From Candidatus Elulimicrobiales bacterium (GTDB lineage Bacteria > Patescibacteriota > Minisyncoccia > Phycocordibacterales > UBA5272): DNA of 64,000 bases. Shown here one piece after another: positions 1 to 64,000 of this stretch. The translations under genes were made by a program, and so were the position numbers. The stretch spans positions 193,606-257,605 of the forward strand of contig JAYFPW010000002.1 of NCBI GenBank assembly GCA_034927475.1, written 5' to 3'. The notes under the pieces were generated by a model. That model saw only the letters and a list, made by a program, of their open reading frames with translations, did no database searches and was not told the DNA's origin. Positions within the stretch are counted from its first letter, which is position 1; each line of letters opens with the position of its first letter.

Positions 1-308
1 TAGCAATATTTGGATTGATTTTATTTTTTATAGCAAATTGTTCTGCCGGAAGTCCGAAAGCGTCCCAACCCATTGGATGAAGCACATTAAACCCTTGCAT
101 CTTTTTCATTCTAGAATAGACATCTGTCGCAATATATCCTTTTGGATGTCCCACATGAAGCCCTTCTCCAGATGGATATGGAAACATATCTAATATGTAA
201 AACTTTGGTTTTCCATTTTCAAAATCATTTGAAGTTGTATTAACTCCATTTTCTTTCCAATATTCCTGCCATTTTTTTTCAATTTCACTATAATTTAATT
301 TGCTCATA
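1..308 (-). CDS. leuS: leucine--tRNA ligase, N-terminal fragment (gene continues beyond window start)
   Basis: Minus-strand translation from ATG (complement of 306-308): [17 protein letters not shown]...[50 protein letters not shown]. This is the class I HIGH region and LeuRS signature. It is absent from the ORF track because it is truncated. Confidence 0.85.
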
Positions 309-369
309 ATTTTAATAAATAAAAGTATAATATAAATTATAATATACCAAATAGATTACCTTCTCGCAC

Positions 370-397
370 TTGACGAATTTTAATGGCGTTATATACT
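370..397 (+). promoter_or_regulatory. candidate sigma70 promoter TTGACG-16-TATACT
   Basis: Hexamers read directly upstream of the 446 ORF. Confidence 0.35.
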
Positions 398-445
398 TGA
401 ATTAGTTCTGGAGTTTAAAACTAAAAATTAAATAAGGAGGTAAAA

Positions 446-727
446 ATGAAAAACGATGCAGAAGATGAAAAAAAAGCTAGATGGATTTCAGCTATAAAGA
501 TTTCTGGATCAATGATGTTTGCAATTATTGTTGGTTTAATAATTGTGATATACGTCAGTGCGTTAGCATCAGAAAATTCTTTCTGGTATGAATTTGTTCT
601 TTTAAGAGAAAAATTGGGGATTTTAGGAAAATATCCAATAATCACCATTTTGTTGGTATTTATAATATCATTACTACTCATATATCGCGAGACCGAACAT
701 GTTGATAGTAATGATGAACAATTTTAA
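446..727 (+). CDS. hypothetical small membrane protein
   Basis: ORF of 93 aa with a hydrophobic core, AAGGAGG SD 6 nt upstream (434-440), and a terminator following. Confidence 0.5.
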   Translation: MKNDAEDEKKARWISAIKISGSMMFAIIVGLIIVIYVSALASENSFWYEFVLLREKLGILGKYPIITILLVFIISLLLIYRETEHVDSNDEQF

Positions 728-734
728 ATAAAAT

Positions 735-760
735 AGCGCTTTTCAGCGCTTTTTTTCTTT
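735..760 (+). terminator. rho-independent terminator
   Basis: AGCGCT-TTTC-AGCGCT hairpin followed by T7. Confidence 0.7.
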
Positions 761-763
761 TTG

Positions 764-792
764 TTGACTTTTATGTTAAAATGTTATAAATT
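764..792 (+). promoter_or_regulatory. candidate promoter TTGACT-16-ATAAAT
   Basis: Lies inside the 5' end of track ORF 761..1219, arguing the real start is the downstream ATG at 812. Confidence 0.35.
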
Positions 793-811
793 AATTTCTC
801 CGAATAAATCT

Positions 812-1219
812 ATGAAAAATCGACTTGAAGATCTTGCTTTAAAAGTGACCAAATGGGTTGGTTCTATTTGGTCTATTATTATTCACACTTTAGTGTTTAT
901 CTTTTTTATGGTTTTACTTTATCTTGGATACAATCCTGAGAGAGTAATGCTTATCTTAACGACTTTAGTCTCTCTAGAAGCAATTTATCTTGCCCTCTTT
1001 ATTCAAATGACAGTAAACAAACACTCTGAACATATTGCTGAGATTAGTGAAGACGTCGATGAGATTCAAGAAGATATTGATGATATTCAGGAAGATATCG
1101 AAGACATAAGTGAAGACGTCGATGAGATTCAAGAAGATATTGATGATATTCAGGAAGATATTGAAGAGCTAAATGAAGATGAAAATGAAAACGAGAATAA
1201 AGAAAAAATAGAAAATTAA
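812..1219 (+). CDS. membrane protein (2 TM) with acidic tandem-repeat C-terminal tail
   Basis: N-terminal hydrophobic helices followed by EDVDEIQEDIDDIQEDIEDIS x2 then a NEDENENENKEK tail. Start chosen at MKNRLEDL because the upstream ATGs overlap the promoter. Confidence 0.5.
   Translation: MKNRLEDLALKVTKWVGSIWSIIIHTLVFIFFMVLLYLGYNPERVMLILTTLVSLEAIYLALFIQMTVNKHSEHIAEISEDVDEIQEDIDDIQEDIEDISEDVDEIQEDIDDIQEDIEELNEDENENENKEKIEN
1046..1171 (+). repeat. 2 x 63-bp in-frame tandem direct repeat inside CDS
   Basis: agtgaagacgtcgatgagattcaagaagatattgatgatattcaggaagata... repeated with period 63; copies diverge only near the 3' end. Confidence 0.9.
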
Positions 1220-1221
1220 TA

Positions 1222-1545
1222 TTAAATATCAAATTTAAATAATACCCATTCTATAGCCGAAAGTACGAGAGCAAAAATTGCTGCTTGCCAAAATGAAGCG
1301 AAGACAAATCCTGGAGTAAAGTAAGAAACTAAAAGAAGTAAAAGCACATTTAGTATCAAATAAAATAAACCTAATGTTAAAAAATTAATAGGCCAAGTAA
1401 AAAATTTAATTACTGGTTTTACAACAGCATTCACCAAAACTAACAGCAAAGTGAAAATAAGCAACGCTAACCATCCAGAATAAGTTATTCCTACTAATTT
1501 AACAGACAAAAGCACCGCTAAAAAACTTAATATAAAATGAATCAT
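1222..1545 (-). CDS. phage-holin-family (PF04020/DUF360-like) 4-TM membrane protein
   Basis: 107 aa; VLVNAVVKPVIKFFTWPINFLTLGLFYLILNVLLLLLVSYFTPGFVFASFWQAAIFALVLSAIEW matches the holin_4_2 family pattern (from memory). Confidence 0.6.
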   Translation of the reverse strand: MIHFILSFLAVLLSVKLVGITYSGWLALLIFTLLLVLVNAVVKPVIKFFTWPINFLTLGLFYLILNVLLLLLVSYFTPGFVFASFWQAAIFALVLSAIEWVLFKFDI

Positions 1546-1626
1546 AATTTAATTATTATATGTAAATTTTAACATAATTTACATTCTTTATGTTATACTT
1601 TTAACTAAGTTAATTATAATTAAAAT

Positions 1627-2421
1627 ATGAAAAATTTTTTTAAAAATCAGACTGCGGTAGCTATTTTATTTGGTGCACTTATTATAGCTTTAGGAATTAT
1701 AGGCTACGCTTTAATAAACAAAGATTCAAATTCTGGATCTGGATCTAAAAAAGACGTTTTAGATTCTATAATGAATGGAGATAAAATCTTCCAAGGGGCA
1801 GATTTTAAAGATAAAGAATACATTTTAGGAAATTCAAAAAATGATGTGACAGTTGTAGTTTATTCAGATTTTGAATGCCCTTTCTGTAAAATGCTTCACG
1901 AGAATGCGATTTTACAATTACAAGAAAAATATTCTACAGACAGCAAAGATATTTCAAAAGCAAAAATTGGTATAGTTTATAGACATTTCGCTCAAAGCTA
2001 TCACGAAAAAGCACCAATGGAAACTAATGCTGCTTTGTGTTCAAGAGAATTATACGGACAAAATGTTTATGCGAACTTTATAGATAGACTTTACAACTTA
2101 AACCCTGTAGATGGAACTTTTGATTTAGCGACTCTTCCAGATATTACAGAATACGCTGTAAAATTAGCCAAAGAGAAAAATCAGAGTGTTAAAAAAGATT
2201 TTGATAAATCTGAATTTACAAAATGTCTAAGTAGTGAGACTTATAATTCAGAGTTTTTAGAAAATATGCAAGACGCTGTCATCGCAGGACTTGAAGGTAC
2301 CCCTTATTCTGTTATTACATATAAAGATGGAAATGATCAAACCATTATTGCTAAAGTTTCTGGAGCAAAAGACGCTTCTTATTATGAAAAGATAATAGAT
2401 AAACTTTTATCTATTAAATAA
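1627..2421 (+). CDS. DsbA-family thiol:disulfide oxidoreductase, membrane-anchored
   Basis: N-terminal TM; thioredoxin-fold active site FECPFC; C-terminal GTPYSVI. Confidence 0.8.
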   Translation: MKNFFKNQTAVAILFGALIIALGIIGYALINKDSNSGSGSKKDVLDSIMNGDKIFQGADFKDKEYILGNSKNDVTVVVYSDFECPFCKMLHENAILQLQEKYSTDSKDISKAKIGIVYRHFAQSYHEKAPMETNAALCSRELYGQNVYANFIDRLYNLNPVDGTFDLATLPDITEYAVKLAKEKNQSVKKDFDKSEFTKCLSSETYNSEFLENMQDAVIAGLEGTPYSVITYKDGNDQTIIAKVSGAKDASYYEKIIDKLLSIK

Positions 2422-2439
2422 GAAAGTGATTTTAAAAAA

Positions 2440-2468
2440 CCAAATCTCTAGAGATTTGGTTTTTTGTT
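2440..2468. terminator. bidirectional rho-independent terminator
   Basis: CCAAATCTC-TA-GAGATTTGG hairpin flanked by A-run and T-run, between convergent genes. Confidence 0.75.
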
Positions 2469-2472
2469 TTAA

Positions 2473-2793
2473 TTAAATACCGAGTTGCATTCTAAGTTCT
2501 TCACTTGGCTCCCAAGGTTCACTAAAATCAAGCTCCACTTGTGCTTCTCCTAAATTTAGAGACTCTACTTTTAATTCTACATCCTCCACGATTTTATCCG
2601 CAAACGGACACATAATACTGGTTAAAGTCATAATAACCTTTATAGATTCATAAACTTTAAAATCTTCTAAATAATCCCCTATTTCAATTTTACGAATTAG
2701 TCCAAGAGAAACAATATCAATATTTAATTCCGGATCTTGAATTTCTTTTAAAGCTTCTAAAATCTGTTGTTCTATTTTTTCTTTTTCTAACAT
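2473..2793 (-). CDS. DUF59 / SufT-like Fe-S assembly protein
   Basis: 106 aa; MIP18/DUF59-like; terminal gene of the suf operon. Confidence 0.65.
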   Translation of the reverse strand: MLEKEKIEQQILEALKEIQDPELNIDIVSLGLIRKIEIGDYLEDFKVYESIKVIMTLTSIMCPFADKIVEDVELKVESLNLGEAQVELDFSEPWEPSEELRMQLGI

Positions 2794-3482
2794 AATTTTA
2801 ATTTAGTATCTTTCATCTCATAGAATCTATCTATTTTTATAAGGTCTTCAATATTTTCTCTATGAGAAATTAAACAAAAAGCTGTGCCGGTATCTTTAAA
2901 ATCTTGAATAATTTTGAAGACTTTTTTAACAGAAACTTTATCAACTCCAGAATCAATTTCATCCATAAAAACAAAATTTGGTTTCAAAGCAAAAAGATGA
3001 AGCATTTCCGCTTGTTTCTTTTCTCCACCAGAGAATCCGACATTTAAATCTCTTTTCAAGAAATTTTCATCAATTTCATATTTTTGACAAAAATTTATAA
3101 TCTCTTTATTAAAATCTAAAATAGAAAGTTTGTTTTCTTCAGAAATATTTTTATAAGATCTATATAAAAATTGTAAAAGATTTACCCCTTCAATTTCTGG
3201 AACATGTTGCAAAGAAAAATAAAGACCTTCTTTAGCCATTTCAAAAGTTTTAGCTTCTGTTAAGTCTATTTTTTCACTATTCTTTTCTAGAATAATTTTT
3301 CCTTTTTGTATTTCAAAATTTGGATGTTTAAAAATAGCTGAAAGTAAAGAAGATTTTCCAGAGCCGTTTTCTCCGATAATAGAAATAACTTCACCTTTTT
3401 TTAATTCAAAGCTAGCGTCATCAATTATTTCTTTACCATTATCAACAATTTTTATTTTTAAATCTTTTATTTTTAATTTCAT
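2787..3482 (-). CDS. sufC: Fe-S cluster assembly ATPase SufC
   Basis: Walker A GENGSGKSS, ABC signature LSGGEKK, Walker B FVFMDEIDSGVD. Start taken at MKLKIKDL (3482); the track ORF extends to 3518. Confidence 0.85.
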   Translation of the reverse strand: MKLKIKDLKIKIVDNGKEIIDDASFELKKGEVISIIGENGSGKSSLLSAIFKHPNFEIQKGKIILEKNSEKIDLTEAKTFEMAKEGLYFSLQHVPEIEGVNLLQFLYRSYKNISEENKLSILDFNKEIINFCQKYEIDENFLKRDLNVGFSGGEKKQAEMLHLFALKPNFVFMDEIDSGVDKVSVKKVFKIIQDFKDTGTAFCLISHRENIEDLIKIDRFYEMKDTKLKLC

Positions 3483-3484
3483 AA

Positions 3485-3883
3485 TTATTTTATTTTTCTT
3501 AAAACATCGGTTAAACATCTATAAGAAAGTAATGCGCAATTTACACGAGAAGGAGAAATTTGAACTCCTAAAAGTTCGTAAATATTTGCCGGTGTCCAAA
3601 GTTTCAAATCTTGAATTTGTAGTTTATCATTTTTGATTTTTTCTGTCATTAAACTCATTCCAGCTTGAGAAAGGGCACAACCATTTCCAGCCCAAGAAAC
3701 ATTTTTTATCTTTTCATCTTCAATATCTAAAAAAAGTTCAGCTCTGTCTCCACAGTCAGCATTATTTCCCAAACCTAAACAAAATTCACATTCTGTCTCA
3801 ATAGCTTCCACTTTATTTTTTGGATTTCTAGAATGTTCTAAAATATTTTCTGAATATAAATTTTCTAAATAATTTGAGTCCAT
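3485..3883 (-). CDS. sufU: SufU/IscU-like Fe-S scaffold (NifU N-terminal family)
   Basis: NPKNKVEAIETECEFCLGLGNNADCGDRAELFL...GCALSQAGMSLM. Start at MDSNYLEN (3883), 2 nt after the sufS stop. Confidence 0.75.
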   Translation of the reverse strand: MDSNYLENLYSENILEHSRNPKNKVEAIETECEFCLGLGNNADCGDRAELFLDIEDEKIKNVSWAGNGCALSQAGMSLMTEKIKNDKLQIQDLKLWTPANIYELLGVQISPSRVNCALLSYRCLTDVLRKIK

Positions 3884-3887
3884 ATTT

Positions 3888-5165
3888 TTATCTATTAAAC
3901 ACTTTTCCGATTTTAAGTAAAGAATTTGTAAGAACATCAACATCTTCTTTGGAGTTATAAATATGAAAAGATACTCTAGCAAAACCATTTTTAGTTCCCA
4001 GATAATTAACTAATGGCTCCGCACAATGATGTCCTGCTCGTACAGCCACATTGTCCCCCGCCAGAACTTCCGCTACATCGTGAGGATGAATTTCCTTTCC
4101 ATTCACAAAAACTTGCATAGAAACGGTTCCAGAATTATTTTCTGGTAAAGCTGCAAAAGGTTTTATTTCTAAAATATTTTTATTTTGAGAATTAATCTCA
4201 GAAATTTTATTCAAAAAATATTCTACTAATTTTTGAGAATGAGATAAACTTTCTAAACTAATTTCATTCAAAAAATCAACCGCTTCCCCTGCTCCGATAA
4301 TTCCTGCAATATTTGGAGTTCCAGCTTCAAAAACTTTCGCATCACTTCTAAAATCTGTTTTTTCTCTTTCTACGTGAGAAACAATACCTCCTCCAAGAAT
4401 TGTTGGATTCATTTGGCGAGAAATTTCTCTTTTAAGCCAAAGTACTCCCACTCCTGTAGGACCAAAAGCTTTATGAAAAGAAAAATATGCTGCGTCAATA
4501 TATTTTTCCATTTCGTTCATATTTATAGGAAAATGGCCAAAACCAGCTGTCATATCACAAATCACAAAGACTTTATCGTTCTTCTTTTTTATTTCTCTAA
4601 CAATTTCTTTTATATTGTTGATAGTTCCTAAAACGTTGGAAGCTAAAGTTATAGAGACTATTTTGGTCTTTTCAGAAACTAAATTTTCTAAATTAGAAAT
4701 ATCTAAATTGAAATCAGAATCTAATTCTAGAAAAACTAATTCCATTTTTTTATTTTTAGCTAATTTTTGTAAAGGTAAAAGAGAAGAATGATGCTCCATA
4801 ATAGTAGTCAAAATCTCATCTCCTTCGTCTAAAAAAGGAAATTCATCGTCGTGAAGAGAAATTAAATCTATTAACAGATTGCTGGAAGCCGTCGCTCCCG
4901 AAGTCCAAATGATTTCTTCTTCGCGAGAGTTTAAATATTTAGCCAATTTTTCTCTAGACTTTTCAAATTCATTTGTGGCCTTTTCCGCAATTTTTGAACT
5001 AGCCCGATTTACATTACTTCTATAATTAGAATAATATTCATTCATCTTAGACAAAACACTCTTCGGAGTTAAAGAAGTAGCTGCTGAATCTAAATAAATT
5101 AAATCTTTTCCATATTCATTTTTATAATTTTCAAAAATCTGAAATTCTTTTTTAATTTCATTCAT
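3888..5165 (-). CDS. sufS: cysteine desulfurase SufS (class V aminotransferase)
   Basis: YLDSAATSLTP..., PLP-Lys region SFHKAFGPTGVGVLW, catalytic Cys region GHHCAEP. Confidence 0.85.
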   Translation of the reverse strand: MNEIKKEFQIFENYKNEYGKDLIYLDSAATSLTPKSVLSKMNEYYSNYRSNVNRASSKIAEKATNEFEKSREKLAKYLNSREEEIIWTSGATASSNLLIDLISLHDDEFPFLDEGDEILTTIMEHHSSLLPLQKLAKNKKMELVFLELDSDFNLDISNLENLVSEKTKIVSITLASNVLGTINNIKEIVREIKKKNDKVFVICDMTAGFGHFPINMNEMEKYIDAAYFSFHKAFGPTGVGVLWLKREISRQMNPTILGGGIVSHVEREKTDFRSDAKVFEAGTPNIAGIIGAGEAVDFLNEISLESLSHSQKLVEYFLNKISEINSQNKNILEIKPFAALPENNSGTVSMQVFVNGKEIHPHDVAEVLAGDNVAVRAGHHCAEPLVNYLGTKNGFARVSFHIYNSKEDVDVLTNSLLKIGKVFNR

Positions 5166-5189
5166 AAAGCAATTATACCTTAAAGTCTT

Positions 5190-5576
5190 TTAGTTAAAAA
5201 GTATTTCTTTTACTTCTTCAAGAGAGAGCTTATTCTCTTTTTCTATAGTTAAACTTATATCATCAATAAGTGGAACAAGATGAACATGCACATGAGGAAC
5301 TTGTAAACCTTCCACAATCATCGCCACTTTAGAAAAGTGTAATTTTCCTTTTAATTTTTCTGTAAGAAGTTCAGCTATCTTTTTAGAAACAGACATTAAT
5401 TCAACATATTCTTCTTCAGTTAAATCAAAAATATAATCAGTCTCTTTTTTTGGAATAACCAAAACATGTCCATCCCGAATAGGGTTGATGTCTAAGATTA
5501 CAATATATTTTTCATCTTCAAAAAGAATATCTGACGGAATTTCTCTATTTATAATCTTGGTAAAGACAGAAGACAT
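5190..5576 (-). CDS. HIT-family hydrolase
   Basis: Histidine triad VPHVHVHLVP. Confidence 0.85.
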   Translation of the reverse strand: MSSVFTKIINREIPSDILFEDEKYIVILDINPIRDGHVLVIPKKETDYIFDLTEEEYVELMSVSKKIAELLTEKLKGKLHFSKVAMIVEGLQVPHVHVHLVPLIDDISLTIEKENKLSLEEVKEILFN

Positions 5577-5581
5577 AATAA

Positions 5582-6130
5582 CTATTCCGCAACAACTATC
5601 TTTCCAACAAAAGCTTCTTCTCCACGAATAGAAACTGTTCCTTCACCTTGATGCTCCCAAAGTTCAACTTCTCCATCAGCTGATAAATATCTTGCTCCAG
5701 ATCCAGAAACAGCATGATTCAATTCTAAATTGTTCATATATAGATCAAGTGAACTGATATATGCCTTGTCTGTCTTTAAGTTATAACTTGCAAAAACTTC
5801 AGTTCCAGAAGCATTTTTATAAACTACAGAACTTAAAACCCCTTCTAAATTACAAGTATTTCTAAAAAGTGCAGTTTCGTCACAAGTTTTACCCTCTCCA
5901 AAATTACAAATACCTCCCTGACTACCGTCTGCATTAGTAACAATTTCTGAAATTCCTCCATTTCTTACACAAAACTCAGAAGCTGGATTTGCTAAACCAA
6001 CATTTTGTGTTTGATCGTTTGTATTGTTAACAACTTTGTTTTCTTGAGGTTTTTTAGTTGAAAGCCAGTAAACTGCAAAGATGATGATTAATGCTAATAA
6101 TATATATAAAATTTTTGATGATTTTTTCAT
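5582..6130 (-). CDS. exported DUF333 (putative hemolysin) - MliC/PliC lysozyme-inhibitor fusion
   Basis: Signal/TM anchor; NPASEFCVRNGG...GICNF (DUF333); C-terminal SGSGARYLSADGEVELWEHQGEG (MliC SGxRY...W.KG motif). Confidence 0.55.
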   Translation of the reverse strand: MKKSSKILYILLALIIIFAVYWLSTKKPQENKVVNNTNDQTQNVGLANPASEFCVRNGGISEIVTNADGSQGGICNFGEGKTCDETALFRNTCNLEGVLSSVVYKNASGTEVFASYNLKTDKAYISSLDLYMNNLELNHAVSGSGARYLSADGEVELWEHQGEGTVSIRGEEAFVGKIVVAE

Positions 6131-6199
6131 AAGTTTTTTTGAAAATTAATATTTTTATAAGATAAAAACATAATAACATAACATAATAAAAATTAATAA

Positions 6200-6235
6200 T
6201 TTAATCAAAATAAAAACACTATTTCTAGTGTTTCT
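6200..6235 (-). terminator. terminator downstream of tRNA-Tyr
   Basis: AAACACTA-gaaa-TAGTGTTT hairpin plus T-run on the minus strand. Confidence 0.6.
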
Positions 6236-6248
6236 ATTTTAGATTTTG

Positions 6249-6332
6249 TGCGCCGAGTTGGATTTGAACCAACGTAGCCCGAAGGGCGACAGATTTACAG
6301 TCTGTTGTAATTGACCGCTCTACCATCGACGC
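6249..6332 (-). tRNA. tRNA-Tyr (GTA), type II
   Basis: Hand-folded: acceptor GCGTCGA/TCGGCGC, D-arm with GG, anticodon stem ACAGA/TCTGT with loop CTGTAAA giving anticodon GTA, long variable arm, T-loop TTCAAAT, discriminator A. Confidence 0.8.
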
Positions 6333-6334
6333 AT

Positions 6335-6370
6335 ACTGAAAATTGAATTCAGAAGAATAAAATTTTCAGT
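6335..6370. repeat. 10-bp perfect inverted repeat (ACTGAAAATT ... AATTTTCAGT), 16-nt loop
   Basis: Sits 2 nt upstream of the tRNA-Tyr 5' end. Confidence 0.6.
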
Positions 6371-6390
6371 TCAATAATTATAACACATTA

Positions 6391-6420
6391 TCATCAAAAT
6401 ACAAAGATAGATTTGTATTT
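6391..6420 (-). terminator. terminator of the 6421..6927 gene
   Basis: AAATACAAA-gataga-TTTGTATTT (9-bp perfect stem) plus TTTT on the minus strand. Confidence 0.6.
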
Positions 6421-6927
6421 TTAATTAGCTAAATTAGCACATCCTTTATATTCTTTTTCAGAGTGAAAATCTAAAGAAACCGCTAAATTATTGGCTCTTC
6501 CAGCATCATCCATACATTCTTTCTTTTCAAAAAAGATAATAATATTTTTGGTTGTTGAAGAAATTGAACCGTCAGCATTTAAAAGACTAACATCCCCACG
6601 ATATTGAAATTCATTAGAATAATCTTCTTGCCAAGTTTTTCCAACTAACCCATACCAAGTTGTTGAACCATAGTCCAAAGAAAGATTAATCATAGCTAAA
6701 GGAGCGTCAGCATTATCTCCTTTTATTTGAAAACTCCAACCAGGCTCATTTCCAGTACCGCTTACTATTAGATTATCTGCCTTAACTTCCTCTAATTGGC
6801 TGGCATTTTTATTGTCAGTATTAGGAGATGAAAGATATTTATTAAAAACTCCAGCCTTATAAATAATAAATAAAACTACAAGAACTATAACCACCCACCA
6901 ATACCATTTAATTTTTTTATTCTCCAT
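6421..6927 (-). CDS. membrane-anchored exported protein, unknown (GTGNEPGWSF motif)
   Basis: N-terminal TM; no family confidently recognised; adjacent to an MliC-like gene. Confidence 0.4.
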   Translation of the reverse strand: MENKKIKWYWWVVIVLVVLFIIYKAGVFNKYLSSPNTDNKNASQLEEVKADNLIVSGTGNEPGWSFQIKGDNADAPLAMINLSLDYGSTTWYGLVGKTWQEDYSNEFQYRGDVSLLNADGSISSTTKNIIIFFEKKECMDDAGRANNLAVSLDFHSEKEYKGCANLAN

Positions 6928-7011
6928 ATAGATATTTTTTAATTTTAATTATTTTAATAAGTTATTCGTAGGTAACTATAGCACAAAAAATAATTTATAT
7001 AAAAAATTACA

Positions 7012-9669
7012 CTATTTTTTCAAAACTTTCTTCAAATAATATCCTGTATGAGAATTTTTCTCATTAGCCACATACTCTGGAGTGCCTTGAGCTACTATTT
7101 TTCCGCCTCCACTTCCTCCTTCTGGGCCAATATCAATAACATGATCGGCATTTTTTATAATATCTAAATTGTGCTCAATGACTACCACAGTATTTCCTTG
7201 ATTTACTAATTTATTTAAGATTTCTAAAAGATTTTTAACATCTTCATAATGAAGACCAATAGATGGCTCATCTAAAAGATAGATTGTCTTTTCTGTATGT
7301 CTACGATATAGCTCGCTAGAGATTTTTACCCTCTGAGCTTCTCCTCCAGATAAAGTAGTAGCACTTTGTCCCAATTCCAAATAACCAAGTCCTACATCAT
7401 CAAGAGATTTCAATCTGTCATAAATAGCTGGAATAGCTTCAAAAAACTTTATACCTTCTTCTACAGTCATCTTTAAAATATCAAAAATATTTTTATTTTT
7501 ATATTTAACCTCTAAAGTTTCTTTTGTGAATCTTTTTCCGTTACAAACATCACAAGTGACATAAACTGTCGGCAAAAAGTGCATTTCAACAGCTATTTCC
7601 CCATTCCCTTCACAAGCTTCACATCTTCCACCAGCTCTATTAAAAGAAAATCTGGAAGCATTCCAACCGCGAATCCTAGCTTCTTCGGTATTAGCGAAAA
7701 GATCACGAATATGGGTCCAAGCTCCTGTATAGGTAGCTGGATTGCTTCTTGGAGTTCTTCCAATTGGAGACTGATCGATTAGAATTGTTCTAGACAAATA
7801 TTCTGTACCAGTTACTTCGTCACAATTATAAACTTTAGCTGTTCTATATTTTCTCTCAAGTCTAGCTAAAAGATTTTTATATAAAATCTCATACATAAAG
7901 CTAGATTTTCCAGATCCAGAAACTCCAGTAATAACATTAAACTTTCCGAGCGGAACTTTCACATTCATATTTTTAATATTAAATATGTGTCCATTCTTAA
8001 TAGAAATAAAAGCCCCATTTCCTTCTCTTCTTTTTTTAGGAGTCTCAATTTCTTTTTCACCACGCAAATAAGCAAGTGTGGTCGATTTTGATTTGTTAGT
8101 TTTAGCTGTTAATAAATCCTCTAAATAATCAGCTACAATAATTTCCCCACCATGCACACCAGCTTTTGGACCAATATCTATCATATAGTCACTAGCAAAA
8201 ATTGTGTCTTCATCATGCTCCACCACAATAATAGTATTTCCCATATCACGAAGCTCTGTCAAAGTTTTAATAAGTTTATCATTATCTCTTTGATGAAGAC
8301 CAATGGTCGGCTCATCTAAAACATACAAAGCACCTACAAGTTTACTTCCAAGCTGAGAAGCTAAACGAATTCTTTGCGCTTCACCACCAGATAAAGTATC
8401 TGCTTTTCTATCTAAACTTAAATAAGTCAGTCCTACATTCAACATAAATTCAAGCCTCGACTCTATTTCATTAATCATCACACTTGCTATTTCAAGATCT
8501 TTTTTAGAAATTACATTTTTTAAATTTTCAAAATATTTTTCAGCTTCTTCTATAGTGAGAGCTGTTATATCTACGATATTTTTTCTATCCGCTTTATTTT
8601 TATCATTTAAGAAAATATTTAAAGCTTCTTTACGAAGTCTTTTTCCGCCACAATCTTCACATTCATCTAAAGCTCCAAAATATTTAGTTCCAAGCCCATT
8701 ACAGGTTTGGCATGCTCCATAAGGAGAATTAAAAGAAAAAAGTCTTGGTTCTATTTCTGGAAAAGAGAATCCACAATTTGCACAAGCAAATTTATTACTC
8801 ATAACAAATCTTTCTTTTTCCCCTTCTTCATTCATCATCTCAATCTCCACTAAACCTTCCGCTCCATCTAAAGCTCTTTCAATAGATTCTGAAAGACGCA
8901 CCATAGCATCTTTTTTACTAGCTAAAAGTTTTAATTCATCAATCAATATAAAATCCACCACAAAAGAAATATCGTGTTTTTTCGTTTTACTCATTTCAAT
9001 TCTTTCTCTCAAACTTTTTGTAACACCATCAACCACTACCTCCTTGTAGCCTTTTCCGAGCATGTCATACATAAGTTGATAATATTCACCTTTTCGTCCA
9101 CGCACAACAGGAGCTAAAATTCGCACACCTAAATCTGAAAATTTTACCCCTTGAATACTTTTAACTTCTTTTTCAAATTTTCTATAATCTATCTTTTTAA
9201 CTTTATCTAAAATAAAATTAATAATTTCATCATTAGAAAGCTTTTCAATTTTGCTTCCACATTCTATACAGTATGGTTTTCCGATTCTGGCATATAAAAC
9301 TCTTAAATAATCATAAATCTCTGTAATTGTCGCGACAGTAGAGCGAGGATTTCTACCGGCAGATTTTTGATCAATAGAAATAGCGGGAGAAAGACCGATG
9401 ATTTCATCTACATCTGGCTTTTGCATTTGGTTCAAAAAATGTCGTGCATAAGCTGAAAGACTTTCCACATATCTTCTTTGTCCTTCGGCAAAGATAGTGT
9501 CAAAAGCTAGAGAGGATTTTCCACTTCCTGAAAGTCCAGTAAAAACAACCAATTTATTTCTTGGCATTTCTACAGAGACATTTTTTAAATTATGAGTCCT
9601 TGCACCCTTAACTATAATTTTGTCTTGTTCTTCTCTCTTTTTATTATTAGGTGAAATATTTTTAACCAT
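7012..9669 (-). CDS. uvrA: excinuclease ABC subunit A
   Basis: 885 aa; two ABC modules (GLSGSGKSS / GVSGSGKSS), two LSGGE signatures, Zn-finger CxxC pairs. Confidence 0.95.
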
Positions 9670-9751
9670 TCTATTATTCTAGCATTTAATATATCTTTTG
9701 AAAATCTGTATCTAAACGACTCTCTTTCTTGTATATTCTGAATAAATAATA

Positions 9752-9779
9752 TTGACAAAAGACTATATTATAGTATAAT
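9752..9779 (+). promoter_or_regulatory. consensus sigma70 promoter TTGACA-16-TATAAT
   Basis: Both hexamers are perfect consensus; located 42 nt upstream of the 9821 ATG. Confidence 0.6.
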
Positions 9780-9820
9780 GAAATAAGTTGTAAATTTTAA
9801 ATTTAAAAGGAGGCCCAAAT

Positions 9821-9976
9821 ATGTTTAAAAAAATTAACGCCATCCGGAGGGCTTTAATAGACTCCAGAAAATGCAAAGACTGGCAGATTGCCAGAGAAAG
9901 ATTTAAACAGGCTCCTAAAAAAAGCCTAGAGGAATTGGTATGGCATAATAAGTTTGTAAACTTATGCCGCTTCTAA
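9821..9976 (+). CDS. small basic protein, 51 aa (not in ORF track)
   Basis: MFKKINAIRRALIDSRKCKDWQIARERFKQAPKKSLEELVWHNKFVNLCRF; AAAGGAGG SD 8 nt upstream; consensus promoter; terminator follows; GC about 38% against a ~28% background. Confidence 0.5.
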   Translation: MFKKINAIRRALIDSRKCKDWQIARERFKQAPKKSLEELVWHNKFVNLCRF

Positions 9977-9986
9977 AAAACAAAAA

Positions 9987-10025
9987 CCTTTACAGATTCG
10001 GTCTGTAAAGGTTTTTTATTTTTAT
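9987..10025. terminator. bidirectional terminator
   Basis: CCTTTACAGA-ttcgg-TCTGTAAAGG (10-bp stem) plus T6. Confidence 0.8.
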
Positions 10026-10031
10026 AATTTA

Positions 10032-10688
10032 TTATTTGACTTCAAAACTTCTAATCAAATCTTTAGCTGCGGTTTTAAAAGCTTCATTATCAGCTTTTTT
10101 ATTTTCTACAATAGCAAGCCATGGACTTTCATCTGTAGCTTTAACTTCTTGAATATAATATTCAGTGTTAATAGTATCATCAATTATATGTTTAACTACA
10201 ACATCTGAGTTGCCAGCAAATTTAATATCTTCAATAACAACATCTGGATTAGCTTTTTTGAATACTTCATTAATATAATCTTCTGCTGTATAACCTCTTC
10301 CCCCTTCAAAAGTTGTGTAAAGAGTCACAAAATTGTCTTTCTCAGCGTCAAAAAGTTTAAACCAATTTGATTGTGAGCCAACTCCTTGAACAGCTTCTCC
10401 ATCTTTTTTGTATAAGAAAGAAAAGTTTAAAGTATTCTCGCCTTCAAAGTTTACAGATTGTTTTCCTTCAAACTTTGCATAATCATCGCTGTTAGCAATA
10501 TCGACTAATTTTTCGCTATTACCATTCCAGATTTTCAAAGATTTACCTTCTAAACCTCTATAAACTAAAAAGCCAATTAATAAAAGTGCTAGCAGACCAA
10601 TGATCCACCAAAGTGTTTTTTTGCTTTTAAAATCAATCTTTTTCATATATTTTCTATACTTTCGTTTGTATAAAGATAATTCTAGCAT
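10032..10688 (-). CDS. hypothetical membrane-anchored protein
   Basis: Single N-terminal TM; start may be the internal MKKIDF (10646). Confidence 0.45.
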   Translation of the reverse strand: MLELSLYKRKYRKYMKKIDFKSKKTLWWIIGLLALLLIGFLVYRGLEGKSLKIWNGNSEKLVDIANSDDYAKFEGKQSVNFEGENTLNFSFLYKKDGEAVQGVGSQSNWFKLFDAEKDNFVTLYTTFEGGRGYTAEDYINEVFKKANPDVVIEDIKFAGNSDVVVKHIIDDTINTEYYIQEVKATDESPWLAIVENKKADNEAFKTAAKDLIRSFEVK

Positions 10689-10753
10689 ATACTATTTTTT
10701 TTGCACTCTTGATTTTTATTGAATTTATTTTATGCTTTTTATTGAAAAATAGC

Positions 10754-11413
10754 CTAATTTTCTATATTCAATTTATAAAATTGTTTCTCTTTTGTATTTT
10801 TTACATACACTGTTGGAAAAAGTTCTATATTTTCTTTAATGCTCATATTTTCAAATAAATTTTGAGCATTTTGAAGTAAAGTATCAAAATCTACAAATAA
10901 ATTTTCTGGTGGACTAAATTTACAAATAGTAATATGACTAGGTAAAGAGAAATCCATATTCGGATTTCCTAAATCTTTAGCTATTTCTTTGTTTAATTTT
11001 TTATCTCCTGACAAAACATAATCTTTATCAGTAAACTTTAATCTTAAAATCAAAATCCTCTCTCTACCAAAAGGAAAAGCATGCCAACTTAATTGTGACC
11101 TATCATCTGGCTTTGGAATTCTTTTTTCTTCATTAAACATTTTTAATTTGTCTAAAGAGTTTTTTAATTTTCCCTTTCCTTCTTCTACAAATTCTCTAAG
11201 TTCACTTTCTTCAATATTTCCCCCACCAATAATTGTAAAGTGAAAAGGTAATCCATCTTCTTTATTTGGAATTATAATATCTTCATATTTAGTTTTTAAT
11301 TTTTTATAAAATTCTCCTAGCTTTTCATTAGTTTTTTTATCAACTTCAAAGAGTAAATTTATTTTTACTTTTAGGTCTTCTTCTAAATTATTTTTAAGAG
11401 AAAGTTCCTCCAT
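10754..11413 (-). CDS. 2H phosphoesterase superfamily protein (LigT/ThpR-like)
   Basis: Two H-x-T-x motifs: PFHFTIIGG and PSHITICKF. Confidence 0.5.
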   Translation of the reverse strand: MEELSLKNNLEEDLKVKINLLFEVDKKTNEKLGEFYKKLKTKYEDIIIPNKEDGLPFHFTIIGGGNIEESELREFVEEGKGKLKNSLDKLKMFNEEKRIPKPDDRSQLSWHAFPFGRERILILRLKFTDKDYVLSGDKKLNKEIAKDLGNPNMDFSLPSHITICKFSPPENLFVDFDTLLQNAQNLFENMSIKENIELFPTVYVKNTKEKQFYKLNIEN

Positions 11414-11417
11414 ATTT

Positions 11418-13442
11418 TTATTTTATCAGTTTATTTTTCAAAGCTGCAATTTCATCTCGAAGTATAGCCGCTGTTTCAAAATCTAAAACTTTCACTGCTT
11501 CCGTCATCTGTTTTTCTTTTAATTTAATTAATTTATTTGGATTTTTCTCAAATAATTTTTTATCAACAGATAACTCAAACTCCACAGATTTTTTGTGTTC
11601 TCTTTTTAATTCTTCGGTTATATCTTTTATATTTTTAACAATAGTTTTCGGAGTGATATTATGTTTTTTATTATACTCAGTTTGAATTTTTCTTCTTCTT
11701 TCAGTTTCTTTAATCGCTCTTTCAAGAGAACCCGTCATTTGATCGGCATAAAGTATAACTCTTCCATCGACATTTCTAGCCGCCCTTCCAATGGTTTGAA
11801 TTAAAGAAGTCTCGCTACGCAAAAATCCTTCTTTATCAGCATCTAAAATACCAATTAAGGTAACCTCGGGAAGATCTAGCCCTTCTCTAAGAAGATTTAC
11901 TCCGACCAAACAATCAAATTCCCCTTTTCGGAGACGTGTCAAAATCTCAATTCTATCTAAAGTTTCCACATCACTATGCAAATATTCAGCTCTAATCTTT
12001 TTACCTTTTAAATAGTCAGCTAAATTTTCCGCCATTTTCTTAGTCAAAGTTGTAGCTAAAACTCTTCTTCCGGCTTTAATTTCTTTTTCAGCTTCTTTTA
12101 TAAAATCAAAAACCTGCCCTTTATATTTTCCTTTCTCCATTACTGGCTTGATTTCTAATTTTGGATCAAGAAGTCCGGTTGGACGAATGATTTGTTCTAC
12201 AACTTTACTAGAATTTTCTTTTTCATAATCAGAAGGTGTAGCTGAAACATAAATTACATCGTTTATTTTTTCTTTAAACTCATCATATTTAAGAGGTCTA
12301 TTATCTTTTGCTGAAGGAAGACGAAATCCAAAATCAACTAAAGTTTGTTTTCTAGCTTGATCACCATTATACATAGCCCGAAGTTGTGGAAGAGTTACAT
12401 GAGACTCATCTATCACTGTCAAAAAATCTCGCCCATTTTTCTTAAAATATTCCAGTAAAGTATCTGGTGCTTCTCCAACTTTTTTACCAGAAAAGTGGCG
12501 ACTATAATTTTCAATTCCCGAACAATAACCAAACTCTTTTATACTGGCTAAATCATACTGTGTTCTTCTTTTCAATCTTTCTATTTCTAAAATCTTGCCC
12601 TCTTTTTCCAATTCTTTTAGTCTGTCTTTTAATTCTGCCTGTATAGTTTTAATCGCTCGCTCTTGAGCTAATTTATCTGAAATAAAATGTTTAGCTGGAA
12701 AAATAAAATAATCTTTTACTTCTTCAAGCTCTCTCATAGAAATTGGATCAGTTACAATAAGTCTCTCTATAACCCCGTTATGTAGCTCTATTTGAAGCAT
12801 ATAAGTTTCACTCATTGGCATAATATCTATTCTATTTCCAATTGTCCTAAAACTTCCAGGAGTAAGATCAGCATTGGTTCTTTTATAATGAACTTCTACA
12901 AACATCTTCATCGATTCAACTTTAGAGATTTTTTGACCAACAAAAAGTTTTTTATTAACTTTCTCGTATTCTATTGGTGAACCTAAACCATAAATACAAG
13001 ATACAGAAGCCACTATTATCACATCATCTCGAGTTAGAAGAGATTGAGTGGAAGCGTGACGAAGTCTATCTATTTCTTCATTTATCTGAGCATCTTTTTC
13101 AATATAGGTGTCTGTAGTTGGGAGATATGCTTCTGGTTGATAATAGTCATAATAAGAAACAAAATAATGTACCGCATTATTTGGAAAAAAAGTTTTGAAT
13201 TCTTGAGCTAGTTGAGCAGCTAAAGTTTTATTGTGAGCTATAACTAAAGTTGGTTTTTGTACTTTCTCTATAACATTTGCAATAGTAAATGTTTTTCCTG
13301 TTCCAGTCGCCCCAAGTAAAGTTAGTTTAGTACTATCGTTTTTCCTCTTTTCAATTCCTTTGACCAATTCCAAAATCGCCTCCGGCTGATCTCCGGCTGG
13401 CTTAAATTTAGAAACAAGTTCAAACTTTTTAGAATTTCTCAT
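11418..13442 (-). CDS. uvrB: excinuclease ABC subunit B
   Basis: GATGTGKTFT Walker A, helicase motifs, C-terminal UVR domain. Start taken at MRNSKKF because the longer track ORF runs into the upstream terminator. Confidence 0.9.
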   Translation of the reverse strand: MRNSKKFELVSKFKPAGDQPEAILELVKGIEKRKNDSTKLTLLGATGTGKTFTIANVIEKVQKPTLVIAHNKTLAAQLAQEFKTFFPNNAVHYFVSYYDYYQPEAYLPTTDTYIEKDAQINEEIDRLRHASTQSLLTRDDVIIVASVSCIYGLGSPIEYEKVNKKLFVGQKISKVESMKMFVEVHYKRTNADLTPGSFRTIGNRIDIMPMSETYMLQIELHNGVIERLIVTDPISMRELEEVKDYFIFPAKHFISDKLAQERAIKTIQAELKDRLKELEKEGKILEIERLKRRTQYDLASIKEFGYCSGIENYSRHFSGKKVGEAPDTLLEYFKKNGRDFLTVIDESHVTLPQLRAMYNGDQARKQTLVDFGFRLPSAKDNRPLKYDEFKEKINDVIYVSATPSDYEKENSSKVVEQIIRPTGLLDPKLEIKPVMEKGKYKGQVFDFIKEAEKEIKAGRRVLATTLTKKMAENLADYLKGKKIRAEYLHSDVETLDRIEILTRLRKGEFDCLVGVNLLREGLDLPEVTLIGILDADKEGFLRSETSLIQTIGRAARNVDGRVILYADQMTGSLERAIKETERRRKIQTEYNKKHNITPKTIVKNIKDITEELKREHKKSVEFELSVDKKLFEKNPNKLIKLKEKQMTEAVKVLDFETAAILRDEIAALKNKLIK

Positions 13443-13464
13443 TCCTAAATGATAACAAAATTTA

Positions 13465-13497
13465 AACAAAAATAAAAAGGAGCTTTTACTCCTTTTT
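13465..13497 (-). terminator. terminator of the 13500..13772 gene
   Basis: AAAAAGGAG-taaaag-CTCCTTTTT plus T-run. Confidence 0.65.
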
Positions 13498-13499
13498 AA

Positions 13500-13772
13500 T
13501 TAATTTTCTGAAAGATTTTTGAAAGGTTCTCCCATTATTTGATCTCGGGTATATTTATGACCCTGCGCTCTTCCTGTGTTTAAAATCTCTTGAATAGCGC
13601 CAGCCAACTCTTCAGCCATACCTTTTGGAGAATCTGACCTCACCTCAATTGTAGTCCACCCACGTTTTCCTTCCTTATCTTCTACAAAGAAACGGAAACC
13701 GTTCGACAAAGCTTCACCTTTTATGGTGTATCCACTCCCGATTGTCGGAAGACTTGAAACATATCTGCTCAT
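13500..13772 (-). CDS. hypothetical 90-aa protein, GC-elevated (about 41%)
   Basis: Faint resemblance to the UPF0150/HicB N-terminal fold (SDSPKGMAEELAGAIQEIL); not secure. Confidence 0.4.
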   Translation of the reverse strand: MSRYVSSLPTIGSGYTIKGEALSNGFRFFVEDKEGKRGWTTIEVRSDSPKGMAEELAGAIQEILNTGRAQGHKYTRDQIMGEPFKNLSEN

Positions 13773-13837
13773 AACTTAAAAATTTTAAAATGTACAATCT
13801 GAGTTAATATTATAACCCTCACAATTAAAAGTCAAAT

Positions 13838-14863
13838 TTATTCCAAAAGATATTTTATTCCAGTTTTTTCAGTCTGGGTCTTTATTTCCTTCACCAATTC
13901 TATTTCTTTTTTTATTTCTCCTGCTTCAGAAATTTCTTTCTTAAATTTAAAATTTACCCCAAGTCCTTTTTTAACATCTTCGTCAAACCACTGATCAAAA
14001 ATATAATTTCCTAGCGAATAATAAATATATTTATCTTTATAAATTTCACTTTCTTCTATTACGTGTGGGTGCCCACCGATTATCATATCCGCTCCAGCAT
14101 CAATCCATTTGTGTGCTAAATATTTTTGATTTTGATTAGAAGTTTTTCTGTATTCAGTTCCCCAATGTGGCACGACTATAACAAAATCCACTTTTTTATC
14201 TTGTTTTAATTTTAAAATTTCATTTTCAATTCTTTCACTATCGTTATCTTTTGTAAATTCATGATAGCCAATATAAGCAATACAAATTTCTTTTTCACAA
14301 ATAGTATTAGACAAACTCTCTATTTGATTATCATTGTATGGATTAGAAAAATATTTTATATTTCCCTTTTCTAAATATATTTTAGTTTCTTGAAAACCTT
14401 GATTATAAAAATTATCTGTATGATTATTAGCTAAAGAAACTACTTTCACATTTAAGAGATTTAAAATTTGCGGAGTAGAAGTAGGAAAAGTAAAAAGTAA
14501 AATAGGATTATATGATCCATCAGCATTTAAAGTTTTAGTTTTGTTTTCTGTAATTGGGCCTTCTAAATTAGCCACTATATAATCATAGTTTTTATTATGT
14601 TCACGAAAATTACCAAGAAAATTATTAACAAAATTTTCTGCACTACCATTTTCATTTACTCTTTTACGAATAAATCTGTCTAACATAATATCTCCGACAA
14701 AAAGAATATCTAATTCACTCTTTTTAGGTTGGGTTAAATTTTCTTTTTGATTATCTATATTGGAAATAGTATATTCTCTAGTAAATTTTTTATTAAAAGC
14801 CAAATAACCAAAAACCCCTAAAATTATAATTAGAAATATTATGAAAAGAGACTTTTCTTTCAT
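13838..14863 (-). CDS. CapA/PGA_cap family metallophosphatase
   Basis: N-terminal TM; VGDIMLDR and GGHPHV motifs. Confidence 0.65.
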   Translation of the reverse strand: MKEKSLFIIFLIIILGVFGYLAFNKKFTREYTISNIDNQKENLTQPKKSELDILFVGDIMLDRFIRKRVNENGSAENFVNNFLGNFREHNKNYDYIVANLEGPITENKTKTLNADGSYNPILLFTFPTSTPQILNLLNVKVVSLANNHTDNFYNQGFQETKIYLEKGNIKYFSNPYNDNQIESLSNTICEKEICIAYIGYHEFTKDNDSERIENEILKLKQDKKVDFVIVVPHWGTEYRKTSNQNQKYLAHKWIDAGADMIIGGHPHVIEESEIYKDKYIYYSLGNYIFDQWFDEDVKKGLGVNFKFKKEISEAGEIKKEIELVKEIKTQTEKTGIKYLLE

Positions 14864-14894
14864 AGTTTTAATATATCATTTATCTAAATAAAAT

Positions 14895-15143
14895 CTATTC
14901 TGAAAATTTTTCTAAAAATTCACTAAGCGGACGAACCCAGATCTTTCCAAGATCATTTTCGTATAAAGTTTCATAAATTACCATATCTATGAGATCATAT
15001 TTTTTATCGCTCATTTGGAGTTTGCCTAAAAATAAAACTTTATACTTTTTATTTTTATCTTTATAGTGAAAATATTCTTTTCCTATTTCTACTTTTTGTA
15101 ACATATCATCTATATCTTTCCAAAACTTCTTTTTTAAATTCAA
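14895..15143 (-). CDS. DUF1653 domain protein
   Basis: YFHYKDKNKKYKV...VIYETLYENDLGKIWVRPL. Confidence 0.6.
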   Translation of the reverse strand: MNLKKKFWKDIDDMLQKVEIGKEYFHYKDKNKKYKVLFLGKLQMSDKKYDLIDMVIYETLYENDLGKIWVRPLSEFLEKFSE

Positions 15144-16554
15144 AAAATTTATCCCCTAAAATACTTTGACGAATATCTTTTACTAAAGAAACAATAAAAT
15201 GAAGATTGTGAAGTGAAGCGATTGTTGCCCCAATCATTTCCTTACTTCTAAAAAGATGAGCTAAATAAGCTTTGGTGTATTTGTGAGCATAGCAAGACGG
15301 ATCCTCACAAACCGGACTCATATCAGTTTTATATTTACTATTAAAAATATTTATTCTTCCATCTTTAGTATAAATAGCTCCATTTCTCGCAAGACGTGTC
15401 GGAGAGACACAATCAAAAGTATCTAGTCCGTTTTCTATCCCATAAAATAAGTCTTCTATTTCACCTATACCTAAAAAGTGTCTCGGTTTATTTTCTGGAA
15501 GATTTTCATTTGTAATTTTTAATATTTTTGTCATATCTTCTTTAGTGAAACTTCCACCAATTCCAAATCCATCAAAATATTTTCCATCCAGATTCATTTC
15601 TCCCAAAACTTGAGCTGAATATTTTCGTAAATCATCATAAGCTCCGCCTTGCACAACAGCATAAAGTGCTTGCCTTTGCCCTGTTGCCCCAGAAACTCCA
15701 AGTTTTTTATGATGTTCCAGACTTCTTTTTGCCCAACGATGAGTTCTTTCTAAAGCTTCTTTTTGATAATCTTTATTAGCAAATGGACTTGTACATTCAT
15801 CAAAAGCGAAAAATATATCAGCTCCTAAATCATGCTGAATTTCCATACTTTTTTCTGGAGTAAAAATATGTTTACTACCATCGAAAACACTTTTAAATTC
15901 CACTCCATTTTCAGAAATTTTTACAAGAGATTTATTGTTATTTTTAAGGTTATTATATTTCTGCCTATCTCTTAAACGATACTTTTTAAAAAACAAAATA
16001 TCAATGATAAAGAAAAAAATAAGAGAAGAAACTGAACCAAGTAAAAAGTTCAAATCTTCACTAAATATTCTTAAAACTCCCCAAAACATAAAAGAAAGAA
16101 AAATTTCTATAAAAAGATACTTATTTCTTTTAAAGAAATCTAAAAGATTAAACTTTTTACTTATATTTTTTTCAATATTTTCATTTGCTAAATCTTCTCT
16201 AGTAGCGATTTTGGAAACTCCTACACCCATCGCAGAACCAAGAGAAAAAACTTGAAACCCTCCAGAATCTGTAAAAGTTGGCCCGACATAATTCATCATC
16301 TTAGCAAAACCGCCATGATTTTTTACAATTTCATTTCCTGGCTCCAAATATAAATGATAAGTATTGGCGAGTATAGCATCTGCTTTTACGAACTCATTAA
16401 AATTTTCTGGAAGAATGCTTTTTATAGTAGCTTTTGTCCCAACAGGAATAAAAGCTGGAGTTTCTATATCTCCGTGTGGCGTGTGAATAATTCCCACTCT
16501 CGCCATAGGTGCTTCTTTAGATTTTTTCTTTATTTCAAATGAAAACTCTTTCAT
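15106..16554 (-). CDS. tgt: queuine tRNA-ribosyltransferase with large internal hydrophobic insertion
   Basis: N-terminal IPVGT...DSGGFQVFSL and C-terminal PEKSMEIQHDLGADI...FDCVSPTR...CxxPxCxxH zinc site are canonical. About 95 extra residues with 2 predicted TM helices lie between them. Confidence 0.8.
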   Translation of the reverse strand: MKEFSFEIKKKSKEAPMARVGIIHTPHGDIETPAFIPVGTKATIKSILPENFNEFVKADAILANTYHLYLEPGNEIVKNHGGFAKMMNYVGPTFTDSGGFQVFSLGSAMGVGVSKIATREDLANENIEKNISKKFNLLDFFKRNKYLFIEIFLSFMFWGVLRIFSEDLNFLLGSVSSLIFFFIIDILFFKKYRLRDRQKYNNLKNNNKSLVKISENGVEFKSVFDGSKHIFTPEKSMEIQHDLGADIFFAFDECTSPFANKDYQKEALERTHRWAKRSLEHHKKLGVSGATGQRQALYAVVQGGAYDDLRKYSAQVLGEMNLDGKYFDGFGIGGSFTKEDMTKILKITNENLPENKPRHFLGIGEIEDLFYGIENGLDTFDCVSPTRLARNGAIYTKDGRINIFNSKYKTDMSPVCEDPSCYAHKYTKAYLAHLFRSKEMIGATIASLHNLHFIVSLVKDIRQSILGDKFFEFKKEVLERYR

Positions 16555-16559
16555 AAAAA

Positions 16560-17603
16560 CTAAAACCTTAAAATTTCTTCACATTTAGCAATAATATTTC
16601 TCGGAGATAAATCATCTTCTAAACCCATTCTTTCTACTTTTATATTTAAATGACTAGGATTTTGAGAGACTATTTCTGAAACCAAACTTCCCATACCTCC
16701 AACTTTAGAATGTTCTTCTATTGTTAAAATATTTTTATGTCTATCAGCAAAATTGCTAATAAAATTAGTTATTTTTTCATTTTTGGTTTCACTATTTGAA
16801 GAAATTAAAGACATATTTAAAACTGTAACCATATAACCCATATCTTCCAATTCTTTTGCCGCCTGAAGAGCGTTGTAAAGAATTGGTCCATAAGCGATAA
16901 TTCCTACCTGAAAAGCTGCTTCTAAGTTTTTAGAAATATAAACTACCTCTGGCAAACCAGTCCACTCTTTTATGTTTCCATCTATTTCAAAATACTCATC
17001 AGCAAAAATTTTTGGAGAGCTTTCACTGAAAATTCTAAAATAAGAAAAATCATTCCTGCTATTCTTGAAAAATCCCTTTTCAACAACTTTTAATAAATAA
17101 CTAGCTTCAGATGCATCCGCAGGAGCAAAAATATTTACACCTCCCAGATTCCTTAAAATTGCCACGTCGTTTTTAATTTCAGAATTATCTAAATAAAGTG
17201 CTTCAGCTAATTCATTTTCTCGATGAATACGAGGAGATTGCATATTTAAAAGAGTGAGATTAACCTCCTTTTCTTTATTGTGTATAAATTTAAAAATGGT
17301 TTTTGAAAGACCGTTGTAGAGTTTAAAGAAATTATCCATTAATCCTGTATGAGAATTTTTTAGATTTTCATTAAAAGCTTCGTTGATTAGAAAAACATTT
17401 TTATTTTGATTTTTTGAAATAATTGAAGAAATTTGCACAGCTTCCTCAGCTGGAAAAATATGATCTGTGTCCCCCATCGCTTCTTCTAAATTATCAACTT
17501 TGAAAATTAAATTGTTATCATCATTAAAATCGGCCAAAGTGAAAAAGATTTTTTCTACTTGATTTTGAAATTCTTCTTCTTTAAATAAATTATTAGTTAA
17601 CAT
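16560..17603 (-). CDS. transketolase C-terminal-subunit homologue (divergent)
   Basis: TIEEHSKVGGMGSLVSEIV resembles TK C-terminal TVEEHsiiGGlGsaVaE; the rest is weakly conserved. Confidence 0.55.
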   Translation of the reverse strand: MLTNNLFKEEEFQNQVEKIFFTLADFNDDNNLIFKVDNLEEAMGDTDHIFPAEEAVQISSIISKNQNKNVFLINEAFNENLKNSHTGLMDNFFKLYNGLSKTIFKFIHNKEKEVNLTLLNMQSPRIHRENELAEALYLDNSEIKNDVAILRNLGGVNIFAPADASEASYLLKVVEKGFFKNSRNDFSYFRIFSESSPKIFADEYFEIDGNIKEWTGLPEVVYISKNLEAAFQVGIIAYGPILYNALQAAKELEDMGYMVTVLNMSLISSNSETKNEKITNFISNFADRHKNILTIEEHSKVGGMGSLVSEIVSQNPSHLNIKVERMGLEDDLSPRNIIAKCEEILRF

Positions 17604-17608
17604 AGATT

Positions 17609-18271
17609 TTAATTTAAATTAGCTAAAATTATTGAAGGTTTTTTGAGATCTTTAGCATAATAAACAGCTTCACAAACAGAAGCAGGACTAAGCCCATTAA
17701 TTACTAATGTATCAAAACCTAAATTAATTAATTTTCCATTTAGTTTATTTTCTTTATTGATTTCAGTATTTACTGATTTAGTATAAGCAATAATAATAAC
17801 TCTTCGCATATTATTTTTTTGTATAAATTCTAATGCGGAAAAATTATTTAAAAGATCTAATTCGCTGACAACAATATAGTAAAATCTTTCATGTTTATCT
17901 CCAGAATCTCTAGCGGCTGTATAATAACCAATTGCTTCACCAAAACTATTTTCGACTTTTAGAAAAGTGTTTTTAGTAATATAGTTTTTTAAATTAGAAA
18001 ACTCATCGTACCCAGCATGGACTTTCACTACACTTTCTACTATATTTGCATAATTATTCGTAGAAAAAATGTCATCTTTATTTTTCCAATTTGGAACTTT
18101 TGGATCATGATTAATAGCTTTAAAATATAGTCCAGTAAAAATACCTGAAAGACTTTTGAGATTTCTTAAAGCCTTCTCACCAAAAGAAGAAAAAACATTA
18201 TCTATGGTGATTTCAACATCTTGCTGTACTAAAGCAAGCGCATCTTTTTCGTCTTTCGTTAAAGTCTTCAT
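17609..18271 (-). CDS. transketolase N-terminal-subunit homologue, catalytic motifs degenerate
   Basis: LYFKAINHDPKVPNWKNKDDIFS aligns to [27 protein letters not shown], but KGH, GDG and the TPP-binding residues are replaced. Confidence 0.5.
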   Translation of the reverse strand: MKTLTKDEKDALALVQQDVEITIDNVFSSFGEKALRNLKSLSGIFTGLYFKAINHDPKVPNWKNKDDIFSTNNYANIVESVVKVHAGYDEFSNLKNYITKNTFLKVENSFGEAIGYYTAARDSGDKHERFYYIVVSELDLLNNFSALEFIQKNNMRRVIIIAYTKSVNTEINKENKLNGKLINLGFDTLVINGLSPASVCEAVYYAKDLKKPSIILANLN

Positions 18272-18301
18272 ATGAGTCCATTATATCACAGACAAAAAAT
18301 T

Positions 18302-19012
18302 TTAGTTTTGCCTTATTTTTTTAAGATTGGATACAAAATTTACCCCATCTAAATCTTTCATTAAATATGAACCGACTACAAATTTGTCAGCACCGGCTTT
18401 TTTAGCAAGAGAGATAGTATCTTTATTCATAGAACCATCAACTTGAATCGATAAATCTTTATAATTTAAACCTTTTCTAAAAAATCTTATTAACTCTAAA
18501 GCTTTTTCGCTAAATTCTTGTCCTTGTGAACCTATTTTATCAATACCCATAATTTGTAAATCAACATCTTCATATTTGTATAATATGGATAAAACTTCTT
18601 CCCTATTTTTGTCTAAAAAATTTATCTTTGCTGTGACAAAGATTTTAATAAAATCTTTTTTTGCCTTATTTAAAATCTTTTCTAAATCTTTAGAAAATAA
18701 AATTTCTTCTAAATGTATCACAAGACTTTTCGGTTGGAATGATTCGAGTTCTAAAAAGAATTTCATTTGATCTTCACACATTAAATGGTAACCAATATTG
18801 AAATATTTTCGAAAAGAATTTAAAATTTTTATTTCTTCTTTATTAAAAGAATTTGGCAACCAAGTTTTATTTTCTACAAATTTACCGTCACATAAATCTA
18901 TTTGTACAGCTTTAAAATCAATTCTATATTTATCTTCTATGGAAGCTAAAAATTCTAATTTATTCTTGATTTCTTCAAAATCTTTTTCTAAAATTGCGGG
19001 AACTATTTCCAT
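18302..19012 (-). CDS. rpe: ribulose-phosphate 3-epimerase-like
   Basis: MEIVPAILEKDF...IDLCDGKFV and C-terminal GADKFVVGS. Confidence 0.55.
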   Translation of the reverse strand: MEIVPAILEKDFEEIKNKLEFLASIEDKYRIDFKAVQIDLCDGKFVENKTWLPNSFNKEEIKILNSFRKYFNIGYHLMCEDQMKFFLELESFQPKSLVIHLEEILFSKDLEKILNKAKKDFIKIFVTAKINFLDKNREEVLSILYKYEDVDLQIMGIDKIGSQGQEFSEKALELIRFFRKGLNYKDLSIQVDGSMNKDTISLAKKAGADKFVVGSYLMKDLDGVNFVSNLKKIRQN

Positions 19013-19014
19013 AA

Positions 19015-19623
19015 TTAATTATCAGAAGCTTCACTTCTTATTGATTCCAACATTTGTAATTCTTCTAATTCTCTTTTAGTTATTTTTGTATCTATGTTTT
19101 CTTCCAAATCTTCTATTTGTTCTACTCTACGTTCATGTCTAGTTACAGTTTCTTTATCAGCTTCATCAAACTTAGTAAGAATAAAAGTTCTTACAGCTTC
19201 TTTTACAAATTCTTCTCCTACAAATCTTGCTCCAAAAGAAATAATATTAGCATTATTATGTTCTCTTAAAAGCTTTACCAATTCTAGATTTTCACTATTT
19301 ATAACTCCAGCTCGAATGCCTTTGTATTTTCCAGCGACAATGGCTTCACCTTCTCCAGAGCCTCCAAATACAATACCAAATCCATTTTTTTTACCAGTAT
19401 AAATGTCCGCTGAAAGAGCTCCGGCACAAGCTGAAATATATTTTGGATAATCATCATTTTCATCATAAGTGTAAGCCCCAAAATCTACTATGTCAACATT
19501 TGAAATAAGTTGTCCACCCTTCTCTAATTCTTTTTGGATTTCATCTTTTTCAATTTCCAAAAATAGCTTTACAGCTTCTTTCATTTCAAATCCAGCATGG
19601 TCTGTTGCTAAATATATTTTCAT
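19015..19623 (-). CDS. rpiB: ribose-5-phosphate isomerase B
   Basis: MKIYLATDHAGFEMK...GIVFGGSGEGEAI...FGARF; acidic C-terminal extension. Confidence 0.85.
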   Translation of the reverse strand: MKIYLATDHAGFEMKEAVKLFLEIEKDEIQKELEKGGQLISNVDIVDFGAYTYDENDDYPKYISACAGALSADIYTGKKNGFGIVFGGSGEGEAIVAGKYKGIRAGVINSENLELVKLLREHNNANIISFGARFVGEEFVKEAVRTFILTKFDEADKETVTRHERRVEQIEDLEENIDTKITKRELEELQMLESIRSEASDN

Positions 19624-19691
19624 ATTCTTATTATACTATAAAATAAAACCCTATTTTATTGATAAGGTTTTATTTTATTTAAAATTATAAA

Positions 19692-21983
19692 TTAAATTTC
19701 ACAAGCTCCAGAAACACAAGCGAATTCTCTTGCGCCAGTGGTATTATCCACAAACTCATATTGGGAAAGTTTTGAAAAATCTATTTTACCGATAGCTTTA
19801 AGTCTTTTTTCATACTCTTCTTTAGTAATTTCTTCATAAGGAGCTAATTGATAAACATGATCTGTGCGAGGTAAAAATGTTAAACCTCCAACGAGATCCC
19901 AATTTTCATAAACAAAATTTCCAACCCCAATCCATTCTTCTGGGCCGACATAAATCGTCGCTGAAGGATTATGTTCTACAAAATGTTGTTTTAATCGTTT
20001 CCACTCTTTTAATAAATCTAACGCTGAAATATCTTCTTTAAAGATGGCTCCAGTAGGTGCTTTGACGGGAAACTCTAAAACAAAAGTTGTAGCATTAGTG
20101 GCAGACTGTCCAACTTCAGGAACACATGGCACACCTTGATCTCTAGCCATCTGTAATAATGGGTCCGTATTAGAAATGCGAACTCTACGAACAAAGTATG
20201 GCGCATACCAAGGATGCATTCCAGAACCGACACCTAATAACTGACTTGAATTGCCATGTGGTTTAACACAAGTGATAGCTGTAGACGGATTGATTTTAAA
20301 ACGCTTTGCAAATTTTTTATTAGTTTCAATTCCAACATTTCTTAAACTCTCTAAATTAGTATCATTACGAATAAGTTTATTATCATAATATCCAGTTAAA
20401 GAAACTCCTAAAAGTCTTTCTTCTTCACAATTTACTTTCCATTTTTTAGAAAGATAACCAAAATTTGTAAGTGTAGATTGATAGGTTCCAAGAATGGTAG
20501 CTATTTCCATTTTTCTACTGAGAGTTTTCATGGTGTCTTGTGGGCGAATCACAATACTAGTTAAATTACAAAATTGTTTTGATTTAAGGTAAATTTCTCC
20601 ACAAGGATTTAAACCAATTTGTTTTTCATTCTTTATAAATTCCCAACGGCGAGCTGGGACCTGTTTTTCTAAACCCCCACGATTGAAAAGTCCCCTTTCT
20701 CCAGATTTTGATTTCACTAAAGCTGTCCATTCTTCTAAGAATTCTTCAGCGCTAGGTTTTTCATTGAAAACAACAGAATTGTTCGCCATAGTTCTTTGAG
20801 ATTCAGTTAAATAAAACTGTCCCTTTTTTGCATCTCTCATTTCCAAATCATCTAATTCTGAAAGTGAAATCAGTGCACTTCGACGGACTCCACCAGCGAC
20901 AACAATTAAACCAATTTTACAAACAATATCGTGTAAGTCTAAATTTGATAAACGACGACCCTGTTTTGCTAAGATTTTTCGTCTTGAAAAATCCATAAGC
21001 TCAATTAACGGTTGAGGTCCGGAAGCTCTTCCTCCAGCCGTCTCTAAACGGGCTCCAGTTGGTCTAATTTGAGAGTAATCGAACTTTACATCTTTTCCAT
21101 TAAACCATGCTTCTAACCCGAAAATAAACGCATCTGCCCATCCTTCCTTGCTGTCTTCCACAATATAATTTACCGGCTTCTCCTTAAGCTGTTTTTTAAT
21201 TTGCGGAAATTGTTGTACATTTTCAGATTCTACCGAAAAACCAAGCCCGGCTCCACACATAGAAATATACATAATTTCTCCTAAATCTTGTGGGCAAGTT
21301 GGGGTGATGTAAGAGCAGTTATAAGCCCAAACATTTGAATTTCTACAAGCTTTTCCAGCAGACCAAAGAAGTCTCATTGAAGGACAAACATCTTGATTTA
21401 AAATAGCTTTGTAAACATCATCATATTCTTTCTTTGTTAACTTGTTTTCCAGATTTTCTCTCATGTAATCCATAAAACGATTCACAGTTTCTATCCAAGT
21501 TTCGCGACGTCCAAGATCTGGCATCCATCTTGAGTAAAATTGATAGAAAATAAATTCAGAATAAGGACTGGAAAAGAATTTACTACTTTCTTCAACTGCT
21601 TTTTTAGTAGCTTTAGATATTGGTTTTAAAGCGCGCATTTCTGAGCGATGACTTCGATAAAGAATGTATCTTTTTGCTGTGTCGGTAAAATTAGATTTCA
21701 TTAGTTCTTTTTCTACCAAATCTTGTATCATCTCCACAGAAGGTAAAAATTTACTCTTTTTATCTTTTTTGGCTAGACCATCTTGTATATTAAGTAAATT
21801 TTTAAAAACATTGGCCGCAATAAATTCAGCCATAAGCTCTCCACCTTCTTTGGAAGCTTCAAAAGCTTTTAAAACTGCTCCGGTTATTTTATTAAGATCA
21901 AATGGTACGACCTCCCCTGTTCTTTTTCTAATAAATTTGATTTTTATCAAATCATTTTTTGGGATATTTTTCTTTTTTTCCAT
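19692..21983 (-). CDS. nrdJ: ribonucleotide reductase, class II (B12-dependent) type, with N-terminal ATP-cone
   Basis: ATP-cone IKIKFIRKRTGEVVPFDLNKI; active site NPCGEIYL...CNLTSI; C-terminal CVSGAC. Confidence 0.7.
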   Translation of the reverse strand: MEKKKNIPKNDLIKIKFIRKRTGEVVPFDLNKITGAVLKAFEASKEGGELMAEFIAANVFKNLLNIQDGLAKKDKKSKFLPSVEMIQDLVEKELMKSNFTDTAKRYILYRSHRSEMRALKPISKATKKAVEESSKFFSSPYSEFIFYQFYSRWMPDLGRRETWIETVNRFMDYMRENLENKLTKKEYDDVYKAILNQDVCPSMRLLWSAGKACRNSNVWAYNCSYITPTCPQDLGEIMYISMCGAGLGFSVESENVQQFPQIKKQLKEKPVNYIVEDSKEGWADAFIFGLEAWFNGKDVKFDYSQIRPTGARLETAGGRASGPQPLIELMDFSRRKILAKQGRRLSNLDLHDIVCKIGLIVVAGGVRRSALISLSELDDLEMRDAKKGQFYLTESQRTMANNSVVFNEKPSAEEFLEEWTALVKSKSGERGLFNRGGLEKQVPARRWEFIKNEKQIGLNPCGEIYLKSKQFCNLTSIVIRPQDTMKTLSRKMEIATILGTYQSTLTNFGYLSKKWKVNCEEERLLGVSLTGYYDNKLIRNDTNLESLRNVGIETNKKFAKRFKINPSTAITCVKPHGNSSQLLGVGSGMHPWYAPYFVRRVRISNTDPLLQMARDQGVPCVPEVGQSATNATTFVLEFPVKAPTGAIFKEDISALDLLKEWKRLKQHFVEHNPSATIYVGPEEWIGVGNFVYENWDLVGGLTFLPRTDHVYQLAPYEEITKEEYEKRLKAIGKIDFSKLSQYEFVDNTTGAREFACVSGACEI

Positions 21984-22024
21984 ACTTTTACTATTTTTTA
22001 TTTAAATTATTAATTTTTTGTAAT

Positions 22025-22058
22025 ACAAAATAAAAAACCCAAAAGCACCCACTTGCTT
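22025..22058 (-). terminator. possible terminator/attenuator between gap and nrdJ
   Basis: AAGCA-agtggg-TGCTT followed by TTGGGTTTTTTATTTT on the minus strand; short stem. Confidence 0.3.
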
Positions 22059-22194
22059 TATAAGAAAATATTAACACATTAGACACTTGTATCATCAAGA
22101 AATTTGACAAGATTGTCTATCCGACATTTCTAGATAAAGAAAAACTTATCAACATATTTGACTTTAGGAAAAAATAATTATGAAATAGTAAATT

Positions 22195-23271
22195 TTAAAG
22201 AATTTTTGCAACTTTTACAGTGTGTTCAATTAAAGTATTTGCGTATCCAACCTCATTATCGTACCAAATAAGAATTTTTACTAGATTTCCATCAACAACT
22301 TTAGTCATTTGTAAATCTACAATACCTGCGTAACGTAATCCTAAAATATCGCTTGAGACTAAATCCTCATCACTTACTGCCAAAAGGTTTTTCCATCTTT
22401 CTTCTTTACTGGCATTGGTTAAAATTCTATTTATCTCTTCAGTACTTGTATTTCTTTTAGAGATAAAAGTTATATCTGCAATACTTCCGGAAATTGTTGG
22501 TACACGAATAGAAAGCCCATCAAATAAACCCTCTAATTTTGGATAGGCTTTAGTGAAAGCAATAGCTGCTCCTGTAGTAGACGGTATAATATTTTGCGCT
22601 GCAGCCCTTCCTTCTCTATAACCTTTTTTACTAGAGCCATCAATTAAAGCTTGTGAAGCTGTATAAGAGTGAACTGTATTTAAAATTGCTTTCTCAATAC
22701 CTATAGCTTCATCCAAAATAGCTATAGCTGGAGAACCGGCATTTGTAGTACAAGAAGCATTGCTAGTTATAACAGAATCTTTTAGTTTTTCTTCATTTAT
22801 TCCCATAAGCACCGTATCACTTTTTCTCATGCTGTTTTTTAAATCTTTTGCTGGGGCAGACAAAATAACTCTTTTTGCTCCAGATTCGATATGAAAGTGT
22901 GATTTATCTGCGCTCACAAAAGCTCCAGTACATTCAACGACGATTTCTACACCTAGAGAATTCCAAATTTTGTCTTGTATAAAAATATTTGGGTCTTTTT
23001 CACTTAAAAACCTAATCTCTTTTTTATTTCCATTTGGTAAAACTAAAACTAAATACTTTTCTTTTTCATTAATAATTTTAGCTTCTATATTTCTAAAACT
23101 TTTTTGCCTGTAAACAGTATCGTAATTTAGGAGATAAATCATATTATCCAAATCCCCCAAATCGTTAATAGCGACAATATCTATTTCTTTTAAAGCTTTT
23201 TCATCCATTAAAGCAAGCTTTAAAAAAGCTCTACCTATTCTACCAAAACCATTAATTGCGATTTTCCTCAT
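22195..23271 (-). CDS. gap: glyceraldehyde-3-phosphate dehydrogenase (type I)
   Basis: INGFGRIGR, SNASCTTN, WYDNEVGY. Confidence 0.9.
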   Translation of the reverse strand: MRKIAINGFGRIGRAFLKLALMDEKALKEIDIVAINDLGDLDNMIYLLNYDTVYRQKSFRNIEAKIINEKEKYLVLVLPNGNKKEIRFLSEKDPNIFIQDKIWNSLGVEIVVECTGAFVSADKSHFHIESGAKRVILSAPAKDLKNSMRKSDTVLMGINEEKLKDSVITSNASCTTNAGSPAIAILDEAIGIEKAILNTVHSYTASQALIDGSSKKGYREGRAAAQNIIPSTTGAAIAFTKAYPKLEGLFDGLSIRVPTISGSIADITFISKRNTSTEEINRILTNASKEERWKNLLAVSDEDLVSSDILGLRYAGIVDLQMTKVVDGNLVKILIWYDNEVGYANTLIEHTVKVAKIL

Positions 23272-23311
23272 AAGAAAATTATATCACAATAAAACTTTGA
23301 AATATTGGAAA

Positions 23312-24379
23312 TTATTCTAAAGGATCTTCTGCTAATGGAATTTTAGAAATAATTATAGAAGTATTTTTTCCTTCTTCGCTTTGAATAGAGAAATGCCAAT
23401 TATTTGCGTGAACTATACCTTTAACTATAGATAAACCTATTCCAGTACCAGAAAACTCTTCTTCAACATTTTTTCCCCTGTAAAATCTTTCGCTAATTTT
23501 TGGTAGTTCTTCTTTTTTAATTCCAATACCCGTATCAAAGACTTCTATTTTTAAATATTTTTTACCTAAATTTTTGTACTTGGAAAGAGAAATTTTAACT
23601 TCACCGGATTCTGTGTATTTAAAACTATTTGAAATTAGATTGTTGAAAATTCTCTTCAGGTGTGTCGGGCTGGCTTTGATGTGTTTATGAAGTTTTAACT
23701 CATTATCTATATGAAAAACCACATTTTCATTTTTATTATTTTCTAAAGTTTCGTAAGATTTTTGAATCAAATCAAGAATTTCTCCCACAGTAACATCTTC
23801 TGGTTTATTTTCTATATATTTTATTCTGGCTTCAAACAGCAAATCATCAATTAATGTTGTCATACCAGAAATCTCTTTTAAAATAATATTTGCCCCACCT
23901 TTAACGTCTGACAATAATTTTTTATCATTTTCATTTTTTTCTTCTTTTTCAGCTTTTTCTATTTTACTAGACATAATCTCTGCTCTCATATTCATAACCG
24001 ATAAAGGAGTTCTTAGTTCATGGGAAAGATTTGAAGCAAACTTTTTTTGGAGATTGGTCGTATATTCTATTGGCTCTAACATTTTTTTCACCAACCTATC
24101 AAATAAAATAATACTCACTATAAAAATTATAATATCAGAAACTATTAACAAAAATATTGTTTGGTCTCTCAAGTTTTGAAAAAGTTCATCCGCATTTATA
24201 TAATAAGAAATCTGTTCACTTTTAAAGACAGGAGAAATTTGATAAATAATATCTTGAGTTAAAAGACTATAAACTACAAAAGAGAAAGATCCTAAAATAA
24301 TAAATACAAAGATTGAAGCTATAAGATCTAGCTTTAATCTAGTTGAAGTAAAAAGATTTTGTTTAGAATTTTTTCTCAT
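23312..24379 (-). CDS. sensor histidine kinase
   Basis: 2 TM; H-box NLSHELRTPLS; HATPase G-boxes. Confidence 0.85.
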   Translation of the reverse strand: MRKNSKQNLFTSTRLKLDLIASIFVFIILGSFSFVVYSLLTQDIIYQISPVFKSEQISYYINADELFQNLRDQTIFLLIVSDIIIFIVSIILFDRLVKKMLEPIEYTTNLQKKFASNLSHELRTPLSVMNMRAEIMSSKIEKAEKEEKNENDKKLLSDVKGGANIILKEISGMTTLIDDLLFEARIKYIENKPEDVTVGEILDLIQKSYETLENNKNENVVFHIDNELKLHKHIKASPTHLKRIFNNLISNSFKYTESGEVKISLSKYKNLGKKYLKIEVFDTGIGIKKEELPKISERFYRGKNVEEEFSGTGIGLSIVKGIVHANNWHFSIQSEEGKNTSIIISKIPLAEDPLE

Positions 24380-24380
24380 T

Positions 24381-25139
24381 TTAATTAAAGACTAATTTAT
24401 ACCCAACACCACGAACAGTCTCTACCTTTCCAGAGAAATTATTTTTAATAAGTTTATTGCGCAAATTATGTACATGCACATCCACAAAACGGCTACTTGG
24501 AGTTTCAGATTCTTTCCAAATTTTTTCTAAAATATTTTCTTTACTTACAGCTCCACCATTTTCCTCTAATAATATTTCAAATATATCAGCCTCTTTATTT
24601 GTAAGAGAAATTGTTTTTTCTTTACCTTCTTCTTTCTCAATTACAATTTCTCCAGTATTTGCATTAAAAGTAAATCTGGAGTCTTTATCAGCATGAAAGA
24701 CTTCTTTTTTGACAGTTGTACCTACAATATGAGTATTTGCGTTTTTAACTGGATTATTTTTTTGCAAATTTCTCCTATAAAGAGAATGAATTCTGGCTGT
24801 GAGCTCTTTTACGTTAAATGGTTTTACCATATAATCATCTGCTCCTGCAGCTAAGCCGAAAACTTTATCATCAACAGTATCTTTAGCTGTCAAAATAATT
24901 ATCCCGCTTTCTATTCCAAGATTTTTTATTTCTCTTAAAGTTTCAATTCCGTCTTTCATCGGCATCATTCTGTCCAAAATAATTACATCAAATTCTTCTC
25001 CTTCTTTTTGTAAATCTTTAACTTTAGAAAGAGCCTGAACGCCATTAAAAGCCACTTCCACATTAAAACCCTCTTCTTCTAAATAAAGTTGTATTCCTTC
25101 GTTTAATTTTACACTGTCTTCTACGACTAGTATTTTCAT
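24381..25139 (-). CDS. OmpR-family response regulator
   Basis: REC domain (VVEDS...ILDRMMP...TAKD) plus winged-helix TVRGVGYKL. Confidence 0.9.
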   Translation of the reverse strand: MKILVVEDSVKLNEGIQLYLEEEGFNVEVAFNGVQALSKVKDLQKEGEEFDVIILDRMMPMKDGIETLREIKNLGIESGIIILTAKDTVDDKVFGLAAGADDYMVKPFNVKELTARIHSLYRRNLQKNNPVKNANTHIVGTTVKKEVFHADKDSRFTFNANTGEIVIEKEEGKEKTISLTNKEADIFEILLEENGGAVSKENILEKIWKESETPSSRFVDVHVHNLRNKLIKNNFSGKVETVRGVGYKLVFN

Positions 25140-25164
25140 ATAAAAGAATTATAGCAAATGTTAA

Positions 25165-25200
25165 GAAAACAGAAAAACCCGAAAATTAACAATTTCCGGG
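25165..25200 (-). terminator. terminator
   Basis: ACCCGGAAA...TTTCGGGT hairpin (one bulge) plus T-run. Confidence 0.5.
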
Positions 25201-25209
25201 TCTTTTAAT

Positions 25210-25416
25210 TTAATTCTTTTTAAAAGTCTCTATTAATCCCTTTACGAGTCTAGTATCCTCCTCATTAAGGATTCCATACTCTCGAGACAACTTTTCAAAC
25301 CTTTCTTTTTCTTCAAGTGAAAGATAGTCAGCTTCATATAATGGCCACATCTCTTCATCGATTTCTCTTCTTCTTTTCTCTAAAGCCTCTCTTTTTTTCA
25401 TAATTTCCTCGTAAGT
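25210..25416 (-). CDS. small coiled-coil protein, unknown
   Basis: Charged heptad-rich 68 aa, taken from MTYEEIMKK. Confidence 0.4.
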   Translation of the reverse strand, partial: TYEEIMKKREALEKRRREIDEEMWPLYEADYLSLEEKERFEKLSREYGILNEEDTRLVKGLIETFKKN

Positions 25417-25487
25417 CATTTCTTGAAATTTTAAAATTGTAAATACTAACACTAGGATAACAAATATTTTTAATTTGTCAAATATAT

Positions 25488-26462
25488 CTAATCTTCGTCG
25501 TCTGTTCCAAATTCTCCTTTAAAATTTTGAAGCGCTTCTACGATAACCCCCATTTCTCCAGACATAATTTTGGAAATTCCATGCCAAGATTCTTTGATTC
25601 TATGATCTGTAATTCTATCTTGTGGAAAATTATAGGTTCTAATTTTTTCACTTCTATCCCCTGTTCCCACTTGCTCTCTTTTAGCATCACTATTTTCTCT
25701 TGAGAATTTTTCTTCTTCCATTTGATCTAGTCTGGCTTGAAGCATTTCCATTGCTCTTTCTCTATTTTTAAGCTGACTTCTTTCTACAGTACATTTAACA
25801 GCGATACCAGTTGGTTTATGAATAAGTCTAACAGCAGTTTCAACTTTATTTACATTTTGTCCTCCAGCTCCACCACTTCTAGAAGTTTCCATTTCTATAT
25901 CAGCTGGATTAATTGTAATTTTTTTAATTTTACGAATTGGCATAACTGCGACAGTCACAGTTGAAGTATGTACTCTTCCATTTTTTTCTGTATCCGGAAC
26001 TCTTTGTACTCTATGCACTCCCATTTCATATTTAAAATTATCCCAAGCACTACCTCCTTTTATTTCAAAAGACACATCTTTGTATCCACCAACATCTGAA
26101 ACAGATTCATCTAATTTTTCAAATGAACATCTATTATTCAAAGCAAAGTTTTGATACATATTTGCGAGTTCTGCTGCAAATAAAGAAGACTCATCCCCGC
26201 CAGCTCCAGCAGCAATTTCCAAAATCATAGACTTTGGTTTCTCTTCTTCCTCTTTATCTTTATCTAAAATCTCTGTCATTTCTTTCCAAAGTTTTTCTTT
26301 TTCTACTTCAATATTTTTTAATTCTTCTTCAGCGATTTCTTTCATCTCTAAATCAGACAATAAAGAATTAGCCCCTTCTTCTTTTTTTAAGAGATCTTCA
26401 TAAGACGGAAAAATATATTTAGTCTTTTCATTTTCTTTAAAATCTTCTGCTGAATATGTCAT
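25488..26462 (-). CDS. prfA: peptide chain release factor 1
   Basis: GGQ motif [11 protein letters not shown]; RF1-type RVQRVPDTE(PxT)GRVHTS. Confidence 0.85.
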
Positions 26463-26539
26463 AGTTTTATCTTTTAATTATATCTTAATATACAAAATAA
26501 AAACACCCGCTAAAATAACGAATGTTTTTATCAAAAAAG

Positions 26540-26773
26540 TTAAGCTTTTTTAGAAGTAGCTTTCTTAGCTGAAGCGGCTGCAACTTTTTTCTTAAATCTA
26601 TCAACTCTTCCGGCTGTGTCCAAAACTTTTTCTTGTCCAGTATAAAAAGGATGACAAGCAGAGCAGATTTCAATTTCTTGTTCTTTTTGTGTAGACCCAA
26701 CAATATACTTTGCACCACAAGCGCAAGTAATTACAGCGTCATCAAAATATTCTCCATGAATGTCTTTTTTCAT
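26540..26773 (-). CDS. rpmE: 50S ribosomal protein L31 (Zn-ribbon type)
   Basis: MKKDIHGEY...CACG...CSACHPFYTGQEKVLDTAGRVDRF. Confidence 0.9.
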   Translation of the reverse strand: MKKDIHGEYFDDAVITCACGAKYIVGSTQKEQEIEICSACHPFYTGQEKVLDTAGRVDRFKKKVAAASAKKATSKKA

Positions 26774-26828
26774 AATTTTAGTATTTCGTAAGTCCTCAAA
26801 TATTATCACAAAATCAAGGATAAATCAA

Positions 26829-27947
26829 CTATATCCTAAACTCTATAACATCTCCATCTTTAACTATATACTCTTTTCCTTCGGTACGAACCAGACCCTT
26901 CTCACGAGCGACTTTATAGCCATTGGATTCTAGCAAATCTTTACTAGCGACAACTTCGGCGCGAATAAATTTATTTTGAAAATCTGTATGAATCGCTGCT
27001 GCTGCAACTGGGGCAGTAGAGCCTTTTTTAAAAGTCCAACCACGTGTCTCATCTTCCCCTGTTGTAAAATAGGTTTCTAGTCCAAGCATTTTATAACTTT
27101 CAGAAATTAAATTATGAATTCCATCATCACAAATTCCGCCACCTGAAATTTCTTGCCTCATCACCTCTTTCTCTTCTCCTTCAAAATCTTTCAAATCATC
27201 TTCCACTTTGGCATCTATTAAACAATAATTATAATCATTTTCTTTAAAATAGTTAAGAAGCTCTTCCCAACGAGAATCTTTTATTTCGTCTAAATTTTTA
27301 GCACCGCATTTTTTATTTAATCCATAAAGAATTGGCTTCATGGTAATAAGATGTAATTCTTTAATTAATTTCATCTCTTCTTCATCTAAAGCTTTTTCTG
27401 AAATTAACCTATTAGCCAATTTATCTTCTTCTAAATATTTTTTCACTTTTAATATGGCGCCTTTAAATTTTATAGCTTCTTTGTCGCCTTTTTTCACATC
27501 TCTTTCAATAGTTTCTAATCTTTTATTTACTGTCGCTAAATCAGCTAAAATTAATTCCAAATTAATTATTTGAATATCTAAAAGTGGATCGATTCTATTT
27601 TCTACGTGAATTTGTTTATCGTCTTCAAAAATTCGAACTACTTCCAAAATCGCATCTGTGTCACGAATATGTTGCAAAAATTTATTTCCAAGTCCAGCAC
27701 CTTCACTAGCTCCTTTTACAAGTCCAGCGATATCTACAAATTCTACTACTGCTGGAATAGTTTTTTTAGACTTACTCATTGCTGAAAGTTTGTAAAGTCT
27801 ATTATCACTAACTTCTACAATTCCAACAGATGGATCAATGGTACAAAATGGATAGTTTTCAGCAGGCACACTATTTTTTGTGAGCGCGTTAAAAAGTGTA
27901 CTTTTACCAACATTTGGTAATCCAACTATTCCGATACTTAGTGACAT
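26829..27947 (-). CDS. ychF: ribosome-binding ATPase YchF
   Basis: GIVGLPNVGKSTLFNALT, C-terminal TGS domain. Confidence 0.9.
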   Translation of the reverse strand: MSLSIGIVGLPNVGKSTLFNALTKNSVPAENYPFCTIDPSVGIVEVSDNRLYKLSAMSKSKKTIPAVVEFVDIAGLVKGASEGAGLGNKFLQHIRDTDAILEVVRIFEDDKQIHVENRIDPLLDIQIINLELILADLATVNKRLETIERDVKKGDKEAIKFKGAILKVKKYLEEDKLANRLISEKALDEEEMKLIKELHLITMKPILYGLNKKCGAKNLDEIKDSRWEELLNYFKENDYNYCLIDAKVEDDLKDFEGEEKEVMRQEISGGGICDDGIHNLISESYKMLGLETYFTTGEDETRGWTFKKGSTAPVAAAAIHTDFQNKFIRAEVVASKDLLESNGYKVAREKGLVRTEGKEYIVKDGDVIEFRI

Positions 27948-28030
27948 AATTTTGTATGATTAAAAAGAAATTGTTTTTTTGAAGTTTCGCTTGCGGGGCT
28001 CACGAGAAAAAATAATTTCTTTTGAAATAT

Positions 28031-28288
28031 TTATCTCTGAACTGTTTTTTGAACACCAGCTTTAGCAGCTGCTTCCTGAAGCTCGTTCTGATATTTTTTC
28101 ATCACTTCAAAAGAAGCGTACATTTCTGGTTTGCCTTGTTTTACTAACTCTTTAGTTTCTTTAGCTATCTTCTCAAAAAGCTCTGGATCTTGTTCTACAA
28201 GACTGTTAATCATTTCTTTTTGGTCTTCTGGTAATTTACGAGTTGCGTATTTTGTTGCTTGTTTTGTAAAAAATTGTTTAATTCCCAT
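28031..28288 (-). CDS. hypothetical 85-aa protein
   Basis: ORF only. Confidence 0.4.
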   Translation of the reverse strand: MGIKQFFTKQATKYATRKLPEDQKEMINSLVEQDPELFEKIAKETKELVKQGKPEMYASFEVMKKYQNELQEAAAKAGVQKTVQR

Positions 28289-28384
28289 ATATTTTTTATC
28301 TATTATACAAAATAAAAACCGTTTTGAAAATCTATCTAAAAAATAGAATATTACGGCTTTTAGTTGATTTATTTTTTTATTTTA

Positions 28385-29101
28385 CTAATTAATTGGAGAC
28401 ACATTTAATCTTTCTAGTTCCTGTTCTATTCTGTTCTGAATATCTTCTGCAGAAAGGCTCAAATTTGTCATTTCTAGACCGTTCATAAAGACAAATGGTG
28501 TGTGAGTTAATCCAAGCTTTTTAGCTTCTGTAAGTGAATCGTTCACTATTTTTTGCACTTCACCACTATCTCTGTCAGAGATAAATTTCGCCATATCTAA
28601 ACCAATATCTCTAGCATAGCCTTCAATCTTACTTTTAGCATCTAAAACATTTCCCCAGTCACTTTGTTTTTCAAATAAAATATCATGCATTTCCCAAAAC
28701 TTTCCCTGATTACCAGCAGCTTCGGCTGAATATCCAGCAAGTAAAGCGTTTGGATGAATAGAGGTTAGAGGAAAATATTTATAAACTAAAGATAAAGATG
28801 TTGGTCCATATTTTTCTATAATATTTTTATATACTTCTGGAAAAACTATACCGAAACCAGCACAAGCTGGACATTGGAAATCTGAATAAGCTACAATTTT
28901 AACTTTTGAATCTGGGTCACCCATTGTTGTTTGATTATTTGCTACCTTATCCACAACCTCAGTATTATTTTTGTTCTTTTGACTAATAAAATAGTTTAGT
29001 CCAAAAAGGATAACAATTATTGCTAAAATACTTCCGATAACAACAACTGCATTATTTTTCTTTTTTCCACCTTTGGAAGAATGTGTGATTACATTTGACA
29101 T
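28385..29101 (-). CDS. DsbA-family thiol:disulfide oxidoreductase, membrane-anchored (second paralogue)
   Basis: N-terminal TM, FQCPAC active site, C-terminal THTPFVFMNG. Confidence 0.85.
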   Translation of the reverse strand: MSNVITHSSKGGKKKNNAVVVIGSILAIIVILFGLNYFISQKNKNNTEVVDKVANNQTTMGDPDSKVKIVAYSDFQCPACAGFGIVFPEVYKNIIEKYGPTSLSLVYKYFPLTSIHPNALLAGYSAEAAGNQGKFWEMHDILFEKQSDWGNVLDAKSKIEGYARDIGLDMAKFISDRDSGEVQKIVNDSLTEAKKLGLTHTPFVFMNGLEMTNLSLSAEDIQNRIEQELERLNVSPIN

Positions 29102-29168
29102 ATTATTTTATAATTATTAATTATAAAAAGATTATAACATACGCATTCACTAATACGTAAAATATCAA

Positions 29169-31010
29169 TTATCTATCTGGAGGAATTTCGTAATAGCTTA
29201 TTAAATAGTTAACCAAACTAAAAAAAGATTCTTTTAATGTTTGAGAAGCGTATTGTGCCCCCCTTGGATCTACTTGATATAAGAAAATAATATATTTAGG
29301 ATTTGTCGCTGGAAAGTATCCGAAGAAAGAGTGTAAATATTTATCTTCATAATATTTACCAGTGTTAGGATTTGAAACTTGTGCGGTACCTGTTTTTGCC
29401 GCAACTGTATAATGTGGATTTTTTGCATTCATAGCTTCATCGACAACTCTTGTAAGTATCTTACTAATCCTTTCACTTGTTGAGGTGCTTTGAAAAACAT
29501 TAATAGGTTCATCTTGAACAATAACTTTTGTTGTTCCATTGTCATAACTAATACTTTCTACTACATGCGGAGTAACAAGCTTTCCTCCATTACCAAGAAC
29601 AGCTAAAGCTCTAATAGTTTGAATCGGAGTAGTAGCAATACCTTGCCCAAACCCGGCGGTAACCAAATCTACTGCAACTTTAGAATCTAAATTGCTTACC
29701 AAACCAGAAGCTTCAGATGGTAAATCGATACCAGTATATTCTCCGAAACCAAATTTGTGAAAATACTCACTTAAATTACTTCCGCCAATTTTTTCTACTA
29801 AGAAAGCAATACCGACATTTAAAGAGTCAGAGAGAATTTTTTGAAGTGGAGTATTTGGTCCTCGGGCAACCTTGTCATAATTAGAAACTCTATAACCATT
29901 CAAGACTATAGATCCGGTGTCATTATATGTTGTTGATTCATTCACCAAACCCATATCTAAAGCGACAGCAACAGTCAAAGGTTTAATAATAGAACCCATT
30001 TCATACACGCCAGAAACCAAATCATTGTTATATACAGAGATATCTGACACTTCCCGATAGTTATTTGGATCAAAAGTCGGAATCTCTTCCATGGCCAAAA
30101 TAGATCCGTCATTAATATCCATAACAATTGCTCCAATTTTTTGAGAATTCCATCTAGCTTTAGCGTCCCCCAACAGTTTTGCCACATATCTCTGAACGTT
30201 TGCATCGATGGTTAAATTTATATCACCCTCAGAAGAAGCGTGTTGCAACATTCTGGATGTATCTTTATTTTCTATATCGCTAGAATTAAAATCTGAAAAA
30301 ACTTCAGCAAAAAAGTTTGAATTAACTATATTTTTTTTATCTAAAACGTCATTGTAATATCTCTCGAGTCCATAAAGTCCAGTTTTTTTATCTTCGGAAA
30401 AGCCTACGAAACCAAAAACTTTTGCGCCAATATCTTTTTCGAAATAAACTCTACTCTTTTTTCTACTCACAATAAGACCTTTCATTCTAAGGGAAACCAG
30501 TTCATTCGCTATTTCTTCTGGAACATTTTTTAAAAGAATTTCATAACCAGAATCCTTTTGATGCATTTTTTCTAAAAAACTATCTTTATCTAAAAAAGAA
30601 ACTATTTTTGATGAAGAGCTTGCACCTTCTACAATTTTTGAATTATAATCTTCAAAAACTTTTGAAATTTTTGAAAAATAATCATTTTCTAATTCGGAAA
30701 GATTTAAGCCTTCTTCAATCCTTTTTTCAAAAAATAAATTTATTGTCTTTGGGTCTAAAGCTAAATCATACTCATTAGACATGGCTACAGCCGGAGAAAA
30801 AGTCCCTTTTTTATTAGTAAAAAATATAGACCCTCTATCAAAATTTTCTCCCGTATCATAAAAATATTGACTCTCACCAGCTCTTTTATATTCAGCACCA
30901 TGAATTATTTGTAAATAAAAAAGTCTGGCAATAATTAAAGCAAATATAAAAAAGATAACCAAAACAAAAATATTTATTCGGTTGTGAATTAATTTATTTC
31001 TTTCTGACAT
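29169..31010 (-). CDS. ftsI: peptidoglycan D,D-transpeptidase FtsI (class B PBP)
   Basis: N-terminal TM; GSIIKP (SxxK), SDSLN (SxN), KTGTA; in dcw context. Confidence 0.85.
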   Translation of the reverse strand: MSERNKLIHNRINIFVLVIFFIFALIIARLFYLQIIHGAEYKRAGESQYFYDTGENFDRGSIFFTNKKGTFSPAVAMSNEYDLALDPKTINLFFEKRIEEGLNLSELENDYFSKISKVFEDYNSKIVEGASSSSKIVSFLDKDSFLEKMHQKDSGYEILLKNVPEEIANELVSLRMKGLIVSRKKSRVYFEKDIGAKVFGFVGFSEDKKTGLYGLERYYNDVLDKKNIVNSNFFAEVFSDFNSSDIENKDTSRMLQHASSEGDINLTIDANVQRYVAKLLGDAKARWNSQKIGAIVMDINDGSILAMEEIPTFDPNNYREVSDISVYNNDLVSGVYEMGSIIKPLTVAVALDMGLVNESTTYNDTGSIVLNGYRVSNYDKVARGPNTPLQKILSDSLNVGIAFLVEKIGGSNLSEYFHKFGFGEYTGIDLPSEASGLVSNLDSKVAVDLVTAGFGQGIATTPIQTIRALAVLGNGGKLVTPHVVESISYDNGTTKVIVQDEPINVFQSTSTSERISKILTRVVDEAMNAKNPHYTVAAKTGTAQVSNPNTGKYYEDKYLHSFFGYFPATNPKYIIFLYQVDPRGAQYASQTLKESFFSLVNYLISYYEIPPDR

Positions 31011-31018
31011 GGGTCCTA

Positions 31019-31441
31019 TTATTGGTTAATATTTTCCGGCCCAACATTTACGCCCTCATACAAAAAAGAGAAACTTGCTGCAGCATCTTTTCTTGTTGCA
31101 AAATTATTATTTTTTGTTTCTATAAATCCATTATTAAAAGCATATTCTTTGGTTATGTTTAAAATTGTAGCGTTGTAGGCTTTTTCAAGTTTAGCTGATT
31201 TAACATTGATATCATTTATACTAGCTAAGCCCTCTTTTTTATTTATAATATTAAAAATTACTGCCACCACAATAACCATATAAGCAATACTTAGAATAGC
31301 AAGAATTGAAAGTAATGCATGAATAACATAAATTTTAAAAGATTTCTTTACACTATTCGTAGAAAAATTCTTAAAATTATGCAAATAGAGTTTATTTCCA
31401 TTTAATCTATCCTTATTTAATTGTGTAGTTTTAATTTGCAT
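31019..31441 (-). CDS. ftsL: FtsL-like cell-division protein (positional call)
   Basis: Single-TM 140-aa protein between rsmH and ftsI. Confidence 0.4.
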   Translation of the reverse strand: MQIKTTQLNKDRLNGNKLYLHNFKNFSTNSVKKSFKIYVIHALLSILAILSIAYMVIVVAVIFNIINKKEGLASINDINVKSAKLEKAYNATILNITKEYAFNNGFIETKNNNFATRKDAAASFSFLYEGVNVGPENINQ

Positions 31442-31442
31442 A

Positions 31443-32381
31443 TTATTTTTTTTCTACGACTCTCAATTTTGCACTTCTTGATCTTGGATTTCCTAAAACT
31501 TCTTTTCTTTCTGGCTCTAGAAAATCTTTTTTATTTTCAAACTTAATCAACTTCAATTCTTCTTTTAGGGATTTGACTGTATTCTTTAAAATCCTGTCTT
31601 CGCCTGAATGAAAAGTTAAAAAACTTGCTCTTTTGTTATTTTTTAAAATATTTGGAAGAGTTTGAATAAGTTCTTCTTCGGCTCTCAGCTCGTCATTTAC
31701 CGTTATCCTAAGAGCTTGAAAAGTTTTGGTAGCAAAATGTATTTTTTGTCTCTTGTAATTTTCCGGTACTGATTTTTCTATAATATTTACTAAATCGAAA
31801 GTAGTTTTTATTTTTTTACTCTTTCTTTCTTCACAAATATTTCTAGCAATTCTTTTTGCATACCTCTCGTCTCCATAATAATAAATTATGTCGGCAAGAT
31901 TTTCCTCTTCCCATGTATTCAATATTTTTTCTGCAGTTAAACTTTCTTCATTAACTTTATCTTGTAAAGTCATTATCAGAGGTTCATCTTTTTGAAAAGT
32001 AAAACCTCTTCCAGATTCATCTATCTCTTCCGAAGAAACTCCAAGATCAGCCATAAGTCCGTCAATTTTTTCGACACCCAAATTTTCCAAAACTTGTTTT
32101 ATGTGTCTAAAATTTTCATTTATAAAAAAGATTTTTGGAATATCATTTTTTAGTTCTTTTTTTAAAAATGTTTCAGCTTCTTTTAAAGCTTGATTATCAA
32201 GATCTAAACAAATTAAAATTCCATCCTTTTTTATTCTTTTAGCCATCTCCAAAGAATGCCCTCCTCTATTAGTTGTACAATCTACTACCGTGTCTCCTTT
32301 TTGGAGATTAAGAGAATCTATTGATTCTTTTAATAAAATTGGAATATGCATAATTCTACAAAACTCCAATGTCAGACAACT
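31443..32381 (-). CDS. rsmH: 16S rRNA (cytosine1402-N4)-methyltransferase
   Basis: MHIPILLKESIDSL...VVDCTTNRGGHS; start at MHIP. Confidence 0.85.
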   Translation of the reverse strand, partial: SCLTLEFCRIMHIPILLKESIDSLNLQKGDTVVDCTTNRGGHSLEMAKRIKKDGILICLDLDNQALKEAETFLKKELKNDIPKIFFINENFRHIKQVLENLGVEKIDGLMADLGVSSEEIDESGRGFTFQKDEPLIMTLQDKVNEESLTAEKILNTWEEENLADIIYYYGDERYAKRIARNICEERKSKKIKTTFDLVNIIEKSVPENYKRQKIHFATKTFQALRITVNDELRAEEELIQTLPNILKNNKRASFLTFHSGEDRILKNTVKSLKEELKLIKFENKKDFLEPERKEVLGNPRSRSAKLRVVEKK

Positions 32382-32790
32382 TTTCAGCCACAGATTCTGC
32401 ACTCTTATTATTGAGAATTGAATATCTCTCCCATTCTTCTTCGTCCCAAATTTCAATTCTAGAATGCATACCAACTAACACGACTTTCTTTTTTATATCA
32501 GCAATTTTTTTAAGCTGATCAGTGATCAAAATTCTTCCCACAGAATCAAGATCGGTTTCAAAAGCGTTAGAGAGCATAAAACGAGTAAAACTTCTTGTAT
32601 CTTTACTTGCAAAAGATAGAGATGAAAGTTTTTCTGCGATTTTTTGCCATTCTTTTAAACTATATACAAAGAGCGACTTATCGAGACCACTAGTAACGAC
32701 AACCTTTTTACCAAGAACAGTCCTCCATTTTGCTGGAATAGAAATTCTTTTTTTATCATCGAGTCCGTGAATATAGTGTCCGATAAGCAT
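32356..32790 (-). CDS. mraZ: transcriptional regulator MraZ
   Basis: Two MraZ repeats, each with a DxxxR-type motif: GLDDKKRISIPAKWR and ETDLDSVGRILITDQL. Confidence 0.85.
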   Translation of the reverse strand: MLIGHYIHGLDDKKRISIPAKWRTVLGKKVVVTSGLDKSLFVYSLKEWQKIAEKLSSLSFASKDTRSFTRFMLSNAFETDLDSVGRILITDQLKKIADIKKKVVLVGMHSRIEIWDEEEWERYSILNNKSAESVAEKLSDIGVL

Positions 32791-32816
32791 AATTAATATT
32801 GGTGTTCACGATATCT

Positions 32817-32850
32817 CCCACAATATCCCACCTTTACCCATTATATACCA
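32817..32850 (-). promoter_or_regulatory. MraZ operator: three GTGGG/ATGGG direct repeats at 10-bp spacing overlapping an extended -10 (TGGTATATAAT)
   Basis: Minus strand reads TGGTATATAATGGGtaaagGTGGGatattGTGGG, 27-51 nt upstream of the mraZ ATG. Confidence 0.65.
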
Positions 32851-32861
32851 CTTTATTTTTT

Positions 32862-32902
32862 ATAAAAACAAAAAACCCAGCTTTTCCTGTGGAAAACTAG
32901 GT
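32862..32902 (-). terminator. lysS terminator
   Basis: CCUAGUUUUCC-aca-GGAAAAGCUGGG followed by U6GU5 on the minus strand. Confidence 0.6.
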
Positions 32903-32929
32903 TTGGAATGTTAAGAAGGTTAAGAAGTC

Positions 32930-34390
32930 TTATTTTTTCTCTTTTATTAGTGGAAACATTATAGTTTCTCGAAGTGGGAGGCCTGCCAAAAAGGCAAAAA
33001 GTCTATCTCCGAACCCAAATCCACATGTTGGAGGCATACCATGTTCAAGCATCTCCACAAAATCCCAATCTGGCATCATAGCTTCTTCATCCCCTTTCTC
33101 TAAAAGTTCTTTTTGTTTTTCAAAATTTTCTCTCTGAATAATTGGATTGTTTAATTCTGAATAACCTCTACCAATTTCACTGCCAGCAAGTATCGGTTGA
33201 AACATTTGAGCTGTCTTTCCATCAGGATTTGGTTTTGCGAGTGGCGCAACCAGAAGTGGTGGATTCACTAAAAATGCAGGACCTGAAATATTTTTGCGAC
33301 AATATTTCCAAAGTGTATCTAAAAGTCTTTCACGATTTTCTCCATCATATTTAACTTTTAATTCTTCCAATTTATCTTTTATTTCAGTATCACTAGCTTC
33401 CCAAATATTTATACTAGTTTGTTTTTCAATTTCTTGTGCGTAATCTATTTCTACCCATTCACTACTCAAATCAAAAGTAAAACCTTTCATTTCAAATTCA
33501 GTCTTTCCAAAAACCTCATTCGCGATTTTAATATAAAGTTCTTTAACTAGCTTCATACCATCTCTATAATCGGCATACGGCAAATAAAATTCACAATTAG
33601 TAAATTCTTGAAGATGTTCTGGACTAGAGCCTTCATTTCTATAAGCTCTTCCAATTTCAAAAGTTCCGCAATATCCAGCAGCCATTAATCTTTTTTGCCA
33701 GAGTTCTCCAACACAAATACGCATATAAACTTCCATATCAAAATCGTTATGATAGGTTTTAAATGGTCTAGCTTCTGCTCCACCCGTTGTATTTTCAATG
33801 GTTGGAGTTTCTACTTCCAACATTCCTTTGTTAGTCAAAAATTCTCTGATGACATTCCAAAATTTTGCTTTCTTAAAAAATAATTCTCTTAATTCGCTAT
33901 TAGTTAAAATATCTAAATATCTATATCTCATTTTAAGCTCTTCGTCTTGAAGCCCATGATATTTATCCGGCAAAGGTAATAGTGATTTGGTAAGCATTTT
34001 TACACTTTTAACTAAAATGCTTCTTTGTCCAGTTTTAGATAAAAACTTTTCTCCTTCTATTTCCACGAAATCCCCAATATCGACAAACTCTTTGTAAAAA
34101 TTAAAAGCTTCTATTGGACTTTCAGGATTTTTAATTATGGCTTGGACTTTACTATTTTCGTTTAATTCACTAGAACCATCAAAAATGTCAAAGAAAATTA
34201 AATTACCTTGCCCTCTAGATGACATCACTCTTCCAGCTAAAATAGCTGTTTCTATATTTTCAAAATCTTTTAAATAGTCTTTAATAGAAATATTTCTATT
34301 AGAATGCGCAATAAAAGGATCGAAACCTTTTTCTTTTAATTTTTCTAACTTTTTAAATCTTTCTTCTTTTAATTCTAAAATGGATGTCAT
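32930..34390 (-). CDS. lysS: lysine--tRNA ligase (class II)
   Basis: N-terminal OB anticodon-binding domain, class II motifs, FEIGRAYRNEG. Confidence 0.9.
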   Translation of the reverse strand: MTSILELKEERFKKLEKLKEKGFDPFIAHSNRNISIKDYLKDFENIETAILAGRVMSSRGQGNLIFFDIFDGSSELNENSKVQAIIKNPESPIEAFNFYKEFVDIGDFVEIEGEKFLSKTGQRSILVKSVKMLTKSLLPLPDKYHGLQDEELKMRYRYLDILTNSELRELFFKKAKFWNVIREFLTNKGMLEVETPTIENTTGGAEARPFKTYHNDFDMEVYMRICVGELWQKRLMAAGYCGTFEIGRAYRNEGSSPEHLQEFTNCEFYLPYADYRDGMKLVKELYIKIANEVFGKTEFEMKGFTFDLSSEWVEIDYAQEIEKQTSINIWEASDTEIKDKLEELKVKYDGENRERLLDTLWKYCRKNISGPAFLVNPPLLVAPLAKPNPDGKTAQMFQPILAGSEIGRGYSELNNPIIQRENFEKQKELLEKGDEEAMMPDWDFVEMLEHGMPPTCGFGFGDRLFAFLAGLPLRETIMFPLIKEKK

Positions 34391-34441
34391 ATTTTTAAAA
34401 TGATGTAAACATTATAAGGTATTTTTAATAAAAGTGAAAGT

Positions 34442-34469
34442 TTGACAAGGAGTTTAATTTTGTTAGTAT
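34442..34469 (+). promoter_or_regulatory. candidate promoter TTGACA-16-TAGTAT
   Basis: Read upstream of the 34512 ORF. Confidence 0.35.
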
Positions 34470-34511
34470 GACAGCTGATAGTGTTGTTTAAAAACTAAAA
34501 AATAATTCAAA

Positions 34512-35159
34512 ATGAAGACATTTGAAATAAAAAATCCTGATTTCCAAGATTTAAAAAATCTTGTAATCTACAGCTACAAAGAAGAAGTGCAGATTCAAGC
34601 CTTAAATGGTTTACAAGAAATTTTAGAGTCCCCAAATCTTAGCGATTTGGGAAGACGGAATATTTTGAACAGTTTGATGCTTATAGGCACAAATTCCTAT
34701 TTCAACAAAAGATGTGGCTTTGAGGTGGCAGAAGCCTATTTGAAAATTTTTGAAAGCGATTCCTTATCTGAACTAGATGAGACAACAAGAAAAGCTTTAC
34801 ATATGGTGGCTAGAGAGACTGAATCCTCTGAATTTGCTTTCAAACTTATTTCTTTTATCTACAAAAAGATAGAAAAGAAATATTCTCATCCAGAAAAAGA
34901 ATATTTAATCTCTTTAGCGCTTGAAGCAAAATCTTCGGTTTCCGCTCAGGAATCAGTACGTGTTTTATCAAAAGTATATGATACAAAAGGTAAAAATTCT
35001 TTATTGGAATTAGAAGATTTTTGGAAAATTCATAACGAAAGCAAACATCCAAGAGCATCTCTTTTAGCCTTTGAGTTTTGCTTACAAAAAAACTTTTTTC
35101 AAGAAGAAAAAAATCTTTCTTATCCTCTGTATTGTAAACTTTTTCAAAAAAAGGATTAA
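34512..35159 (+). CDS. hypothetical alpha-helical protein
   Basis: ORF only; lone plus-strand gene with its own terminator. Confidence 0.45.
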   Translation: MKTFEIKNPDFQDLKNLVIYSYKEEVQIQALNGLQEILESPNLSDLGRRNILNSLMLIGTNSYFNKRCGFEVAEAYLKIFESDSLSELDETTRKALHMVARETESSEFAFKLISFIYKKIEKKYSHPEKEYLISLALEAKSSVSAQESVRVLSKVYDTKGKNSLLELEDFWKIHNESKHPRASLLAFEFCLQKNFFQEEKNLSYPLYCKLFQKKD

Positions 35160-35161
35160 CA

Positions 35162-35195
35162 AAAATCCCTGCAAATGCAGGGATTTAATTTTTAT
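35162..35195. terminator. bidirectional terminator
   Basis: ATCCCTGCA-aat-TGCAGGGAT flanked by A-run and T-run. Confidence 0.8.
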
Positions 35196-35198
35196 CAA

Positions 35199-35720
35199 TT
35201 ATCTCTCTAAAAGTGTTGGACTGAAAAACATTTCTCCTTTACTGTCTTTTAAATTAAAAACCAAAACCCCTTTTTCATTGATAGAAAATCTTTCAACATT
35301 ACTTAAATTTTCTAAATATTCTCCTTCTTGTGAACTTTGACAATACATCTTTGTGCTACCAATATCGTAAAAAGAAATTTTATTATTATCGGCATCATAT
35401 TTACCAAAAGCATTATTACAGTCGGTTGTTGTTGTAAAAGTTCCGTCACCTTTTAAGGTTAACTTGAAAGCGTCTTCTACTATTGGATTAAAGTTTGTAG
35501 CGTCCGCATAAGCTGTACTTATCCAATACCAACCATCATCACCTAGTAAAAAAGTTAAAGGAGAATCCCCGTTTGTACTATTTACATCCGCAACAGAATT
35601 AATAGTATCATTTCTTCCTTTAAAACCGTCAATTTTTTTCACTAAAAAGAAAAACCCAGCCACCGCCACAGCAGCGACTAAAAGATAAACTATACCGTAA
35701 GTGTTTTTGTTTTCCGCCAT
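35199..35720 (-). CDS. META-domain (HslJ-like) membrane-anchored protein
   Basis: N-terminal TM; ...DCNNAFGKYDADNNKISFYDIGSTKMYC... Confidence 0.55.
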   Translation of the reverse strand: MAENKNTYGIVYLLVAAVAVAGFFFLVKKIDGFKGRNDTINSVADVNSTNGDSPLTFLLGDDGWYWISTAYADATNFNPIVEDAFKLTLKGDGTFTTTTDCNNAFGKYDADNNKISFYDIGSTKMYCQSSQEGEYLENLSNVERFSINEKGVLVFNLKDSKGEMFFSPTLLER

Positions 35721-35732
35721 ATTATTTATTTT

Positions 35733-36206
35733 TTAATTTATTTTTTTAATTTTATAATTTACCTGACCTTTTGGTGCCATAAAAGTCACAGTATCACCTT
35801 CATTTTTTCCAAGCAAAGCAGAACCTAATGGAGACTCGTTAGAAATTTTTCCACTATCCAAATCCACTTCTTCAGAACCAACTATAGTAAAAGTATTTAT
35901 TTCTTCACTTTCCATATTATTAACCACTACAACAGATCCTACAGAAACGCCATTTCTAGACTCATTGGAGTTTGTAATTATCGCATTTTGTAATATTGTT
36001 TCTAACTCACCAATTCTAGCTTCACATCTAGCTTGATCTTCTCTAGCTTGAGAATATTCCGCATTCTCAGCTAAATCCCCTAAAGATTTAGACCATTCAA
36101 TCGCATCAGCAATTTCTTTTCTTCTCACAGTTTTTAAATTGTTAAGCTCTAATTCAAGCTCTTTCTTTTTTTCTATTGTTAGATATTCTTTTACTTCTTT
36201 TGCCAT
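35733..36206 (-). CDS. greA: transcription elongation factor GreA
   Basis: N-terminal coiled coil with acidic tip, C-terminal FKBP-like domain. Confidence 0.9.
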   Translation of the reverse strand: MAKEVKEYLTIEKKKELELELNNLKTVRRKEIADAIEWSKSLGDLAENAEYSQAREDQARCEARIGELETILQNAIITNSNESRNGVSVGSVVVVNNMESEEINTFTIVGSEEVDLDSGKISNESPLGSALLGKNEGDTVTFMAPKGQVNYKIKKIN

Positions 36207-36272
36207 ATAAATTAAATTTAAAGTCTCCTTATTAATTGTTAAAATAATACCACATTTTCACTCATTTTAAAA

Positions 36273-38027
36273 TTAGTCTAAATATTGCTCTCCATTTTCA
36301 GCAATATATTCTAAAACTGGTTTAATTGCCCAAGATGCCCCTGGTGCATCGACGGGACCATTTTCTAAAATAACAGCAAAAGCATATTTTGGATTCTCAT
36401 ATGGAAAATAACCCACCATTAAAGAGTTAACCCTACCCTTCACAACCCCAATTTCAGCTGTTCCAGATTTTGCGGCCACATCAAGACCTGGGATATTTAG
36501 CTGAGACACTGTTCCTCCTGGAAGAACAACGTTTTTCATTCCTTGTTTTACATATTTAAGAGAATTTTGATTTAGATTTAAATTTTGTATATTCCACACC
36601 TTATTATTAAATTGATTTATTAATTCTTTGTTTGATAGTTCGTTAGAAGATGTCGCTGATAAAAATAAATGAGGTGTAACAAGTTTTCCATTATTAGCAA
36701 TTGAAGCTGTATATCTTACAAGTTCCGCGGGAGTTAATTGAAAACCAAACTGCCCAATAGAAGTGTGATAAGTATCTCCCAACCTCCATTCACCATCTAT
36801 AAAATTTATCCTTTTCCAATCTGGTGTAGGAATTACTCCAGAAATTTCTCCTGGTAAATCTATACCTGTTGGAGTAGAAAGTCCAAAAAGTTTAGCATAT
36901 TCATCAATTTTAGTTATACCTAAACCTTTTTGCTCTTGATACCCACCTCCAACTTGATAAAAATATTCATCTGAAGATACAGCTATAGCTTCTACAACAT
37001 TTACCCATCCATGAACTTTCCAATCTCTAAAGACAGTATCTGGGCCACCATATTTATTTTCTATCACAATAGCTCCTTTAGATAATAATTTTTTATCTGG
37101 AGAGATAACTCCTTCATTTAAAGCTCCATAGGCCATAAAAGGTTTTACTACCGATCCTGGAGTAAATAATCCTGAAGTAACTCTATTCAAAAATGGAGTT
37201 CGTTTATCGAGAAGAGATTCAGCTACTTCTTTTTTTTCTTCTGTGGTACTAGCGTTGGTCATTAAATTATTATTATATTCAGGATAAGAAGCTAATGCAA
37301 AAACTTCTCCATTATTTACATCCATAATTATTCCAGCACCAGAAATAAAACCTTTTGAATTTACCCAATTCCTGATTGAAGAATAAAGTTTTTCTTGTAA
37401 AGCAGAATCTATGGTTAAAGTAAGATCAGCTCCTGGCACTGGTTTGACAATTAAGTTTTCGGACTCAACGGAAGACCTCACATCTTTTTCCACAATCCTT
37501 TTTCCGTTTACACCAGTTAATAGTTCATCATAAAAAAGTTCTATACCATCTTTTCCAATATAAGTGTCTTGCCAAAAATTATCTAAATTATCTTTTTTAG
37601 GAGAAGAAACATAACCTAAAAAATTAGAAAATCCAGGAGTTTCAATATATTCTCTTTTCAAAATATCACTATAAGGAACGTTTGTGTTTTTGGCTAAAAT
37701 TTCACCATTTCTATCATAGATTTCCCCACGATTAGCGATAATTAATTTTGCATTGTATCTATTGTTGTCAGATTTTTCTTTGTAGAAATCATAATTCTGT
37801 ATTTGAATTGTAAACAGTCTGTATGAAAAAATAGAAAAGACTATTATTAAAACAAATAAAGGTAAAAATTCCATAAAAGAAGAAATTGGTCTATCAAAAG
37901 TTCCTTCCATTCTTTCTGTGTCAAGTCCTGGTAAATTCGAAGAGTCCATAAAAATATCTTCTGGATTTATTTCTCCTCCACTTTGTCTTTTCTTAAAAAA
38001 TTTTTTTCTAAAAATATTCTTAATCAT
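36273..38027 (-). CDS. mrdA: peptidoglycan transpeptidase PBP2
   Basis: SVVKP, SSD, KSGTA; downstream of mreBC. Confidence 0.8.
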   Translation of the reverse strand: MIKNIFRKKFFKKRQSGGEINPEDIFMDSSNLPGLDTERMEGTFDRPISSFMEFLPLFVLIIVFSIFSYRLFTIQIQNYDFYKEKSDNNRYNAKLIIANRGEIYDRNGEILAKNTNVPYSDILKREYIETPGFSNFLGYVSSPKKDNLDNFWQDTYIGKDGIELFYDELLTGVNGKRIVEKDVRSSVESENLIVKPVPGADLTLTIDSALQEKLYSSIRNWVNSKGFISGAGIIMDVNNGEVFALASYPEYNNNLMTNASTTEEKKEVAESLLDKRTPFLNRVTSGLFTPGSVVKPFMAYGALNEGVISPDKKLLSKGAIVIENKYGGPDTVFRDWKVHGWVNVVEAIAVSSDEYFYQVGGGYQEQKGLGITKIDEYAKLFGLSTPTGIDLPGEISGVIPTPDWKRINFIDGEWRLGDTYHTSIGQFGFQLTPAELVRYTASIANNGKLVTPHLFLSATSSNELSNKELINQFNNKVWNIQNLNLNQNSLKYVKQGMKNVVLPGGTVSQLNIPGLDVAAKSGTAEIGVVKGRVNSLMVGYFPYENPKYAFAVILENGPVDAPGASWAIKPVLEYIAENGEQYLD

Positions 38028-38044
38028 AAAAAATTCTTTAGAAA

Positions 38045-38221
38045 TTATCTTAGGTATGGCCTTAAAAATCTATAACCAATGAATAATCCGAAAAATACGG
38101 TGGTTAAAAATGGAAAATTTATGTTAGATAAACTCAGGTCATAAAAAATACAAAAAAGCAATATAGCTATTAGTGCAATATTCACAACTATTCTCCAAAA
38201 ATTATTTTTTATTACTCTCAT
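38045..38221 (-). CDS. 58-aa hydrophobic ORF at the canonical mreD position (not in ORF track)
   Basis: MRVIKNNFWRIVVNIALIAILLFCIFYDLSLSNINFPFLTTVFFGLFIGYRFLRPYLR. Hand-translated; starts 16 nt after the mreC stop and ends 18 nt before the mrdA start. Confidence 0.4.
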   Translation of the reverse strand: MRVIKNNFWRIVVNIALIAILLFCIFYDLSLSNINFPFLTTVFFGLFIGYRFLRPYLR

Positions 38222-38236
38222 ATTTGTTTTTTGCTT

Positions 38237-39163
38237 TTATTGAATATCTATATAATAATCTCCATTTTCTCTGGTATTGTAATAACCTTTTACAAAAAGT
38301 ATTTGATAAAATGCTGCTTCTTGTTTTTCGATTTTTACTATTTCTCCAAGAGTTTTATTTTCATCCCTTGCTAAATATACAATAGTACCGGTAGAAATAT
38401 TAATATTTTCTGGAATTTTAGCTACAAAATCTCCACCTCCATACCCAATAAAATCAATAAGAATACTATTTGAAGAACTAACTGGGGTACTCATACTAAT
38501 ATTTATATCATCAGAAAAAGGTTGGGAAATATCAGAGCTTGTAGCAATTGTTGTGCTAGAACTCGAAGCGTTTAAATTTAAATCTTCTTCAGAATTTATT
38601 AAAGGAATTTTACTTTCAAAATTTTGAGAAAAAATTATCCCTTCTACTTGATTTTTATCTTTAGAAAAAAGAGAGACTAAAGATGTCTTTTCTGATGAAG
38701 AATTTACAACACCAATAGCTTTATTTGGATACAAAAAAACGATATTCCCTTCTGCGACACCATTATCTTTTCCTTTGTCTAACAAAATAGTATTGTAGAC
38801 ACTAGTAAAGTCTGAAAATATTTTTTTAGCTACAATCTTTTTTTCCGAAGAAATATTTTCCTCAAAAATTTTTCTATTTTTTTCTGTCTGTAATTCATTT
38901 TCCAAACGAGATATTTCACTTAGTAAATATTTTTTATTAGTAAAATATCCAAAAAAATTATTGAAAACTTTTGAAACAAAATTTGTGGAGTTATTGGCTG
39001 CGACCAAAACTGTCTCAGGAGCTCCGACACGAATATTATTACTATTAAAATAGTTTCTCAAAAAAGGAAAAGAAAATAAAAATACTAAGTAAATAATAAT
39101 AAATAAAATATTAAATTGGAACTTTTTCTTAGTTCTTAAATTCATAATACGATTATACAACAA
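38237..39163 (-). CDS. mreC: rod shape-determining protein MreC-like
   Basis: N-terminal TM plus coiled coil plus beta domain; position between mreB and mrdA. Confidence 0.55.
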   Translation of the reverse strand: MLYNRIMNLRTKKKFQFNILFIIIYLVFLFSFPFLRNYFNSNNIRVGAPETVLVAANNSTNFVSKVFNNFFGYFTNKKYLLSEISRLENELQTEKNRKIFEENISSEKKIVAKKIFSDFTSVYNTILLDKGKDNGVAEGNIVFLYPNKAIGVVNSSSEKTSLVSLFSKDKNQVEGIIFSQNFESKIPLINSEEDLNLNASSSSTTIATSSDISQPFSDDINISMSTPVSSSNSILIDFIGYGGGDFVAKIPENINISTGTIVYLARDENKTLGEIVKIEKQEAAFYQILFVKGYYNTRENGDYYIDIQ

Positions 39164-39212
39164 GTCTCGTTTTTAAAGAATCGAGCTTAATTAATCTAGA
39201 TTGCCCTACAAA

Positions 39213-40274
39213 TTACTCTATTGGAATAATATCTTTGGAATCTTTAATAATAAGCTCATGATATCTAGCTAAATCGGATAGAACAATTTCTGTACCAACA
39301 ACAACATCTGTCAAAGGACTTACAGAAATATGGGCTGCGACTTTTAGATTTTCTTCAAAGAGTTTATCTATATTTTTAATAAGAGAACCTCCACCAGTTA
39401 AAATTATTCCGTCTCTCAAAATATCTCCCAAAATTTCTGGAGGGGCTGTTTCTAAAGTTTCCCTAACCGCTTCTACAATTTGAAACAAGCTAGGAGCCAT
39501 GGCTTCACGAATATCAGATTCATTTACATTGATTTCTTTTGGAAGCCCTGAGACCAAATCTCTACCTTTAATAGAGATACTAGTCTCGATCATAGAATGA
39601 TTATCTGGCAAAGCGGACCCAATCTCCATTTTTATTTCTTCAGCAGTTTTTTCTCCAATTAAAACTTTATAATGATTTCTAATATAAGAAATTATATCTT
39701 GATTCATTTTATCACCTGCTATTTTTAAATTTTTTCTTTTTACAATTCCAGAAAGAGAAGTTATTGCGATATCTGTTGTTCCACCACCAATATCTACCAC
39801 CATAGAGCCAGTTGGAGTTTCTATAGATAAACCCATTCCTATTGCTGCAGCTGCTGCTTCTTCTAAAATATAAACCTCTCTCGCCCCAGCAGAATTTGCC
39901 GCATCTTCTACAGCTCTAATTTCAACATCTGTAACGCCGATTGGAATACCGATAACCACTCTTGGCCTTAAAAATTTTTTATTTAGATTATTAGCTTTAT
40001 TAATTAAATAAGAAAGAAATTCTTCAGTTACTTCATAATCAGAAATTACCCCATCAATAATAGGGCGGATAATTGTAATATGTTCTGGAGTTCTACCCAT
40101 CATATTTTTCGCCTCTATTCCTAGAGCTACAATTTTATTGGTTTTATTATTTATAGCTACTACAGAAGGCTCATTAATAACAATCCCTGTCCCACGCAAA
40201 GAAACTAGAGTATTTGTTGTACCTAAATCGATACCAATATCATTAGAAAATCTTGAAAAATACTTATTAAACAT
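39213..40274 (-). CDS. mreB: rod shape-determining protein MreB
   Basis: IGIDLGTTNTLV, actin-fold phosphate motifs. Confidence 0.9.
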   Translation of the reverse strand: MFNKYFSRFSNDIGIDLGTTNTLVSLRGTGIVINEPSVVAINNKTNKIVALGIEAKNMMGRTPEHITIIRPIIDGVISDYEVTEEFLSYLINKANNLNKKFLRPRVVIGIPIGVTDVEIRAVEDAANSAGAREVYILEEAAAAAIGMGLSIETPTGSMVVDIGGGTTDIAITSLSGIVKRKNLKIAGDKMNQDIISYIRNHYKVLIGEKTAEEIKMEIGSALPDNHSMIETSISIKGRDLVSGLPKEINVNESDIREAMAPSLFQIVEAVRETLETAPPEILGDILRDGIILTGGGSLIKNIDKLFEENLKVAAHISVSPLTDVVVGTEIVLSDLARYHELIIKDSKDIIPIE

Positions 40275-40382
40275 AGCTAAAATTTTCTATATCTTAGCAC
40301 AAAAGACTTTGATTGACAAAATTAAAAAACTTTTATAGACTAAGGCTAGAAACAATATTGTCAAACCAAAAAACTTACAGAA

Positions 40383-40787
40383 ATGAAAAGATTAATGTTC
40401 TTTATTTTTTTAATTAGCATTTTTTCTTTTTCTGCAAAAGCGCAGTATAGACTTCCATACCCACAAACGATTACAACTCAAGTACAAGATCTTGGGCCAT
40501 ACGGATATGGTAGCCTACAACAAGAAATAATGCAGTGCGGTCGCATCCTAGGACCCGGAAGATATCAGCAACGATTAAGATCTTCAATGTTTTTGCTAGG
40601 AAGAAGTATGCCCGTAGATAAAGTTAGGAACCTACAAATGGGACCTGCTGGATCTGTGGTGTGGGAAGATTTATACCTAAATGGTATATCGATTGGCCGG
40701 ACAAATGTCGTTGGTAGAACAGCTACCACTACTCTGTATAATCAAAATATACAGAGAGCCATGTATCCACAAAGAAGGATTTGGTAA
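40383..40787 (+). CDS. secreted R/G/Q/Y-rich small protein, unknown; GC-elevated (about 42%)
   Basis: Signal peptide MKRLMFFIFLISIFSFSAKA; no family recognised. Confidence 0.5.
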   Translation: MKRLMFFIFLISIFSFSAKAQYRLPYPQTITTQVQDLGPYGYGSLQQEIMQCGRILGPGRYQQRLRSSMFLLGRSMPVDKVRNLQMGPAGSVVWEDLYLNGISIGRTNVVGRTATTTLYNQNIQRAMYPQRRIW

Positions 40788-40797
40788 ATATCCTAAC

Positions 40798-40840
40798 AAA
40801 ATCACCTTATAAAAGTAATCTATGAGGTGATTTTTTATTT
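40798..40840. terminator. bidirectional terminator (40383 gene / proS)
   Basis: ATCACCTTATA-aaagtaatc-TATGAGGTGAT (one mismatch) with T-runs on both sides. Confidence 0.65.
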
Positions 40841-42093
40841 TATAAATTATTTAAAAACTCTTCTATGGAGACTATTTTAGTTTCTAACTCGTTTCTCTTT
40901 TTGATTTCTACACCCCCTTTTTCTAAACTTTTTTCAGAAACTACAACTCGGAGTGGAATACCTATGAGATCAGCATCAGAAAATTTTTCTCCTGGAGTTT
41001 TATTTTCCCTATTATCAAATAAAACTTCCACTCCTTTAACTGTTAATTTTTCATAAATATCTTTAGCTGCCTTATAAGATTCATCCTCTTCATCTCTAAA
41101 TAAAGAAACTAAATGTATTTTAAAAGGTGCTACAGCTTCTGGCCAAATGATTCCTTTTTCGTCAGAAAAACATTCTACAATTGTCCCCATAAGTCTAGTA
41201 ATACCAATACCGTATGACCCCATAAAAACTTTATCTTCTTCCCCTTCTTTATTTTTATATTTTAAATCTATTGGGTCTGAAAATTTATATTCTAAACTAA
41301 AAATATTTCCCACTTCGATAGATTTTTTTTCTACTAAATTATTTTTGTCTAATTCCAAATCTTCTAAAACTTCATCAGTCAAAACCTCTTTATTCACTGC
41401 AATCTTTTTTTCAAAATCTACATAAATTGTGTCTTCTCCAGCTTCGGATAAAGTTTGAAACTCGTGAGAGAATTTTGAAAAAGTTCCTCCACTTGCAAAA
41501 GTGAAATAAGTTTTATCTCCAAGACCGATTCTTTCAAAAACATTTCTATAAGCTTCTTCCGCTTTTTCATAAAACTTTTCATGCTCTTCTTTGTTTTTAG
41601 AAAAAGAATAAAGCGCTTTCCAGTAAAATTCTCTTCCACGCATTAGTCCAGATTTACTTCTGGCTTCATTTCTAAAAATAGATTTAAAATCATAAGGATA
41701 AGCCGGTAAATCTTTATAAGAAGAAATATAAGATTTCATTATATTTGCATAAGCTTCTTCATTTGTGAAAGAAAGTCCAACCTCTGCTCCATTTTTAAGT
41801 TTAGTTTTAAACCAAGTATCTACTACTTCATCGTCCCATCTATTTGTCTTTTCCCAAACTTCTTTGTTTTGTAAAATTGAAGTCTTCATTTCTACTCCTC
41901 CAATTTTATTCATTTCTTCACGAATTATATTTTCAATTTTTTGAATTACCCGAACTCCAAGCGGAAGCAAAGAATATACTCCGGCCATTTCTTTAAAAAC
42001 ATAACCAGCTTGAATTAAGAAGCGAGCGTTGTTTGAAGTTTCGTCTGCAGGAAATTCTTTTTTAGTTTTTGTAAAAAGTTGTGATTGAAGCAT
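40840..42093 (-). CDS. proS: proline--tRNA ligase (bacterial type lacking editing insertion)
   Basis: N-terminus matches bacterial ProRS (FLIQAGYVFKEMAGVYSLLPLGVRVIQKIENIIREEM); 417 aa. Confidence 0.8.
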   Translation of the reverse strand: MLQSQLFTKTKKEFPADETSNNARFLIQAGYVFKEMAGVYSLLPLGVRVIQKIENIIREEMNKIGGVEMKTSILQNKEVWEKTNRWDDEVVDTWFKTKLKNGAEVGLSFTNEEAYANIMKSYISSYKDLPAYPYDFKSIFRNEARSKSGLMRGREFYWKALYSFSKNKEEHEKFYEKAEEAYRNVFERIGLGDKTYFTFASGGTFSKFSHEFQTLSEAGEDTIYVDFEKKIAVNKEVLTDEVLEDLELDKNNLVEKKSIEVGNIFSLEYKFSDPIDLKYKNKEGEEDKVFMGSYGIGITRLMGTIVECFSDEKGIIWPEAVAPFKIHLVSLFRDEEDESYKAAKDIYEKLTVKGVEVLFDNRENKTPGEKFSDADLIGIPLRVVVSEKSLEKGGVEIKKRNELETKIVSIEEFLNNL

Positions 42094-42215
42094 ATTTTTA
42101 AAAAAGTTTATAAAATATATAGCTATTTTACATTATTTTTATAACTATCCCAACACTTGACCTATTAATAAAATTATTATAAGCTACACAAGGTTAAATT
42201 TAAAATAAAAATAGA

Positions 42216-42377
42216 ATGGAAACAAAAGAAAACAAAACTGTCTACTTTCCTCCCAACATTGAAGTTATAGATATTGAATTAAACCAAAACATTTTGGGAG
42301 GAAGCGATGCGCCAAGGGAAAGGGAAAAATATTCACCCCAGCCCAAAGGTGGAAAAAAATTCAAAAACCAAAAATAG
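42216..42377 (+). CDS. 53-aa hydrophilic ORF in proS-rseP spacer (not in ORF track)
   Basis: METKENKTVYFPPNIEVIDIELNQNILGGSDAPREREKYSPQPKGGKKFKNQK; no SD; intrinsic terminator immediately after. Confidence 0.3.
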   Translation: METKENKTVYFPPNIEVIDIELNQNILGGSDAPREREKYSPQPKGGKKFKNQK

Positions 42378-42400
42378 GGTATCCCCCTATTTTTTATTTT
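42374..42400 (+). terminator. rho-independent terminator
   Basis: ATAGGG-tatcc-CCCTAT plus TTTTTTATTTT. Confidence 0.6.
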
Positions 42401-42422
42401 ATAAACTATTTATTAGAGATCT

Positions 42423-43646
42423 CTAGAAAAGTTTTAACACATCTTTAACTGTTACCACCACCATCAATAATATTAATATTATAAACCCGGCACCATTTAA
42501 AATTCCTTGCCATTTTTCTGGAATTTTTTTACCGGAAATCCATTCTATAAGTACAAATAAAATTCTTCCTCCATCCAGTGCTGGAAATGGGAGTATGTTG
42601 AAAATAGCTAAAGAAATTGAAAGAACTGCTGAAAAAAGAAGTAAGTAACTAAAACCTAAAGTCTTAGCTTCGCCAACCATTCCAAATATTCCAACTGGGC
42701 CAGCAATATCCTGAGAAATACTTCCTTTGGTAAATAAATTTACAAATAAATCTTTGAAACCGACTAGGGTCAATTTTGTAAATTCAACAGTTTTATCAAA
42801 ACCCATTTTGACAGCTTCAGAAAATTTTAAATTAATTGTAGCGGTCTTAGCGAAAGCTACGCCGATCATTTTTTTATCTTTATTTCCTTCTACATTATAA
42901 ACTCCAGCGAGAGTTGTTGATAAATCTTCTCCTTTTTTATTTTTATAATAAACAGTAATAGAATCTCCATGTTTAGCTTCTGTGTCATTTATAGCTTTAG
43001 AAACTGCCTCAGTAATCTCTTCTCCGGAAGCTTTATTTATATCGATAGTCTTTTGATTATCTACTTGACCTATTACATCTTCCGCATTAAGAGTTATTTT
43101 TTGCACTTCATCACCAACTTTTAATCCTGCCATTTCAGCTGGAGAATTTTTTACAACATTTGCGATTAAAACTGTCTCATTGCGAATTCTTCCTTCATCA
43201 ACAAATGTTTGATATTCTTCTGAGTTTCTATCTATAGCAAAAGTCGTAGTTGAATAGACTGAAGCAGTGATTAATATATAAGCTAAGATTAAATTCATTA
43301 TTACTCCAGCAGAAAGTATAAAAATTTTAATCAAAGGATGTTTGTGGGCGAAACTTCTTTTTAAATCTGGCTTTGGTTTATTTTCAAAAATTTCACCTTC
43401 CTCTTTATTTTCAGAAGAGTTTTTTTCATCCATACCATTTTCACCATAAATTTTTACATAACCACCGACCGGAATAGCATTGAAAGAATATGTAGTTTCG
43501 CCTTTAGTCTTAGAAAAAAGTCTAGGAGGAAATCCGAAAGCAAATTCGTCTACTCTTACCCCGGAAGATTTCGCAGCAAAAAAGTGTCCCGCTTCATGAA
43601 CTAAAACCAAGACTAAAAGTATTGCAATAAAAATTAAAATTGTCAT
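42423..43646 (-). CDS. rseP: RIP site-2 metalloprotease RseP (M50)
   Basis: HEAGHF (HExxH), PDZ domain, LDGG motif. Confidence 0.85.
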   Translation of the reverse strand: MTILIFIAILLVLVLVHEAGHFFAAKSSGVRVDEFAFGFPPRLFSKTKGETTYSFNAIPVGGYVKIYGENGMDEKNSSENKEEGEIFENKPKPDLKRSFAHKHPLIKIFILSAGVIMNLILAYILITASVYSTTTFAIDRNSEEYQTFVDEGRIRNETVLIANVVKNSPAEMAGLKVGDEVQKITLNAEDVIGQVDNQKTIDINKASGEEITEAVSKAINDTEAKHGDSITVYYKNKKGEDLSTTLAGVYNVEGNKDKKMIGVAFAKTATINLKFSEAVKMGFDKTVEFTKLTLVGFKDLFVNLFTKGSISQDIAGPVGIFGMVGEAKTLGFSYLLLFSAVLSISLAIFNILPFPALDGGRILFVLIEWISGKKIPEKWQGILNGAGFIILILLMVVVTVKDVLKLF

Positions 43647-43689
43647 AAAATGATGTTAAATTATAAAAATTATTTTAACACAAAGCCGC

Positions 43690-44244
43690 CTATTCCCCTA
43701 AAACATCTTTTTCTTTTTTGGAATACATTTCTTCTAGTTCGCGATTGGCTTCAGTGACAAGATTTTGAAGCTCTTCTAAATATTTTTCTTCTTCATCTTT
43801 TCCAAACTCTCCATCTTTGCCAGATTTTTCAATTTCTTTTTTAATATCTTCTCTTATTCCTCTAACTTTAACCCTCGCCTCTTCGAGTTTCTCTTTAATA
43901 AGTTTAACCATTCTTTGTCTAGATTCGGTTGTAGGCTTTGGGAAAAAAACTCTAAGACCTGTCGAATCTGCAGAAGTAGATAAGCCTAAATTAGCTTCAT
44001 TTATAACTTTTTCTATTTCTTTTAATAAAGTTTTATCATAAGGCACTATTAAAAGATTAGCTGGACTTTCTACACCAACAGACGCTACGTGAGAAATAGC
44101 CATTTTTGACCCATAGGAATCTACTGAAAGCAAATCTAAAACCTGTGGAGTAGCAGCCCCAGTTTGTACAGATCTATATTCGGAAGCAAGATAATTTGAA
44201 ATATTTTCCTTCTCTTCTTTAAATTTTGTAAAATCGTATGACAT
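43690..44244 (-). CDS. frr: ribosome recycling factor
   Basis: 184 aa with typical Frr pattern. Confidence 0.9.
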   Translation of the reverse strand: MSYDFTKFKEEKENISNYLASEYRSVQTGAATPQVLDLLSVDSYGSKMAISHVASVGVESPANLLIVPYDKTLLKEIEKVINEANLGLSTSADSTGLRVFFPKPTTESRQRMVKLIKEKLEEARVKVRGIREDIKKEIEKSGKDGEFGKDEEEKYLEELQNLVTEANRELEEMYSKKEKDVLGE

Positions 44245-44292
44245 ATTTTTGTATGAAAAAGATTATATCATAAAGCATTATTTTCTAAAATT

Positions 44293-45144
44293 CTAATTTT
44301 GAATTTCTGGAAGCTTTAAAGACAAATATTCTAAAAGAGTTTTGCCACTACTAGAATTATTTTTCGCATATTTTACAGATTCTATAACATCTTCAATATC
44401 AGACAAAAATTCTTTATTTTGATAATTAAACATTTTAAATTTTTCATTATCAGAATTATCTAGCTCATCATCATTTTTAGCTTCCAAAATAAAACTCTCA
44501 TGATTTTGCACCAAATAATCATGTAAAGCGAGAAGGAATTTTTCTAAACTTTCCCTGTCTTTTCTTTCTTTGTCTTCAAATTCAAAAGCGTATTCATCTT
44601 TCCTGTCCAAAATCTCAGAAATTTCTTTTAACTTCATTCTCTGTACTGGTTTTGTTGTTAAAAATTTTTCTACAGCTCTCATAAAAAATTCATCTTCAGC
44701 ATTTTTAGAAAGAATTTCTTCTTCTGATATATCTAGCCTATAAAGCCGAGACAAAACTGTACTAATTAAATTGATACCTTTATGAACTATAAATAAAACT
44801 TTAATATTTTCTGGAGATTCTTCGAGAAATTTTAAAAGAGCATTTTGTGCTTCTCTATTTATTGAGTAAAAAGAAACTAGAATAAAATTATTATGAGAAA
44901 AATTTGTATTCCCATAGCTAATAATTTCTCTAGCTTTTGCAATATCAAAAATTTTTAAATTTATAAAAAGACTTTCGTTGACATCTTCTTTATTTTTTAT
45001 TTTATCTTCAAAATATTTATAAACTATTTCTCTGTTTTTTGTTTCTAATAAAAAAACATTTGAAGAAGCAGTACTAAATTCCTCGAAAACTTTATCGAGC
45101 TTTTCCTTATATTCATTATTCAAGTCTAATTCTAACGAATCCAT
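44293..45144 (-). CDS. holB: DNA polymerase III delta'-like clamp-loader subunit
   Basis: AQNALLKFLEESPENIKVLFIV (clamp-loader sensor-1 region); no Walker A, as is typical of delta'. Confidence 0.55.
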   Translation of the reverse strand: MDSLELDLNNEYKEKLDKVFEEFSTASSNVFLLETKNREIVYKYFEDKIKNKEDVNESLFINLKIFDIAKAREIISYGNTNFSHNNFILVSFYSINREAQNALLKFLEESPENIKVLFIVHKGINLISTVLSRLYRLDISEEEILSKNAEDEFFMRAVEKFLTTKPVQRMKLKEISEILDRKDEYAFEFEDKERKDRESLEKFLLALHDYLVQNHESFILEAKNDDELDNSDNEKFKMFNYQNKEFLSDIEDVIESVKYAKNNSSSGKTLLEYLSLKLPEIQN

Positions 45145-45163
45145 GTCGTTATAATATCATTTT

Positions 45164-46177
45164 TTATCTTTTCGCTAAAATGGATTTTTTATAAACATCG
45201 AGATGGGCAAGCGCTAAACCTGTTCCTTTCGAAACACAGAAAATAGTATCCGTTGCCAATTCTGCTTTTACCCCAGTTCTTCTTTCAACTAAAATTGGAA
45301 AATGTCTAAGAAGTGAAGATCCTCCACTCATAATAATACCGTTATCTATAATATCTCTAGATAGCTCAGGTGGAGTTTCTTGAAGTACACTTTTAATAGC
45401 TAAAATAATTTGTTTCAATTCTTTATCTATTGCTTTAGTGATTTCATTTGTTTTTATTTCTACAGTTTTTGGCAATCCAGAATTAATATCTCTACCTTTT
45501 ACTTCCATAGTCATCTCTTCTTCCAGTGGTAAAGCGGAACCAATTTCCATTTTCATTTCTTCAGCGGTTTGTTCACCGATAATTAAATTATGATTCTTTT
45601 TTACATAATCCACAATCGCTTTATCCATTTTATTTCCAGCAAATTTTACAGATTTAGAACAGACTATTCCCCCAAGAGAAATCACAGCCACATCAGTCAT
45701 ACCACCTCCAACATCGACAATAATTCTTCCGCTAGCTTCATGAATCGGAATCCCAGCACCAATAGCTGCCAAGACCGGCTCTTTCACAATATAAGCATTT
45801 TTTGCTCCAGATTTTATAGCCGCCTCAATGACAGATCTTCTTTCTGTTCCCGTAATTCCACTAGGCACTGAAACCATAATTTCCGGTTTAAAAATATTAA
45901 ATTTAGGTAAAACTTTATTTATATAATATTTAAGCATCGCTTCTGTGACTTTGTAATTTGCAATAACTCCATCCCGAATTGGTCGATAAGCAATAATCGC
46001 GTCTGGAGTTTTCCCAATCATTTCTTTAGCTTTATTTCCAATAGCCAAAATTTGTCCATCTTCTTTAGAAATAGCGACAACTGAAGGCTCGTTTAAAACG
46101 ATACCCTTTTCTGGTACATAAACTCTGGTATTTGTAGTTCCAAGATCGATGCCTAATTTTTTAATAAAAATTGCCAT
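45164..46177 (-). CDS. MreB-like actin homologue (second paralogue)
   Basis: LGIDLGTTNTRV...; start at MAIFIKKLGIDLG. Confidence 0.85.
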   Translation of the reverse strand: MAIFIKKLGIDLGTTNTRVYVPEKGIVLNEPSVVAISKEDGQILAIGNKAKEMIGKTPDAIIAYRPIRDGVIANYKVTEAMLKYYINKVLPKFNIFKPEIMVSVPSGITGTERRSVIEAAIKSGAKNAYIVKEPVLAAIGAGIPIHEASGRIIVDVGGGMTDVAVISLGGIVCSKSVKFAGNKMDKAIVDYVKKNHNLIIGEQTAEEMKMEIGSALPLEEEMTMEVKGRDINSGLPKTVEIKTNEITKAIDKELKQIILAIKSVLQETPPELSRDIIDNGIIMSGGSSLLRHFPILVERRTGVKAELATDTIFCVSKGTGLALAHLDVYKKSILAKR

Positions 46178-46297
46178 AAAAAGTAGAAATAAACTATATT
46201 TCACCATCAATTTATCACAAAAATAGGAACTTGACAAAGATTTCTTTTATTTTATCTTCTGGCATTTTAAAAACCTGAATCTTGGTATAATTGGCAT

Positions 46298-48274
46298 ATG
46301 TATATTTTAAAAATAATTCCTATCGCTAAAGGTTTACCAGAAAATTATTTTTCTTATTTTTCAAAAGAAAAACTTCCTTTGGGTTCTTTAGTGGAGATAA
46401 AAATTAAAAATAGAAAAGTTGCTGGACTAGTTTCTGAGACGAGTAAGGTAGAAAAAGAAAAAATAAATTTAAAATCTCAAAAATTTACCCTAAAGAAAAT
46501 TGAAAGGGTTATAAAAGAAAATTTTATAGATGAAAATCTCTTTCAAAGTATTGTCGAAGTTTCTATTTTATTAGGAGTAAAAGAAAGTGAAATTATAAAA
46601 AATTATATTCCTGAATTTGTATTTGAAAATATAGATTCATTTTCCGATGAAAGTTTTTTAAATAAAAAAAGTATAGAAAGATATTTTATAGAAAGTTTTG
46701 AAAAGAGACATTTAGAATATTTGAATCTTATAAAATATAATTTTAAAGAAGGAAAGACTTCTCTTATATTCTTTCCGACTATTAGCGACCTAGAAACCAC
46801 TAAAAAATATTTTGAATCTAAAAATATACAAAATATTGCAACCTTTCATTCTAGTCAAACTAAAAAAGAATTAAAAAATAATCTTGAAAAATTAAAAGAA
46901 AAAAGTCTTTTAATATTATCAACTCCTTCACTTTTACCATTTTTAATAGCTAATAAAATTAATTTAAAAACTGTAATTTTAGAAAAAGAAAATTCTTATA
47001 ACTACTTTTCCCATGCGGCTAGAAAACAAATTGACGCGAGAGAAATAATTAAAAAAATAGCTAAAGACTTGAATTTAGATTTAATTTTAGCTGGTAATAT
47101 TTTATCTTTACAAAGTTTTAAAGATTTTAAATCCTCAAAAAATCTAGAATCCGCAAATAAAAAAAGTTTTACTATTATAGATTTATCAAAAGAAAAAGAA
47201 TTAAAAAAAGAAGAGCTAGAAAAAAGAATAAAAAAGATTTCTAATAAAAAAGAAAGTAAGTACAATTCTGTCTATTTTAGTGAAGAATTAATAGAAAAGC
47301 TGGAAGAAATTAAAAAAAATAAAGATAAAGTATTTTTATATGCAAAAAGAAAAGGTCTTTATACCGAAACTATTTGCTCAGATTGTAATACTATTTTTAA
47401 ATGTAGAAATTGCGATAAACCCTATATTTTATTTAAAAAGCAAAATCAGAATGAAGTTGAAAGATTTTATATCTGTAGCAATTGTAAAGATAAAATAGAG
47501 CTTAAAAAAAGTGAAAATTTAATATGTGAAAATTGCGGAAGCTGGAAAATGAACACTCTCGGTGTAGGAACTCAAGGTATTGAAGAAAATTTAAAAGAAA
47601 TTGGTTTTAAAACTTTTCTTCTTGATTCGGAAAGTGTAAAAACTAAAAAAGAGATTAAAAATATTTTAGAGTCTTGGCAAAAAGAAAAGTCCTCTATTTT
47701 AATCGGCACCGATTTAGCTTTAAATTTTCTGAATAGAGATTTTGAAATAGATTTGGGAGCAATCATTTCTCTGGATTCACTTTTTTCAATTCCAGAAATA
47801 AATATAGATGAAAAAATATTAAATATTTGTTTAGAGTTAAAGGAAAAAATAAATAGCAGAGAAAAAATAATAATTCAAACTCGCCTCAAAGAGCAAGAAG
47901 TTTGGGATTATTTAAAAGATAATAATATTTTAGGATTTTTAAAAGACGAATTAGAAATTAGAGAAAGTTTTAATTTGCCTCCTTATGCAAATATTTTGAA
48001 ATTTAGATTAACTAAAAAAGAAATAAGAAGCAAAGAAAATATTGAAAGAATTTTAAAAAGAATATTCGACGAAGAAAAAATAAAATTTGAAAAAATAATT
48101 TGGAGAATAGAAAAAAAAACTGGTAACCATATTGGGATTTTAACCCTATCAAAAGATTTCTGGCAAATAAAAAAGGAAGGAAAAATTTTCCCTTCCAGTT
48201 TTGCGAAAAAAGTCATTACCCTTCTCCAGGATTTTCACCTGGAAATAAATCCACCCAATGTACTTCTGCCATAG
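46298..48274 (+). CDS. priA: primosomal protein N' (PriA)-like, ATPase motifs degenerate
   Basis: N-terminal 3'BD-like LPLGSLVEIKIKNRKVAGLVSE; Cys4 zinc region CSDCN...CRNC...CSNC...CENC; Walker A reduced to KEGKTS, DEEH replaced by EKEN. Confidence 0.55.
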   Translation: MYILKIIPIAKGLPENYFSYFSKEKLPLGSLVEIKIKNRKVAGLVSETSKVEKEKINLKSQKFTLKKIERVIKENFIDENLFQSIVEVSILLGVKESEIIKNYIPEFVFENIDSFSDESFLNKKSIERYFIESFEKRHLEYLNLIKYNFKEGKTSLIFFPTISDLETTKKYFESKNIQNIATFHSSQTKKELKNNLEKLKEKSLLILSTPSLLPFLIANKINLKTVILEKENSYNYFSHAARKQIDAREIIKKIAKDLNLDLILAGNILSLQSFKDFKSSKNLESANKKSFTIIDLSKEKELKKEELEKRIKKISNKKESKYNSVYFSEELIEKLEEIKKNKDKVFLYAKRKGLYTETICSDCNTIFKCRNCDKPYILFKKQNQNEVERFYICSNCKDKIELKKSENLICENCGSWKMNTLGVGTQGIEENLKEIGFKTFLLDSESVKTKKEIKNILESWQKEKSSILIGTDLALNFLNRDFEIDLGAIISLDSLFSIPEINIDEKILNICLELKEKINSREKIIIQTRLKEQEVWDYLKDNNILGFLKDELEIRESFNLPPYANILKFRLTKKEIRSKENIERILKRIFDEEKIKFEKIIWRIEKKTGNHIGILTLSKDFWQIKKEGKIFPSSFAKKVITLLQDFHLEINPPNVLLP

Positions 48275-48788
48275 AAAGAAAATCGTCCTTCTCCAAAGCT
48301 GGATGTTCTGGATCTTTCTTTTCTAAAATTTCTACAATTATACTCAGCGTAAACTGAGGTCTCAGCTTCTCAACAATAGGCGTGATTTCTTCGAAGACAC
48401 TTTTAATGAAGTTACTATTCAGAATAAGTATCGACGTTATCATTTCTAAATTTTTGGCTTTTTCAAACTCTACAAGTGAGCCAGATAAAACTTGTAAGCG
48501 CAAATAATACTCCTCACAAACTCTAAATAGCTCGTAAAACCAATTTTCATAATAAGGCACATGGTCTCCACACAAGACTTCGATGTCGTGAATAACCTTT
48601 TCATCGGAATAAGATCTTTCAGGAAAAGCTTTCGATAAATTATCGAGATATCCTAAAGTTACTATTCTTTTAGTGATGTTCAGGAGACTAGTAGCGGTTA
48701 CAATTTTTATGCCTATTTTTTCCTCTCCTAGGGACAAAAAATGGTCAGCGACTTTGTCAAACAACGAGAAATAATTTATTTTCTTCAT
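48216..48788 (-). CDS. hypothetical 190-aa protein, GC-elevated (about 38%), overlaps priA 3' end by 59 bp
   Basis: ORF only; no family recognised. Confidence 0.45.
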   Translation of the reverse strand: MKKINYFSLFDKVADHFLSLGEEKIGIKIVTATSLLNITKRIVTLGYLDNLSKAFPERSYSDEKVIHDIEVLCGDHVPYYENWFYELFRVCEEYYLRLQVLSGSLVEFEKAKNLEMITSILILNSNFIKSVFEEITPIVEKLRPQFTLSIIVEILEKKDPEHPALEKDDFLSMAEVHWVDLFPGENPGEG

Positions 48789-48915
48789 TTTTAAAACATT
48801 TAAATATTTATAAATTATAGAATTTCTGAGTAGAATATACCTAACAGAAACATCTTTGTCAAGTGTCTTTAAAAGAAGTTTATGCTAAAATATTCTTATA
48901 AAATAAGCATTATAT

Positions 48916-49491
48916 ATGGTTAAAATAGTTCAAATTGACTGGAAAAAAGAAGAGAAAACAGGAGAACTTGATGAAAAGAGTGTTTTGAGACAGGAAGCAA
49001 AAGAAGTTCTTAAAAAAGAATTTGGAACTGAAGAACTTAAAAAAATAATTGAAGATATGCAGGAAGCCATGAAGAGAGAAGACGATGGTGTAGCTATCGC
49101 CGCTCCACAAATTGGTATTGCAAAAAGAATTTTCTGTATAAAAGAAAGTGCTTATGAGATGGAGAAAAAAGAATTTAAATGGAAACCTTTAGTTTTTATA
49201 AATCCAAAAATTAAAAAAGCGAGTAAAAAAGTTGTAGAAGCAGATGAAGGATGTCTTTCTGTTCGCCCACTTTATGGGACAACTATAAGACACACAAATA
49301 TAACTTTAGAAGCACAAGATATAAATGGAGTAAAATTTACCTTTGGCGCTAGCGGACTCATTGCTCACATATTTCAACATGAATGTGATCATCTGGAAGG
49401 GATACTTTTTATCGATCATGCTGACAATATTCAAAAAGTAGATTTAGAGCAAATTAAAAAAGAATTAAAAAATGAAGAACAATCAAATTAA
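48916..49491 (+). CDS. def: peptide deformylase
   Basis: GVAIAAPQIG, EGCLS, HECDHLEG. Confidence 0.9.
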   Translation: MVKIVQIDWKKEEKTGELDEKSVLRQEAKEVLKKEFGTEELKKIIEDMQEAMKREDDGVAIAAPQIGIAKRIFCIKESAYEMEKKEFKWKPLVFINPKIKKASKKVVEADEGCLSVRPLYGTTIRHTNITLEAQDINGVKFTFGASGLIAHIFQHECDHLEGILFIDHADNIQKVDLEQIKKELKNEEQSN

Positions 49492-50362
49492 ATTTATCTT
49501 TTGGGGAACTGGACCACTTGCTGAAAGTAGTCTGTTTTCGCTTTATCAAAATGGTTTAATCCCCTCTCTGGTTATCACTTCACCTAATAAAAAAGTAGGT
49601 CGCGGATTGGAAATTCAAAAAAATATTATTGTGACTTGGTGTGAAAGTAAAAATATTAAAGTTTGGCAACCAGAATCTTTAAAAGATTTAGATATAAAAA
49701 ACTCTCCTCTTGGAGAAAATGATTTTGATTTATCTATTGTGGCAAGTTATCCAAAAATTTTAAGAGAAGAGATTTTAAACTTACCAAAATTTGGATCTTT
49801 AAATATTCACCCTTCACTTCTTCCAAAATATAGAGGTCCTTCCCCTATACAAACAGCGCTTTTAAATGGAGATACGAAAACTGGAATTACAATTATTAAA
49901 CTGGATAAAGAAATTGACCATGGGCCAATTTTAATTCAAAAAGAAATTGAAATTTTTGAAGAAGACACAAATGAAAAATTAGAAAGAAAATGTGGCGGGG
50001 AAGGAGGAGAAATACTTACCCAAATTTTAGAACCTTATTTAGAAGGAAATTTAAAGCTAGTAGAGCAAGATCATGAAAAAGCAACTTTTACTAGAAAATT
50101 TGAAAAAGCTGAAGGAAAAATAGAATTAGAAGATAGCGCCGAAGTCTTACAAAATAAATTCAAAGCCTTCCTTCCTCATATTCCAATCTTTTTTTTAATT
50201 AAACATAAAGGTAGTGAATTCAGAGTAAAAATTACTGAAATAGATTTATTTAAAAAAGAAACTGAAAATAAATTAGCTAAAGACATAATAAAAAAAGTCA
50301 TTCCAGAAGGAAAATCTGAAATGAACTTTTCTGATTTTGAAAGAGGTTATTTAAATTCTTAA
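49472..50362 (+). CDS. fmt: methionyl-tRNA formyltransferase
   Basis: NIHPSLLPKYRGPSPIQ; overlaps def by 20 nt. Confidence 0.9.
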   Translation: MKNNQIKFIFWGTGPLAESSLFSLYQNGLIPSLVITSPNKKVGRGLEIQKNIIVTWCESKNIKVWQPESLKDLDIKNSPLGENDFDLSIVASYPKILREEILNLPKFGSLNIHPSLLPKYRGPSPIQTALLNGDTKTGITIIKLDKEIDHGPILIQKEIEIFEEDTNEKLERKCGGEGGEILTQILEPYLEGNLKLVEQDHEKATFTRKFEKAEGKIELEDSAEVLQNKFKAFLPHIPIFFLIKHKGSEFRVKITEIDLFKKETENKLAKDIIKKVIPEGKSEMNFSDFERGYLNS

Positions 50363-51067
50363 TTACTTTAATTCTACAGAATTAATTGTTACAGCTTCTA
50401 GCGGTCTATCTTTTGAATCTGTTGCTACCTCTTGAATTTTTTGAGCTATTTCTTGCCCAGCTACAACTTTACCAAAAACTGTGTAATTAGGAGGAAGTGG
50501 AGTATTGCTCGTCATAATGAAGAATTGAGATCCGTTGGTATTTGGTCCAGAGTTTGCCATGGCGACAGTTCCAATTTCATATTTTTCGCTACCAGTTAAC
50601 TCGTCATTAAATTTATATCCAGGATCGCCTGTCCCCCAAAATATTTTTTGAGATTCATCTTTTGATAATGGATCACCTGTCTGAATCATAAAACCTTTAA
50701 TAACACGATGAAACTTTACTCCGTCATAAAATTTTTCTCCAGCTAGTTTTATAAAATTAGCTGTAGTCAGTGGTTTATCTTTAGATAACTCAAAAGATAT
50801 ATCTCCCATATTTGTATGTAAAACAGCTGTGGTGTAAGACACTTTTTCTGCTTGTTCTTGATTATTTGAATTTTGATTTGTCATATTTATATCTATATTC
50901 TGATTATTAACTTCATTTTTATTAACAATACTATTCCCGTAGCTATCAATAATTCCTATAGAATTATTAGGATTACCCTTATCATAAATAATGGCTGCTG
51001 CAATAATTAATAAAACAACAATAAAACCGATTATCAAAATATTTCTTGTTTTTTTACTCATATCCAA
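50363..51067 (-). CDS. cyclophilin-type peptidyl-prolyl isomerase, membrane-anchored
   Basis: FHRVIKGFMIQTGDP...GTVAMAN. Confidence 0.9.
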   Translation of the reverse strand: MDMSKKTRNILIIGFIVVLLIIAAAIIYDKGNPNNSIGIIDSYGNSIVNKNEVNNQNIDINMTNQNSNNQEQAEKVSYTTAVLHTNMGDISFELSKDKPLTTANFIKLAGEKFYDGVKFHRVIKGFMIQTGDPLSKDESQKIFWGTGDPGYKFNDELTGSEKYEIGTVAMANSGPNTNGSQFFIMTSNTPLPPNYTVFGKVVAGQEIAQKIQEVATDSKDRPLEAVTINSVELK

Positions 51068-51076
51068 TTTTTAATT

Positions 51077-51445
51077 TTATTCTTCTCTTCTAAACAGTTT
51101 TTTAAACTTTAAGGCAACCTTGTGAGAGATTGTTCTTTTTTTGTCTCTCATCTCGGCAATACTTTGTTCAAGTTTATCTTTTAATTCATCTATTGATGCA
51201 TAAAGATCATCTTTCACAGCTTCCGCAAAAATATTTTTCTTTAAGCCAGAAACTCTGACAGAAGATTTATAAATATCTCCATTGGTTTGTCTATTGTTTG
51301 TTTTTGATAAAACAACTTCTGCAAAAATATTTTTGTCATTAAAAGAATTGGTAAATTTCTCTAAAGCTTCTACAATTCTCTTTTCTGCATAACTTTCAAT
51401 AGCTTCTGTAATTTCTATTTCAACACCTTTAACTTTTATATTCAT
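51077..51445 (-). CDS. hpf: ribosome hibernation promoting factor (RaiA/HPF family)
   Basis: 122 aa; MNIKVKGVEIEITEAIESYAEKRI... Confidence 0.75.
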   Translation of the reverse strand: MNIKVKGVEIEITEAIESYAEKRIVEALEKFTNSFNDKNIFAEVVLSKTNNRQTNGDIYKSSVRVSGLKKNIFAEAVKDDLYASIDELKDKLEQSIAEMRDKKRTISHKVALKFKKLFRREE

Positions 51446-51570
51446 ATTTTTATTTTAAAAGAATTAAAATTTCTAATAAAGTCATTCTGAAAATTTTCTA
51501 TCTTTCCACCTCTATAATACTATTATACCGCAAGAAGACTCTTTATAAAAAACCTTTGCAAAATAAAACT

Positions 51571-51610
51571 AAAATCCTCTGTCGTGGGAGACGCAGAGGA
51601 TTTTAGTTAC
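51571..51610 (-). terminator. strong rho-independent terminator
   Basis: CTAAAATCCTCTG-(CGT gggag ACG)-CAGAGGATTTTAG, about 16 bp with one mismatch, followed by TTTTATTTT on the minus strand. Confidence 0.8.
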
Positions 51611-51620
51611 CTAAAAAGGA

Positions 51621-51734
51621 TTATTTTTTCTTTGCAACTTTTTTCTTTGCAACTTTTTTAACTGTTTTTTTAACAGCTTTCTTTGCTACTTTTTTAGCTG
51701 GAGCTTTTTTAGCAACTTTTTTCTTTGCTACCAT
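51621..51734 (-). CDS. 37-aa Lys/Ala-rich histone-H1-like micro-ORF (not in ORF track)
   Basis: MVAKKKVAKKAPAKKVAKKAVKKTVKKVAKKKVAKKK; terminator directly downstream; no SD. Confidence 0.4.
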   Translation of the reverse strand: MVAKKKVAKKAPAKKVAKKAVKKTVKKVAKKKVAKKK

Positions 51735-51865
51735 AATTTTATTTTAAAAGTATTGAATACTTGAGAGTGCGCTTTTAATTTTTGACTTCGGACCGTAAGT
51801 CTGCCTCTCTACTTTAATTATCTCATTCAAAAAAAATTTTCACAATACTTTTTCAAAAAAAATTT

Positions 51866-51874
51866 GTGGATAAC
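51866..51874. promoter_or_regulatory. perfect DnaA-box 9-mer (TTATCCACA, read on the opposite strand), part of a TTGTGGATAACT 12-mer
   Basis: Exact consensus; the identical 12-mer recurs at 55281-55292. Confidence 0.4.
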
Positions 51875-51917
51875 TTTTTATTTTTTAAAAAATATTTTTA
51901 GAAAAAAATTTTTATTT

Positions 51918-52397
51918 TTATTTATCGTGATACAAATGTTTTTCTGATCCACATTTACATTTGTTTAATAAAAATTCTTTTACATATTCTTCACCGTAAT
52001 CAAAAGTTATTTCTTCGCCTTTAGAAATATTTTTTATCGCTCTCAAAAAAACTCTCTTATTTTTTATTTCACTTTCTGCGTTTGGATCACAAGAATGATT
52101 TGCGTAACGTGCAATATTTTTCTTAGAAGACCCGTCTATATTAAAATCTTTTTCCACAGAAAAAATATACTTATTATCTGGATCTTTCTTTATCTCCTTA
52201 TCAGAAAGAGTCTTTCCTATATATTCAATAATAAGCTGACTTTTTTTAATGTCCTCATCAGCAAAAAGTCCAAGCTCAGCTAATCCTTTTTTTACTTTTA
52301 CTTTTTTGTAATGATGGGCTGGTAATTTTTTTTCTAAATTAAAAAAGCTATTTAAAATTTTAGAAAAGTTTTGGATATTTTTATTTCGCTTTTTCAT
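51918..52397 (-). CDS. SET-domain protein (putative lysine methyltransferase)
   Basis: RYANHSCDPN...FDYGEEY...CKCGSEKH post-SET Cys cluster. Confidence 0.75.
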   Translation of the reverse strand: MKKRNKNIQNFSKILNSFFNLEKKLPAHHYKKVKVKKGLAELGLFADEDIKKSQLIIEYIGKTLSDKEIKKDPDNKYIFSVEKDFNIDGSSKKNIARYANHSCDPNAESEIKNKRVFLRAIKNISKGEEITFDYGEEYVKEFLLNKCKCGSEKHLYHDK

Positions 52398-53016
52398 ATA
52401 GATTTTTTAATAAATTTAGAACACCTTTCTTTTTTGAAACTTGTCTTCTCCTAATAACTAAAATTATTGCAAAGCCTAGTGCGGAAACAAAAACTAAAAC
52501 TGGAAAAGCTAAAGTTACAAAGTTATATTCAGAAAGAGCTAGTATTGAAATGAGTGCTCTGAAAGAATTAATTGCCCAAAGAGAAATTGTTTCCGTATAT
52601 GGATCTGCCCAAGACTTTCTAAGTGTGGCTTGTCCAGCTAAAGAATAAACTAAAACAAGAAGAGCTGTTGAAGCTACTGGAGCTTTAGCTAAAAGCCAAA
52701 GAGGAATTGCTAAAAGTGTTAAAACTAGAAAAACAATATCCACTTTTTTAATATTTTTATCTTCTTCTTTTATTAAACTAAGTATGCACACCACCAGACA
52801 AAGAAGAGCTACAAATAGAGTGGGTAAAGAACCTGCTCCGGCCCCTTTGGAAACTTGTAATAAAAACAAAATAAAAATAATTAAAAACCAAAGCCCCCAA
52901 GTAAAGACATGCGGTTTGGTCTTTTTATCTAAAATATCTATTATATAGAAAGAGTAACTTATAAGTACCAAAATCGCAGCGGTTATCCCTAAAAAACTTT
53001 TAACTAAAATTAGCAT
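52381..53016 (-). CDS. hypothetical polytopic membrane protein (about 6 TM)
   Basis: Hydrophobicity only. Confidence 0.45.
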   Translation of the reverse strand: MLILVKSFLGITAAILVLISYSFYIIDILDKKTKPHVFTWGLWFLIIFILFLLQVSKGAGAGSLPTLFVALLCLVVCILSLIKEEDKNIKKVDIVFLVLTLLAIPLWLLAKAPVASTALLVLVYSLAGQATLRKSWADPYTETISLWAINSFRALISILALSEYNFVTLAFPVLVFVSALGFAIILVIRRRQVSKKKGVLNLLKNLYEKAK

Positions 53017-53087
53017 AAATTTCTTTCTTTAAAGTTTATCACAATTAATAAAATATGATAATATAAGCCTATTATTTAAGAAAAAAT

Positions 53088-55274
53088 ATGAAGAATTTAC
53101 CTGAGAAATTTTTAAGTGCTTATAACCCAAAAGAAACAGAAGAAAAGATATATAAAGAGTGGGGAGATTCGGGATATTTTAATCCTGACAATTTACCTGG
53201 CGAAAAAATAGTAAAAGATGAAAAAGGAAAAGAAAAAACTTTTTCAATTATCCTTCCTCCTCCAAATGTAACCGGAACTCTTCATACCGGACACTCTCTA
53301 ATGTTGGTTATTCAAGACACTATTGCTAGATTCTATAGAATGAATGGATATCGAACCCTCTGGCTTCCAGGAACAGATCATGCAGCCATCGCCACTCAAT
53401 CAGTAGTTGAAAAAAAACTTCAGAAAGAGGAAGGGAAATCCAGACACGATGTAGGTAGAGAAAAACTTTTAGAAAAAATAGAAGAATTTGTTTCTATATC
53501 TCAAAATACTATTATCTCCCAATTTAAATCTATGGGAGCTTCACTTGATTGGTCTCGCCTCACTTTTACCTTAGATGAAGAAAGGAATTTTGCAGTCAAT
53601 ACAATGTTTAAAAAAATGTATGAAGACGGACTAATTTATCAAGGCAATAGAATTGTAAATTGGGACCCAAAAGGACAAACTGTGATTTCTGATGATGAGA
53701 TTGTCTATGAAGAAAGAAAAGCAAAATTTTACACTTTTAAATATTCAAAAGACTTCCCTATTTTTATTTCTACCACTCGCCCAGAAACCAAAGTCGGCGA
53801 TACAGCTGTCGCCGTAAATCCAGAGGATGAAAGATATAAAGAATTTGTAGGAAAAGAATATGAAGTAACTTTTTGTAATGTTCAATTAAAAATTAAAATT
53901 ATTGCGGATAAAGAAGTTGATATGGAATTTGGAACTGGGGCTCTCGGAGTGACTCCAGCTCATTCTCAAATTGATTGGGATATGGCTGAAAGGCACAATT
54001 TATCTAAGAAGCAAGTCATTAATGAGTATGCAAAAATGATAAATTGTAATGAAGAGCTAGACGGTAAAAAAACTTTAGAAGCAAGAGAAATAATTGTAAA
54101 TTGGTTAAAAGAAAATAATTTACTAGAAAAAGAAGAAGAGATTTCTCAAAATGTTTCTACAGCTGAAAGAACTGGAGGAATTATTGAACCTCTTCCAAAA
54201 CTTCAATGGTTTATCGGAGTTAACAAAGAATTTTCACATTTTGGAAAAACTACAACTTTAAAAAAGTTGATGCTCGAGGCTGTAGAAGAAAAAGGTTTAA
54301 AAATTATTCCTGATAGATTTGAAAAAGTTTATTTCCATTGGATAAATAATCTGAGAGATTGGTGTATTTCTAGACAAATCTGGTATGGTCACAGAATTCC
54401 TGTTTGGTATGACGAGAGTGGAAATGTACAAGCTGTTGGATTTAATGATACTGGAAAAGAATTAATGCAAGATGAAGACACTTTGGATACTTGGTTTTCT
54501 TCTGGTATGTGGACATTCTCTACTCTTGGTTGGCCAGAAAAAACAAAAGATTTAGAAACATTTCATCCTACAAATTTAATGGAAACAGGTTATGACTTAA
54601 TTTTCTTCTGGGTCGCCAGAATGATAATGATGAGTACTTACGCTTTAAATGAAATTCCTTTTGAAACCACCTATTTACATGGACTTGTTCGCGATGCTCA
54701 AGGTAGAAAAATGAGCAAATCTTTAAACAACGCTTTAGATCCACGTGAGCTTATAGAAAAATTTGGTACAGACGCACTTCGTATGTCTCTCATTATAGGA
54801 AATGGACCAGGAAACGATTTGAAACTTGGGGAAGATAAAGTAAAAGCTTATAAAAACTTTGCCAATAAAATTTGGAATGCAACTAGATTTGTTTTAGAAA
54901 AGACAGCCGATTATGAAGACTCTGAAAACCTTTTAGAAAATATTACTTTTTCAGAAGATAAAAATATTTTAGCTGAGTCTATGAATGTAATAAAAGAAAT
55001 TACAGAAGATATTGAAAATTATAGACTGCATTTAGCTAGCGAAAAGATTTATGCTTACTTTTGGCATGAATTTTGTGACAAACACATAGAGACTTTAAAA
55101 GTTAGAATAATGAATGAAGAAGAAAAAACTTCCGCTCAAGCAACTTTACTTTTAGTTTTGAAAAATTTAATAATAACTCTTCATCCTTTTATGCCATTTG
55201 TAACAGAAGAGATTTGGAAATCTATTAAGAGTGAAAAAGATGGCTTACTTTTAGTTACCAAGTGGGTTAAATAG
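53088..55274 (+). CDS. valS: valine--tRNA ligase (short form, no C-terminal coiled-coil)
   Basis: PPPNVTGTLHTGHSL (HIGH), GTDHAAIATQ, KMSKS; 728 aa. Confidence 0.85.
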   Translation: MKNLPEKFLSAYNPKETEEKIYKEWGDSGYFNPDNLPGEKIVKDEKGKEKTFSIILPPPNVTGTLHTGHSLMLVIQDTIARFYRMNGYRTLWLPGTDHAAIATQSVVEKKLQKEEGKSRHDVGREKLLEKIEEFVSISQNTIISQFKSMGASLDWSRLTFTLDEERNFAVNTMFKKMYEDGLIYQGNRIVNWDPKGQTVISDDEIVYEERKAKFYTFKYSKDFPIFISTTRPETKVGDTAVAVNPEDERYKEFVGKEYEVTFCNVQLKIKIIADKEVDMEFGTGALGVTPAHSQIDWDMAERHNLSKKQVINEYAKMINCNEELDGKKTLEAREIIVNWLKENNLLEKEEEISQNVSTAERTGGIIEPLPKLQWFIGVNKEFSHFGKTTTLKKLMLEAVEEKGLKIIPDRFEKVYFHWINNLRDWCISRQIWYGHRIPVWYDESGNVQAVGFNDTGKELMQDEDTLDTWFSSGMWTFSTLGWPEKTKDLETFHPTNLMETGYDLIFFWVARMIMMSTYALNEIPFETTYLHGLVRDAQGRKMSKSLNNALDPRELIEKFGTDALRMSLIIGNGPGNDLKLGEDKVKAYKNFANKIWNATRFVLEKTADYEDSENLLENITFSEDKNILAESMNVIKEITEDIENYRLHLASEKIYAYFWHEFCDKHIETLKVRIMNEEEKTSAQATLLLVLKNLIITLHPFMPFVTEEIWKSIKSEKDGLLLVTKWVK

Positions 55275-55281
55275 TAAAATT

Positions 55282-55290
55282 GTGGATAAC
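55282..55290. promoter_or_regulatory. perfect DnaA-box 9-mer, second copy of the TTGTGGATAACT 12-mer
   Basis: Exact 12-mer identity with 51865-51876. Confidence 0.4.
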
Positions 55291-55305
55291 TAATACAGAT
55301 TCTTA

Positions 55306-55334
55306 TTGATAGAATTTAAAAAAATAGGTATAAT
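55306..55334 (+). promoter_or_regulatory. sigma70-like promoter TTGATA-17-TATAAT for hsp20
   Basis: Hexamers read directly; an AACAT-N5-ATGTT inverted repeat lies just downstream. Confidence 0.5.
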
Positions 55335-55398
55335 TATACTAACATTAAAAATGTTTTGCGTTTTATCTATAGTTAAAAATAATTTTTGTTAGAAACTT

Positions 55399-55908
55399 AT
55401 GTCAAAAGAAAAAAAATCGTTTTTTGAAAGACTCGCTGGGTCTGTAATGGTTGAGGATGAAAATCCTGAAGAGGAAGAAGAGATGGAAATTGAAATCGAT
55501 AGAAAAGGTAGAGGAAAATTTGCTAACGATGAAAGATCTATTGCTGATTTTCGTGGTGAAGATGAATATGAAGAAGAGGACGGAGAGCTTTCTGTGGATG
55601 TTTATCAAACTCCAAATGAAATAATTATAGAAGCAATGCTTGCAGGAGTTAAACCTGAAGATCTTCAAATTTCTATTACTCGCGATATGGTGACGATTAA
55701 AGGAAGAAGAGATGGAAACACTCAAATTTCTGAAGATGATTATTTTTATAGAGAACTTTATTGGGGTTCTTTTTCAAGAAGTATATTATTGCCTCATGAG
55801 ATTGAAATTGAAACCGTTGAAGCTGTAGAAAAACACGGACTTCTTATAATCAGACTACCAAAAATAGATAAAGCGAGACAAGCTAAAGTAAAAGTAAAAA
55901 GTATTTAA
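55399..55908 (+). CDS. Hsp20/alpha-crystallin small heat-shock protein
   Basis: ACD domain; acidic N-terminal extension. Confidence 0.8.
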   Translation: MSKEKKSFFERLAGSVMVEDENPEEEEEMEIEIDRKGRGKFANDERSIADFRGEDEYEEEDGELSVDVYQTPNEIIIEAMLAGVKPEDLQISITRDMVTIKGRRDGNTQISEDDYFYRELYWGSFSRSILLPHEIEIETVEAVEKHGLLIIRLPKIDKARQAKVKVKSI

Positions 55909-55914
55909 TAAAAA

Positions 55915-55940
55915 ATCCCGAAAAATCGGGATTTTTTATT
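55915..55940 (+). terminator. terminator
   Basis: ATCCCGA-aaaa-TCGGGAT plus T6. Confidence 0.8.
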
Positions 55941-55971
55941 TTTTAAAATATGATATATTTTAAATCTAAAA

Positions 55972-56043
55972 GCTCTCGTAGTTAAATGGATATAACTCCT
56001 CCGTCCTAAGGAGGGTTTGTGGGTTCGATTCCTGCCGAGAGCA
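55972..56043 (+). tRNA. tRNA-Arg (CCT)
   Basis: Hand-folded: acceptor GCTCTCG/CGAGAGC, D-stem GTTA/TAAC, anticodon stem CCTCC/GGAGG with loop GTCCTAA, T-loop TTCGATT; the T-stem needs two G-U pairs. Confidence 0.7.
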
Positions 56044-56092
56044 CAAAAATTTTCACCACTTCTTATGCTAAAATTAAATAGAATATAAATAT

Positions 56093-56395
56093 ATGGAAAA
56101 CAATTTTGAAAGACTTTTAGAACTAGCAGAAGAAAATAATAAAATGCTTCGAAAAATGCGAAGAAATCAAAAAATAGCTGGCTTACTTAAATTTGTTTAT
56201 TGGGTAATAATTCTAGGAATACTATTTGGAGCTTATTATTTCCTACAACCTTACATAACCTCATTTAATAAAAACTTACAAAGTCTTCAAAATACACTTA
56301 GCAGTATTTCCAGTACAACAAATAATTTACCGAACAATATACCAGGCATTTCTGAAATGAAACAATTTTTAGAGAATATAAAAAGTTCAAATTAG
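56093..56395 (+). CDS. hypothetical single-TM protein
   Basis: ORF plus terminator. Confidence 0.45.
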   Translation: MENNFERLLELAEENNKMLRKMRRNQKIAGLLKFVYWVIILGILFGAYYFLQPYITSFNKNLQSLQNTLSSISSTTNNLPNNIPGISEMKQFLENIKSSN

Positions 56396-56410
56396 AGAAT
56401 AAAAACAAAA

Positions 56411-56436
56411 AGAAGCTTTAAAGCTTCTTTTTGTTT
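56411..56436. terminator. bidirectional terminator (56093 gene / tRNA-Phe)
   Basis: AGAAGC-tttaaa-GCTTCT palindrome flanked by A-run and T-run. Confidence 0.7.
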
Positions 56437-56441
56437 ATTTG

Positions 56442-56514
56442 TGCCGAGAGCCAGGCTCGAACTGGCGACCCCTTCCTCTTCAGGGAAATGCTCTACCAAC
56501 TGAGCTATCTCGGC
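56442..56514 (-). tRNA. tRNA-Phe (GAA)
   Basis: GCCGAGATAGCTCAGTTGGTAGAGCATTTCCCTGAAGAGGAAGGGGTCGCCAGTTCGAGCCTGGCTCTCGGCA; canonical cloverleaf. Confidence 0.85.
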
Positions 56515-56569
56515 AAAGTAAAGCTTACTTATTTTAGCATAAAAAACACCTTTTTCAAAACGAGAATAT

Positions 56570-56821
56570 TTATTCAGCAGCTAAAAGTTCTGCGATTTTG
56601 TTTGGATTAAAACCAATCAAAACATCGTCTTCGATCTTAATAACAGGAACTCCTAGCTGGCCAGTTAACTCTACCATCTCTTTTCTTTTTTGAATATCTT
56701 TAGCTACATCATATTCTGTATAAGCCAAACCTTTTTCTTTAAACCATTCTTTAGCTAAATTGCAAAAGTGACAAGTTGGTGTTGAATATATTTCAATTTT
56801 TTTTGTTTTTTTATCACTCAT
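56570..56821 (-). CDS. glutaredoxin/NrdH-like redoxin
   Basis: YSTPTCHFC (CxxC), GVPVI, 83 aa. Confidence 0.8.
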   Translation of the reverse strand: MSDKKTKKIEIYSTPTCHFCNLAKEWFKEKGLAYTEYDVAKDIQKRKEMVELTGQLGVPVIKIEDDVLIGFNPNKIAELLAAE

Positions 56822-56865
56822 AATATTTAGTTAGTAATTATACTATACTCTTAGTATAACATGAT

Positions 56866-57252
56866 TTATTTTTTAAAAATCTTCCTTAAAAACTCCTGAA
56901 AAGAGCCCCAATTTGATTCTTTTTTAGGAATTTCATATGTAGAAGCTGGTGCATTATAAACAACAATAACATTTTCACCCTCTCTTTTCATTGGATATGT
57001 TTCTCTAATATATTTCTCCTCCCCCTCTTTTGTACTTATATCTTCTAATTTCAACTCATTCATCTCCATCTTTCTTTTAGCTTCCTCCACTTCTTTACTT
57101 ACATAAACATAATCCATTTTTGTAATTTTATATTTTTTATATAAACCTAAAATACCCTTTCCTAGTAAAACTATCAAAAATACTATAATAATTATAGTCA
57201 GATTTGAATAAAAAAGGTTTTGCCAAATAAATTTTTCCTTATATCTTTTCAT
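56866..57252 (-). CDS. FtsB/DivIC-like septum formation initiator (tentative)
   Basis: Single TM plus coiled coil; start at MKRYKE. Confidence 0.35.
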   Translation of the reverse strand: MKRYKEKFIWQNLFYSNLTIIIIVFLIVLLGKGILGLYKKYKITKMDYVYVSKEVEEAKRKMEMNELKLEDISTKEGEEKYIRETYPMKREGENVIVVYNAPASTYEIPKKESNWGSFQEFLRKIFKK

Positions 57253-57473
57253 AAGAATGCTTATGTATATCAATAATATCACAAAAAAAATATCGTAAAA
57301 TCTCCAGCTTCCAAAAAGGTGTTTTCAGTGATATAATACAAAAAATAAATTTATGTTCAAGAGTAATCAAAGAAAAAAGGTAGAAAATATATATAAAGTT
57401 ATGGCTATACTTATAGTAATAGCTATGATAGCTTTTCTATTAATACCACTTTTAAATATCATGTAATTAATAA

Positions 57474-57505
57474 AATAAAACCGAGATACTATATCTCGGT
57501 TTTAT
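57474..57505. terminator. bidirectional terminator (lepA)
   Basis: AACCGAGATA-cta-TATCTCGGTT flanked by A-run and T-run. Confidence 0.8.
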
Positions 57506-59280
57506 TTTTTCATTAATTCTAAAAATGTGTCGTGTTCTATATATACTTTACCCTCTTTTTGCATTCTCTTTTTTCCTCTTTTTTGCTTCTCTCTTAATTT
57601 CATTTTTCTAGTTATATCGCCACCATATAAATAACCCGTTACATCTTTTTTCATTGGAGCAATAGATCGTGAAGCGATAATTCTCCCTTTGACTACTGCT
57701 TGAATTTTAACTCTAAACAATTCTCTTGGAAGAATTTTATATAGCTTTTCTACAAGCTCTTCTGCCTCTTCATTTGATCGCCAGTCTGCTACCACCCTAG
57801 AAAAAGCCGGAACCCTTTCTTCTGCGACTAGAATATCAAGTCTGGTAACTGAAGCGTCTCTCATTTCACCTATTTTATAAGAAATTGAAGCATAACCACT
57901 TGAGGCAGATTTTAATTCATCAAAAAAGTTTCTCATTAGTTCCCTAAGTGGCATAGCAAGTTTTATATTAACCCTATTCTCACCCCAATCTTCCATATCA
58001 ACAATCTCTCCTTCATGTTTTTGAAAAAGCTGCATTAAATTTGAAAGATAATCATTTGGAACAATGATAGTTAAATTAATCCAAGGTTCGCGAACATTTA
58101 AGTATTGTCCATGATCTGGAAAGTGAATTGGAGTATAAACTTTTTCTATATTATGATCTCGCATTTCTACTTCATAAGTAATAGAAGGCTGGGTCACAAT
58201 AAGCTCTTGATCAAATTCTCTACGAAGTCTTTCTGTGACGATTTCAAGATGAAGCATCCCTAAAAATCCACATCGAAAACCTCTACCTAAAGCTCCACTC
58301 ATTTCCTCTTCAAAAGTTAAAGAGGAATCTGATAGTCTTAGCTTTCCTAAAGCAGAACGTAGATCGTCAAATCTGTCTTGGGTTTCCGGATAAATTGAAG
58401 CGAATACTAAAGGTGTCGGCTCTTCGTATCCAGCAAACGGAGAAAGTGGATGAGCGAATGTTGTAACTGTATCTCCAACCCTAGCAACCCCAGGCTCTTT
58501 AATACCTGTAACTATATAGCCAATTTCCCCTTCTTTCAAAACTTTTTCCTCTTTCTTTTCTGGCTTAAAAACTCCTACACTTCTAACAAGAAATCTATAT
58601 TTTGATTTAATAAATAAAAGCTCATCATTTCTTTCTACACTCCCATTTAAAACTCTCACATAAAGAATAACTCCTTCATGACTAGAATATTCGAAGTCAA
58701 AAATCAAAGCTCTAAAAGACTTGCTTTCCACTTCTTCTAATTTTGGAGCGGGAATTTTTTTAATAATTTCTTCTAGCAAATTTTCTACCCCAGCTCCGGT
58801 TTTTCCAGAGACAGCTATAATTTCGCTAGCTTCAACTTTCAATAAATCTATAATTTGTTTTTTCACTTCTTCCACATTCGCAATTGGTGAATCTATTTTA
58901 TTAATTACAGGAATAATTTTTAAACCTGCAGCTTGCGCCATTTCTAAAGTGGTAAGAGTTTGTGCCTGAACACCTTGAGTGGCGTCGACTAATAAAATAG
59001 CTCCTTCTACTGCTTGTAAACTTCTTGAGACTTCATAAGAAAAATCAATATGTCCAGGTGTATCTATTAAATTTAAAATATAATTTTTATATTGCATTCT
59101 GACTGGAGTCATTTTTATAGTAATACCCCTCTCTCTTTCTAAATCCATAGAATCTAAAACCTGATCTTTCATTTTTCTGTTTTCCACAGTGTTAGTAAAC
59201 TCTAAAAGCCGATCTGCTAATGTCGACTTTCCGTGATCAATATGGGCAATAATAGAAAAATTTCTGATATTTTGCATCAT
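57502..59280 (-). CDS. lepA: elongation factor 4
   Basis: IRNFSIIAHIDHGKSTLADRLL; LepA C-terminal domain. Confidence 0.95.
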   Translation of the reverse strand: MMQNIRNFSIIAHIDHGKSTLADRLLEFTNTVENRKMKDQVLDSMDLERERGITIKMTPVRMQYKNYILNLIDTPGHIDFSYEVSRSLQAVEGAILLVDATQGVQAQTLTTLEMAQAAGLKIIPVINKIDSPIANVEEVKKQIIDLLKVEASEIIAVSGKTGAGVENLLEEIIKKIPAPKLEEVESKSFRALIFDFEYSSHEGVILYVRVLNGSVERNDELLFIKSKYRFLVRSVGVFKPEKKEEKVLKEGEIGYIVTGIKEPGVARVGDTVTTFAHPLSPFAGYEEPTPLVFASIYPETQDRFDDLRSALGKLRLSDSSLTFEEEMSGALGRGFRCGFLGMLHLEIVTERLRREFDQELIVTQPSITYEVEMRDHNIEKVYTPIHFPDHGQYLNVREPWINLTIIVPNDYLSNLMQLFQKHEGEIVDMEDWGENRVNIKLAMPLRELMRNFFDELKSASSGYASISYKIGEMRDASVTRLDILVAEERVPAFSRVVADWRSNEEAEELVEKLYKILPRELFRVKIQAVVKGRIIASRSIAPMKKDVTGYLYGGDITRKMKLREKQKRGKKRMQKEGKVYIEHDTFLELMKK

Positions 59281-59321
59281 TTCCTATGAATATAACACAT
59301 TTAAAGGCTATCTAAAACTCT

Positions 59322-59963
59322 TTAAAGCTGAATTCTATCACATTCAAAAACATCTCCGACTTTTAGATTGAACCTTTCCACAGTTCCCATTTTTACCTCT
59401 AAAACATATTTTGCTAGATTTGCGCCATTTGAAAAAGTTTGTGAAGCGTCTGGGTTCAAGGAATTATATGAACTAGCTAAAGCCTTTTCAATATGAACAA
59501 TATTAAAAGATTCATCAAGCCAAATAATATCTAAATCAAAATTCATATCTTTCATCCAAAAACTACTTGTCTCAGGTTTGTCGAAAACAAAAAGCATACC
59601 TTCTGTAATGAGTTTTTCATTTTCTTCAAAAGTTTTAAATGCGGTTTTTCCAGATAATCCTTGAGCTCTCGATTCTGGTGTATTTGCTATTTCTAAAAAG
59701 ATTTTATCTCCATTTTTTGTAATTAAAGAATTACCTTTGTCTTCTGATAAATTTTCTACATCCAGAATGATAGACTCATCAATGTTTTCATTCGAAGCAA
59801 ACTTTTCATTGTTTGTAAAAAAATTAGCATTGCCAGCTTTTGCTTTCAAAAAATTACTTAAACCTGTTAAAAAAATCATACACACAAAAATAAGAAAAAT
59901 GGAAAAAATTAATGCTCCGATATTTTTTTGAGTTGGTTTTCTTTTTGTGCGTACATGTGCCAT
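59322..59963 (-). CDS. DUF192-domain protein, membrane-anchored
   Basis: LEIANTPESRAQGLSG...GMLFVFD...FWMKDMNFDLDIIWLD. Confidence 0.65.
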   Translation of the reverse strand: MAHVRTKRKPTQKNIGALIFSIFLIFVCMIFLTGLSNFLKAKAGNANFFTNNEKFASNENIDESIILDVENLSEDKGNSLITKNGDKIFLEIANTPESRAQGLSGKTAFKTFEENEKLITEGMLFVFDKPETSSFWMKDMNFDLDIIWLDESFNIVHIEKALASSYNSLNPDASQTFSNGANLAKYVLEVKMGTVERFNLKVGDVFECDRIQL

Positions 59964-60054
59964 AGGTTTTTAATTTTAATATAATTAGAAAATTTTTATA
60001 CATATATTCTAACACAAAAAATAGTCGGAATTTCTTCCGACTACACTTCGTTTG

Positions 60055-60426
60055 TTATTTTTTCTTTAACAAAAATCTTTCATTCCAGCCACAGATGACT
60101 AGAGATACAAAATCTTCTGTTTCATTTTTCTTTTCCTTAATAAGTTTACAGGGAGAGAAAATATAAATAATACCTTCACCAATTTTAGACTTGGGCTGAT
60201 TCCAGGCAATAAGTACAGAATCTCCGATTTGTTTCTCGGAAAGAAATTTACAAACATCTTTTACAGAAGAATAGTCTGAAATATCCGGCTCAAATTTTAA
60301 TAAAAAATTTTTAAAAGATTCTGGAGCAAAAAATAAAAAAATATTTTCTACCTCTAAACCTTTGTTTGCTAAATAACTTTTAAAGGAGCTTATTATTTCC
60401 TCCTTGGTTTCTCTTGTAATTCTCAT
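60055..60426 (-). CDS. hypothetical 123-aa protein
   Basis: ORF only. Confidence 0.4.
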   Translation of the reverse strand: MRITRETKEEIISSFKSYLANKGLEVENIFLFFAPESFKNFLLKFEPDISDYSSVKDVCKFLSEKQIGDSVLIAWNQPKSKIGEGIIYIFSPCKLIKEKKNETEDFVSLVICGWNERFLLKKK

Positions 60427-60507
60427 TTTAAATGAACTTTTAAGTGTTGAATTTTACTTTGACTAATTAGAATATACAAAAGAATTCAAAGATTGTCAAT
60501 ATAGAGA

Positions 60508-62349
60508 TTATTCTTCTTTTTTACGATTCGCTTTGGCACGCATTGCTTCATTTAAAATTTGTTTGCGAAGTCTTACGCTCTTTGGAGTAATTTCAAGATA
60601 TTCATCTTCATTCATTATTTCAAGACCTCTTTCAATAGATAATTCCCAAGCTGGGATAAGGGTAATTGCATCATCAGATCCAGAAGCACGCATATTGGTT
60701 AACTGCTTACCTTTGGTTGGATTAACTACCATCTCTTCACCTTTACTTGTGTTACCTATAACTTGTCCGTCATAAACTTCTACTCCTGGACCAATATACA
60801 AAGTTCCTCTATCTTGAAGATTAAAGAGTGAAAATCCTAAAGCTTTCCCACTTTCCATACTTGTCATAGACCCGAAAAGTTTTCTCTGAATATTTCCTAC
60901 AAAATCTCCAAACTTTATAAATCTAGAAGAAAGTATTCCGAGACCTTTTGTGTCTACAATAAACTCCCCTCTATACCCAAGTAGTCCTCGTGTTGGCACT
61001 TCTGCGCGGATTCTAGCGATGCCCGCTCTTTCATTCATATCTGTCACTATACCTTTTCTTCTTCCTAGTTTTTCCATCACCACTCCTGAAAATTCATTTG
61101 GCACATCTATTACCACCTCTTCAAAAGGTTCTTCTTTTTTTACAATATCTCCGGCTTCATTTTTTGTTTCATGAAAAATAACTTTTGGTTGAGAAACTTG
61201 AAGTTCATATCCTTCTCTTCTCATATTTTCAAGAAGCACTGCAATATGCATTTCCCCTCTTCCATAAACCAAATATTTATCAGTATCAAAATTTACTTTC
61301 AAACCAACATTTACTTCTAGTTCTTTTTCAAGCCTATCTCTGATTTGTCTACCGGTTACATATTTTCCTTCTCTTCCAGCAAAAGGAGAATCGTTTACTA
61401 AAAAGTCTAGAGAGATAGTCGGCTCATCAATATGAATAGCTGGTTTCCCTTCAGCGTTTTGATCTTTCAAAAATGTTTCTCCAATAAAAATATTTGGAAA
61501 TCCGGCAATCATGACAATATCTCCAGCTTTTGCAAATTCACTTTCAATTTTATTGACCCCATAAAAAGTAAATATTTTTGTAATCTTGCCAATAGAAACA
61601 TTTCCTGTAAAAGGATCTTTCACAAAAATACTTTCTCCTACTTTAGCTATACCATCATAAACTCTAGCTATAGCCATTCTTCCTAAGAAGTTGTCGTAAG
61701 CTAAATTGAAAACTTGTGCCACAAAACTATTATTTATATCACCTGTCGCTTTTGGAACTTTTTCTAAAATTGTATCAAGAAGTGGCTCTAAATTTACTTT
61801 TTCATCTCCTAATTCTTTCATGGCTACCCCTTGGCGTCCAATAGCATACACTGTAGTAAAATCTAATTGTTCATCATCAGCTCCAAGCTCTAAAAATAAC
61901 TCAAAAACTTCATCGTGAACTCTTTTTACATCACTTGCTGGTTTATCAATTTTATTAATAACAACGATAGGTTTTAAACCGAGCTCCAAACTTTTTTTCA
62001 AAACAAATCTAGTTTGTGGCATTGGTCCTTCTTGAGCATCAACTAAAAGTAATACTGAATCAATAGAACGAAGTACACGCTCCACTTCAGAACCAAAATC
62101 AGCGTGTCCTGGAGTGTCAAGAATATTTATTTTTGTACCTTTATAAATGACAGAAGTATTTTTTGCATAAATAGTAATACCACGCTCTTTTTCGAGATCG
62201 TTTGTATCCATAGAAAATCCTTCTTCCAAAACTCCGCACTCTTTCATAAGCGCGTCTGTCAAAGTCGTTTTTCCATGATCCACATGAGCGATGATGGCAA
62301 TATTTCTTATTTCTTTATATTCTTCATTCATATTTTTATTTTTAGCCAC
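60508..62349 (-). CDS. typA: translational GTPase TypA/BipA
   Basis: [22 protein letters not shown]; 613 aa. Confidence 0.9.
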
Positions 62350-62426
62350 AAAAATAAAAGCGCTTCGGCTTTTAATTTAAAGTAAAATAATACCACAAAA
62401 ATAAAATAAATCAAAAGGTTTAAAAA

Positions 62427-64000
62427 TTATTTTTCAAGAATCTTCTTCAAAAACGCTTTATTATTTGGCTTTCTACCTAGAAACCTTTTAACGGATTCCA
62501 TTTCTTCCCTACTTCCACCCACTTCTAAAATTTCTTTTCTATACCTTCTTCCAATTTCTTTCAATCTCTTTTCATTCTTTAAAACTTTCTCAAATTCGGA
62601 ATAAAAATCATACGCATAGACAAGTGCCCACATATAAGAATAATATCCTGCATCATAACCCATGAGATGCCCAAATCCGGCCGGGAAAATAGCATCTTTT
62701 GGTAAATTAGAATTAAAATATTTTTTACTTAGAGTAATATAATATTTTGCTGAATCTGTAGCTTTTATTTTGCCAGAATGTAAATCTAAATCAAATTTTC
62801 CAAGTACAAGTTGCCTTAAATTAGCATATCCATTCATAAAATTTTTACCTTCTATAATTTTATTTAAAGTTTTTTCATCTAGTGATTTTTTAGTCTTATA
62901 ATGCACAGCTAACTTTTTTAAATATTTTTTTTCAAAAAGAAAATTCTCCATGAGTTGTGACGGGACTTCGACGAAATCATGATCGCAATTTGTTCCTGTT
63001 TGAGAAAAATAATTAGTGGTAGAAAGCATACAATGTAAAGCGTGTCCTAATTCATGGAAAATTGTTTCTACCTCTCCTAAAGACAAAAGTGAAGGTATTT
63101 CTTTGGTGGGTTTTGGAAAATTGCAGAGTAAAACATCTACTGGAATAGAGTTTATACCTGTTAGATATTTTGCATGTCCAGCGTGAGTATATTTTCCCTC
63201 TCTAGGAAATAGATCAAACATTAAATAAGCTAAAACTTTTTTAGATTTCTCATCAGAAAATTCATATAGGCGAACATTTTTATCTACCAAATTAATTTTC
63301 TTCTCAACTCTTTCTTTCGCATCAATTTCTCTCACTACAAAACCAAATATATTTCCAAAAATTTTAAAAGTCTCTTTTAATACATGCTCTAATTCAAAAT
63401 ATTCTTTAAGTTTAGCGCTATCGTAGCTGTATTTTTTTTCTTTTAATTTATTCATGACGTAGGCCAAATCAAAATATTCTACTTTTTTTATATTCCCATA
63501 TCCTGAAAGTTCTTTTTGGGCAAATTCATTTAATTCTTGAATATTTGCATTGCTTTCTTTTTCTAATTTTTTAATTAAAGAATTGTTAAAAAGATACACA
63601 GCTTTTTCAGATTTGGACATTCTATTTTCAACTCTATAATCTAGATGATTTTTATAGCCTAAAATTTTTGCTTTTTTATCTCGCAATTCTACAATTTCCG
63701 AAAGAAGTTTTAGATTCTTTACTCCCCCTTTTTTATAATTTTTATCTACCAATTCTTTTCTTTTTTCTCGACTTTCAGCGTATTGTAAAAATGGAGAAAT
63801 AGATGGGTAGTCTAAAGTTATTTTATATTTACCCTCTACCTTTTCTAAAGTTTTTATAAAATTTTCTGGCAAACCTTTTAACTCTTCTCGGCTACACAAA
63901 ATAAAATCACGATATTCATCAATATTTTTGGAAAAATCAATAGAAAGTTTGGAGAGTTTTTTAATTGTATTTTTTAGTTCTTTTTGTTTTGTTTTGGGTA
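62427..64000 (-). CDS. M3-family oligoendopeptidase (PepF-like), 5' end beyond window
   Basis: HELGHALH zinc site; the reading frame stays open to position 64000, so the track's M at 63899 is a TTG artefact. Confidence 0.7.
   Translation of the reverse strand, partial: PKTKQKELKNTIKKLSKLSIDFSKNIDEYRDFILCSREELKGLPENFIKTLEKVEGKYKITLDYPSISPFLQYAESREKRKELVDKNYKKGGVKNLKLLSEIVELRDKKAKILGYKNHLDYRVENRMSKSEKAVYLFNNSLIKKLEKESNANIQELNEFAQKELSGYGNIKKVEYFDLAYVMNKLKEKKYSYDSAKLKEYFELEHVLKETFKIFGNIFGFVVREIDAKERVEKKINLVDKNVRLYEFSDEKSKKVLAYLMFDLFPREGKYTHAGHAKYLTGINSIPVDVLLCNFPKPTKEIPSLLSLGEVETIFHELGHALHCMLSTTNYFSQTGTNCDHDFVEVPSQLMENFLFEKKYLKKLAVHYKTKKSLDEKTLNKIIEGKNFMNGYANLRQLVLGKFDLDLHSGKIKATDSAKYYITLSKKYFNSNLPKDAIFPAGFGHLMGYDAGYYSYMWALVYAYDFYSEFEKVLKNEKRLKEIGRRYRKEILEVGGSREEMESVKRFLGRKPNNKAFLKKILEK

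Follow-up and report, generated by a model that had tools for sequence, protein, structure and literature searches.

The locus analysed here raises the question of whether a 51-codon open reading frame (ORF) beside uvrA, which is bracketed by a promoter and a terminator, encodes a functional small protein or whether it is an incidental feature of a transcribed spacer, of imported DNA or of a small RNA. The window, i.e. the whole stretch of DNA that was analysed, comprises 64,000 nucleotides from a Candidatus Elulimicrobiales bacterium. The features of the locus are collected in Table 1.

Table 1. Features of the 51-codon ORF, its expression signals and its neighbours in the window
Feature	Position	Strand	Details and basis
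uvrA	7012-9669	-	
Promoter of uvrA (context)	9667-9708	-	extended -10 TGcTAGAAT at 9684-9676
Sigma-70-type promoter TTGACA-16-TATAAT	9752-9779	+	12/12 match; -35 TTGACA 9752-9757, 16-nt spacer, -10 TATAAT 9774-9779; sequence reading
Promoter-like match TTTACA-16-TATAAT	9767-9794	-	11/12 match; overlaps the plus-strand promoter
5' leader, 35 nt, A/U-rich (inferred)	9786-9820	+	sequence reading
AAAGGAGG, Shine-Dalgarno-like motif	9807-9814	+	6 nt before the ATG; sequence reading
ORF of the 51-aa basic protein MFKKINAIRRALIDSRKCKDWQIARERFKQAPKKSLEELVWHNKFVNLCRF	9821-9976	+	ATG at 9821, TAA ending at 9976
Bidirectional intrinsic terminator	9982-10025	both	16-bp stem 9982-10016, T-runs on both strands; terminator scan and fold
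218-aa gene	10032-10688		convergent with the ORF

Position and annotation status of the ORF

The ORF and the peptide described for it in the initial annotation were confirmed, and so was its elevated GC content, which is 0.38 compared to 0.30 in the window and 0.21-0.25 in the flanking spacers. At the local composition, 51 consecutive codons would lack a stop with a probability of about 0.02-0.03. The ORF had been placed in the spacer downstream of uvrA. Since uvrA is encoded on the minus strand, the ORF instead lies upstream of this gene and is divergent from it.

The description of the ORF as unannotated has to be revised. An identical protein of 51 amino acids is deposited as MPL62186.1 / A0A644T5H0 (UniRef100_A0A644T5H0) with the title 'hypothetical protein SDC9_07790 [bioreactor metagenome]', on a 333-kb contig on which it adjoins the UvrA protein MPL62187.1. 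The UvrA of the window is also deposited as MEA4910716.1 under Candidatus Elulimicrobiales (Patescibacteria group). The expectation that default annotation would miss the ORF is borne out by Logan, in whose gene calls on this DNA it is skipped, but not by the NCBI submitter, who called it. An exact-protein look-up of P0001 returned no match.

The exact UvrA sequence of the window was found on seven contigs, and all contigs of the same strain are identical across the cassette. Over 4.9-8.7 kb, the window is matched at 99.98-100% identity by three independent Logan assemblies (L012-L014), which also have exactly its 362-bp gap upstream of uvrA. Logan matches to this strain include SRR35946792, SRR27460155 and SRR30551937. 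Because identical DNA occurs in at least three independent samples and a second allele, described below, in two, the cassette is not an assembly artefact.

An orthologue found by synteny and the evidence for coding

For the comparison with related genomes, UvrA relatives were ranked and their contigs were fetched, and an orthologue of the ORF was reached by synteny only. The second 885-aa UvrA (P0126) in the 90% cluster of the best match is 96% identical to the UvrA of the window. The locus that carries it (L015, from SRR12762297) has a called 51-aa gene in the same slot and on the strand opposite to uvrA, with the product MKNKKNIFAIFTILREIRDCKNAEIARQKFAESRRGSLIERLWERKLVSLI. The same allele, with identical DNA, was present in a second sample (L017, from DRR804634).

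The two peptides are 41% identical and align with two 2-residue end gaps, with 51 codons in each ORF, and the indels between the two ORFs are multiples of three. The score of the peptide alignment is 11.3 standard deviations above that of shuffled sequences. A local DNA alignment of the two ORFs was not significant against Markov resamples (z = 0.28). Over the 49 aligned codons the nucleotide identity is 0.54, with values of 0.57, 0.65 and 0.39 for the first, second and third codon position, and the first two positions taken together differ from the third (Fisher p = 0.014). A neutral simulation was run in which unconstrained substitution proceeded down to the observed nucleotide identity. It gave an expected amino acid identity of 23.5 ± 4.3%, a probability of 1e-4 for an identity of at least 41%, a probability of 0.025 for the absence of stop codons and one of 0.005 for the observed contrast between codon positions. 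When the six frames were compared by codon usage, the sense frame scored best in each allele. The alignment has 20 invariant residues, among which are 13 hydrophobic residues or Cys at the spacings of a helix core and five Lys or Arg.

A function of the transcript itself was considered on the same pair of alleles. Essentially no RNA structure is common to both (RNAalifold -3.7 kcal/mol). The predicted transcript of 237 nt folds with z = -3.4, and the body of the window ORF alone with z = -1.2, no better than its shuffles. The body of the L015 mRNA folds better than its shuffles (z = -4.0), so this allele may have some RNA-level role. No Rfam family reached its gathering score in positions 9000-10800, which were searched at E-values up to 10, and in the whole window only tRNAs pass. 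The best Rfam match is the trpB motif, which at 33 bits stays below its threshold of 59, and the weak matches are all anchored on the terminator hairpin.

The locus is thus best read as protein-coding, since frame and length are kept, the amino acid identity exceeds the neutral expectation, the third codon position is the most variable and the alleles share no RNA structure. The evolutionary tests, which all rest on this one pair, indicate that the 51-codon ORF is a genuine protein-coding gene. According to the initial annotation, a protein would have been contradicted by relatives that have lost the reading frame or in which only nucleotides or structure are conserved. The comparison came out in favour of coding, with the frame kept and 41% of the amino acids identical. 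The proposal of a small protein gene with its own promoter and terminator is in agreement with the coding tests, which are favourable in the one orthologous pair.

Promoter, leader and terminator

The consensus promoter was found where the initial annotation had placed it, and such promoters are indeed rare. It is the sole 12/12 match on either strand of the 64 kb, compared to about 0.12 expected from first-order Markov resamples of the window. Sites with at least 11 of 12 matches number eight in the window, compared to 3.2 expected from such resamples. The high expression proposed in the initial annotation would follow from the promoter consensus only. The promoter has the properties of a sigma-70 promoter, with hexamers at 16-18 nt spacing, a position 5' of the gene and conservation in relatives. 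From its position, transcription is predicted to start at about 9786. The L015 allele is preceded by TTGACA-16-TAGAAT, an 11/12 match with a spacer equal to that of the window. Its leader is about 15-20 nt longer and can be aligned with that of the window only in part.

A -35 box of the form TTGACA(A) is located 76-85 nt from the uvrA start codon in seven lineages with differing downstream content, with TTTACAA in L003. Every lineage that has a divergent gene or transcript at the slot has the -35 box at this distance, and the box is absent from the three lineages in which the slot is empty. The -10 region aligns as ..ATTATA.TA.AAT in the four aligned lineages (window, L015, L009 and L005). Since the position of the -35 box is kept across lineages, the promoter is an old property of the region upstream of uvrA and was not brought by the 51-aa gene. 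The promoter of uvrA itself has an extended -10 element that ends 6 nt before the ATG (9669), and this short distance implies a leaderless uvrA mRNA. The stretch with the extended -10 element is kept in L001, L006, L011 and L015, and the call in L015 includes the TG.

The 11/12 match on the minus strand was considered as a second uvrA promoter or as a source of antisense RNA, and both were rejected. The match is not conserved and is directed away from the ORF. Reverse-strand reading of L015 revealed no such match, and no strong promoter was called at the equivalent place. The match is probably fortuitous.

The terminator that had been reported behind the ORF was recovered as a hairpin of 16 pairs followed by a T-run. 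Its stem begins 6 nt after the stop codon, and it has the characteristics of an intrinsic terminator. As it scores on both strands, it is common to the ORF and the convergent 218-aa gene. L015 has a terminator at the equivalent place, with a wholly different stem (CCCTTTGC...GCAAAGGG).

Translation start

The Shine-Dalgarno (SD) sequence had been reported as part of a textbook expression cassette. The motif AAAGGAGG is present at perfect spacing, but it is atypical for the clade and missing from the orthologue, where the A-rich leader has no SD and reads AAATAAAGACAAAATG. The window and nine related loci together have 130 genes with 100 aa or more. None of these has a 5-mer of the SD core and two have a 4-mer, and a TAnnnT motif ending 5-8 nt before the ATG precedes 46 of them. 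Of the long genes of the window, only 4 of 60 have a 4-mer SD-like motif. One other SD case was found in the window, namely an AAGGAGG before a 93-aa ORF at 446-727.

The clade appears to run almost wholly on SD-less and often leaderless initiation. [quoted passage not shown] 2022, PMC9297842). From the sequences compared, AAAGGAGG would be classed as strain-specific and atypical. It is not called non-functional here, because an 8-mer at ideal spacing is improbable by chance and because the AAGGAGG case is also present in the window.

Evolutionary rate and constraint

The 51-aa ORF differs far more between the window and L015 than its neighbours do. For UvrA the amino acid identity is 96% (dN 0.025), followed by the 219-aa gene with 83% (dN 0.075), the 218-aa gene with 78% (dN 0.125) and the 168-aa gene with 77% (dN 0.142), compared to 41% (dN 0.56) for the 51-aa ORF. 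In a 60-nt sliding comparison, an island with sharp borders stands out at 9720-10020, where nucleotide identity is 45-65%, compared to 77-98% in the sampled flanks. The synonymous sites of uvrA have a pS of 0.47 for the same pair. The island has thus diverged about as far as neutral sites, and its divergence can be explained without the replacement of an allele. An allele swap was rejected on this ground and on the marginal excess of synonymous change, which affects 9 of 18 conserved residues compared to 29% in the neighbours (p = 0.066).

For this one pair, pN/pS is about 0.5 when the saturated pS of the ORF itself is used and about 0.85 with the pS of the neighbours. These values suggest that purifying constraint on the 51-aa protein is real but weak. 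In codon usage, the window allele is poorer than all in-frame samples of 51 codons from native genes, and its score is reached by 10.6% of the samples taken out of frame. The L015 allele ranks at the 2nd percentile of the native in-frame samples. In view of the coding tests, selection acts on the protein product of the ORF, which evolves fast.

A variable slot between conserved neighbours

In every relative the conserved 218-aa gene and uvrA flank the slot, and the content between them varies. In L001/L002, L006 and L011 (UvrA identities of 93%, 87% and 85%) the slot is empty and consists of 103-134 bp with a terminator and the uvrA promoter. L005 (88%) has a promoter-like site, about 70 nt without an ORF and a terminator. 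A DUF7736 gene, truncated in L004, occupies the slot in L003/L004 (89%), and ClpP is encoded there in L007 and L008 (87% and 86%), together with a 113-aa gene in L007. In L009/L010 (85%), the slot holds an 84-aa ORF that was examined as a possible homologue and rejected. The hhalign comparison matches only eight N-terminal residues, the BLASTP E-value is 0.58, the z-scores against shuffles are -0.6 and 0.2, and there is no DNA similarity.

The DNA between the conserved promoter and terminator is a variable slot, which holds unrelated genes or nothing depending on the lineage. Within the clade the 51-aa gene is dispensable and patchy. The 219-aa gene, which is located two genes away, has the same distribution, being present in the window and in L015. 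No paralogues or repeats of the cassette were found in the window or in 11 related loci.

Homologue and family searches

The initial annotation had proposed tblastn and HMM searches with the peptide. Such searches returned no more than the two alleles, and it was synteny that led to the orthologue. No homologue beyond these alleles was found in about 15 billion proteins, a search space in which a 51-mer of 40% identity cannot reach significance. The searches included a word-indexed search of 5.8 billion proteins with the peptide and the two-sequence profile as queries, and an exhaustive phmmer search against 1.84 billion representatives. Back-translated pattern scans of GTDB genomes, JGI metagenomes and IMG/VR with the peptide and the profile gave no new homologue among the matches listed, and tblastn against the INPHARED phages gave no match. 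Because the protein identity is as low as 41%, searches of databases with billions of sequences miss such orthologues and synteny finds them.

The peptide has no match in Pfam, NCBIfam, PADLOC or the PDB sequences. In PHROGs, the only match is phrog_14741, a family of unknown function, and it is not significant (E = 0.057). No fold match of the 51-aa protein was obtained. Known anti-phage defence families (PADLOC) and phage families (PHROGs) were rejected for lack of a significant HMM match, and a ribbon-helix-helix domain, which would call for an N-terminal beta-strand, or a helix-turn-helix DNA-binding domain because neither an HMM nor a fold matched. A small basic ribosomal protein such as bS21 or bL36 was likewise rejected. 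No HMM of these proteins matched, the identity is 41% where that of UvrA is 96%, and relatives whose UvrA is 85-93% identical lack the gene.

Besides the self-match, the sole database match is P0122, a protein of 491 aa with 35-residue PPR-like repeats (E = 6e-8, summed over seven repeats). It reads as a PPR-like repeat protein whose C-terminal region is Smr-like. Residues 16-49 of the window peptide resemble one of its repeats, with at most 10.3 bits per repeat and z = 6.9 against shuffles. Since the score is only 1.0 bit for the L015 allele and 6.6 bits for the two-sequence profile, this resemblance is not a property of the family. Membership in a PPR/TPR-like family, for which there was no Pfam match either, was therefore rejected, and the match to P0122 was dismissed as a chance similarity multiplied by the summation over repeats.

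Properties of the predicted protein

The window allele encodes a protein of 6.3 kDa with a pI of 10.45, a net charge of about +8.6 and a GRAVY of -0.68. For the L015 allele, the corresponding values are 6.1 kDa, 10.59, about +6.5 and -0.38. Five to six residues are acidic, and there is no hydrophobic face or segment. An AlphaFold2 model of moderate confidence (pLDDT 70, pTM 0.38) predicts helices at residues 3-19, 21-30 and 36-50. The conserved positions are mainly hydrophobic (I5, I8, L12, I23, A24, F28, L36, W41, V46 and L48), and the basic residues R16, K19, R25 and K44 as well as C18 are also conserved. The product is predicted to be cytoplasmic, and a membrane or secreted role has no support.

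The initial suggestion of a regulator is conjectural, and that of a toxin-like peptide found no support in these results. The protein has no hydrophobic segment, no partner gene and no overlapping antisense transcript, and PADLOC, Pfam and PHROGs gave no match. A toxin of a type I toxin-antitoxin system was rejected on the hydrophilic character of the peptide, and on the minus-strand promoter-like site, which lacks conservation and is oriented away from the ORF.

Interpretation and alternative explanations

With a probability of roughly 0.6, positions 9752-10025 are a self-contained, monocistronic gene for a basic, all-alpha, cytoplasmic micro-protein of 51 residues, which belongs to an orphan family with two alleles in one narrow clade of Patescibacteria. 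Upstream of uvrA there is a bidirectional promoter region whose position is conserved. Transcription of the 51-aa gene would proceed from the divergent arm of this region and would end at the terminator common to the convergent neighbour. Translation would probably start by an SD-independent route, as for the rest of the genome, and AAAGGAGG may be a recent addition specific to the strain of the window, with an uncertain effect. The protein itself could be a small three-helix unit with conserved core hydrophobics, although confidence in this is low. No clue to its function was found from family, fold or context. Its charge, its solubility and the conserved surface Lys and Arg residues hint only weakly at the binding of a polyanion. 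With similarly low confidence, the partner could be a nucleic acid or an acidic protein surface, and the protein could act as an accessory, dispensable and non-essential modulator.

The main rival is a proto-gene of marginal function, which is possible though unlikely. The 51-codon ORF would have arisen recently, de novo or from unrecognisable DNA, in a drifting spacer transcribed by the conserved promoter. It would be translated since the lineage needs no SD, and would have little or no fitness effect or act by generic charge or helicity. An orphan with two alleles in about 15 billion proteins, a nucleotide divergence at the neutral level across the whole island, a pN/pS of possibly up to about 0.85 and an atypical codon usage fit this account. 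The high pI is typical of ORFs in A-rich DNA, and the same promoter position precedes the unrelated 84-aa ORF in L009 and no ORF in L005. However, the amino acid identity lies far above what neutral change would give (P = 1e-4), the reading frame is intact (P = 0.025), the codon positions show a coding-like pattern and the conserved positions follow that of a hydrophobic core. The GC content of the two ORFs (0.38 and 0.34) also exceeds that of genes (0.305) and spacers (0.21-0.25), which is unlike a birth from the local AT-rich spacer. A related account, which is rather doubtful, regards the strong divergent promoter upstream of uvrA as an 'expression slot' whose payload turns over. The 51-aa ORF, the unrelated 84-aa ORF, DUF7736, ClpP or only a short transcript would be such payloads. 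The 51-aa gene would then be a young micro-protein, born or recruited in the transcript and caught at the stage at which selection on the peptide becomes detectable, and the perfect SD would just have been gained by one strain in a lineage that otherwise does not use SDs.

Import of the cassette into a recombination hot-spot beside uvrA, either as a unit resembling a moron or horizontally from a phage or a donor that uses SDs, with a function in conflict such as an interaction with phage or host, is improbable. It would account for the autonomous order of promoter, gene and terminator between conserved genes, for the strong SD and full -35 and -10 boxes in a genome that is otherwise SD-less and has mostly extended -10 or leaderless promoters, for the higher GC content and atypical codon usage, for the unrelated payloads in the slot of relatives and for the matching distribution of the 219-aa gene. 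The promoter, however, was not imported, as its -35 box is equally distant from uvrA in seven lineages, and the other allele has no SD. Moreover, no homologue was among the matches listed for IMG/VR, the INPHARED phages, PHROGs and PADLOC gave no significant match, and neither flanking repeats nor copies in the window or the related loci were found. It is very improbable that a small RNA of about 235 nt (9786 to about 10020) is the functional product and the ORF incidental or secondary. A strong promoter and a terminator do bracket a short transcript, L005 keeps both with no ORF between them, and the full transcript and the L015 body have low folding z-scores. Yet the z-score in the window comes from the terminator and not from the body, the alleles have no consensus structure, no Rfam family matches at or near its gathering score, and only the protein level shows conservation. 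A membrane-active peptide of cationic character, which would be a small toxin or similar to leaderless class II bacteriocins, is equally hard to reconcile with the data and highly unlikely. Bacteriocins of the aureocin A53 / lacticin Q type have about 51 aa, a charge of about +8 and Trp, are all-helical and lack a leader peptide, and the 51-aa protein resembles them in these traits. Against this stand its GRAVY values (-0.68 and -0.38), the five to six acidic residues, the missing hydrophobic face or segment and the lack of a Pfam or NCBIfam match. Neither an immunity nor an export gene is adjacent, the neighbours being uvrA and the conserved 218-aa gene, and no antisense RNA overlaps the ORF, as the two promoter-like sites fire apart.

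Comparison with known small proteins and relevance

The preferred reading, a gene for a fast-evolving micro-protein, places the locus among the orphan bacterial proteins of about 50 aa known from small-protein surveys. The 51-aa gene is like these in size and in forming a monocistronic unit with a promoter and a terminator. Further traits in common are its restriction to one lineage, its fast evolution, the lack of a domain and the inconsistent calls by gene finders. In contrast to characterised micro-proteins, which are mostly hydrophobic membrane proteins, its product is predicted to be soluble and is strongly basic. Phage morons are alike in layout and in their patchy presence between conserved neighbours. 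The 51-aa gene differs from them in being chromosomal and outside any prophage, in having a promoter that is ancestral to the site and in that no phage homologue was found. Sda of B. subtilis, a helical hairpin of 46 aa, is an analogy in size, predicted helicity and its stand-alone gene, but neither Sda nor similar small basic helical regulators and checkpoint proteins match the 51-aa protein in sequence or fold. The two alleles form a newly delineated two-member orphan family of an ordinary kind, of which the window peptide is already in the databases as a hypothetical protein. The locus is an ordinary orphan small gene and no new kind of system.

The practical value of the result is modest and lies in the identification of a 51-codon ORF that is skipped by some pipelines as a real gene under selection. 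The locus also provides a clean example of the fast evolution of small accessory proteins in ultra-small genomes, with 41% identity compared to 96% for UvrA. If the ORF were a proto-gene, the birth of a gene in a reduced genome would be tractable at this locus. The context is perhaps more useful, as it combines a clade that appears almost wholly SD-less with a positionally fixed divergent promoter beside uvrA that serves exchangeable payloads.

Translation initiation across the genome

The search for Shine-Dalgarno (SD) motifs shows that they are almost absent from this genome. An SD-like 4-mer precedes 4 of the 60 long genes in the whole window, and the 5-mer core was found in none of the 130 genes from the window and nine related loci. 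This scarcity is consistent with the loss of the anti-SD sequence at the 16S rRNA 3' end that has been reported for part of the Parcubacteria (PMC9297842). In many genes, a (TGn)TATAAT-like box ends 5-8 nt upstream of the ATG (examples of the SD-less pattern are listed in the table), and this suggests that leaderless mRNAs from extended -10 promoters are widespread.

A second 'canonical' cassette, comprising a promoter, an SD-like motif, an ORF and a terminator, was observed within this SD-less genome. Its hydrophobic, two-TM-like protein yielded only sub-threshold matches in the family search.

Features in the window
Feature	Position	Strand	Remarks
Gene	3888-5165	-	SD-less pattern
Gene	17609-18271	-	SD-less pattern
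Gene	22195-23271	-	SD-less pattern
Gene	38237-39145	-	SD-less pattern
Gene	46298-48274	+	SD-less pattern
uvrA	start 9669	-	SD-less pattern
Second cassette	370-750
Promoter	370-397		TTGACG-16-TATACT
SD-like motif			AAGGAGG, 5 nt upstream of ATG 446
ORF	446-727		93 aa
Terminator	735-750		3' of 93-aa ORF
-35 box	9752-9757		upstream of uvrA
219-aa gene	10754-11413	-	between uvrB and conserved 218-aa gene
90-aa ORF	13500-13772	-	between PGA_cap gene and uvrB
Terminator-like hairpin	13473-13498		of 90-aa ORF
152-aa protein	761-1219	+
tRNA-Leu(caa) call	30604-30700	-	97 nt, ARAGORN
613-aa ORF	29169-31010

Variable DNA around uvrA

In seven lineages (the window and the related loci L015, L009, L005, L003, L007 and L008), a TTGACA(A)/TTTACAA box keeps a constant position 76-85 nt ahead of the uvrA start codon. 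The gene that it faces in the variable slot differs: the 51-aa ORF in the window and L015, an 84-aa ORF in L009, a DUF7736 gene in L003, a 113-aa gene together with ClpP in L007, ClpP in L008, and none in L005. The box is absent from the lineages with an empty slot (L001, L006 and L011). The DUF7736 gene is intact in the slot of L003 (121 aa, 3486-3851), whereas an internal deletion in L004 (3558-3821) leaves an 87-aa ORF; apart from this deletion, the two loci are near-identical.

Among the loci compared, the 219-aa gene parallels the 51-aa ORF in its occurrence: both are restricted to the window and L015. Its protein has no match in Pfam, NCBIfam or PDB sequences. Read by eye, its two H-x-T motifs (HFTI and HITI) are reminiscent of 2H phosphoesterases.

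Other small ORFs and features

The 90-aa ORF, which has no Pfam match, carries its own terminator-like hairpin. Since the PGA_cap gene and uvrB are just 37-57 bp apart in four relatives (L001, L003, L005 and L006), this ORF may be another lineage-specific small insertion.

The tRNA-Leu(caa) call falls within the 613-aa ORF and is not reported by Rfam at the gathering score; it is probably a false positive. The 152-aa protein combines a hydrophobic N-terminal part with a highly acidic, near-perfect repeat (EDVDEIQEDIDDIQEDIE...) that forms its C-terminal half.

Follow-up and report, generated by a model that had tools for sequence, protein, structure and literature searches.

The question raised by this locus is why the gene for tRNA-guanine transglycosylase (Tgt), an enzyme that in its classical bacterial form is a soluble homodimer and serves as a drug target, should encode two strongly hydrophobic helices within a single loop of its catalytic core. 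The gene, taken from the ORF list, belongs to an uncultivated, ultra-small bacterium of the Patescibacteria and occupies positions 15106..16554 on the minus strand of the window (i.e. the whole 64-kb stretch of DNA that was analysed) and encodes 482 amino acids followed by a TGA stop. A first-pass annotation had reported extra residues in this Tgt after the motif FQVFSLG, and had suggested that they either tether the enzyme to the membrane or reflect an assembly or insertion artefact. Alignment confirmed the extra residues, 103 in number, and the peptide quoted for them was exact, while the coordinates, given as 15690-16200, were shifted, leaving out 11 codons at the start of the insert while taking in approximately 235 nt of the core. 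Our full-text search of the literature turned up neither a study of Tgt from Patescibacteria nor one of a transmembrane form of the enzyme. As judged from the sequence, the inserted hairpin most likely serves as a membrane anchor for an enzyme that is normally soluble, and below we set out the evidence for this reading together with the explanations that compete with it.

The Tgt core is conserved around the insert

In phmmer alignments against PDB chains, which define the bounds of the insert, query residues 18-107 correspond to residues 13-101 of the E. coli-type enzyme, and query residues 211-476 to residues 103-361. The N-terminal part of the core (aa 1-107; 16234..16554, minus strand) belongs to the TIM-barrel and has the active-site strand DSGGFQVFSLGS as its last element, and the C-terminal part (aa 211-482; 15109..15924, minus strand) completes the protein. 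The protein matches the Pfam TGT family (PF01702; E=9.8e-125, 416.7 bits) and scores 431.5 bits over its full length against the NCBIfam equivalog TIGR00430, above the curated cut-off of 306.75, and the AF2 core superimposes on Z. mobilis TGT (1ozm, 1q2r) with TM-scores of 0.92-0.93, normalised to the target. The catalytic residues Asp96, Asp252 and Asp368 (Asp102, Asp156 and Asp280 in Z. mobilis) are all present and, like the stacking aromatic Phe100 (Tyr106 in Z. mobilis, Phe in E. coli), invariant across 86 relatives. Since the catalytic aspartates are invariant, the core evolves at a dN/dS of approximately 0.06, and the gene for one Tgt substrate, tRNA-Tyr(GUA), lies within the window, the enzyme looks active.

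Two features of the core depart from the textbook pattern. The zinc signature CxCxxC...H is not matched by the query, which reads VCEDPSCYAH, and the cysteines vary among the 86 relatives, with Cys416 replaced by Ser in 34 and Cys421 by Trp in 28, leaving His433 and His449 as the only invariant residues of the zinc-site region. The pocket motif GGSFTK[E/D], invariant in the same relatives, fits neither of the base-pocket motifs GGLAVGE (preQ1-type) and GG[LS][AS]G (queuine-type) (PMC11570991). A search for an internal promoter or terminator that would split tgt found none above shuffled expectation.

Layered structure of the insert

The insert (aa 108-210; window 15925-16233) has no counterpart in E. 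coli or Z. mobilis Tgt. The stretch from DSGGFQ to SPE spans 130 aa here, 28 aa in the E. coli-type enzyme and 48-72 aa in most Patescibacteria, so that the excess amounts to approximately 100 aa relative to classical Tgt and to only 65-70 aa or so relative to ordinary relatives. The earlier figure of about 20 residues at this site in bacterial Tgt thus applies to E. coli-type enzymes and fails for the ordinary Patescibacteria relatives.

Three layers can be told apart, namely some 18-30 aa common to all Patescibacteria Tgt, linkers rich in Lys and Asn, and a hydrophobic hairpin of 44 aa, all encoded on the minus strand. The Patescibacteria-wide loop extension (aa 108-125, AMGVGVSKIATREDLANE; 16180..16233), recognized from the loop sequences of relatives, keeps the motif G.GVSKIA in all 86 of those aligned, its G, K and A being invariant, and is modelled by AF2 with pLDDT below 50. 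It leads into the N-side linker (aa 126-145, NIEKNISKKFNLLDFFKRNK; 16120..16179), delimited by charge count and composition, which carries five K/R and one acidic residue in the 13 aa that precede TM1. Hydropathy, alignment and the AF2 helices together delimit hydrophobic helix 1 (aa 146-164, YLFIEIFLSFMFWGVLRIF; 16063..16119) and hydrophobic helix 2 (aa 170-189, FLLGSVSSLIFFFIIDILFF; 15988..16047), which are joined by a short acidic turn, recognized by alignment and charge count, that reads SEDLN (consensus SEDMN; aa 165-169; 16048..16062). Glu150 near the start and Arg162 at the end of helix 1, Asp167 and Asn169 of the turn, and L187-F189 near the end of helix 2 are invariant, and position 185, also near the end of helix 2, is acidic in 12 of 14 orthologues. 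A basic C-side stalk (aa 190-210, KKYRLRDRQKYNNLKNNNKSL; 15925..15987), defined by charge count, composition and AF2, contributes five K/R within its first eight residues.

A hairpin predicted to lie in the membrane

The two helices are the hydropathy maxima of the whole protein (Kyte-Doolittle 19-residue means of 1.79 for aa 147-165 and 2.37 for aa 170-189), and the frame of the insert is open in all 14+ orthologues, bearing out the first-pass description of an in-frame insert with two TM-like helices. By rough arithmetic from base composition, a 103-codon open frame would arise in DNA of 23% GC with a chance of approximately 2e-4. Hessa free energy sums over the best 15-residue windows are 0.02 (TM1) and -1.78 kcal/mol (TM2) in the query, and fall between -0.06 and -2.97 kcal/mol in 13 orthologues. 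Every orthologue (14 sequences) has 3-5 K/R on each side of the hairpin and a net acidic turn of 5-8 residues, in which one basic and one or two acidic residues are found per orthologue, and these basic flanks and acidic turn fit the positive-inside rule. The AF2 model shows both helices at pLDDT 85-92 and the segments joining them to the core below 50; helix 2 runs on through the stalk to approximately aa 206, after which pLDDT stays below 50 until the core resumes.

Two hydrophobic helices, a short turn and positive flanks are the sequence features of an N-in/C-in hairpin anchor, and two, being an even number, is the only helix count compatible with a barrel built from both flanks. We consider it fairly probable, based on sequence and modelling, that a variable surface loop has been genuinely elaborated in this lineage and that its hairpin sits in the cytoplasmic membrane, the two ends facing the cell interior, and we infer that the membrane tether first proposed accounts best for the sequence. 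The strictly hydrophobic helix cores are short (approximately 15-16 residues) and each contains a conserved acidic residue, features that could also suit a monotopic or re-entrant hairpin, or a hydrophobic interface outside the membrane.

In an enzyme anchored this way, both halves of the TIM-barrel would remain cytoplasmic and assemble normally, and the Lys/Asn-rich linkers (approximately 38 aa ahead of the hairpin and 21 aa behind it) would act as a leash, leaving the tRNA-binding face accessible, so that the membrane-held enzyme could exchange guanine-34 of tRNAs with GUN anticodons. One candidate benefit would be that the enzyme sits close to a protein importing the queuosine precursor base; in a second, the two hairpins of a Tgt homodimer would pack against each other through Glu150, Asn169 and Asp185, all of them conserved and polar.

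Selection on the hairpin and the case for a functionless loop

The competing explanation that survives best, although we regard it as unlikely, holds that a low-complexity AT-rich loop has expanded without gaining a function, the expansion being tolerated and its T-rich tracts encoding Phe, Ile and Leu by chance; the enzyme would then work in spite of the insert, and its loss would be costless. Change is concentrated in this loop, whose length ranges from 48 to 141 aa among Patescibacteria, and in one pair with 95.4% identical cores (P0023 and P0037) the loops are unalignable as DNA between flanks that are approximately 90% identical; hairpin-less relatives with near-identical cores also exist. 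The composition of the DNA points the same way, with 23% GC in the insert vs 33% in the core, and 58% and 68% T in TM1 and TM2, respectively (the N-side linker and C-side stalk are 52% and 51% A). By rough arithmetic from base composition, a 103-codon open frame would arise in DNA of 23% GC with a chance of approximately 2e-4.

Against a functionless expansion, the hairpin is under purifying selection. In the three closest pairs, Nei-Gojobori estimates of dN/dS are 0.156, 0.127 and 0.102 for the hairpin (47 codons) and 0.061, 0.055 and 0.111 for the core. Eleven positions are invariant across 11 sequences even though, apart from the closest relative (77%), their 65-aa hairpin regions share just 38-54% identity with the query. 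While pairwise identity among hairpin sequences spans 38-81%, the Kyte-Doolittle mean over 15 residues stays at 2.05 or above for both helices in 14 of 14 hairpins, whereas in simulations of neutral AT-biased drift down to 40-50% identity the mean falls to 1.34-1.48 and only 14-23% of runs keep both helices at or above 1.9; hydrophobicity has therefore been retained beyond the neutral AT-biased expectation. In addition, the one documented deletion, an exact 105-nt indel between L003 and L005, removed both helices together, which fits a topological constraint that would be relevant only if the helices are in the membrane.

Patchy distribution and probable origin in place

Hairpin-bearing orthologues with 71-90% identity make up 11 clusters among the best 120 matches, and homologous hairpins were recovered in at least 12 protein clusters and six GTDB species representatives from independent assemblies, the carriers lying in a conserved synteny block (RNR, RpiB, Rpe, transketolase, Tgt, DUF1653, PGA_cap, UvrB). 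The expectation that an orthologue alignment might show the insert to be lineage-wide holds for the loop extension, which is found throughout Patescibacteria, and not for the hairpin, which is confined to one subclade and patchy within it. The hairpin is dispensable, given the exact indel described above and the near identity of cores with and without it (98.6% between P0003, a carrier, and P0014, a non-carrier, and 95.4% between P0023 and P0037).

Monophyly of the carriers was rejected, as a neighbor-joining (NJ) core tree, itself poorly resolved, interleaves carriers and non-carriers and requires at least ten state changes in 100 of 100 bootstrap trees. Hairpin and core distances are uncoupled (Mantel test, r=0.07). 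The history of the hairpin may thus be one of many losses or of loop exchange by recombination; repeated loss could have come about through deletion between short repeats. When hairpin-less loops were searched for remnants by hmmsearch, significant matches were restricted to a group of 450-aa proteins (P0005-P0021, L008) with the tail FF[SF]IDIFFFKKYRLKNK, and remnants judged by eye in other loops (e.g. P0041, P0035) were dropped because hmmsearch did not support them. A code-4 (TGA=Trp) reading of one relative, L011, was unsupported for the locus as a whole.

The probable source of the hairpin is the T-rich DNA of the loop itself, as the hairpin is found only in Tgt: an exhaustive hmmsearch of 1.84e9 representative proteins with a 65-aa hairpin profile, intended to find a donor, returned only two Tgt fragments. 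A word-indexed search with the same profile returned one fragment and missed known full-length carriers, making it unusable for counting carriers. T-rich codons would have supplied Phe, Ile and Leu, and A-rich codons Lys and Asn, and T-rich sequence has been described as a route to TM segments (Vakirlis et al. 2020, PMC7005711).

Unlikely alternatives: interfaces, coupled uptake and foreign elements

It is also conceivable, and in our view quite unlikely, that the hairpin works outside the membrane as a protein interface, whether as a four-helix bundle in the homodimer, as a docking site for a partner, or by packing on the barrel and regulating access to the active site. The shortness of the hydrophobic cores would suit such a role, as would the conserved Glu150, Asn169 and Asp185, since polar and charged residues within helices are typical of specific helix packing, and the insert does leave the core right after the active-site strand DSGGFQ. 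However, neither helix is amphipathic, both being hydrophobic on all sides, the positive-inside pattern of K/R-rich flanks and acidic turn recurs in 14 of 14 orthologues, and AF2 connects the hairpin with the core solely via low-confidence linkers. Moreover, the core is essentially unchanged upon loss of the hairpin, which speaks against co-evolution of a docking surface on the enzyme.

A more ambitious version of the membrane anchor, which we put forward as a long shot, would make Tgt of this Patescibacteria subclade an integral membrane enzyme whose homodimeric four-helix bundle, held by the three polar residues just named, docks onto or contributes to the uptake of a scavenged 7-deazaguanine base (preQ1 or queuine), so that an ultra-small, metabolically dependent cell would couple import of the base at its membrane directly to insertion into tRNA, with the GGSFTK[E/D] pocket reflecting a salvage substrate. 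No queuosine transporter or pathway genes were found in the synteny block or among the membrane proteins of the window.

An artefactual or foreign origin of the insert, whether through a chimeric assembly, as an intein or intron, or as an in-frame repeat akin to the Rickettsia palindromic elements, is scarcely credible, as the insert's being discrete and lower in GC than the rest of the gene is the only point in favour, whereas an identical protein is present in two NCBI records (MEA4910723.1 from a Ca. Elulimicrobiales MAG and MPL62179.1 from a bioreactor metagenome), the insert has been assembled independently many times (synonymous divergence pS of approximately 0.5 between the window and L001), diverged hairpins under purifying selection occur in independent assemblies and species, and the hairpin has no homologue outside Tgt in the proteins searched. 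The absence of intein or intron hallmarks stated in the first-pass annotation was upheld: Rfam gave no match in 15500-16700 except a chance lncRNA (E=0.62), with no introns, and only three tRNAs over the whole window, and the insert begins with AMGVG and ends with NNNKSL followed by V, in place of the Cys/Ser...His-Asn boundaries of an intein. A typical mini-intein is also larger than 103 aa. As for a repeat element, the insert matched only itself when the window was searched by blastn and tblastn, and the inverted repeats around it are short, weak matches between A/T runs rather than palindromic arms.

Should anchoring by the hairpin be real, tRNA modification could be placed at the membrane in minimal-cell bacteria, by another route than that of the human enzyme at the mitochondrial surface, and the locus would offer a clean natural case in which an old enzyme gained new transmembrane helices from the AT-rich DNA of one of its loops. 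The natural variants with and without the hairpin would then be ready-made experimental controls. Should it not be real, the case still records how much hydrophobic insertion a surface loop of Tgt tolerates.

Comparison with known systems

The closest points of reference are the Z. mobilis and E. coli-type Tgt enzymes, which share with the present protein the fold, the TIGR00430 equivalog score, the catalytic aspartates and the DSGGFQ and FDEC motifs. They differ in being without the 103-aa hairpin insert that follows the DSGGFQVFSLG strand here, and in having GGLAVGE in the pocket where this group of Patescibacteria has GGSFTK[E/D] and a CxCxxC site whose cysteines this group does not conserve.

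Rickettsia palindromic elements are in-frame insertions of approximately 100-150 nt that are tolerated in surface loops of conserved proteins, and are thus comparable as short in-frame insertions in a surface loop; unlike them, the insert described here is unrepeated in the window, is non-palindromic and occurs in Tgt only. The likeness to the system of Vakirlis et al. 2020 (PMC7005711) lies in T-rich DNA giving rise to TM-prone peptides, here in an AT-rich genome, with 58-68% T in the helices and no donor found, whereas that study concerns new genes from non-genic yeast DNA and we here infer an origin within the loop of an old bacterial housekeeping enzyme. Finally, a passage in PMC12313893, citing Boland et al. 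2009, reports the human QTRT1/QTRT2 complex on the mitochondrial surface, which, on that account, would make it another member of the enzyme family working at a membrane surface. The eukaryotic enzyme differs in being a heterodimer with peripheral association and in having no integral hydrophobic hairpin in this loop, and the likeness, by analogy, concerns localisation only and would be convergent.

Results

The tgt gene lies on the minus strand at 15106..16554 of the window, in which GC is ~30%, and encodes a 482-aa protein identified as a bacterial tRNA-guanine(34) transglycosylase by its match to Pfam PF01702 (E=9.8e-125) and by a score of 431 bits against the NCBIfam equivalog TIGR00430 (cut-off 307). 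Profile score, fold and catalytic residues all place the protein in the bacterial Tgt family, and public records annotate it as plain Tgt. Our AlphaFold2 model, based on an 86-sequence alignment (mean pLDDT 86), has a core that matches Z. mobilis TGT with a TM score of 0.92-0.93, normalised to the target, and Asp96, Asp252 and Asp368 are invariant across 86 relatives. Both alignments (A1, carriers of the hairpin described below; A2, wider relatives) and the model were built without Met1, and their numbering is one lower than that used here. Judged from the invariant Asp trio, the strongly constrained core and a tRNA-Tyr(GUA) gene at window 6248-6332, the enzyme looks functional.

Besides its insert-bearing loop, Tgt is atypical in three ways: its pocket motif, its zinc-site cysteines and a Patescibacteria-wide loop extension. 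The substrate-pocket motif GGSFTK[E/D] (window 15538-15558, aa 333-339) is invariant in 86/86 aligned Patescibacteria Tgt and differs both from the GGLAVGE of preQ1-type Tgt and from the queuine-type GG[LS][AS]G (PMC11570991). The zinc-site cysteines (window 15283-15309, aa 416-424) are not conserved, Cys416 being Ser in 34/86 relatives and Cys421 being Trp in 28/86. Substrate and metal dependence of these enzymes may differ from those of classical Tgt. Every Patescibacteria Tgt in the comparison has the G.GVSKIA loop extension (window 16180-16233, aa 108-125) after the active-site strand, and AlphaFold models it with low confidence (pLDDT <50).

Because the match to solved structures falls into two blocks, with query 18-107 corresponding to residues 13-101 of E. 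coli-type Tgt and query 211-476 to residues 103-361, aa 108-210 (window 15925-16233) are an insertion at a single point, directly after the active-site strand DSGGFQVFSLG. This confirms the hydrophobic insertion that the first-pass annotation had described; the peptide it quoted was exact, and its coordinates were off by a few hundred bases toward the 3' part of the gene. Comparison among 120 database homologues and 56 GTDB species representatives resolved three nested layers, as measured by the DSGGFQ-to-SPE stretch, which spans 28 aa in E. coli-type Tgt. A conserved G.GVSKIA extension is found in all Patescibacteria Tgt (48-72 aa), additional Lys/Asn-rich sequence in the subclade related to the window (76-100 aa), and two hydrophobic helices in only some members of that subclade (125-141 aa). 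Carriers of this hairpin are the window protein, homologous protein clusters P0001-4, P0012, P0022-24, P0030 and P0034, and, among the species representatives, L006, L007, L009, L011, L016 and L038.

In the window protein the helices span aa 146-164 and 170-189, separated by the turn SEDLN, and their Kyte-Doolittle 19-residue means (1.79 and 2.37) are the highest in the protein. Hessa free-energy sums over the best 15-residue windows were approximately zero or negative in 14/14 sequences. Every orthologue has 3-5 Lys/Arg in the 13 residues that precede helix 1 and 3-5 within 8-10 residues after helix 2, and the turn holds one Arg with one or two acidic residues. Across 11 carriers, Lys145, Glu150, Arg162, Asp167, Asn169, Leu171, Phe181, Ile184 and Leu187-Phe189 are invariant (alignment numbering plus one). 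AlphaFold2 predicts two helices (pLDDT 85-92), the second extending along the basic tail as far as about residue 206, and joins them to the core through segments with pLDDT <50.

When 1.84 billion representative proteins were searched with hmmsearch for matches to a profile of the 65-residue hairpin region, only two were hit, each a fragment of a carrier Tgt gene, and the hairpin therefore has no detectable donor in that set. The coding strand is 58% and 68% T in the helices and 51-52% A in the linkers, a composition that in a 30% GC genome reads straight out as Phe/Ile/Leu and Lys/Asn; the same route from T-rich DNA to transmembrane-prone peptides has been described in yeast (PMC7005711). We infer an origin of the hairpin in place, within an expanding low-complexity loop.

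The distribution of the hairpin is patchy, even among close relatives. Carrier P0003 and non-carrier P0014 share 98.6% core identity, and P0014 belongs to a 450-aa non-carrier group that also includes P0009. The loci of P0003 (L003) and P0009 (L005), 94.8% identical in upstream DNA, differ within tgt by an exact 105-nt indel that takes out helix 1, the turn and the greater part of helix 2 and is flanked by the near-repeats TTC ATA GAA ATT TTA and TTT ATA GAT ATT TTA. The tail of helix 2 is still statistically detectable in the 450-aa group, as expected of the leftover of a deletion. P0023 and P0037 form another close pair, in which the cores are 95.4% identical and the flanks ~90%, and the loops are unalignable even as DNA. 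Carriers were interleaved with non-carriers in a neighbour-joining core tree, at least 10 state changes were required in 100/100 bootstrap trees, and hairpin and core similarity were uncorrelated (Mantel r=0.07). Taken together, these results make it clear that change concentrates in the loop and that the hairpin is dispensable; the pattern may reflect either repeated, independent deletion from an ancestor that carried the hairpin or a swapping of the loop among lineages. DNA identity between the near-identical genomes L003 and L005 falls from 94.8% across the 6.4 kb upstream of the indel to 86.5% across the 6.9 kb downstream, a step that coincides with the indel and may mark a recombination breakpoint or merely differing gene conservation.

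Two hairpin-carrying relatives, mutually 82% identical, have an in-frame TGA exactly where all others have the Trp274 codon (THR-W-AKRS; window 15733-15735): GTDB representative L011 (3817-3819) and a genome sampled twice, as L088 (1753-1755) and L089 (1422-1424). In both genomes tgt is fully intact downstream, and dN/dS between them is lower after the TGA (0.067) than before it (0.12). This points to read-through, decoding as Trp, or two very recent identical nonsense mutations. No other gene at the L011 locus has an in-frame TGA, and so L011 is not a plain code-4 genome. TGA hardly ever serves as a stop in the window: the 67 chosen ORFs end in TAA (50), TAG (15) or TGA (2), the last being tgt (15106-15108) and a doubtful 82-aa ORF (32522-32770), and ORFs of ≥150 aa, with 126 TGG codons, contain no in-frame TGA. 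The tgt stop is TAA or TAG in 16/17 relatives checked, with TGA only in L010.

A minus-strand DUF1653 gene (14895-15104) starts one nucleotide after the tgt stop (TGA-T-ATG), a junction also seen at the related loci L001, L003 and L005; the 82-aa TTG-start ORF called at 14895-15143 is probably over-extended. The gene downstream of tgt in the P0023 subclade encodes an ASCH domain protein instead of DUF1653, P0036 has Pfam matches to both Tgt and ASCH, and PF02452 appears additionally in a few relatives (P0063, P0085). On the other side of tgt, transketolase is apparently split into two minus-strand genes (16560-18271), as in relatives; the 347-aa product has a Transketolase_C domain, and the 220-aa upstream product had no Pfam match at E ≤0.01. 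Elsewhere in the window, a 159-aa SET-domain protein (51918-52397, minus; PF00856, E=1.3e-24) has a domain typical of eukaryotic lysine methyltransferases, and the start of its gene overlaps the end of one that encodes a 6-TM protein (52381-53016). A tRNA-Leu(CAA) called by ARAGORN (30604-30700, minus) inside a 613-aa ORF (29169-31010) is probably a false positive, since Rfam did not report it at gathering threshold.

Discussion

The best-supported explanation, which we infer with moderate confidence, is that the hairpin tethers Tgt to the membrane. Most economically, it would sit in the cytoplasmic membrane with both termini inside, since there are exactly two helices and only this arrangement keeps both barrel halves on one side, the charges obey the positive-inside rule, a short, acidic turn joins the helices, and the documented deletion took both helices at once. 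The long linkers (~38 and ~21 residues) would serve as a leash on which the catalytic face could stay free for tRNA, a point that matters because the insert emerges from the barrel immediately behind the active-site strand. Conservation of Glu150, Asn169 and Asp185 within the helices suggests specific helix packing, possibly between the two hairpins of a homodimer, and points to more than a passive anchor. Neither the synteny block nor the membrane proteins of the window linked a queuosine transporter or pathway gene to tgt.

The hairpin is confined to one subclade of uncultivated bacteria and is dispensable there. Less probable alternatives to tethering are that the hairpin serves as a non-membrane protein interface or that the insert is a tolerated, functionless expansion. 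Pairwise identity among hairpin sequences is only 38-81%, but in none of them does either helix fall below a 15-residue Kyte-Doolittle mean of 2.05. Hairpin dN/dS (Nei-Gojobori, 47 codons) is low, at 0.156 for window/L001, 0.127 for L003/L006 and 0.102 for L007/L038, against 0.061, 0.055 and 0.111 for the respective cores. When the window hairpin codons were drifted neutrally to 40-50% identity, with AT bias and stops forbidden, the mean of the weaker helix dropped to 1.34-1.48 and both helices stayed at ≥1.9 in only 14-23% of runs, a comparison that supports rather than formally tests constraint because the sequences are not phylogenetically independent. Together, dN/dS and the simulation argue against a neutral, functionless stretch.

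An assembly or insertion artefact, the alternative raised in the first-pass annotation, is refuted by the same insert in independent genomes. The identical protein occurs in two NCBI deposits (one from a Ca. Elulimicrobiales MAG, the other from a bioreactor metagenome), the 90% identical P0001 comes from two other sequencing runs, and P0003 and P0023 are each represented by 12-17 contigs from several archives. Synonymous sites of carrier tgt genes differ at about half, which marks the genomes as independent, and carriers share the gene order RNR, RpiB, Rpe, split transketolase, Tgt, DUF1653, PGA_cap, UvrB. The lack of intein or intron hallmarks noted at first pass was borne out, with no intein residues at the boundaries and no Rfam match over the insert that would indicate an intron or structured RNA, and a repeat element is excluded by the absence of a second copy within the window and of a convincing palindrome in the insert DNA. 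Promoter-like and terminator-like sites in the gene did not exceed shuffled expectation.

Within the full-text collection searched, no paper described Tgt from Patescibacteria or a transmembrane form of the enzyme. For a membrane-anchored Tgt, the closest functional parallel is the human QTRT1/QTRT2 complex, reported on the mitochondrial surface (PMC12313893); it associates with that surface without an integral hairpin in this loop.

Follow-up and report, generated by a model that had tools for sequence, protein, structure and literature searches.

The window, by which we mean the whole 64,000-nucleotide stretch of DNA that was analyzed, contains at positions 51558-51874 of the minus strand a segment that reads as a self-contained unit, made up of a DnaA box, a promoter, a 5' hairpin, a spacer lacking a Shine-Dalgarno (SD) sequence, a micro-ORF, and a terminator. 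As an earlier note on this DNA had stated, the micro-ORF lies between a SET-domain gene and hpf. The upstream gene (51918-52397, minus strand) encodes a 159-residue SET plus post-SET lysine methyltransferase; its stop codon is 43 nt from the DnaA box, and it overlaps the gene for a 211-residue membrane protein. The Pfam SET profile matched this protein at 1.3e-24, its best solved relatives were KMT2C, NSD, and ASH1L (E about 1e-14), and its catalytic and post-SET residues were found to be invariant. A bioreactor metagenome has already yielded an identical SET protein, whose relatives come from Patescibacteria/Paceibacteria MAGs. The downstream gene (51077-51445, minus strand) encodes a short, 122-residue hibernation factor of the HPF/RaiA family (Pfam PF02482 at 2e-15 and TIGR00741 at 1e-16) and is followed by a cyclophilin gene. 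The proposal that the unit stands alone agrees with the results of a promoter scan, which located a promoter-like site belonging to the micro-gene (51845-51817, minus strand) and a separate one belonging to hpf (TTTATA-16-TATAAT, 51549-51522, minus strand), the latter situated past the terminator and matching at 10 of 12 positions.

The micro-ORF comprises 37 codons and a TAA stop (51621-51734, minus strand, with the ATG at 51734 and the TAA at 51621), just as it had been described, and it encodes the Lys/Ala/Val peptide MVAKKKVAKKAPAKKVAKKAVKKTVKKVAKKKVAKKK. Its fraction of Lys plus Ala is 0.73, compared to 0.28 for the runner-up and a mean of 0.125 among the 114 ATG-initiated ORFs of 30-60 residues in the window, making it an extreme compositional outlier. 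The likeness to a histone H1 tail in Lys/Ala composition was upheld, and the net charge is +19 over the 37 residues. The repeat pattern is a period-4 xxKK, with one single APAKK. The mean Eisenberg hydrophobicity was calculated to be -0.41, versus +0.17 for magainin 2, and the hydrophobicity computation revealed no signal peptide, transmembrane segment, or hydrophobic stretch. On the basis of the charge, the xxKK pattern, and the hydrophobicity the peptide is not membrane-active in character, and a type I toxin or membrane-active cationic peptide was ruled out by the hydrophobicity value and the lack of a hydrophobic stretch. All four AAG codons of the window ORF directly follow GCA, thereby capping the A-runs at seven; as statistical proof of translation this enrichment was set aside, being suggestive only (p = 0.2).

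Orthologous units, 54 in number, were drawn from genomes and metagenomes by two routes. The first was a scan with an alignment of SET proteins, using one genome per species, that returned 80 loci; 20 of the closest Patescibacteria loci possess a K/A-rich micro-ORF that follows SET in the same orientation, in most cases within 200-900 nt, with peptides that read MAAKKKAAKKVAKK... and often end in AKRA. A 21st locus (L008) is one in which the sequence ends just past the start of the unit. The second route was a metagenome scan with the promoter pattern box-N18-21-TTGT-N14-17-TGNNATANT, yielding 120 stretches, of which 34 carry a K/R-rich micro-ORF. About 19 of these 34 are of the window type, with SET upstream wherever the flank suffices. 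In a GC-rich group (53-59% G+C), the structured leader is a different one of ∼105 nt, followed by an ORF of 13-19 residues, a terminator, and then secA; five further variants were encountered (L091, L114, L166, L190, and L197). The remaining matches of the promoter scan are unrelated promoters, including those of a dnaA gene and of phage-like families. The GC-rich and other lineages do not share the window-type leader and its loops, but they keep the peptide, the box, and the promoter. These comparisons place the micro-gene in a predicted family of polycationic peptides, 13-58 residues long, that extends across the ultra-small Patescibacteria.

The ORF was intact in 54 of 54 orthologous units, whether they had been retrieved via SET or via the promoter. 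Its length ranges from 13 to 58 residues, and all of the differences are whole codons or repeats; in close relatives of the window organism, for example, ORFs of 47 and 58 residues have arisen by in-frame expansions of the VAKKAPAKK type. In 65 pairs of equal-length ORFs the codon differences were 279 synonymous versus 135 nonsynonymous, and for one 13-residue orthologue, MAKKRKAAKKKKR, four distinct coding sequences were encountered. Two observations named in the earlier note as capable of overturning its proposal, a frame-disrupting indel and absence from close relatives, were not made: no such indel was detected across the 54 units, and every close relative has the unit. Judged by these sequence patterns, the ORF evolves as protein-coding sequence under purifying selection, and the 37 codons are best read as a genuine, conserved, and unannotated gene.

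Searches of existing collections did not connect the peptide to a described family. A Pfam-A hmmscan of the 37-residue peptide returned no family at E ≤ 1, and the NCBIfam search provided only a chance 9-bit match to a ValRS tail. The window peptide and nine orthologues were looked up by exact sequence in a collection of 15 billion proteins; 0 of the 10 were found, and for the window peptide no called gene is on record. A large protein search with the 47-residue orthologue gave four weak and unrelated matches. The micro-gene family appears to have been missed by gene callers. Literature searches turned up no work on K-rich micro-ORFs, nucleoid proteins, or ribosome structures of CPR bacteria.

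The DnaA box (GTTATCCACA, 51865-51874, minus strand) precedes the -35 element by 19 nt, and its 9-mer at 51865-51873 matches the consensus TTATCCACA at 9 of 9 positions. The sequence AGTTATCCACA occurs once, at the same position, in 20 of 20 units ascertained via SET, a set retrieved without reference to the DnaA box that includes two units with a different leader (L024 and L027). Within 600 nt of the 54 units essentially no further DnaA boxes (≤1 mismatch) were present, and the window has no GC-skew switch, the sign of the skew being the same on either side of the locus. The single isolated box, as opposed to a cluster, and the lack of a skew switch led us to reject a replication origin (oriC) at this site. 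A second conserved DnaA box was noticed in the clade of the window, upstream of hsp20. The putative promoter is of the sigma-70 type (51817-51845, minus strand), consisting of TTGTGA (51840-51845), a 17-nt spacer, and the TG-extended -10 element TGaGATAAT (51817-51825), and we infer that transcription starts near A51810. In an alignment of 18 sequences the invariant promoter columns were TTGT, TG, and the A-T-A-n-T of the -10 element, with spacers that vary. The orthologues share the layout GTTATCCACA, 19 nt, TTGT, ∼16 nt, TGn(G/C)ATA(A/C)T, ∼6 nt, and (A/C)GAGAG, followed by a hairpin presenting GGUC, an A-rich strand, CUCUC, ∼25 AU-rich nt, and the ATG. Box and ATG are separated by 130-144 nt in those 18 units that have a window-type leader, and by 151 nt in both L024 and L027. 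DnaA probably controls expression of the micro-gene, as judged from the box and its position.

The leader core (51764-51810, minus strand) is a 47-nt two-tier hairpin with an A-rich 3' strand in its internal loop. The outer stem pairs GAGAG (51805-51809) with CUCUC (51763-51767), and the inner hairpin, formed by GACUU (51797-51801) and AAGUC (51784-51788), displays the invariant GGUC (51791-51794). The G+C content is 0.45 at 51764-51810 and 0.40 over 60 nt, versus 0.10-0.25 in the flanks and ∼0.30 overall; the GC-rich segment described previously is therefore real, but it extends over ∼47-60 nt and not 90 nt. The nested hairpins that had been described, GAGAG...CUCUC and GACUU-ACGGUCCG-AAGUC, are present and are backed by the comparative data. 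Taken alone, the window leader folds only modestly better than its shuffles (z = -2.0). The leader of every orthologue, folded independently, gives the outer stem and the inner hairpin. A covariance model (R1) built from 18 leader sequences matched exactly one copy per unit; the rest of the window and the other searched Patescibacteria SET loci contained no match. In a set of 34 leader sequences (26 distinct), 82.7% of the cells form standard pairs, versus ≤49% with the partners slid, five of seven inner-helix pairs show changes in both partners, and none of 500 shuffles attained the covariation score, figures that lean towards structure because the alignment had been fitted to the model. The inner arms vary among GACUU/AAGUC, GAUC/GAUC, GACC/GGUC, GAUCGU/GCGAUC, and GGUUGU/GCGACC; the GGUC loop and the outer GAGAG/CUCUC are invariant among window-type leaders. 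The independent folds and the covariation, which supports the inner hairpin, thus bear out the proposal of a structured RNA upstream of the ORF, and the leader is most simply regarded as a conserved one. The alternative of a DNA operator formed by the inverted repeat is disfavored because the arms covary rather than keep their sequence, and a 28-residue ORF with a TTG start that overlies the leader (51744-51830) was discarded since its start precedes the inferred transcription start.

Between the leader core and the ORF is an AU-rich initiation region (51735-51763, minus strand) with no SD sequence, which contains the small clade-specific hairpin AAGUAUUCAAUACUU (51748-51762). The near-palindrome reported at this position, AAGTATTCAATACTT (51748-51762), does exist, but it is not a core element: it is kept only in the window, L001-L003, L110, and L172, is degenerate in L187, is absent in L007, and is replaced by TTTGCATAA in a sister clade. 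An SD sequence was identified in only 2 of the 50 long ORFs of the window, and in many genes a -10 box sits a few nt ahead of the ATG. A leader of ∼75 nt is unusual here, as the genome is largely SD-less and apparently leaderless.

The predicted intrinsic terminator (51558-51608, minus strand) has its stem at 51567-51608, the loop CUCCC at 51586-51590, and its U-tract, UUUUAGUUUUAUUUU, at 51558-51566. A hairpin terminator had been proposed at this position and is confirmed, with the correction that the stem has 18 pairs and one bulge rather than 16 bp. The hairpin has a calculated free energy of -24.7 kcal/mol (z = -7.0), which none of 200 shuffles could equal; a simple terminator scanner overlooked this terminator. 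A terminator was found after every orthologous ORF. Its 38-nt hairpin is identical in the window, L001, L002, L003, L007, L172, and L183 and has one substitution in L110. Across ∼35 related units the stem covaries freely and the loop CUCCCA(Y) is invariant. Of the 12 occurrences of CTCCCAY in the window, the one in this terminator is the only case in a hairpin loop, so we rejected CUCCCA as a general terminator feature of the genome. No conserved complementary partner (TGGGAG) for the loop was detected within 2.5 kb. A reading of CUCCCA or CCUCU as an anti-SD mimic is unlikely given that so few window genes have an SD sequence. The invariant DnaA box, the invariant CUCCCA loop, and the conserved gene neighborhood had not been remarked on in the earlier note, which had offered the peptide and an ORF incidental to a structured RNA as alternatives. 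That either/or framing is wrong because selection acts on both the peptide and the RNA features.

Rfam provided no assignment for any of these RNA elements. The covariance search that had been suggested for the GC-rich segment was run and matched no family: cmscan of positions 51300-52100 (E ≤ 10) returned only chance matches that fell far short of the gathering scores, a scan of the whole window with gathering thresholds identified three tRNAs and nothing more, and no match at E ≤ 1 was obtained for five orthologous loci.

The gene neighborhood differs by lineage. In all clade A/B loci with enough flank, the gene directly preceding the peptide unit on the same strand is SET, no terminator is present between the two, and they are possibly cotranscribed by read-through. 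Many peptide units have no SET nearby, and in L020 the SET-hpf synteny is kept without the peptide; SET-peptide linkage as a general rule fails outside one lineage. The order peptide followed by hpf was observed in L001, L003, L007, L110, L172, L183, and L187 and also in L197, a unit from an unrelated lineage in which the order is peptide-hpf-x-secA. In nearly every lineage outside the clade of the window the downstream neighbor is secA. The hpf and secA genes that follow the unit carry their own promoters and are often apparently leaderless. On the basis of the prevalence of secA and the arrangement in L197, the hpf/secA locus would be the ancient context of the micro-gene, with SET as a lineage-specific upstream neighbor. 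Within that lineage the SET enzyme is a candidate modifier of the peptide.

The peptide and its unit resemble several known systems in part. The chlamydial proteins Hc1 and Hc2 are likewise Lys/Ala-rich polycations of an organism with a small genome and a SET methyltransferase. Hc1, however, is much longer and has a defined Pfam domain, whereas the peptides described here span 13-58 residues and lack a profile match. To our knowledge, the chlamydial Hc1/Hc2 genes are not adjacent to their SET gene, unlike the arrangement here, in which SET is the immediate upstream neighbor of the peptide unit. We know of no description of a DnaA box, a structured leader, or a CUCCCA terminator loop for hctA or hctB. 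The C-terminal tail of histone H1, the protamines, and the AlgP-type proteins have in common with the peptide the (A/V/P/T)-K-K low complexity, the very high positive charge, and nonspecific nucleic acid binding, the last being an expected property in the case of the peptide. In contrast to H1, the peptide is free-standing, without a globular domain, and its period is xxKK rather than KPAA or SPKK. The earlier comparison to Hc1 or to the KPAA repeats of AlgP did not hold, as there is no Pfam or NCBIfam match and the repeat is not KPAA; an AlgP-type protein was rejected because the peptide has a single APAKK in place of tandem KPAA repeats. We regard the resemblance to the H1 tail, protamines, and AlgP as one of composition only, apparently not of family membership. 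The small ribosomal and ribosome-associated proteins Thx, mycobacterial bS22 and bL37, eL41, and RMF are similar in size and charge, and the peptide unit is associated with hpf. Unlike them, the peptide has no profile match, is highly variable in length, expands by repeats, and has a DnaA-box promoter; membership in the Thx/bS22/bL37 group by profile or fixed length was rejected on the basis of the missing NCBIfam/Pfam match and the 13-58 residue range.

For the noncoding parts, comparisons can be made with stabilizing leaders, DnaA-regulated promoters, and the raiA motif. A hairpin at the very 5' end of an mRNA is the geometry that blocks 5'-end-dependent RNases, and as in the stem-loops of the ompA and aprE leaders, the hairpin here is within ∼1 nt of the inferred 5' end. 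Unlike those stems, its GGUC loop and outer-stem sequence are invariant, which implies more than generic mRNA protection. The promoter shares with DnaA-regulated promoters of the dnaA, nrdAB, and sda types a single consensus box and the lack of an oriC-like cluster, and it differs in that the predicted regulated gene encodes a K-rich microprotein. The raiA-motif RNA of Bacillota and Actinomycetota is transcribed independently, is located upstream of raiA in 66% of its occurrences, and has an association with secA as well (PMC10861870). It and our unit share the slot upstream of raiA/hpf, possession of a promoter and a terminator, and the frequent proximity of secA; the unit differs in giving no match to the raiA covariance model, in containing an ORF under purifying selection, and in having a structured part of only ∼47 nt.

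The interpretation that we favor, and to which we assign about an even chance, is that the micro-gene encodes a DnaA-controlled, polycationic, nucleic acid-binding microprotein that is possibly methylated by the SET enzyme. The micro-gene would be autonomous and probably highly expressed. Transcription would begin at ∼A51810 from the TG-extended -10 element, the single perfect DnaA box being situated 19 nt ahead of the -35 element; binding of DnaA to the box would couple expression to the replication cycle. The 5' end of the RNA would form the foot of the conserved two-tier hairpin displaying GGUC, and this terminal stem may shield the mRNA from 5'-end-dependent decay. An unstructured AU-rich stretch would lead to the SD-less AUG, the 37 codons would be translated, and the strong terminator with its CUCCCA loop would close a transcript of ∼250 nt. 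The GGUC and CUCCCA loops may be sites for a trans-acting factor or for feedback by the peptide itself. With its charge of +19, the peptide would bind DNA (or RNA) electrostatically and coat or neutralize the nucleic acid in the manner of a histone H1 tail or protamine, and it may have a role in the nucleoid. In the lineage of the window, the adjacent SET/post-SET enzyme might methylate the lysines of the peptide, by analogy to cpnSET, an interaction partner of both Hc1 and Hc2 for which methylation of Hc1 has been reported (Murata 2007, as reviewed in PMC3980110); similarly, the archaeal Go1-SET methylates MC1-alpha (PMC3980110). The range of 13-58 residues fits a nonspecific polycation and gives no handle on the target. 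Several points count against this interpretation. The adjacency of SET, confined to one lineage, could be inherited synteny. The oldest conserved neighbors, hpf and secA, point to translation or secretion and not to the nucleoid. Finally, no known nucleoid-protein profile was matched, and the invariant outer stem and loops go beyond mRNA stability alone.

The association with hpf and secA, the most widely conserved neighbors in several deep lineages, would also be explained if the product were a basic microprotein of the ribosome or rRNA, either an analogue of Thx, bS22, bL37, or eL41 or an RMF-like partner of HPF, with the leader serving as an autoregulatory mimic of an rRNA site as in ribosomal protein operons. 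Tiny K/R-rich ribosomal peptides occur in other phyla, the adjoining HPF is of the short form (122 residues), and feedback by RNA-binding proteins typically employs structured, gene-specific leaders whose loops are invariant. Yet a length of 13-58 residues with repeat expansion is unlike the fixed contacts of ribosomal proteins, nothing ribosomal was matched in NCBIfam or Pfam, and a DnaA box is unexpected on a ribosomal gene. Furthermore, the leader sequence differs between lineages, so it cannot represent a single rRNA mimic, and overall we consider a ribosomal product unlikely. Quite improbable, in our estimation, is that the locus chiefly specifies a functional or dual-function RNA, with an abundant small RNA in the raiA-motif slot acting via its GGUC and CUCCCA loops and the ORF being secondary. 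Such an RNA would account for the invariant loops borne on covarying stems at both ends, for the invariant sequence of the outer stem, for the 38-nt conservation of the clade-A terminator (seven identical loci, plus L110 with its one substitution), and for a genomic position that parallels that of the raiA motif (PMC10861870). It does not account for the central third, which evolves as protein with the frame kept, a synonymous excess, and whole-codon repeat expansion; nor does any Rfam family match, raiA included, the CUCCCA loop has no complementary partner within 2.5 kb, and neither this leader nor its loops accompany the peptide, box, and promoter in the GC-rich lineages and others.

The position of the unit immediately upstream of secA in most lineages could also suggest a cis-acting leader peptide or attenuator, in which translation of the poly-lysine ORF controls read-through into hpf or secA in the manner of SecM, MifM, or trpL. 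Lys-rich and A-rich coding runs can slow ribosomes. Arrest peptides encoded upstream of protein-localization genes are known (PMC12992588). We nevertheless regard this mechanism as very improbable: the terminator after the ORF is very stable and looks unconditional, without an evident antiterminator, the downstream genes have their own promoters and are often apparently leaderless, and the gene in question varies by lineage (hpf, secA, or others). Moreover, the 13-residue versions are too short for arrest in the exit tunnel, and the peptide lacks a secretion or membrane signal.

A large part of bacterial diversity falls within the Patescibacteria, yet little is known of their DNA packaging and growth control. 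At its locus, few intergenic features are conserved as strictly as the micro-gene, whose conservation runs from the promoter box to the terminator loop. Should the favored microprotein prove to be a polycation of the nucleoid, or else of the ribosome, it would be a missing piece of the housekeeping set of a minimal cell, and the DnaA-box promoter would be among the first recognizable regulatory circuits in the phylum. If SET methylates the peptide, the pair would offer a simple, genetically linked case in which free-living or episymbiotic bacteria methylate the lysines of a chromatin-like protein, and it would bear on the long-standing question of the role of bacterial SET proteins outside pathogens. 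As a more speculative extension, which we think doubtful, SET and the H1-tail-like micro-peptide might constitute a minimal bacterial "writer plus histone-tail" pair, in which the peptide coats the tiny Patescibacteria chromosome, gating by DnaA makes its expression track replication, methylation of its lysines by SET tunes DNA compaction or gene expression, and the invariant GGUC and CUCCCA loops of the RNA provide feedback on what would be a highly abundant polycation. As an independent observation in favor of the link to SET, SET proteins of Nitrobacteraceae were seen to possess K/A/R-rich tails of 60-150 residues, and an H1-like gene adjoins two of them.

The DnaA box and promoter of the window's K-rich unit (box, promoter, structured leader, Lys/Ala micro-ORF, and terminator) were also present in a group of GC-rich Patescibacteria (loci L083, L084, L085, L095, L097, L102, L119, L124, L126, L129, L158, and L163; example unit, L124:6584-6890), but with a different leader of ∼105 nt. 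This leader has GCAUCG...CGAUGC as its outer stem and CCUAGG as a hairpin, leaves GGUCGAA unpaired, and leads into an ORF of 13-19 aa (MAKKRKAAKKKKR). The ORF is followed first by the conserved element AUCCUCUYGAAR, then by a terminator, and finally by secA, which is apparently leaderless. The K-rich units of a divergent SET-linked lineage (L024:5039-5352 and L027:5039-5355) retain the box and the extended -10 promoter, with TTGATT as the -35 element. Their leader is unrelated, their terminator loop is CCCAAA, and their K-rich ORF (MAAKKKAAKKVAKKTVKKVAKKKTAAKKKR) has secA directly 3'. In a more distant relative (L020:4001-4805), the ValRS/SET/HPF/PPIase/Fmt/Def synteny was retained with neither the K-rich unit nor the DnaA box in the gap of only ∼38 nt between SET and hpf, so the unit can be lost or relocated.

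The promoter pattern also matched a marine family (including L098, L103, L107, L138, L145, L165, L168, L180, L189, L194, L198, and L200) in which the box and promoter precede a Shine-Dalgarno (SD)-bearing ORF of ∼74 aa with the pattern MVLPEDS...NHYD(G/S)VVPVM. This family, possibly of phage genes, has no relation to the K-rich unit.

The interval from the stop codon of the ValRS gene (55274) to hsp20 (55399-55908, +) contains another perfect AGTTATCCACA box, at 55281-55289 (-). Reversed in orientation, this second box sits immediately 5' of TTGATA, a -35-like hexamer for the Hsp20 gene, and is also kept in L001, L002, L003, and L007. These observations suggest a small DnaA-box regulon in the window's clade.

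An SD-like motif was found for only two of the 50 long ORFs (150 aa or more) in the whole window, and in many of the 50 a TATAAT-like box lies 5-10 nt 5' of the ATG. On the basis of these motifs, the organism's main mode of initiation appears to be largely leaderless or SD-independent.

The SET gene (51918-52397, -) is overlapped at its start by 17 nt of a gene encoding a 211-aa multi-pass membrane protein (52381-53016, -), an arrangement suggestive of an operon or of translational coupling. The latter gene is conserved only in L007, L110, and L183, and its product gave a weak match to a VPXXXP-CTERM sorting domain. SET proteins of Nitrobacteraceae (L036-L079; Bradyrhizobium, Nitrobacter, Rhodopseudomonas, and Tardiphaga) carry K/A/R/E-rich C-terminal tails of 60-150 aa, and in two of these loci (L038:3000-3860 and L076:3261-3890) a separate H1-like K/A-rich protein of 209-286 aa is encoded immediately 5' of SET.
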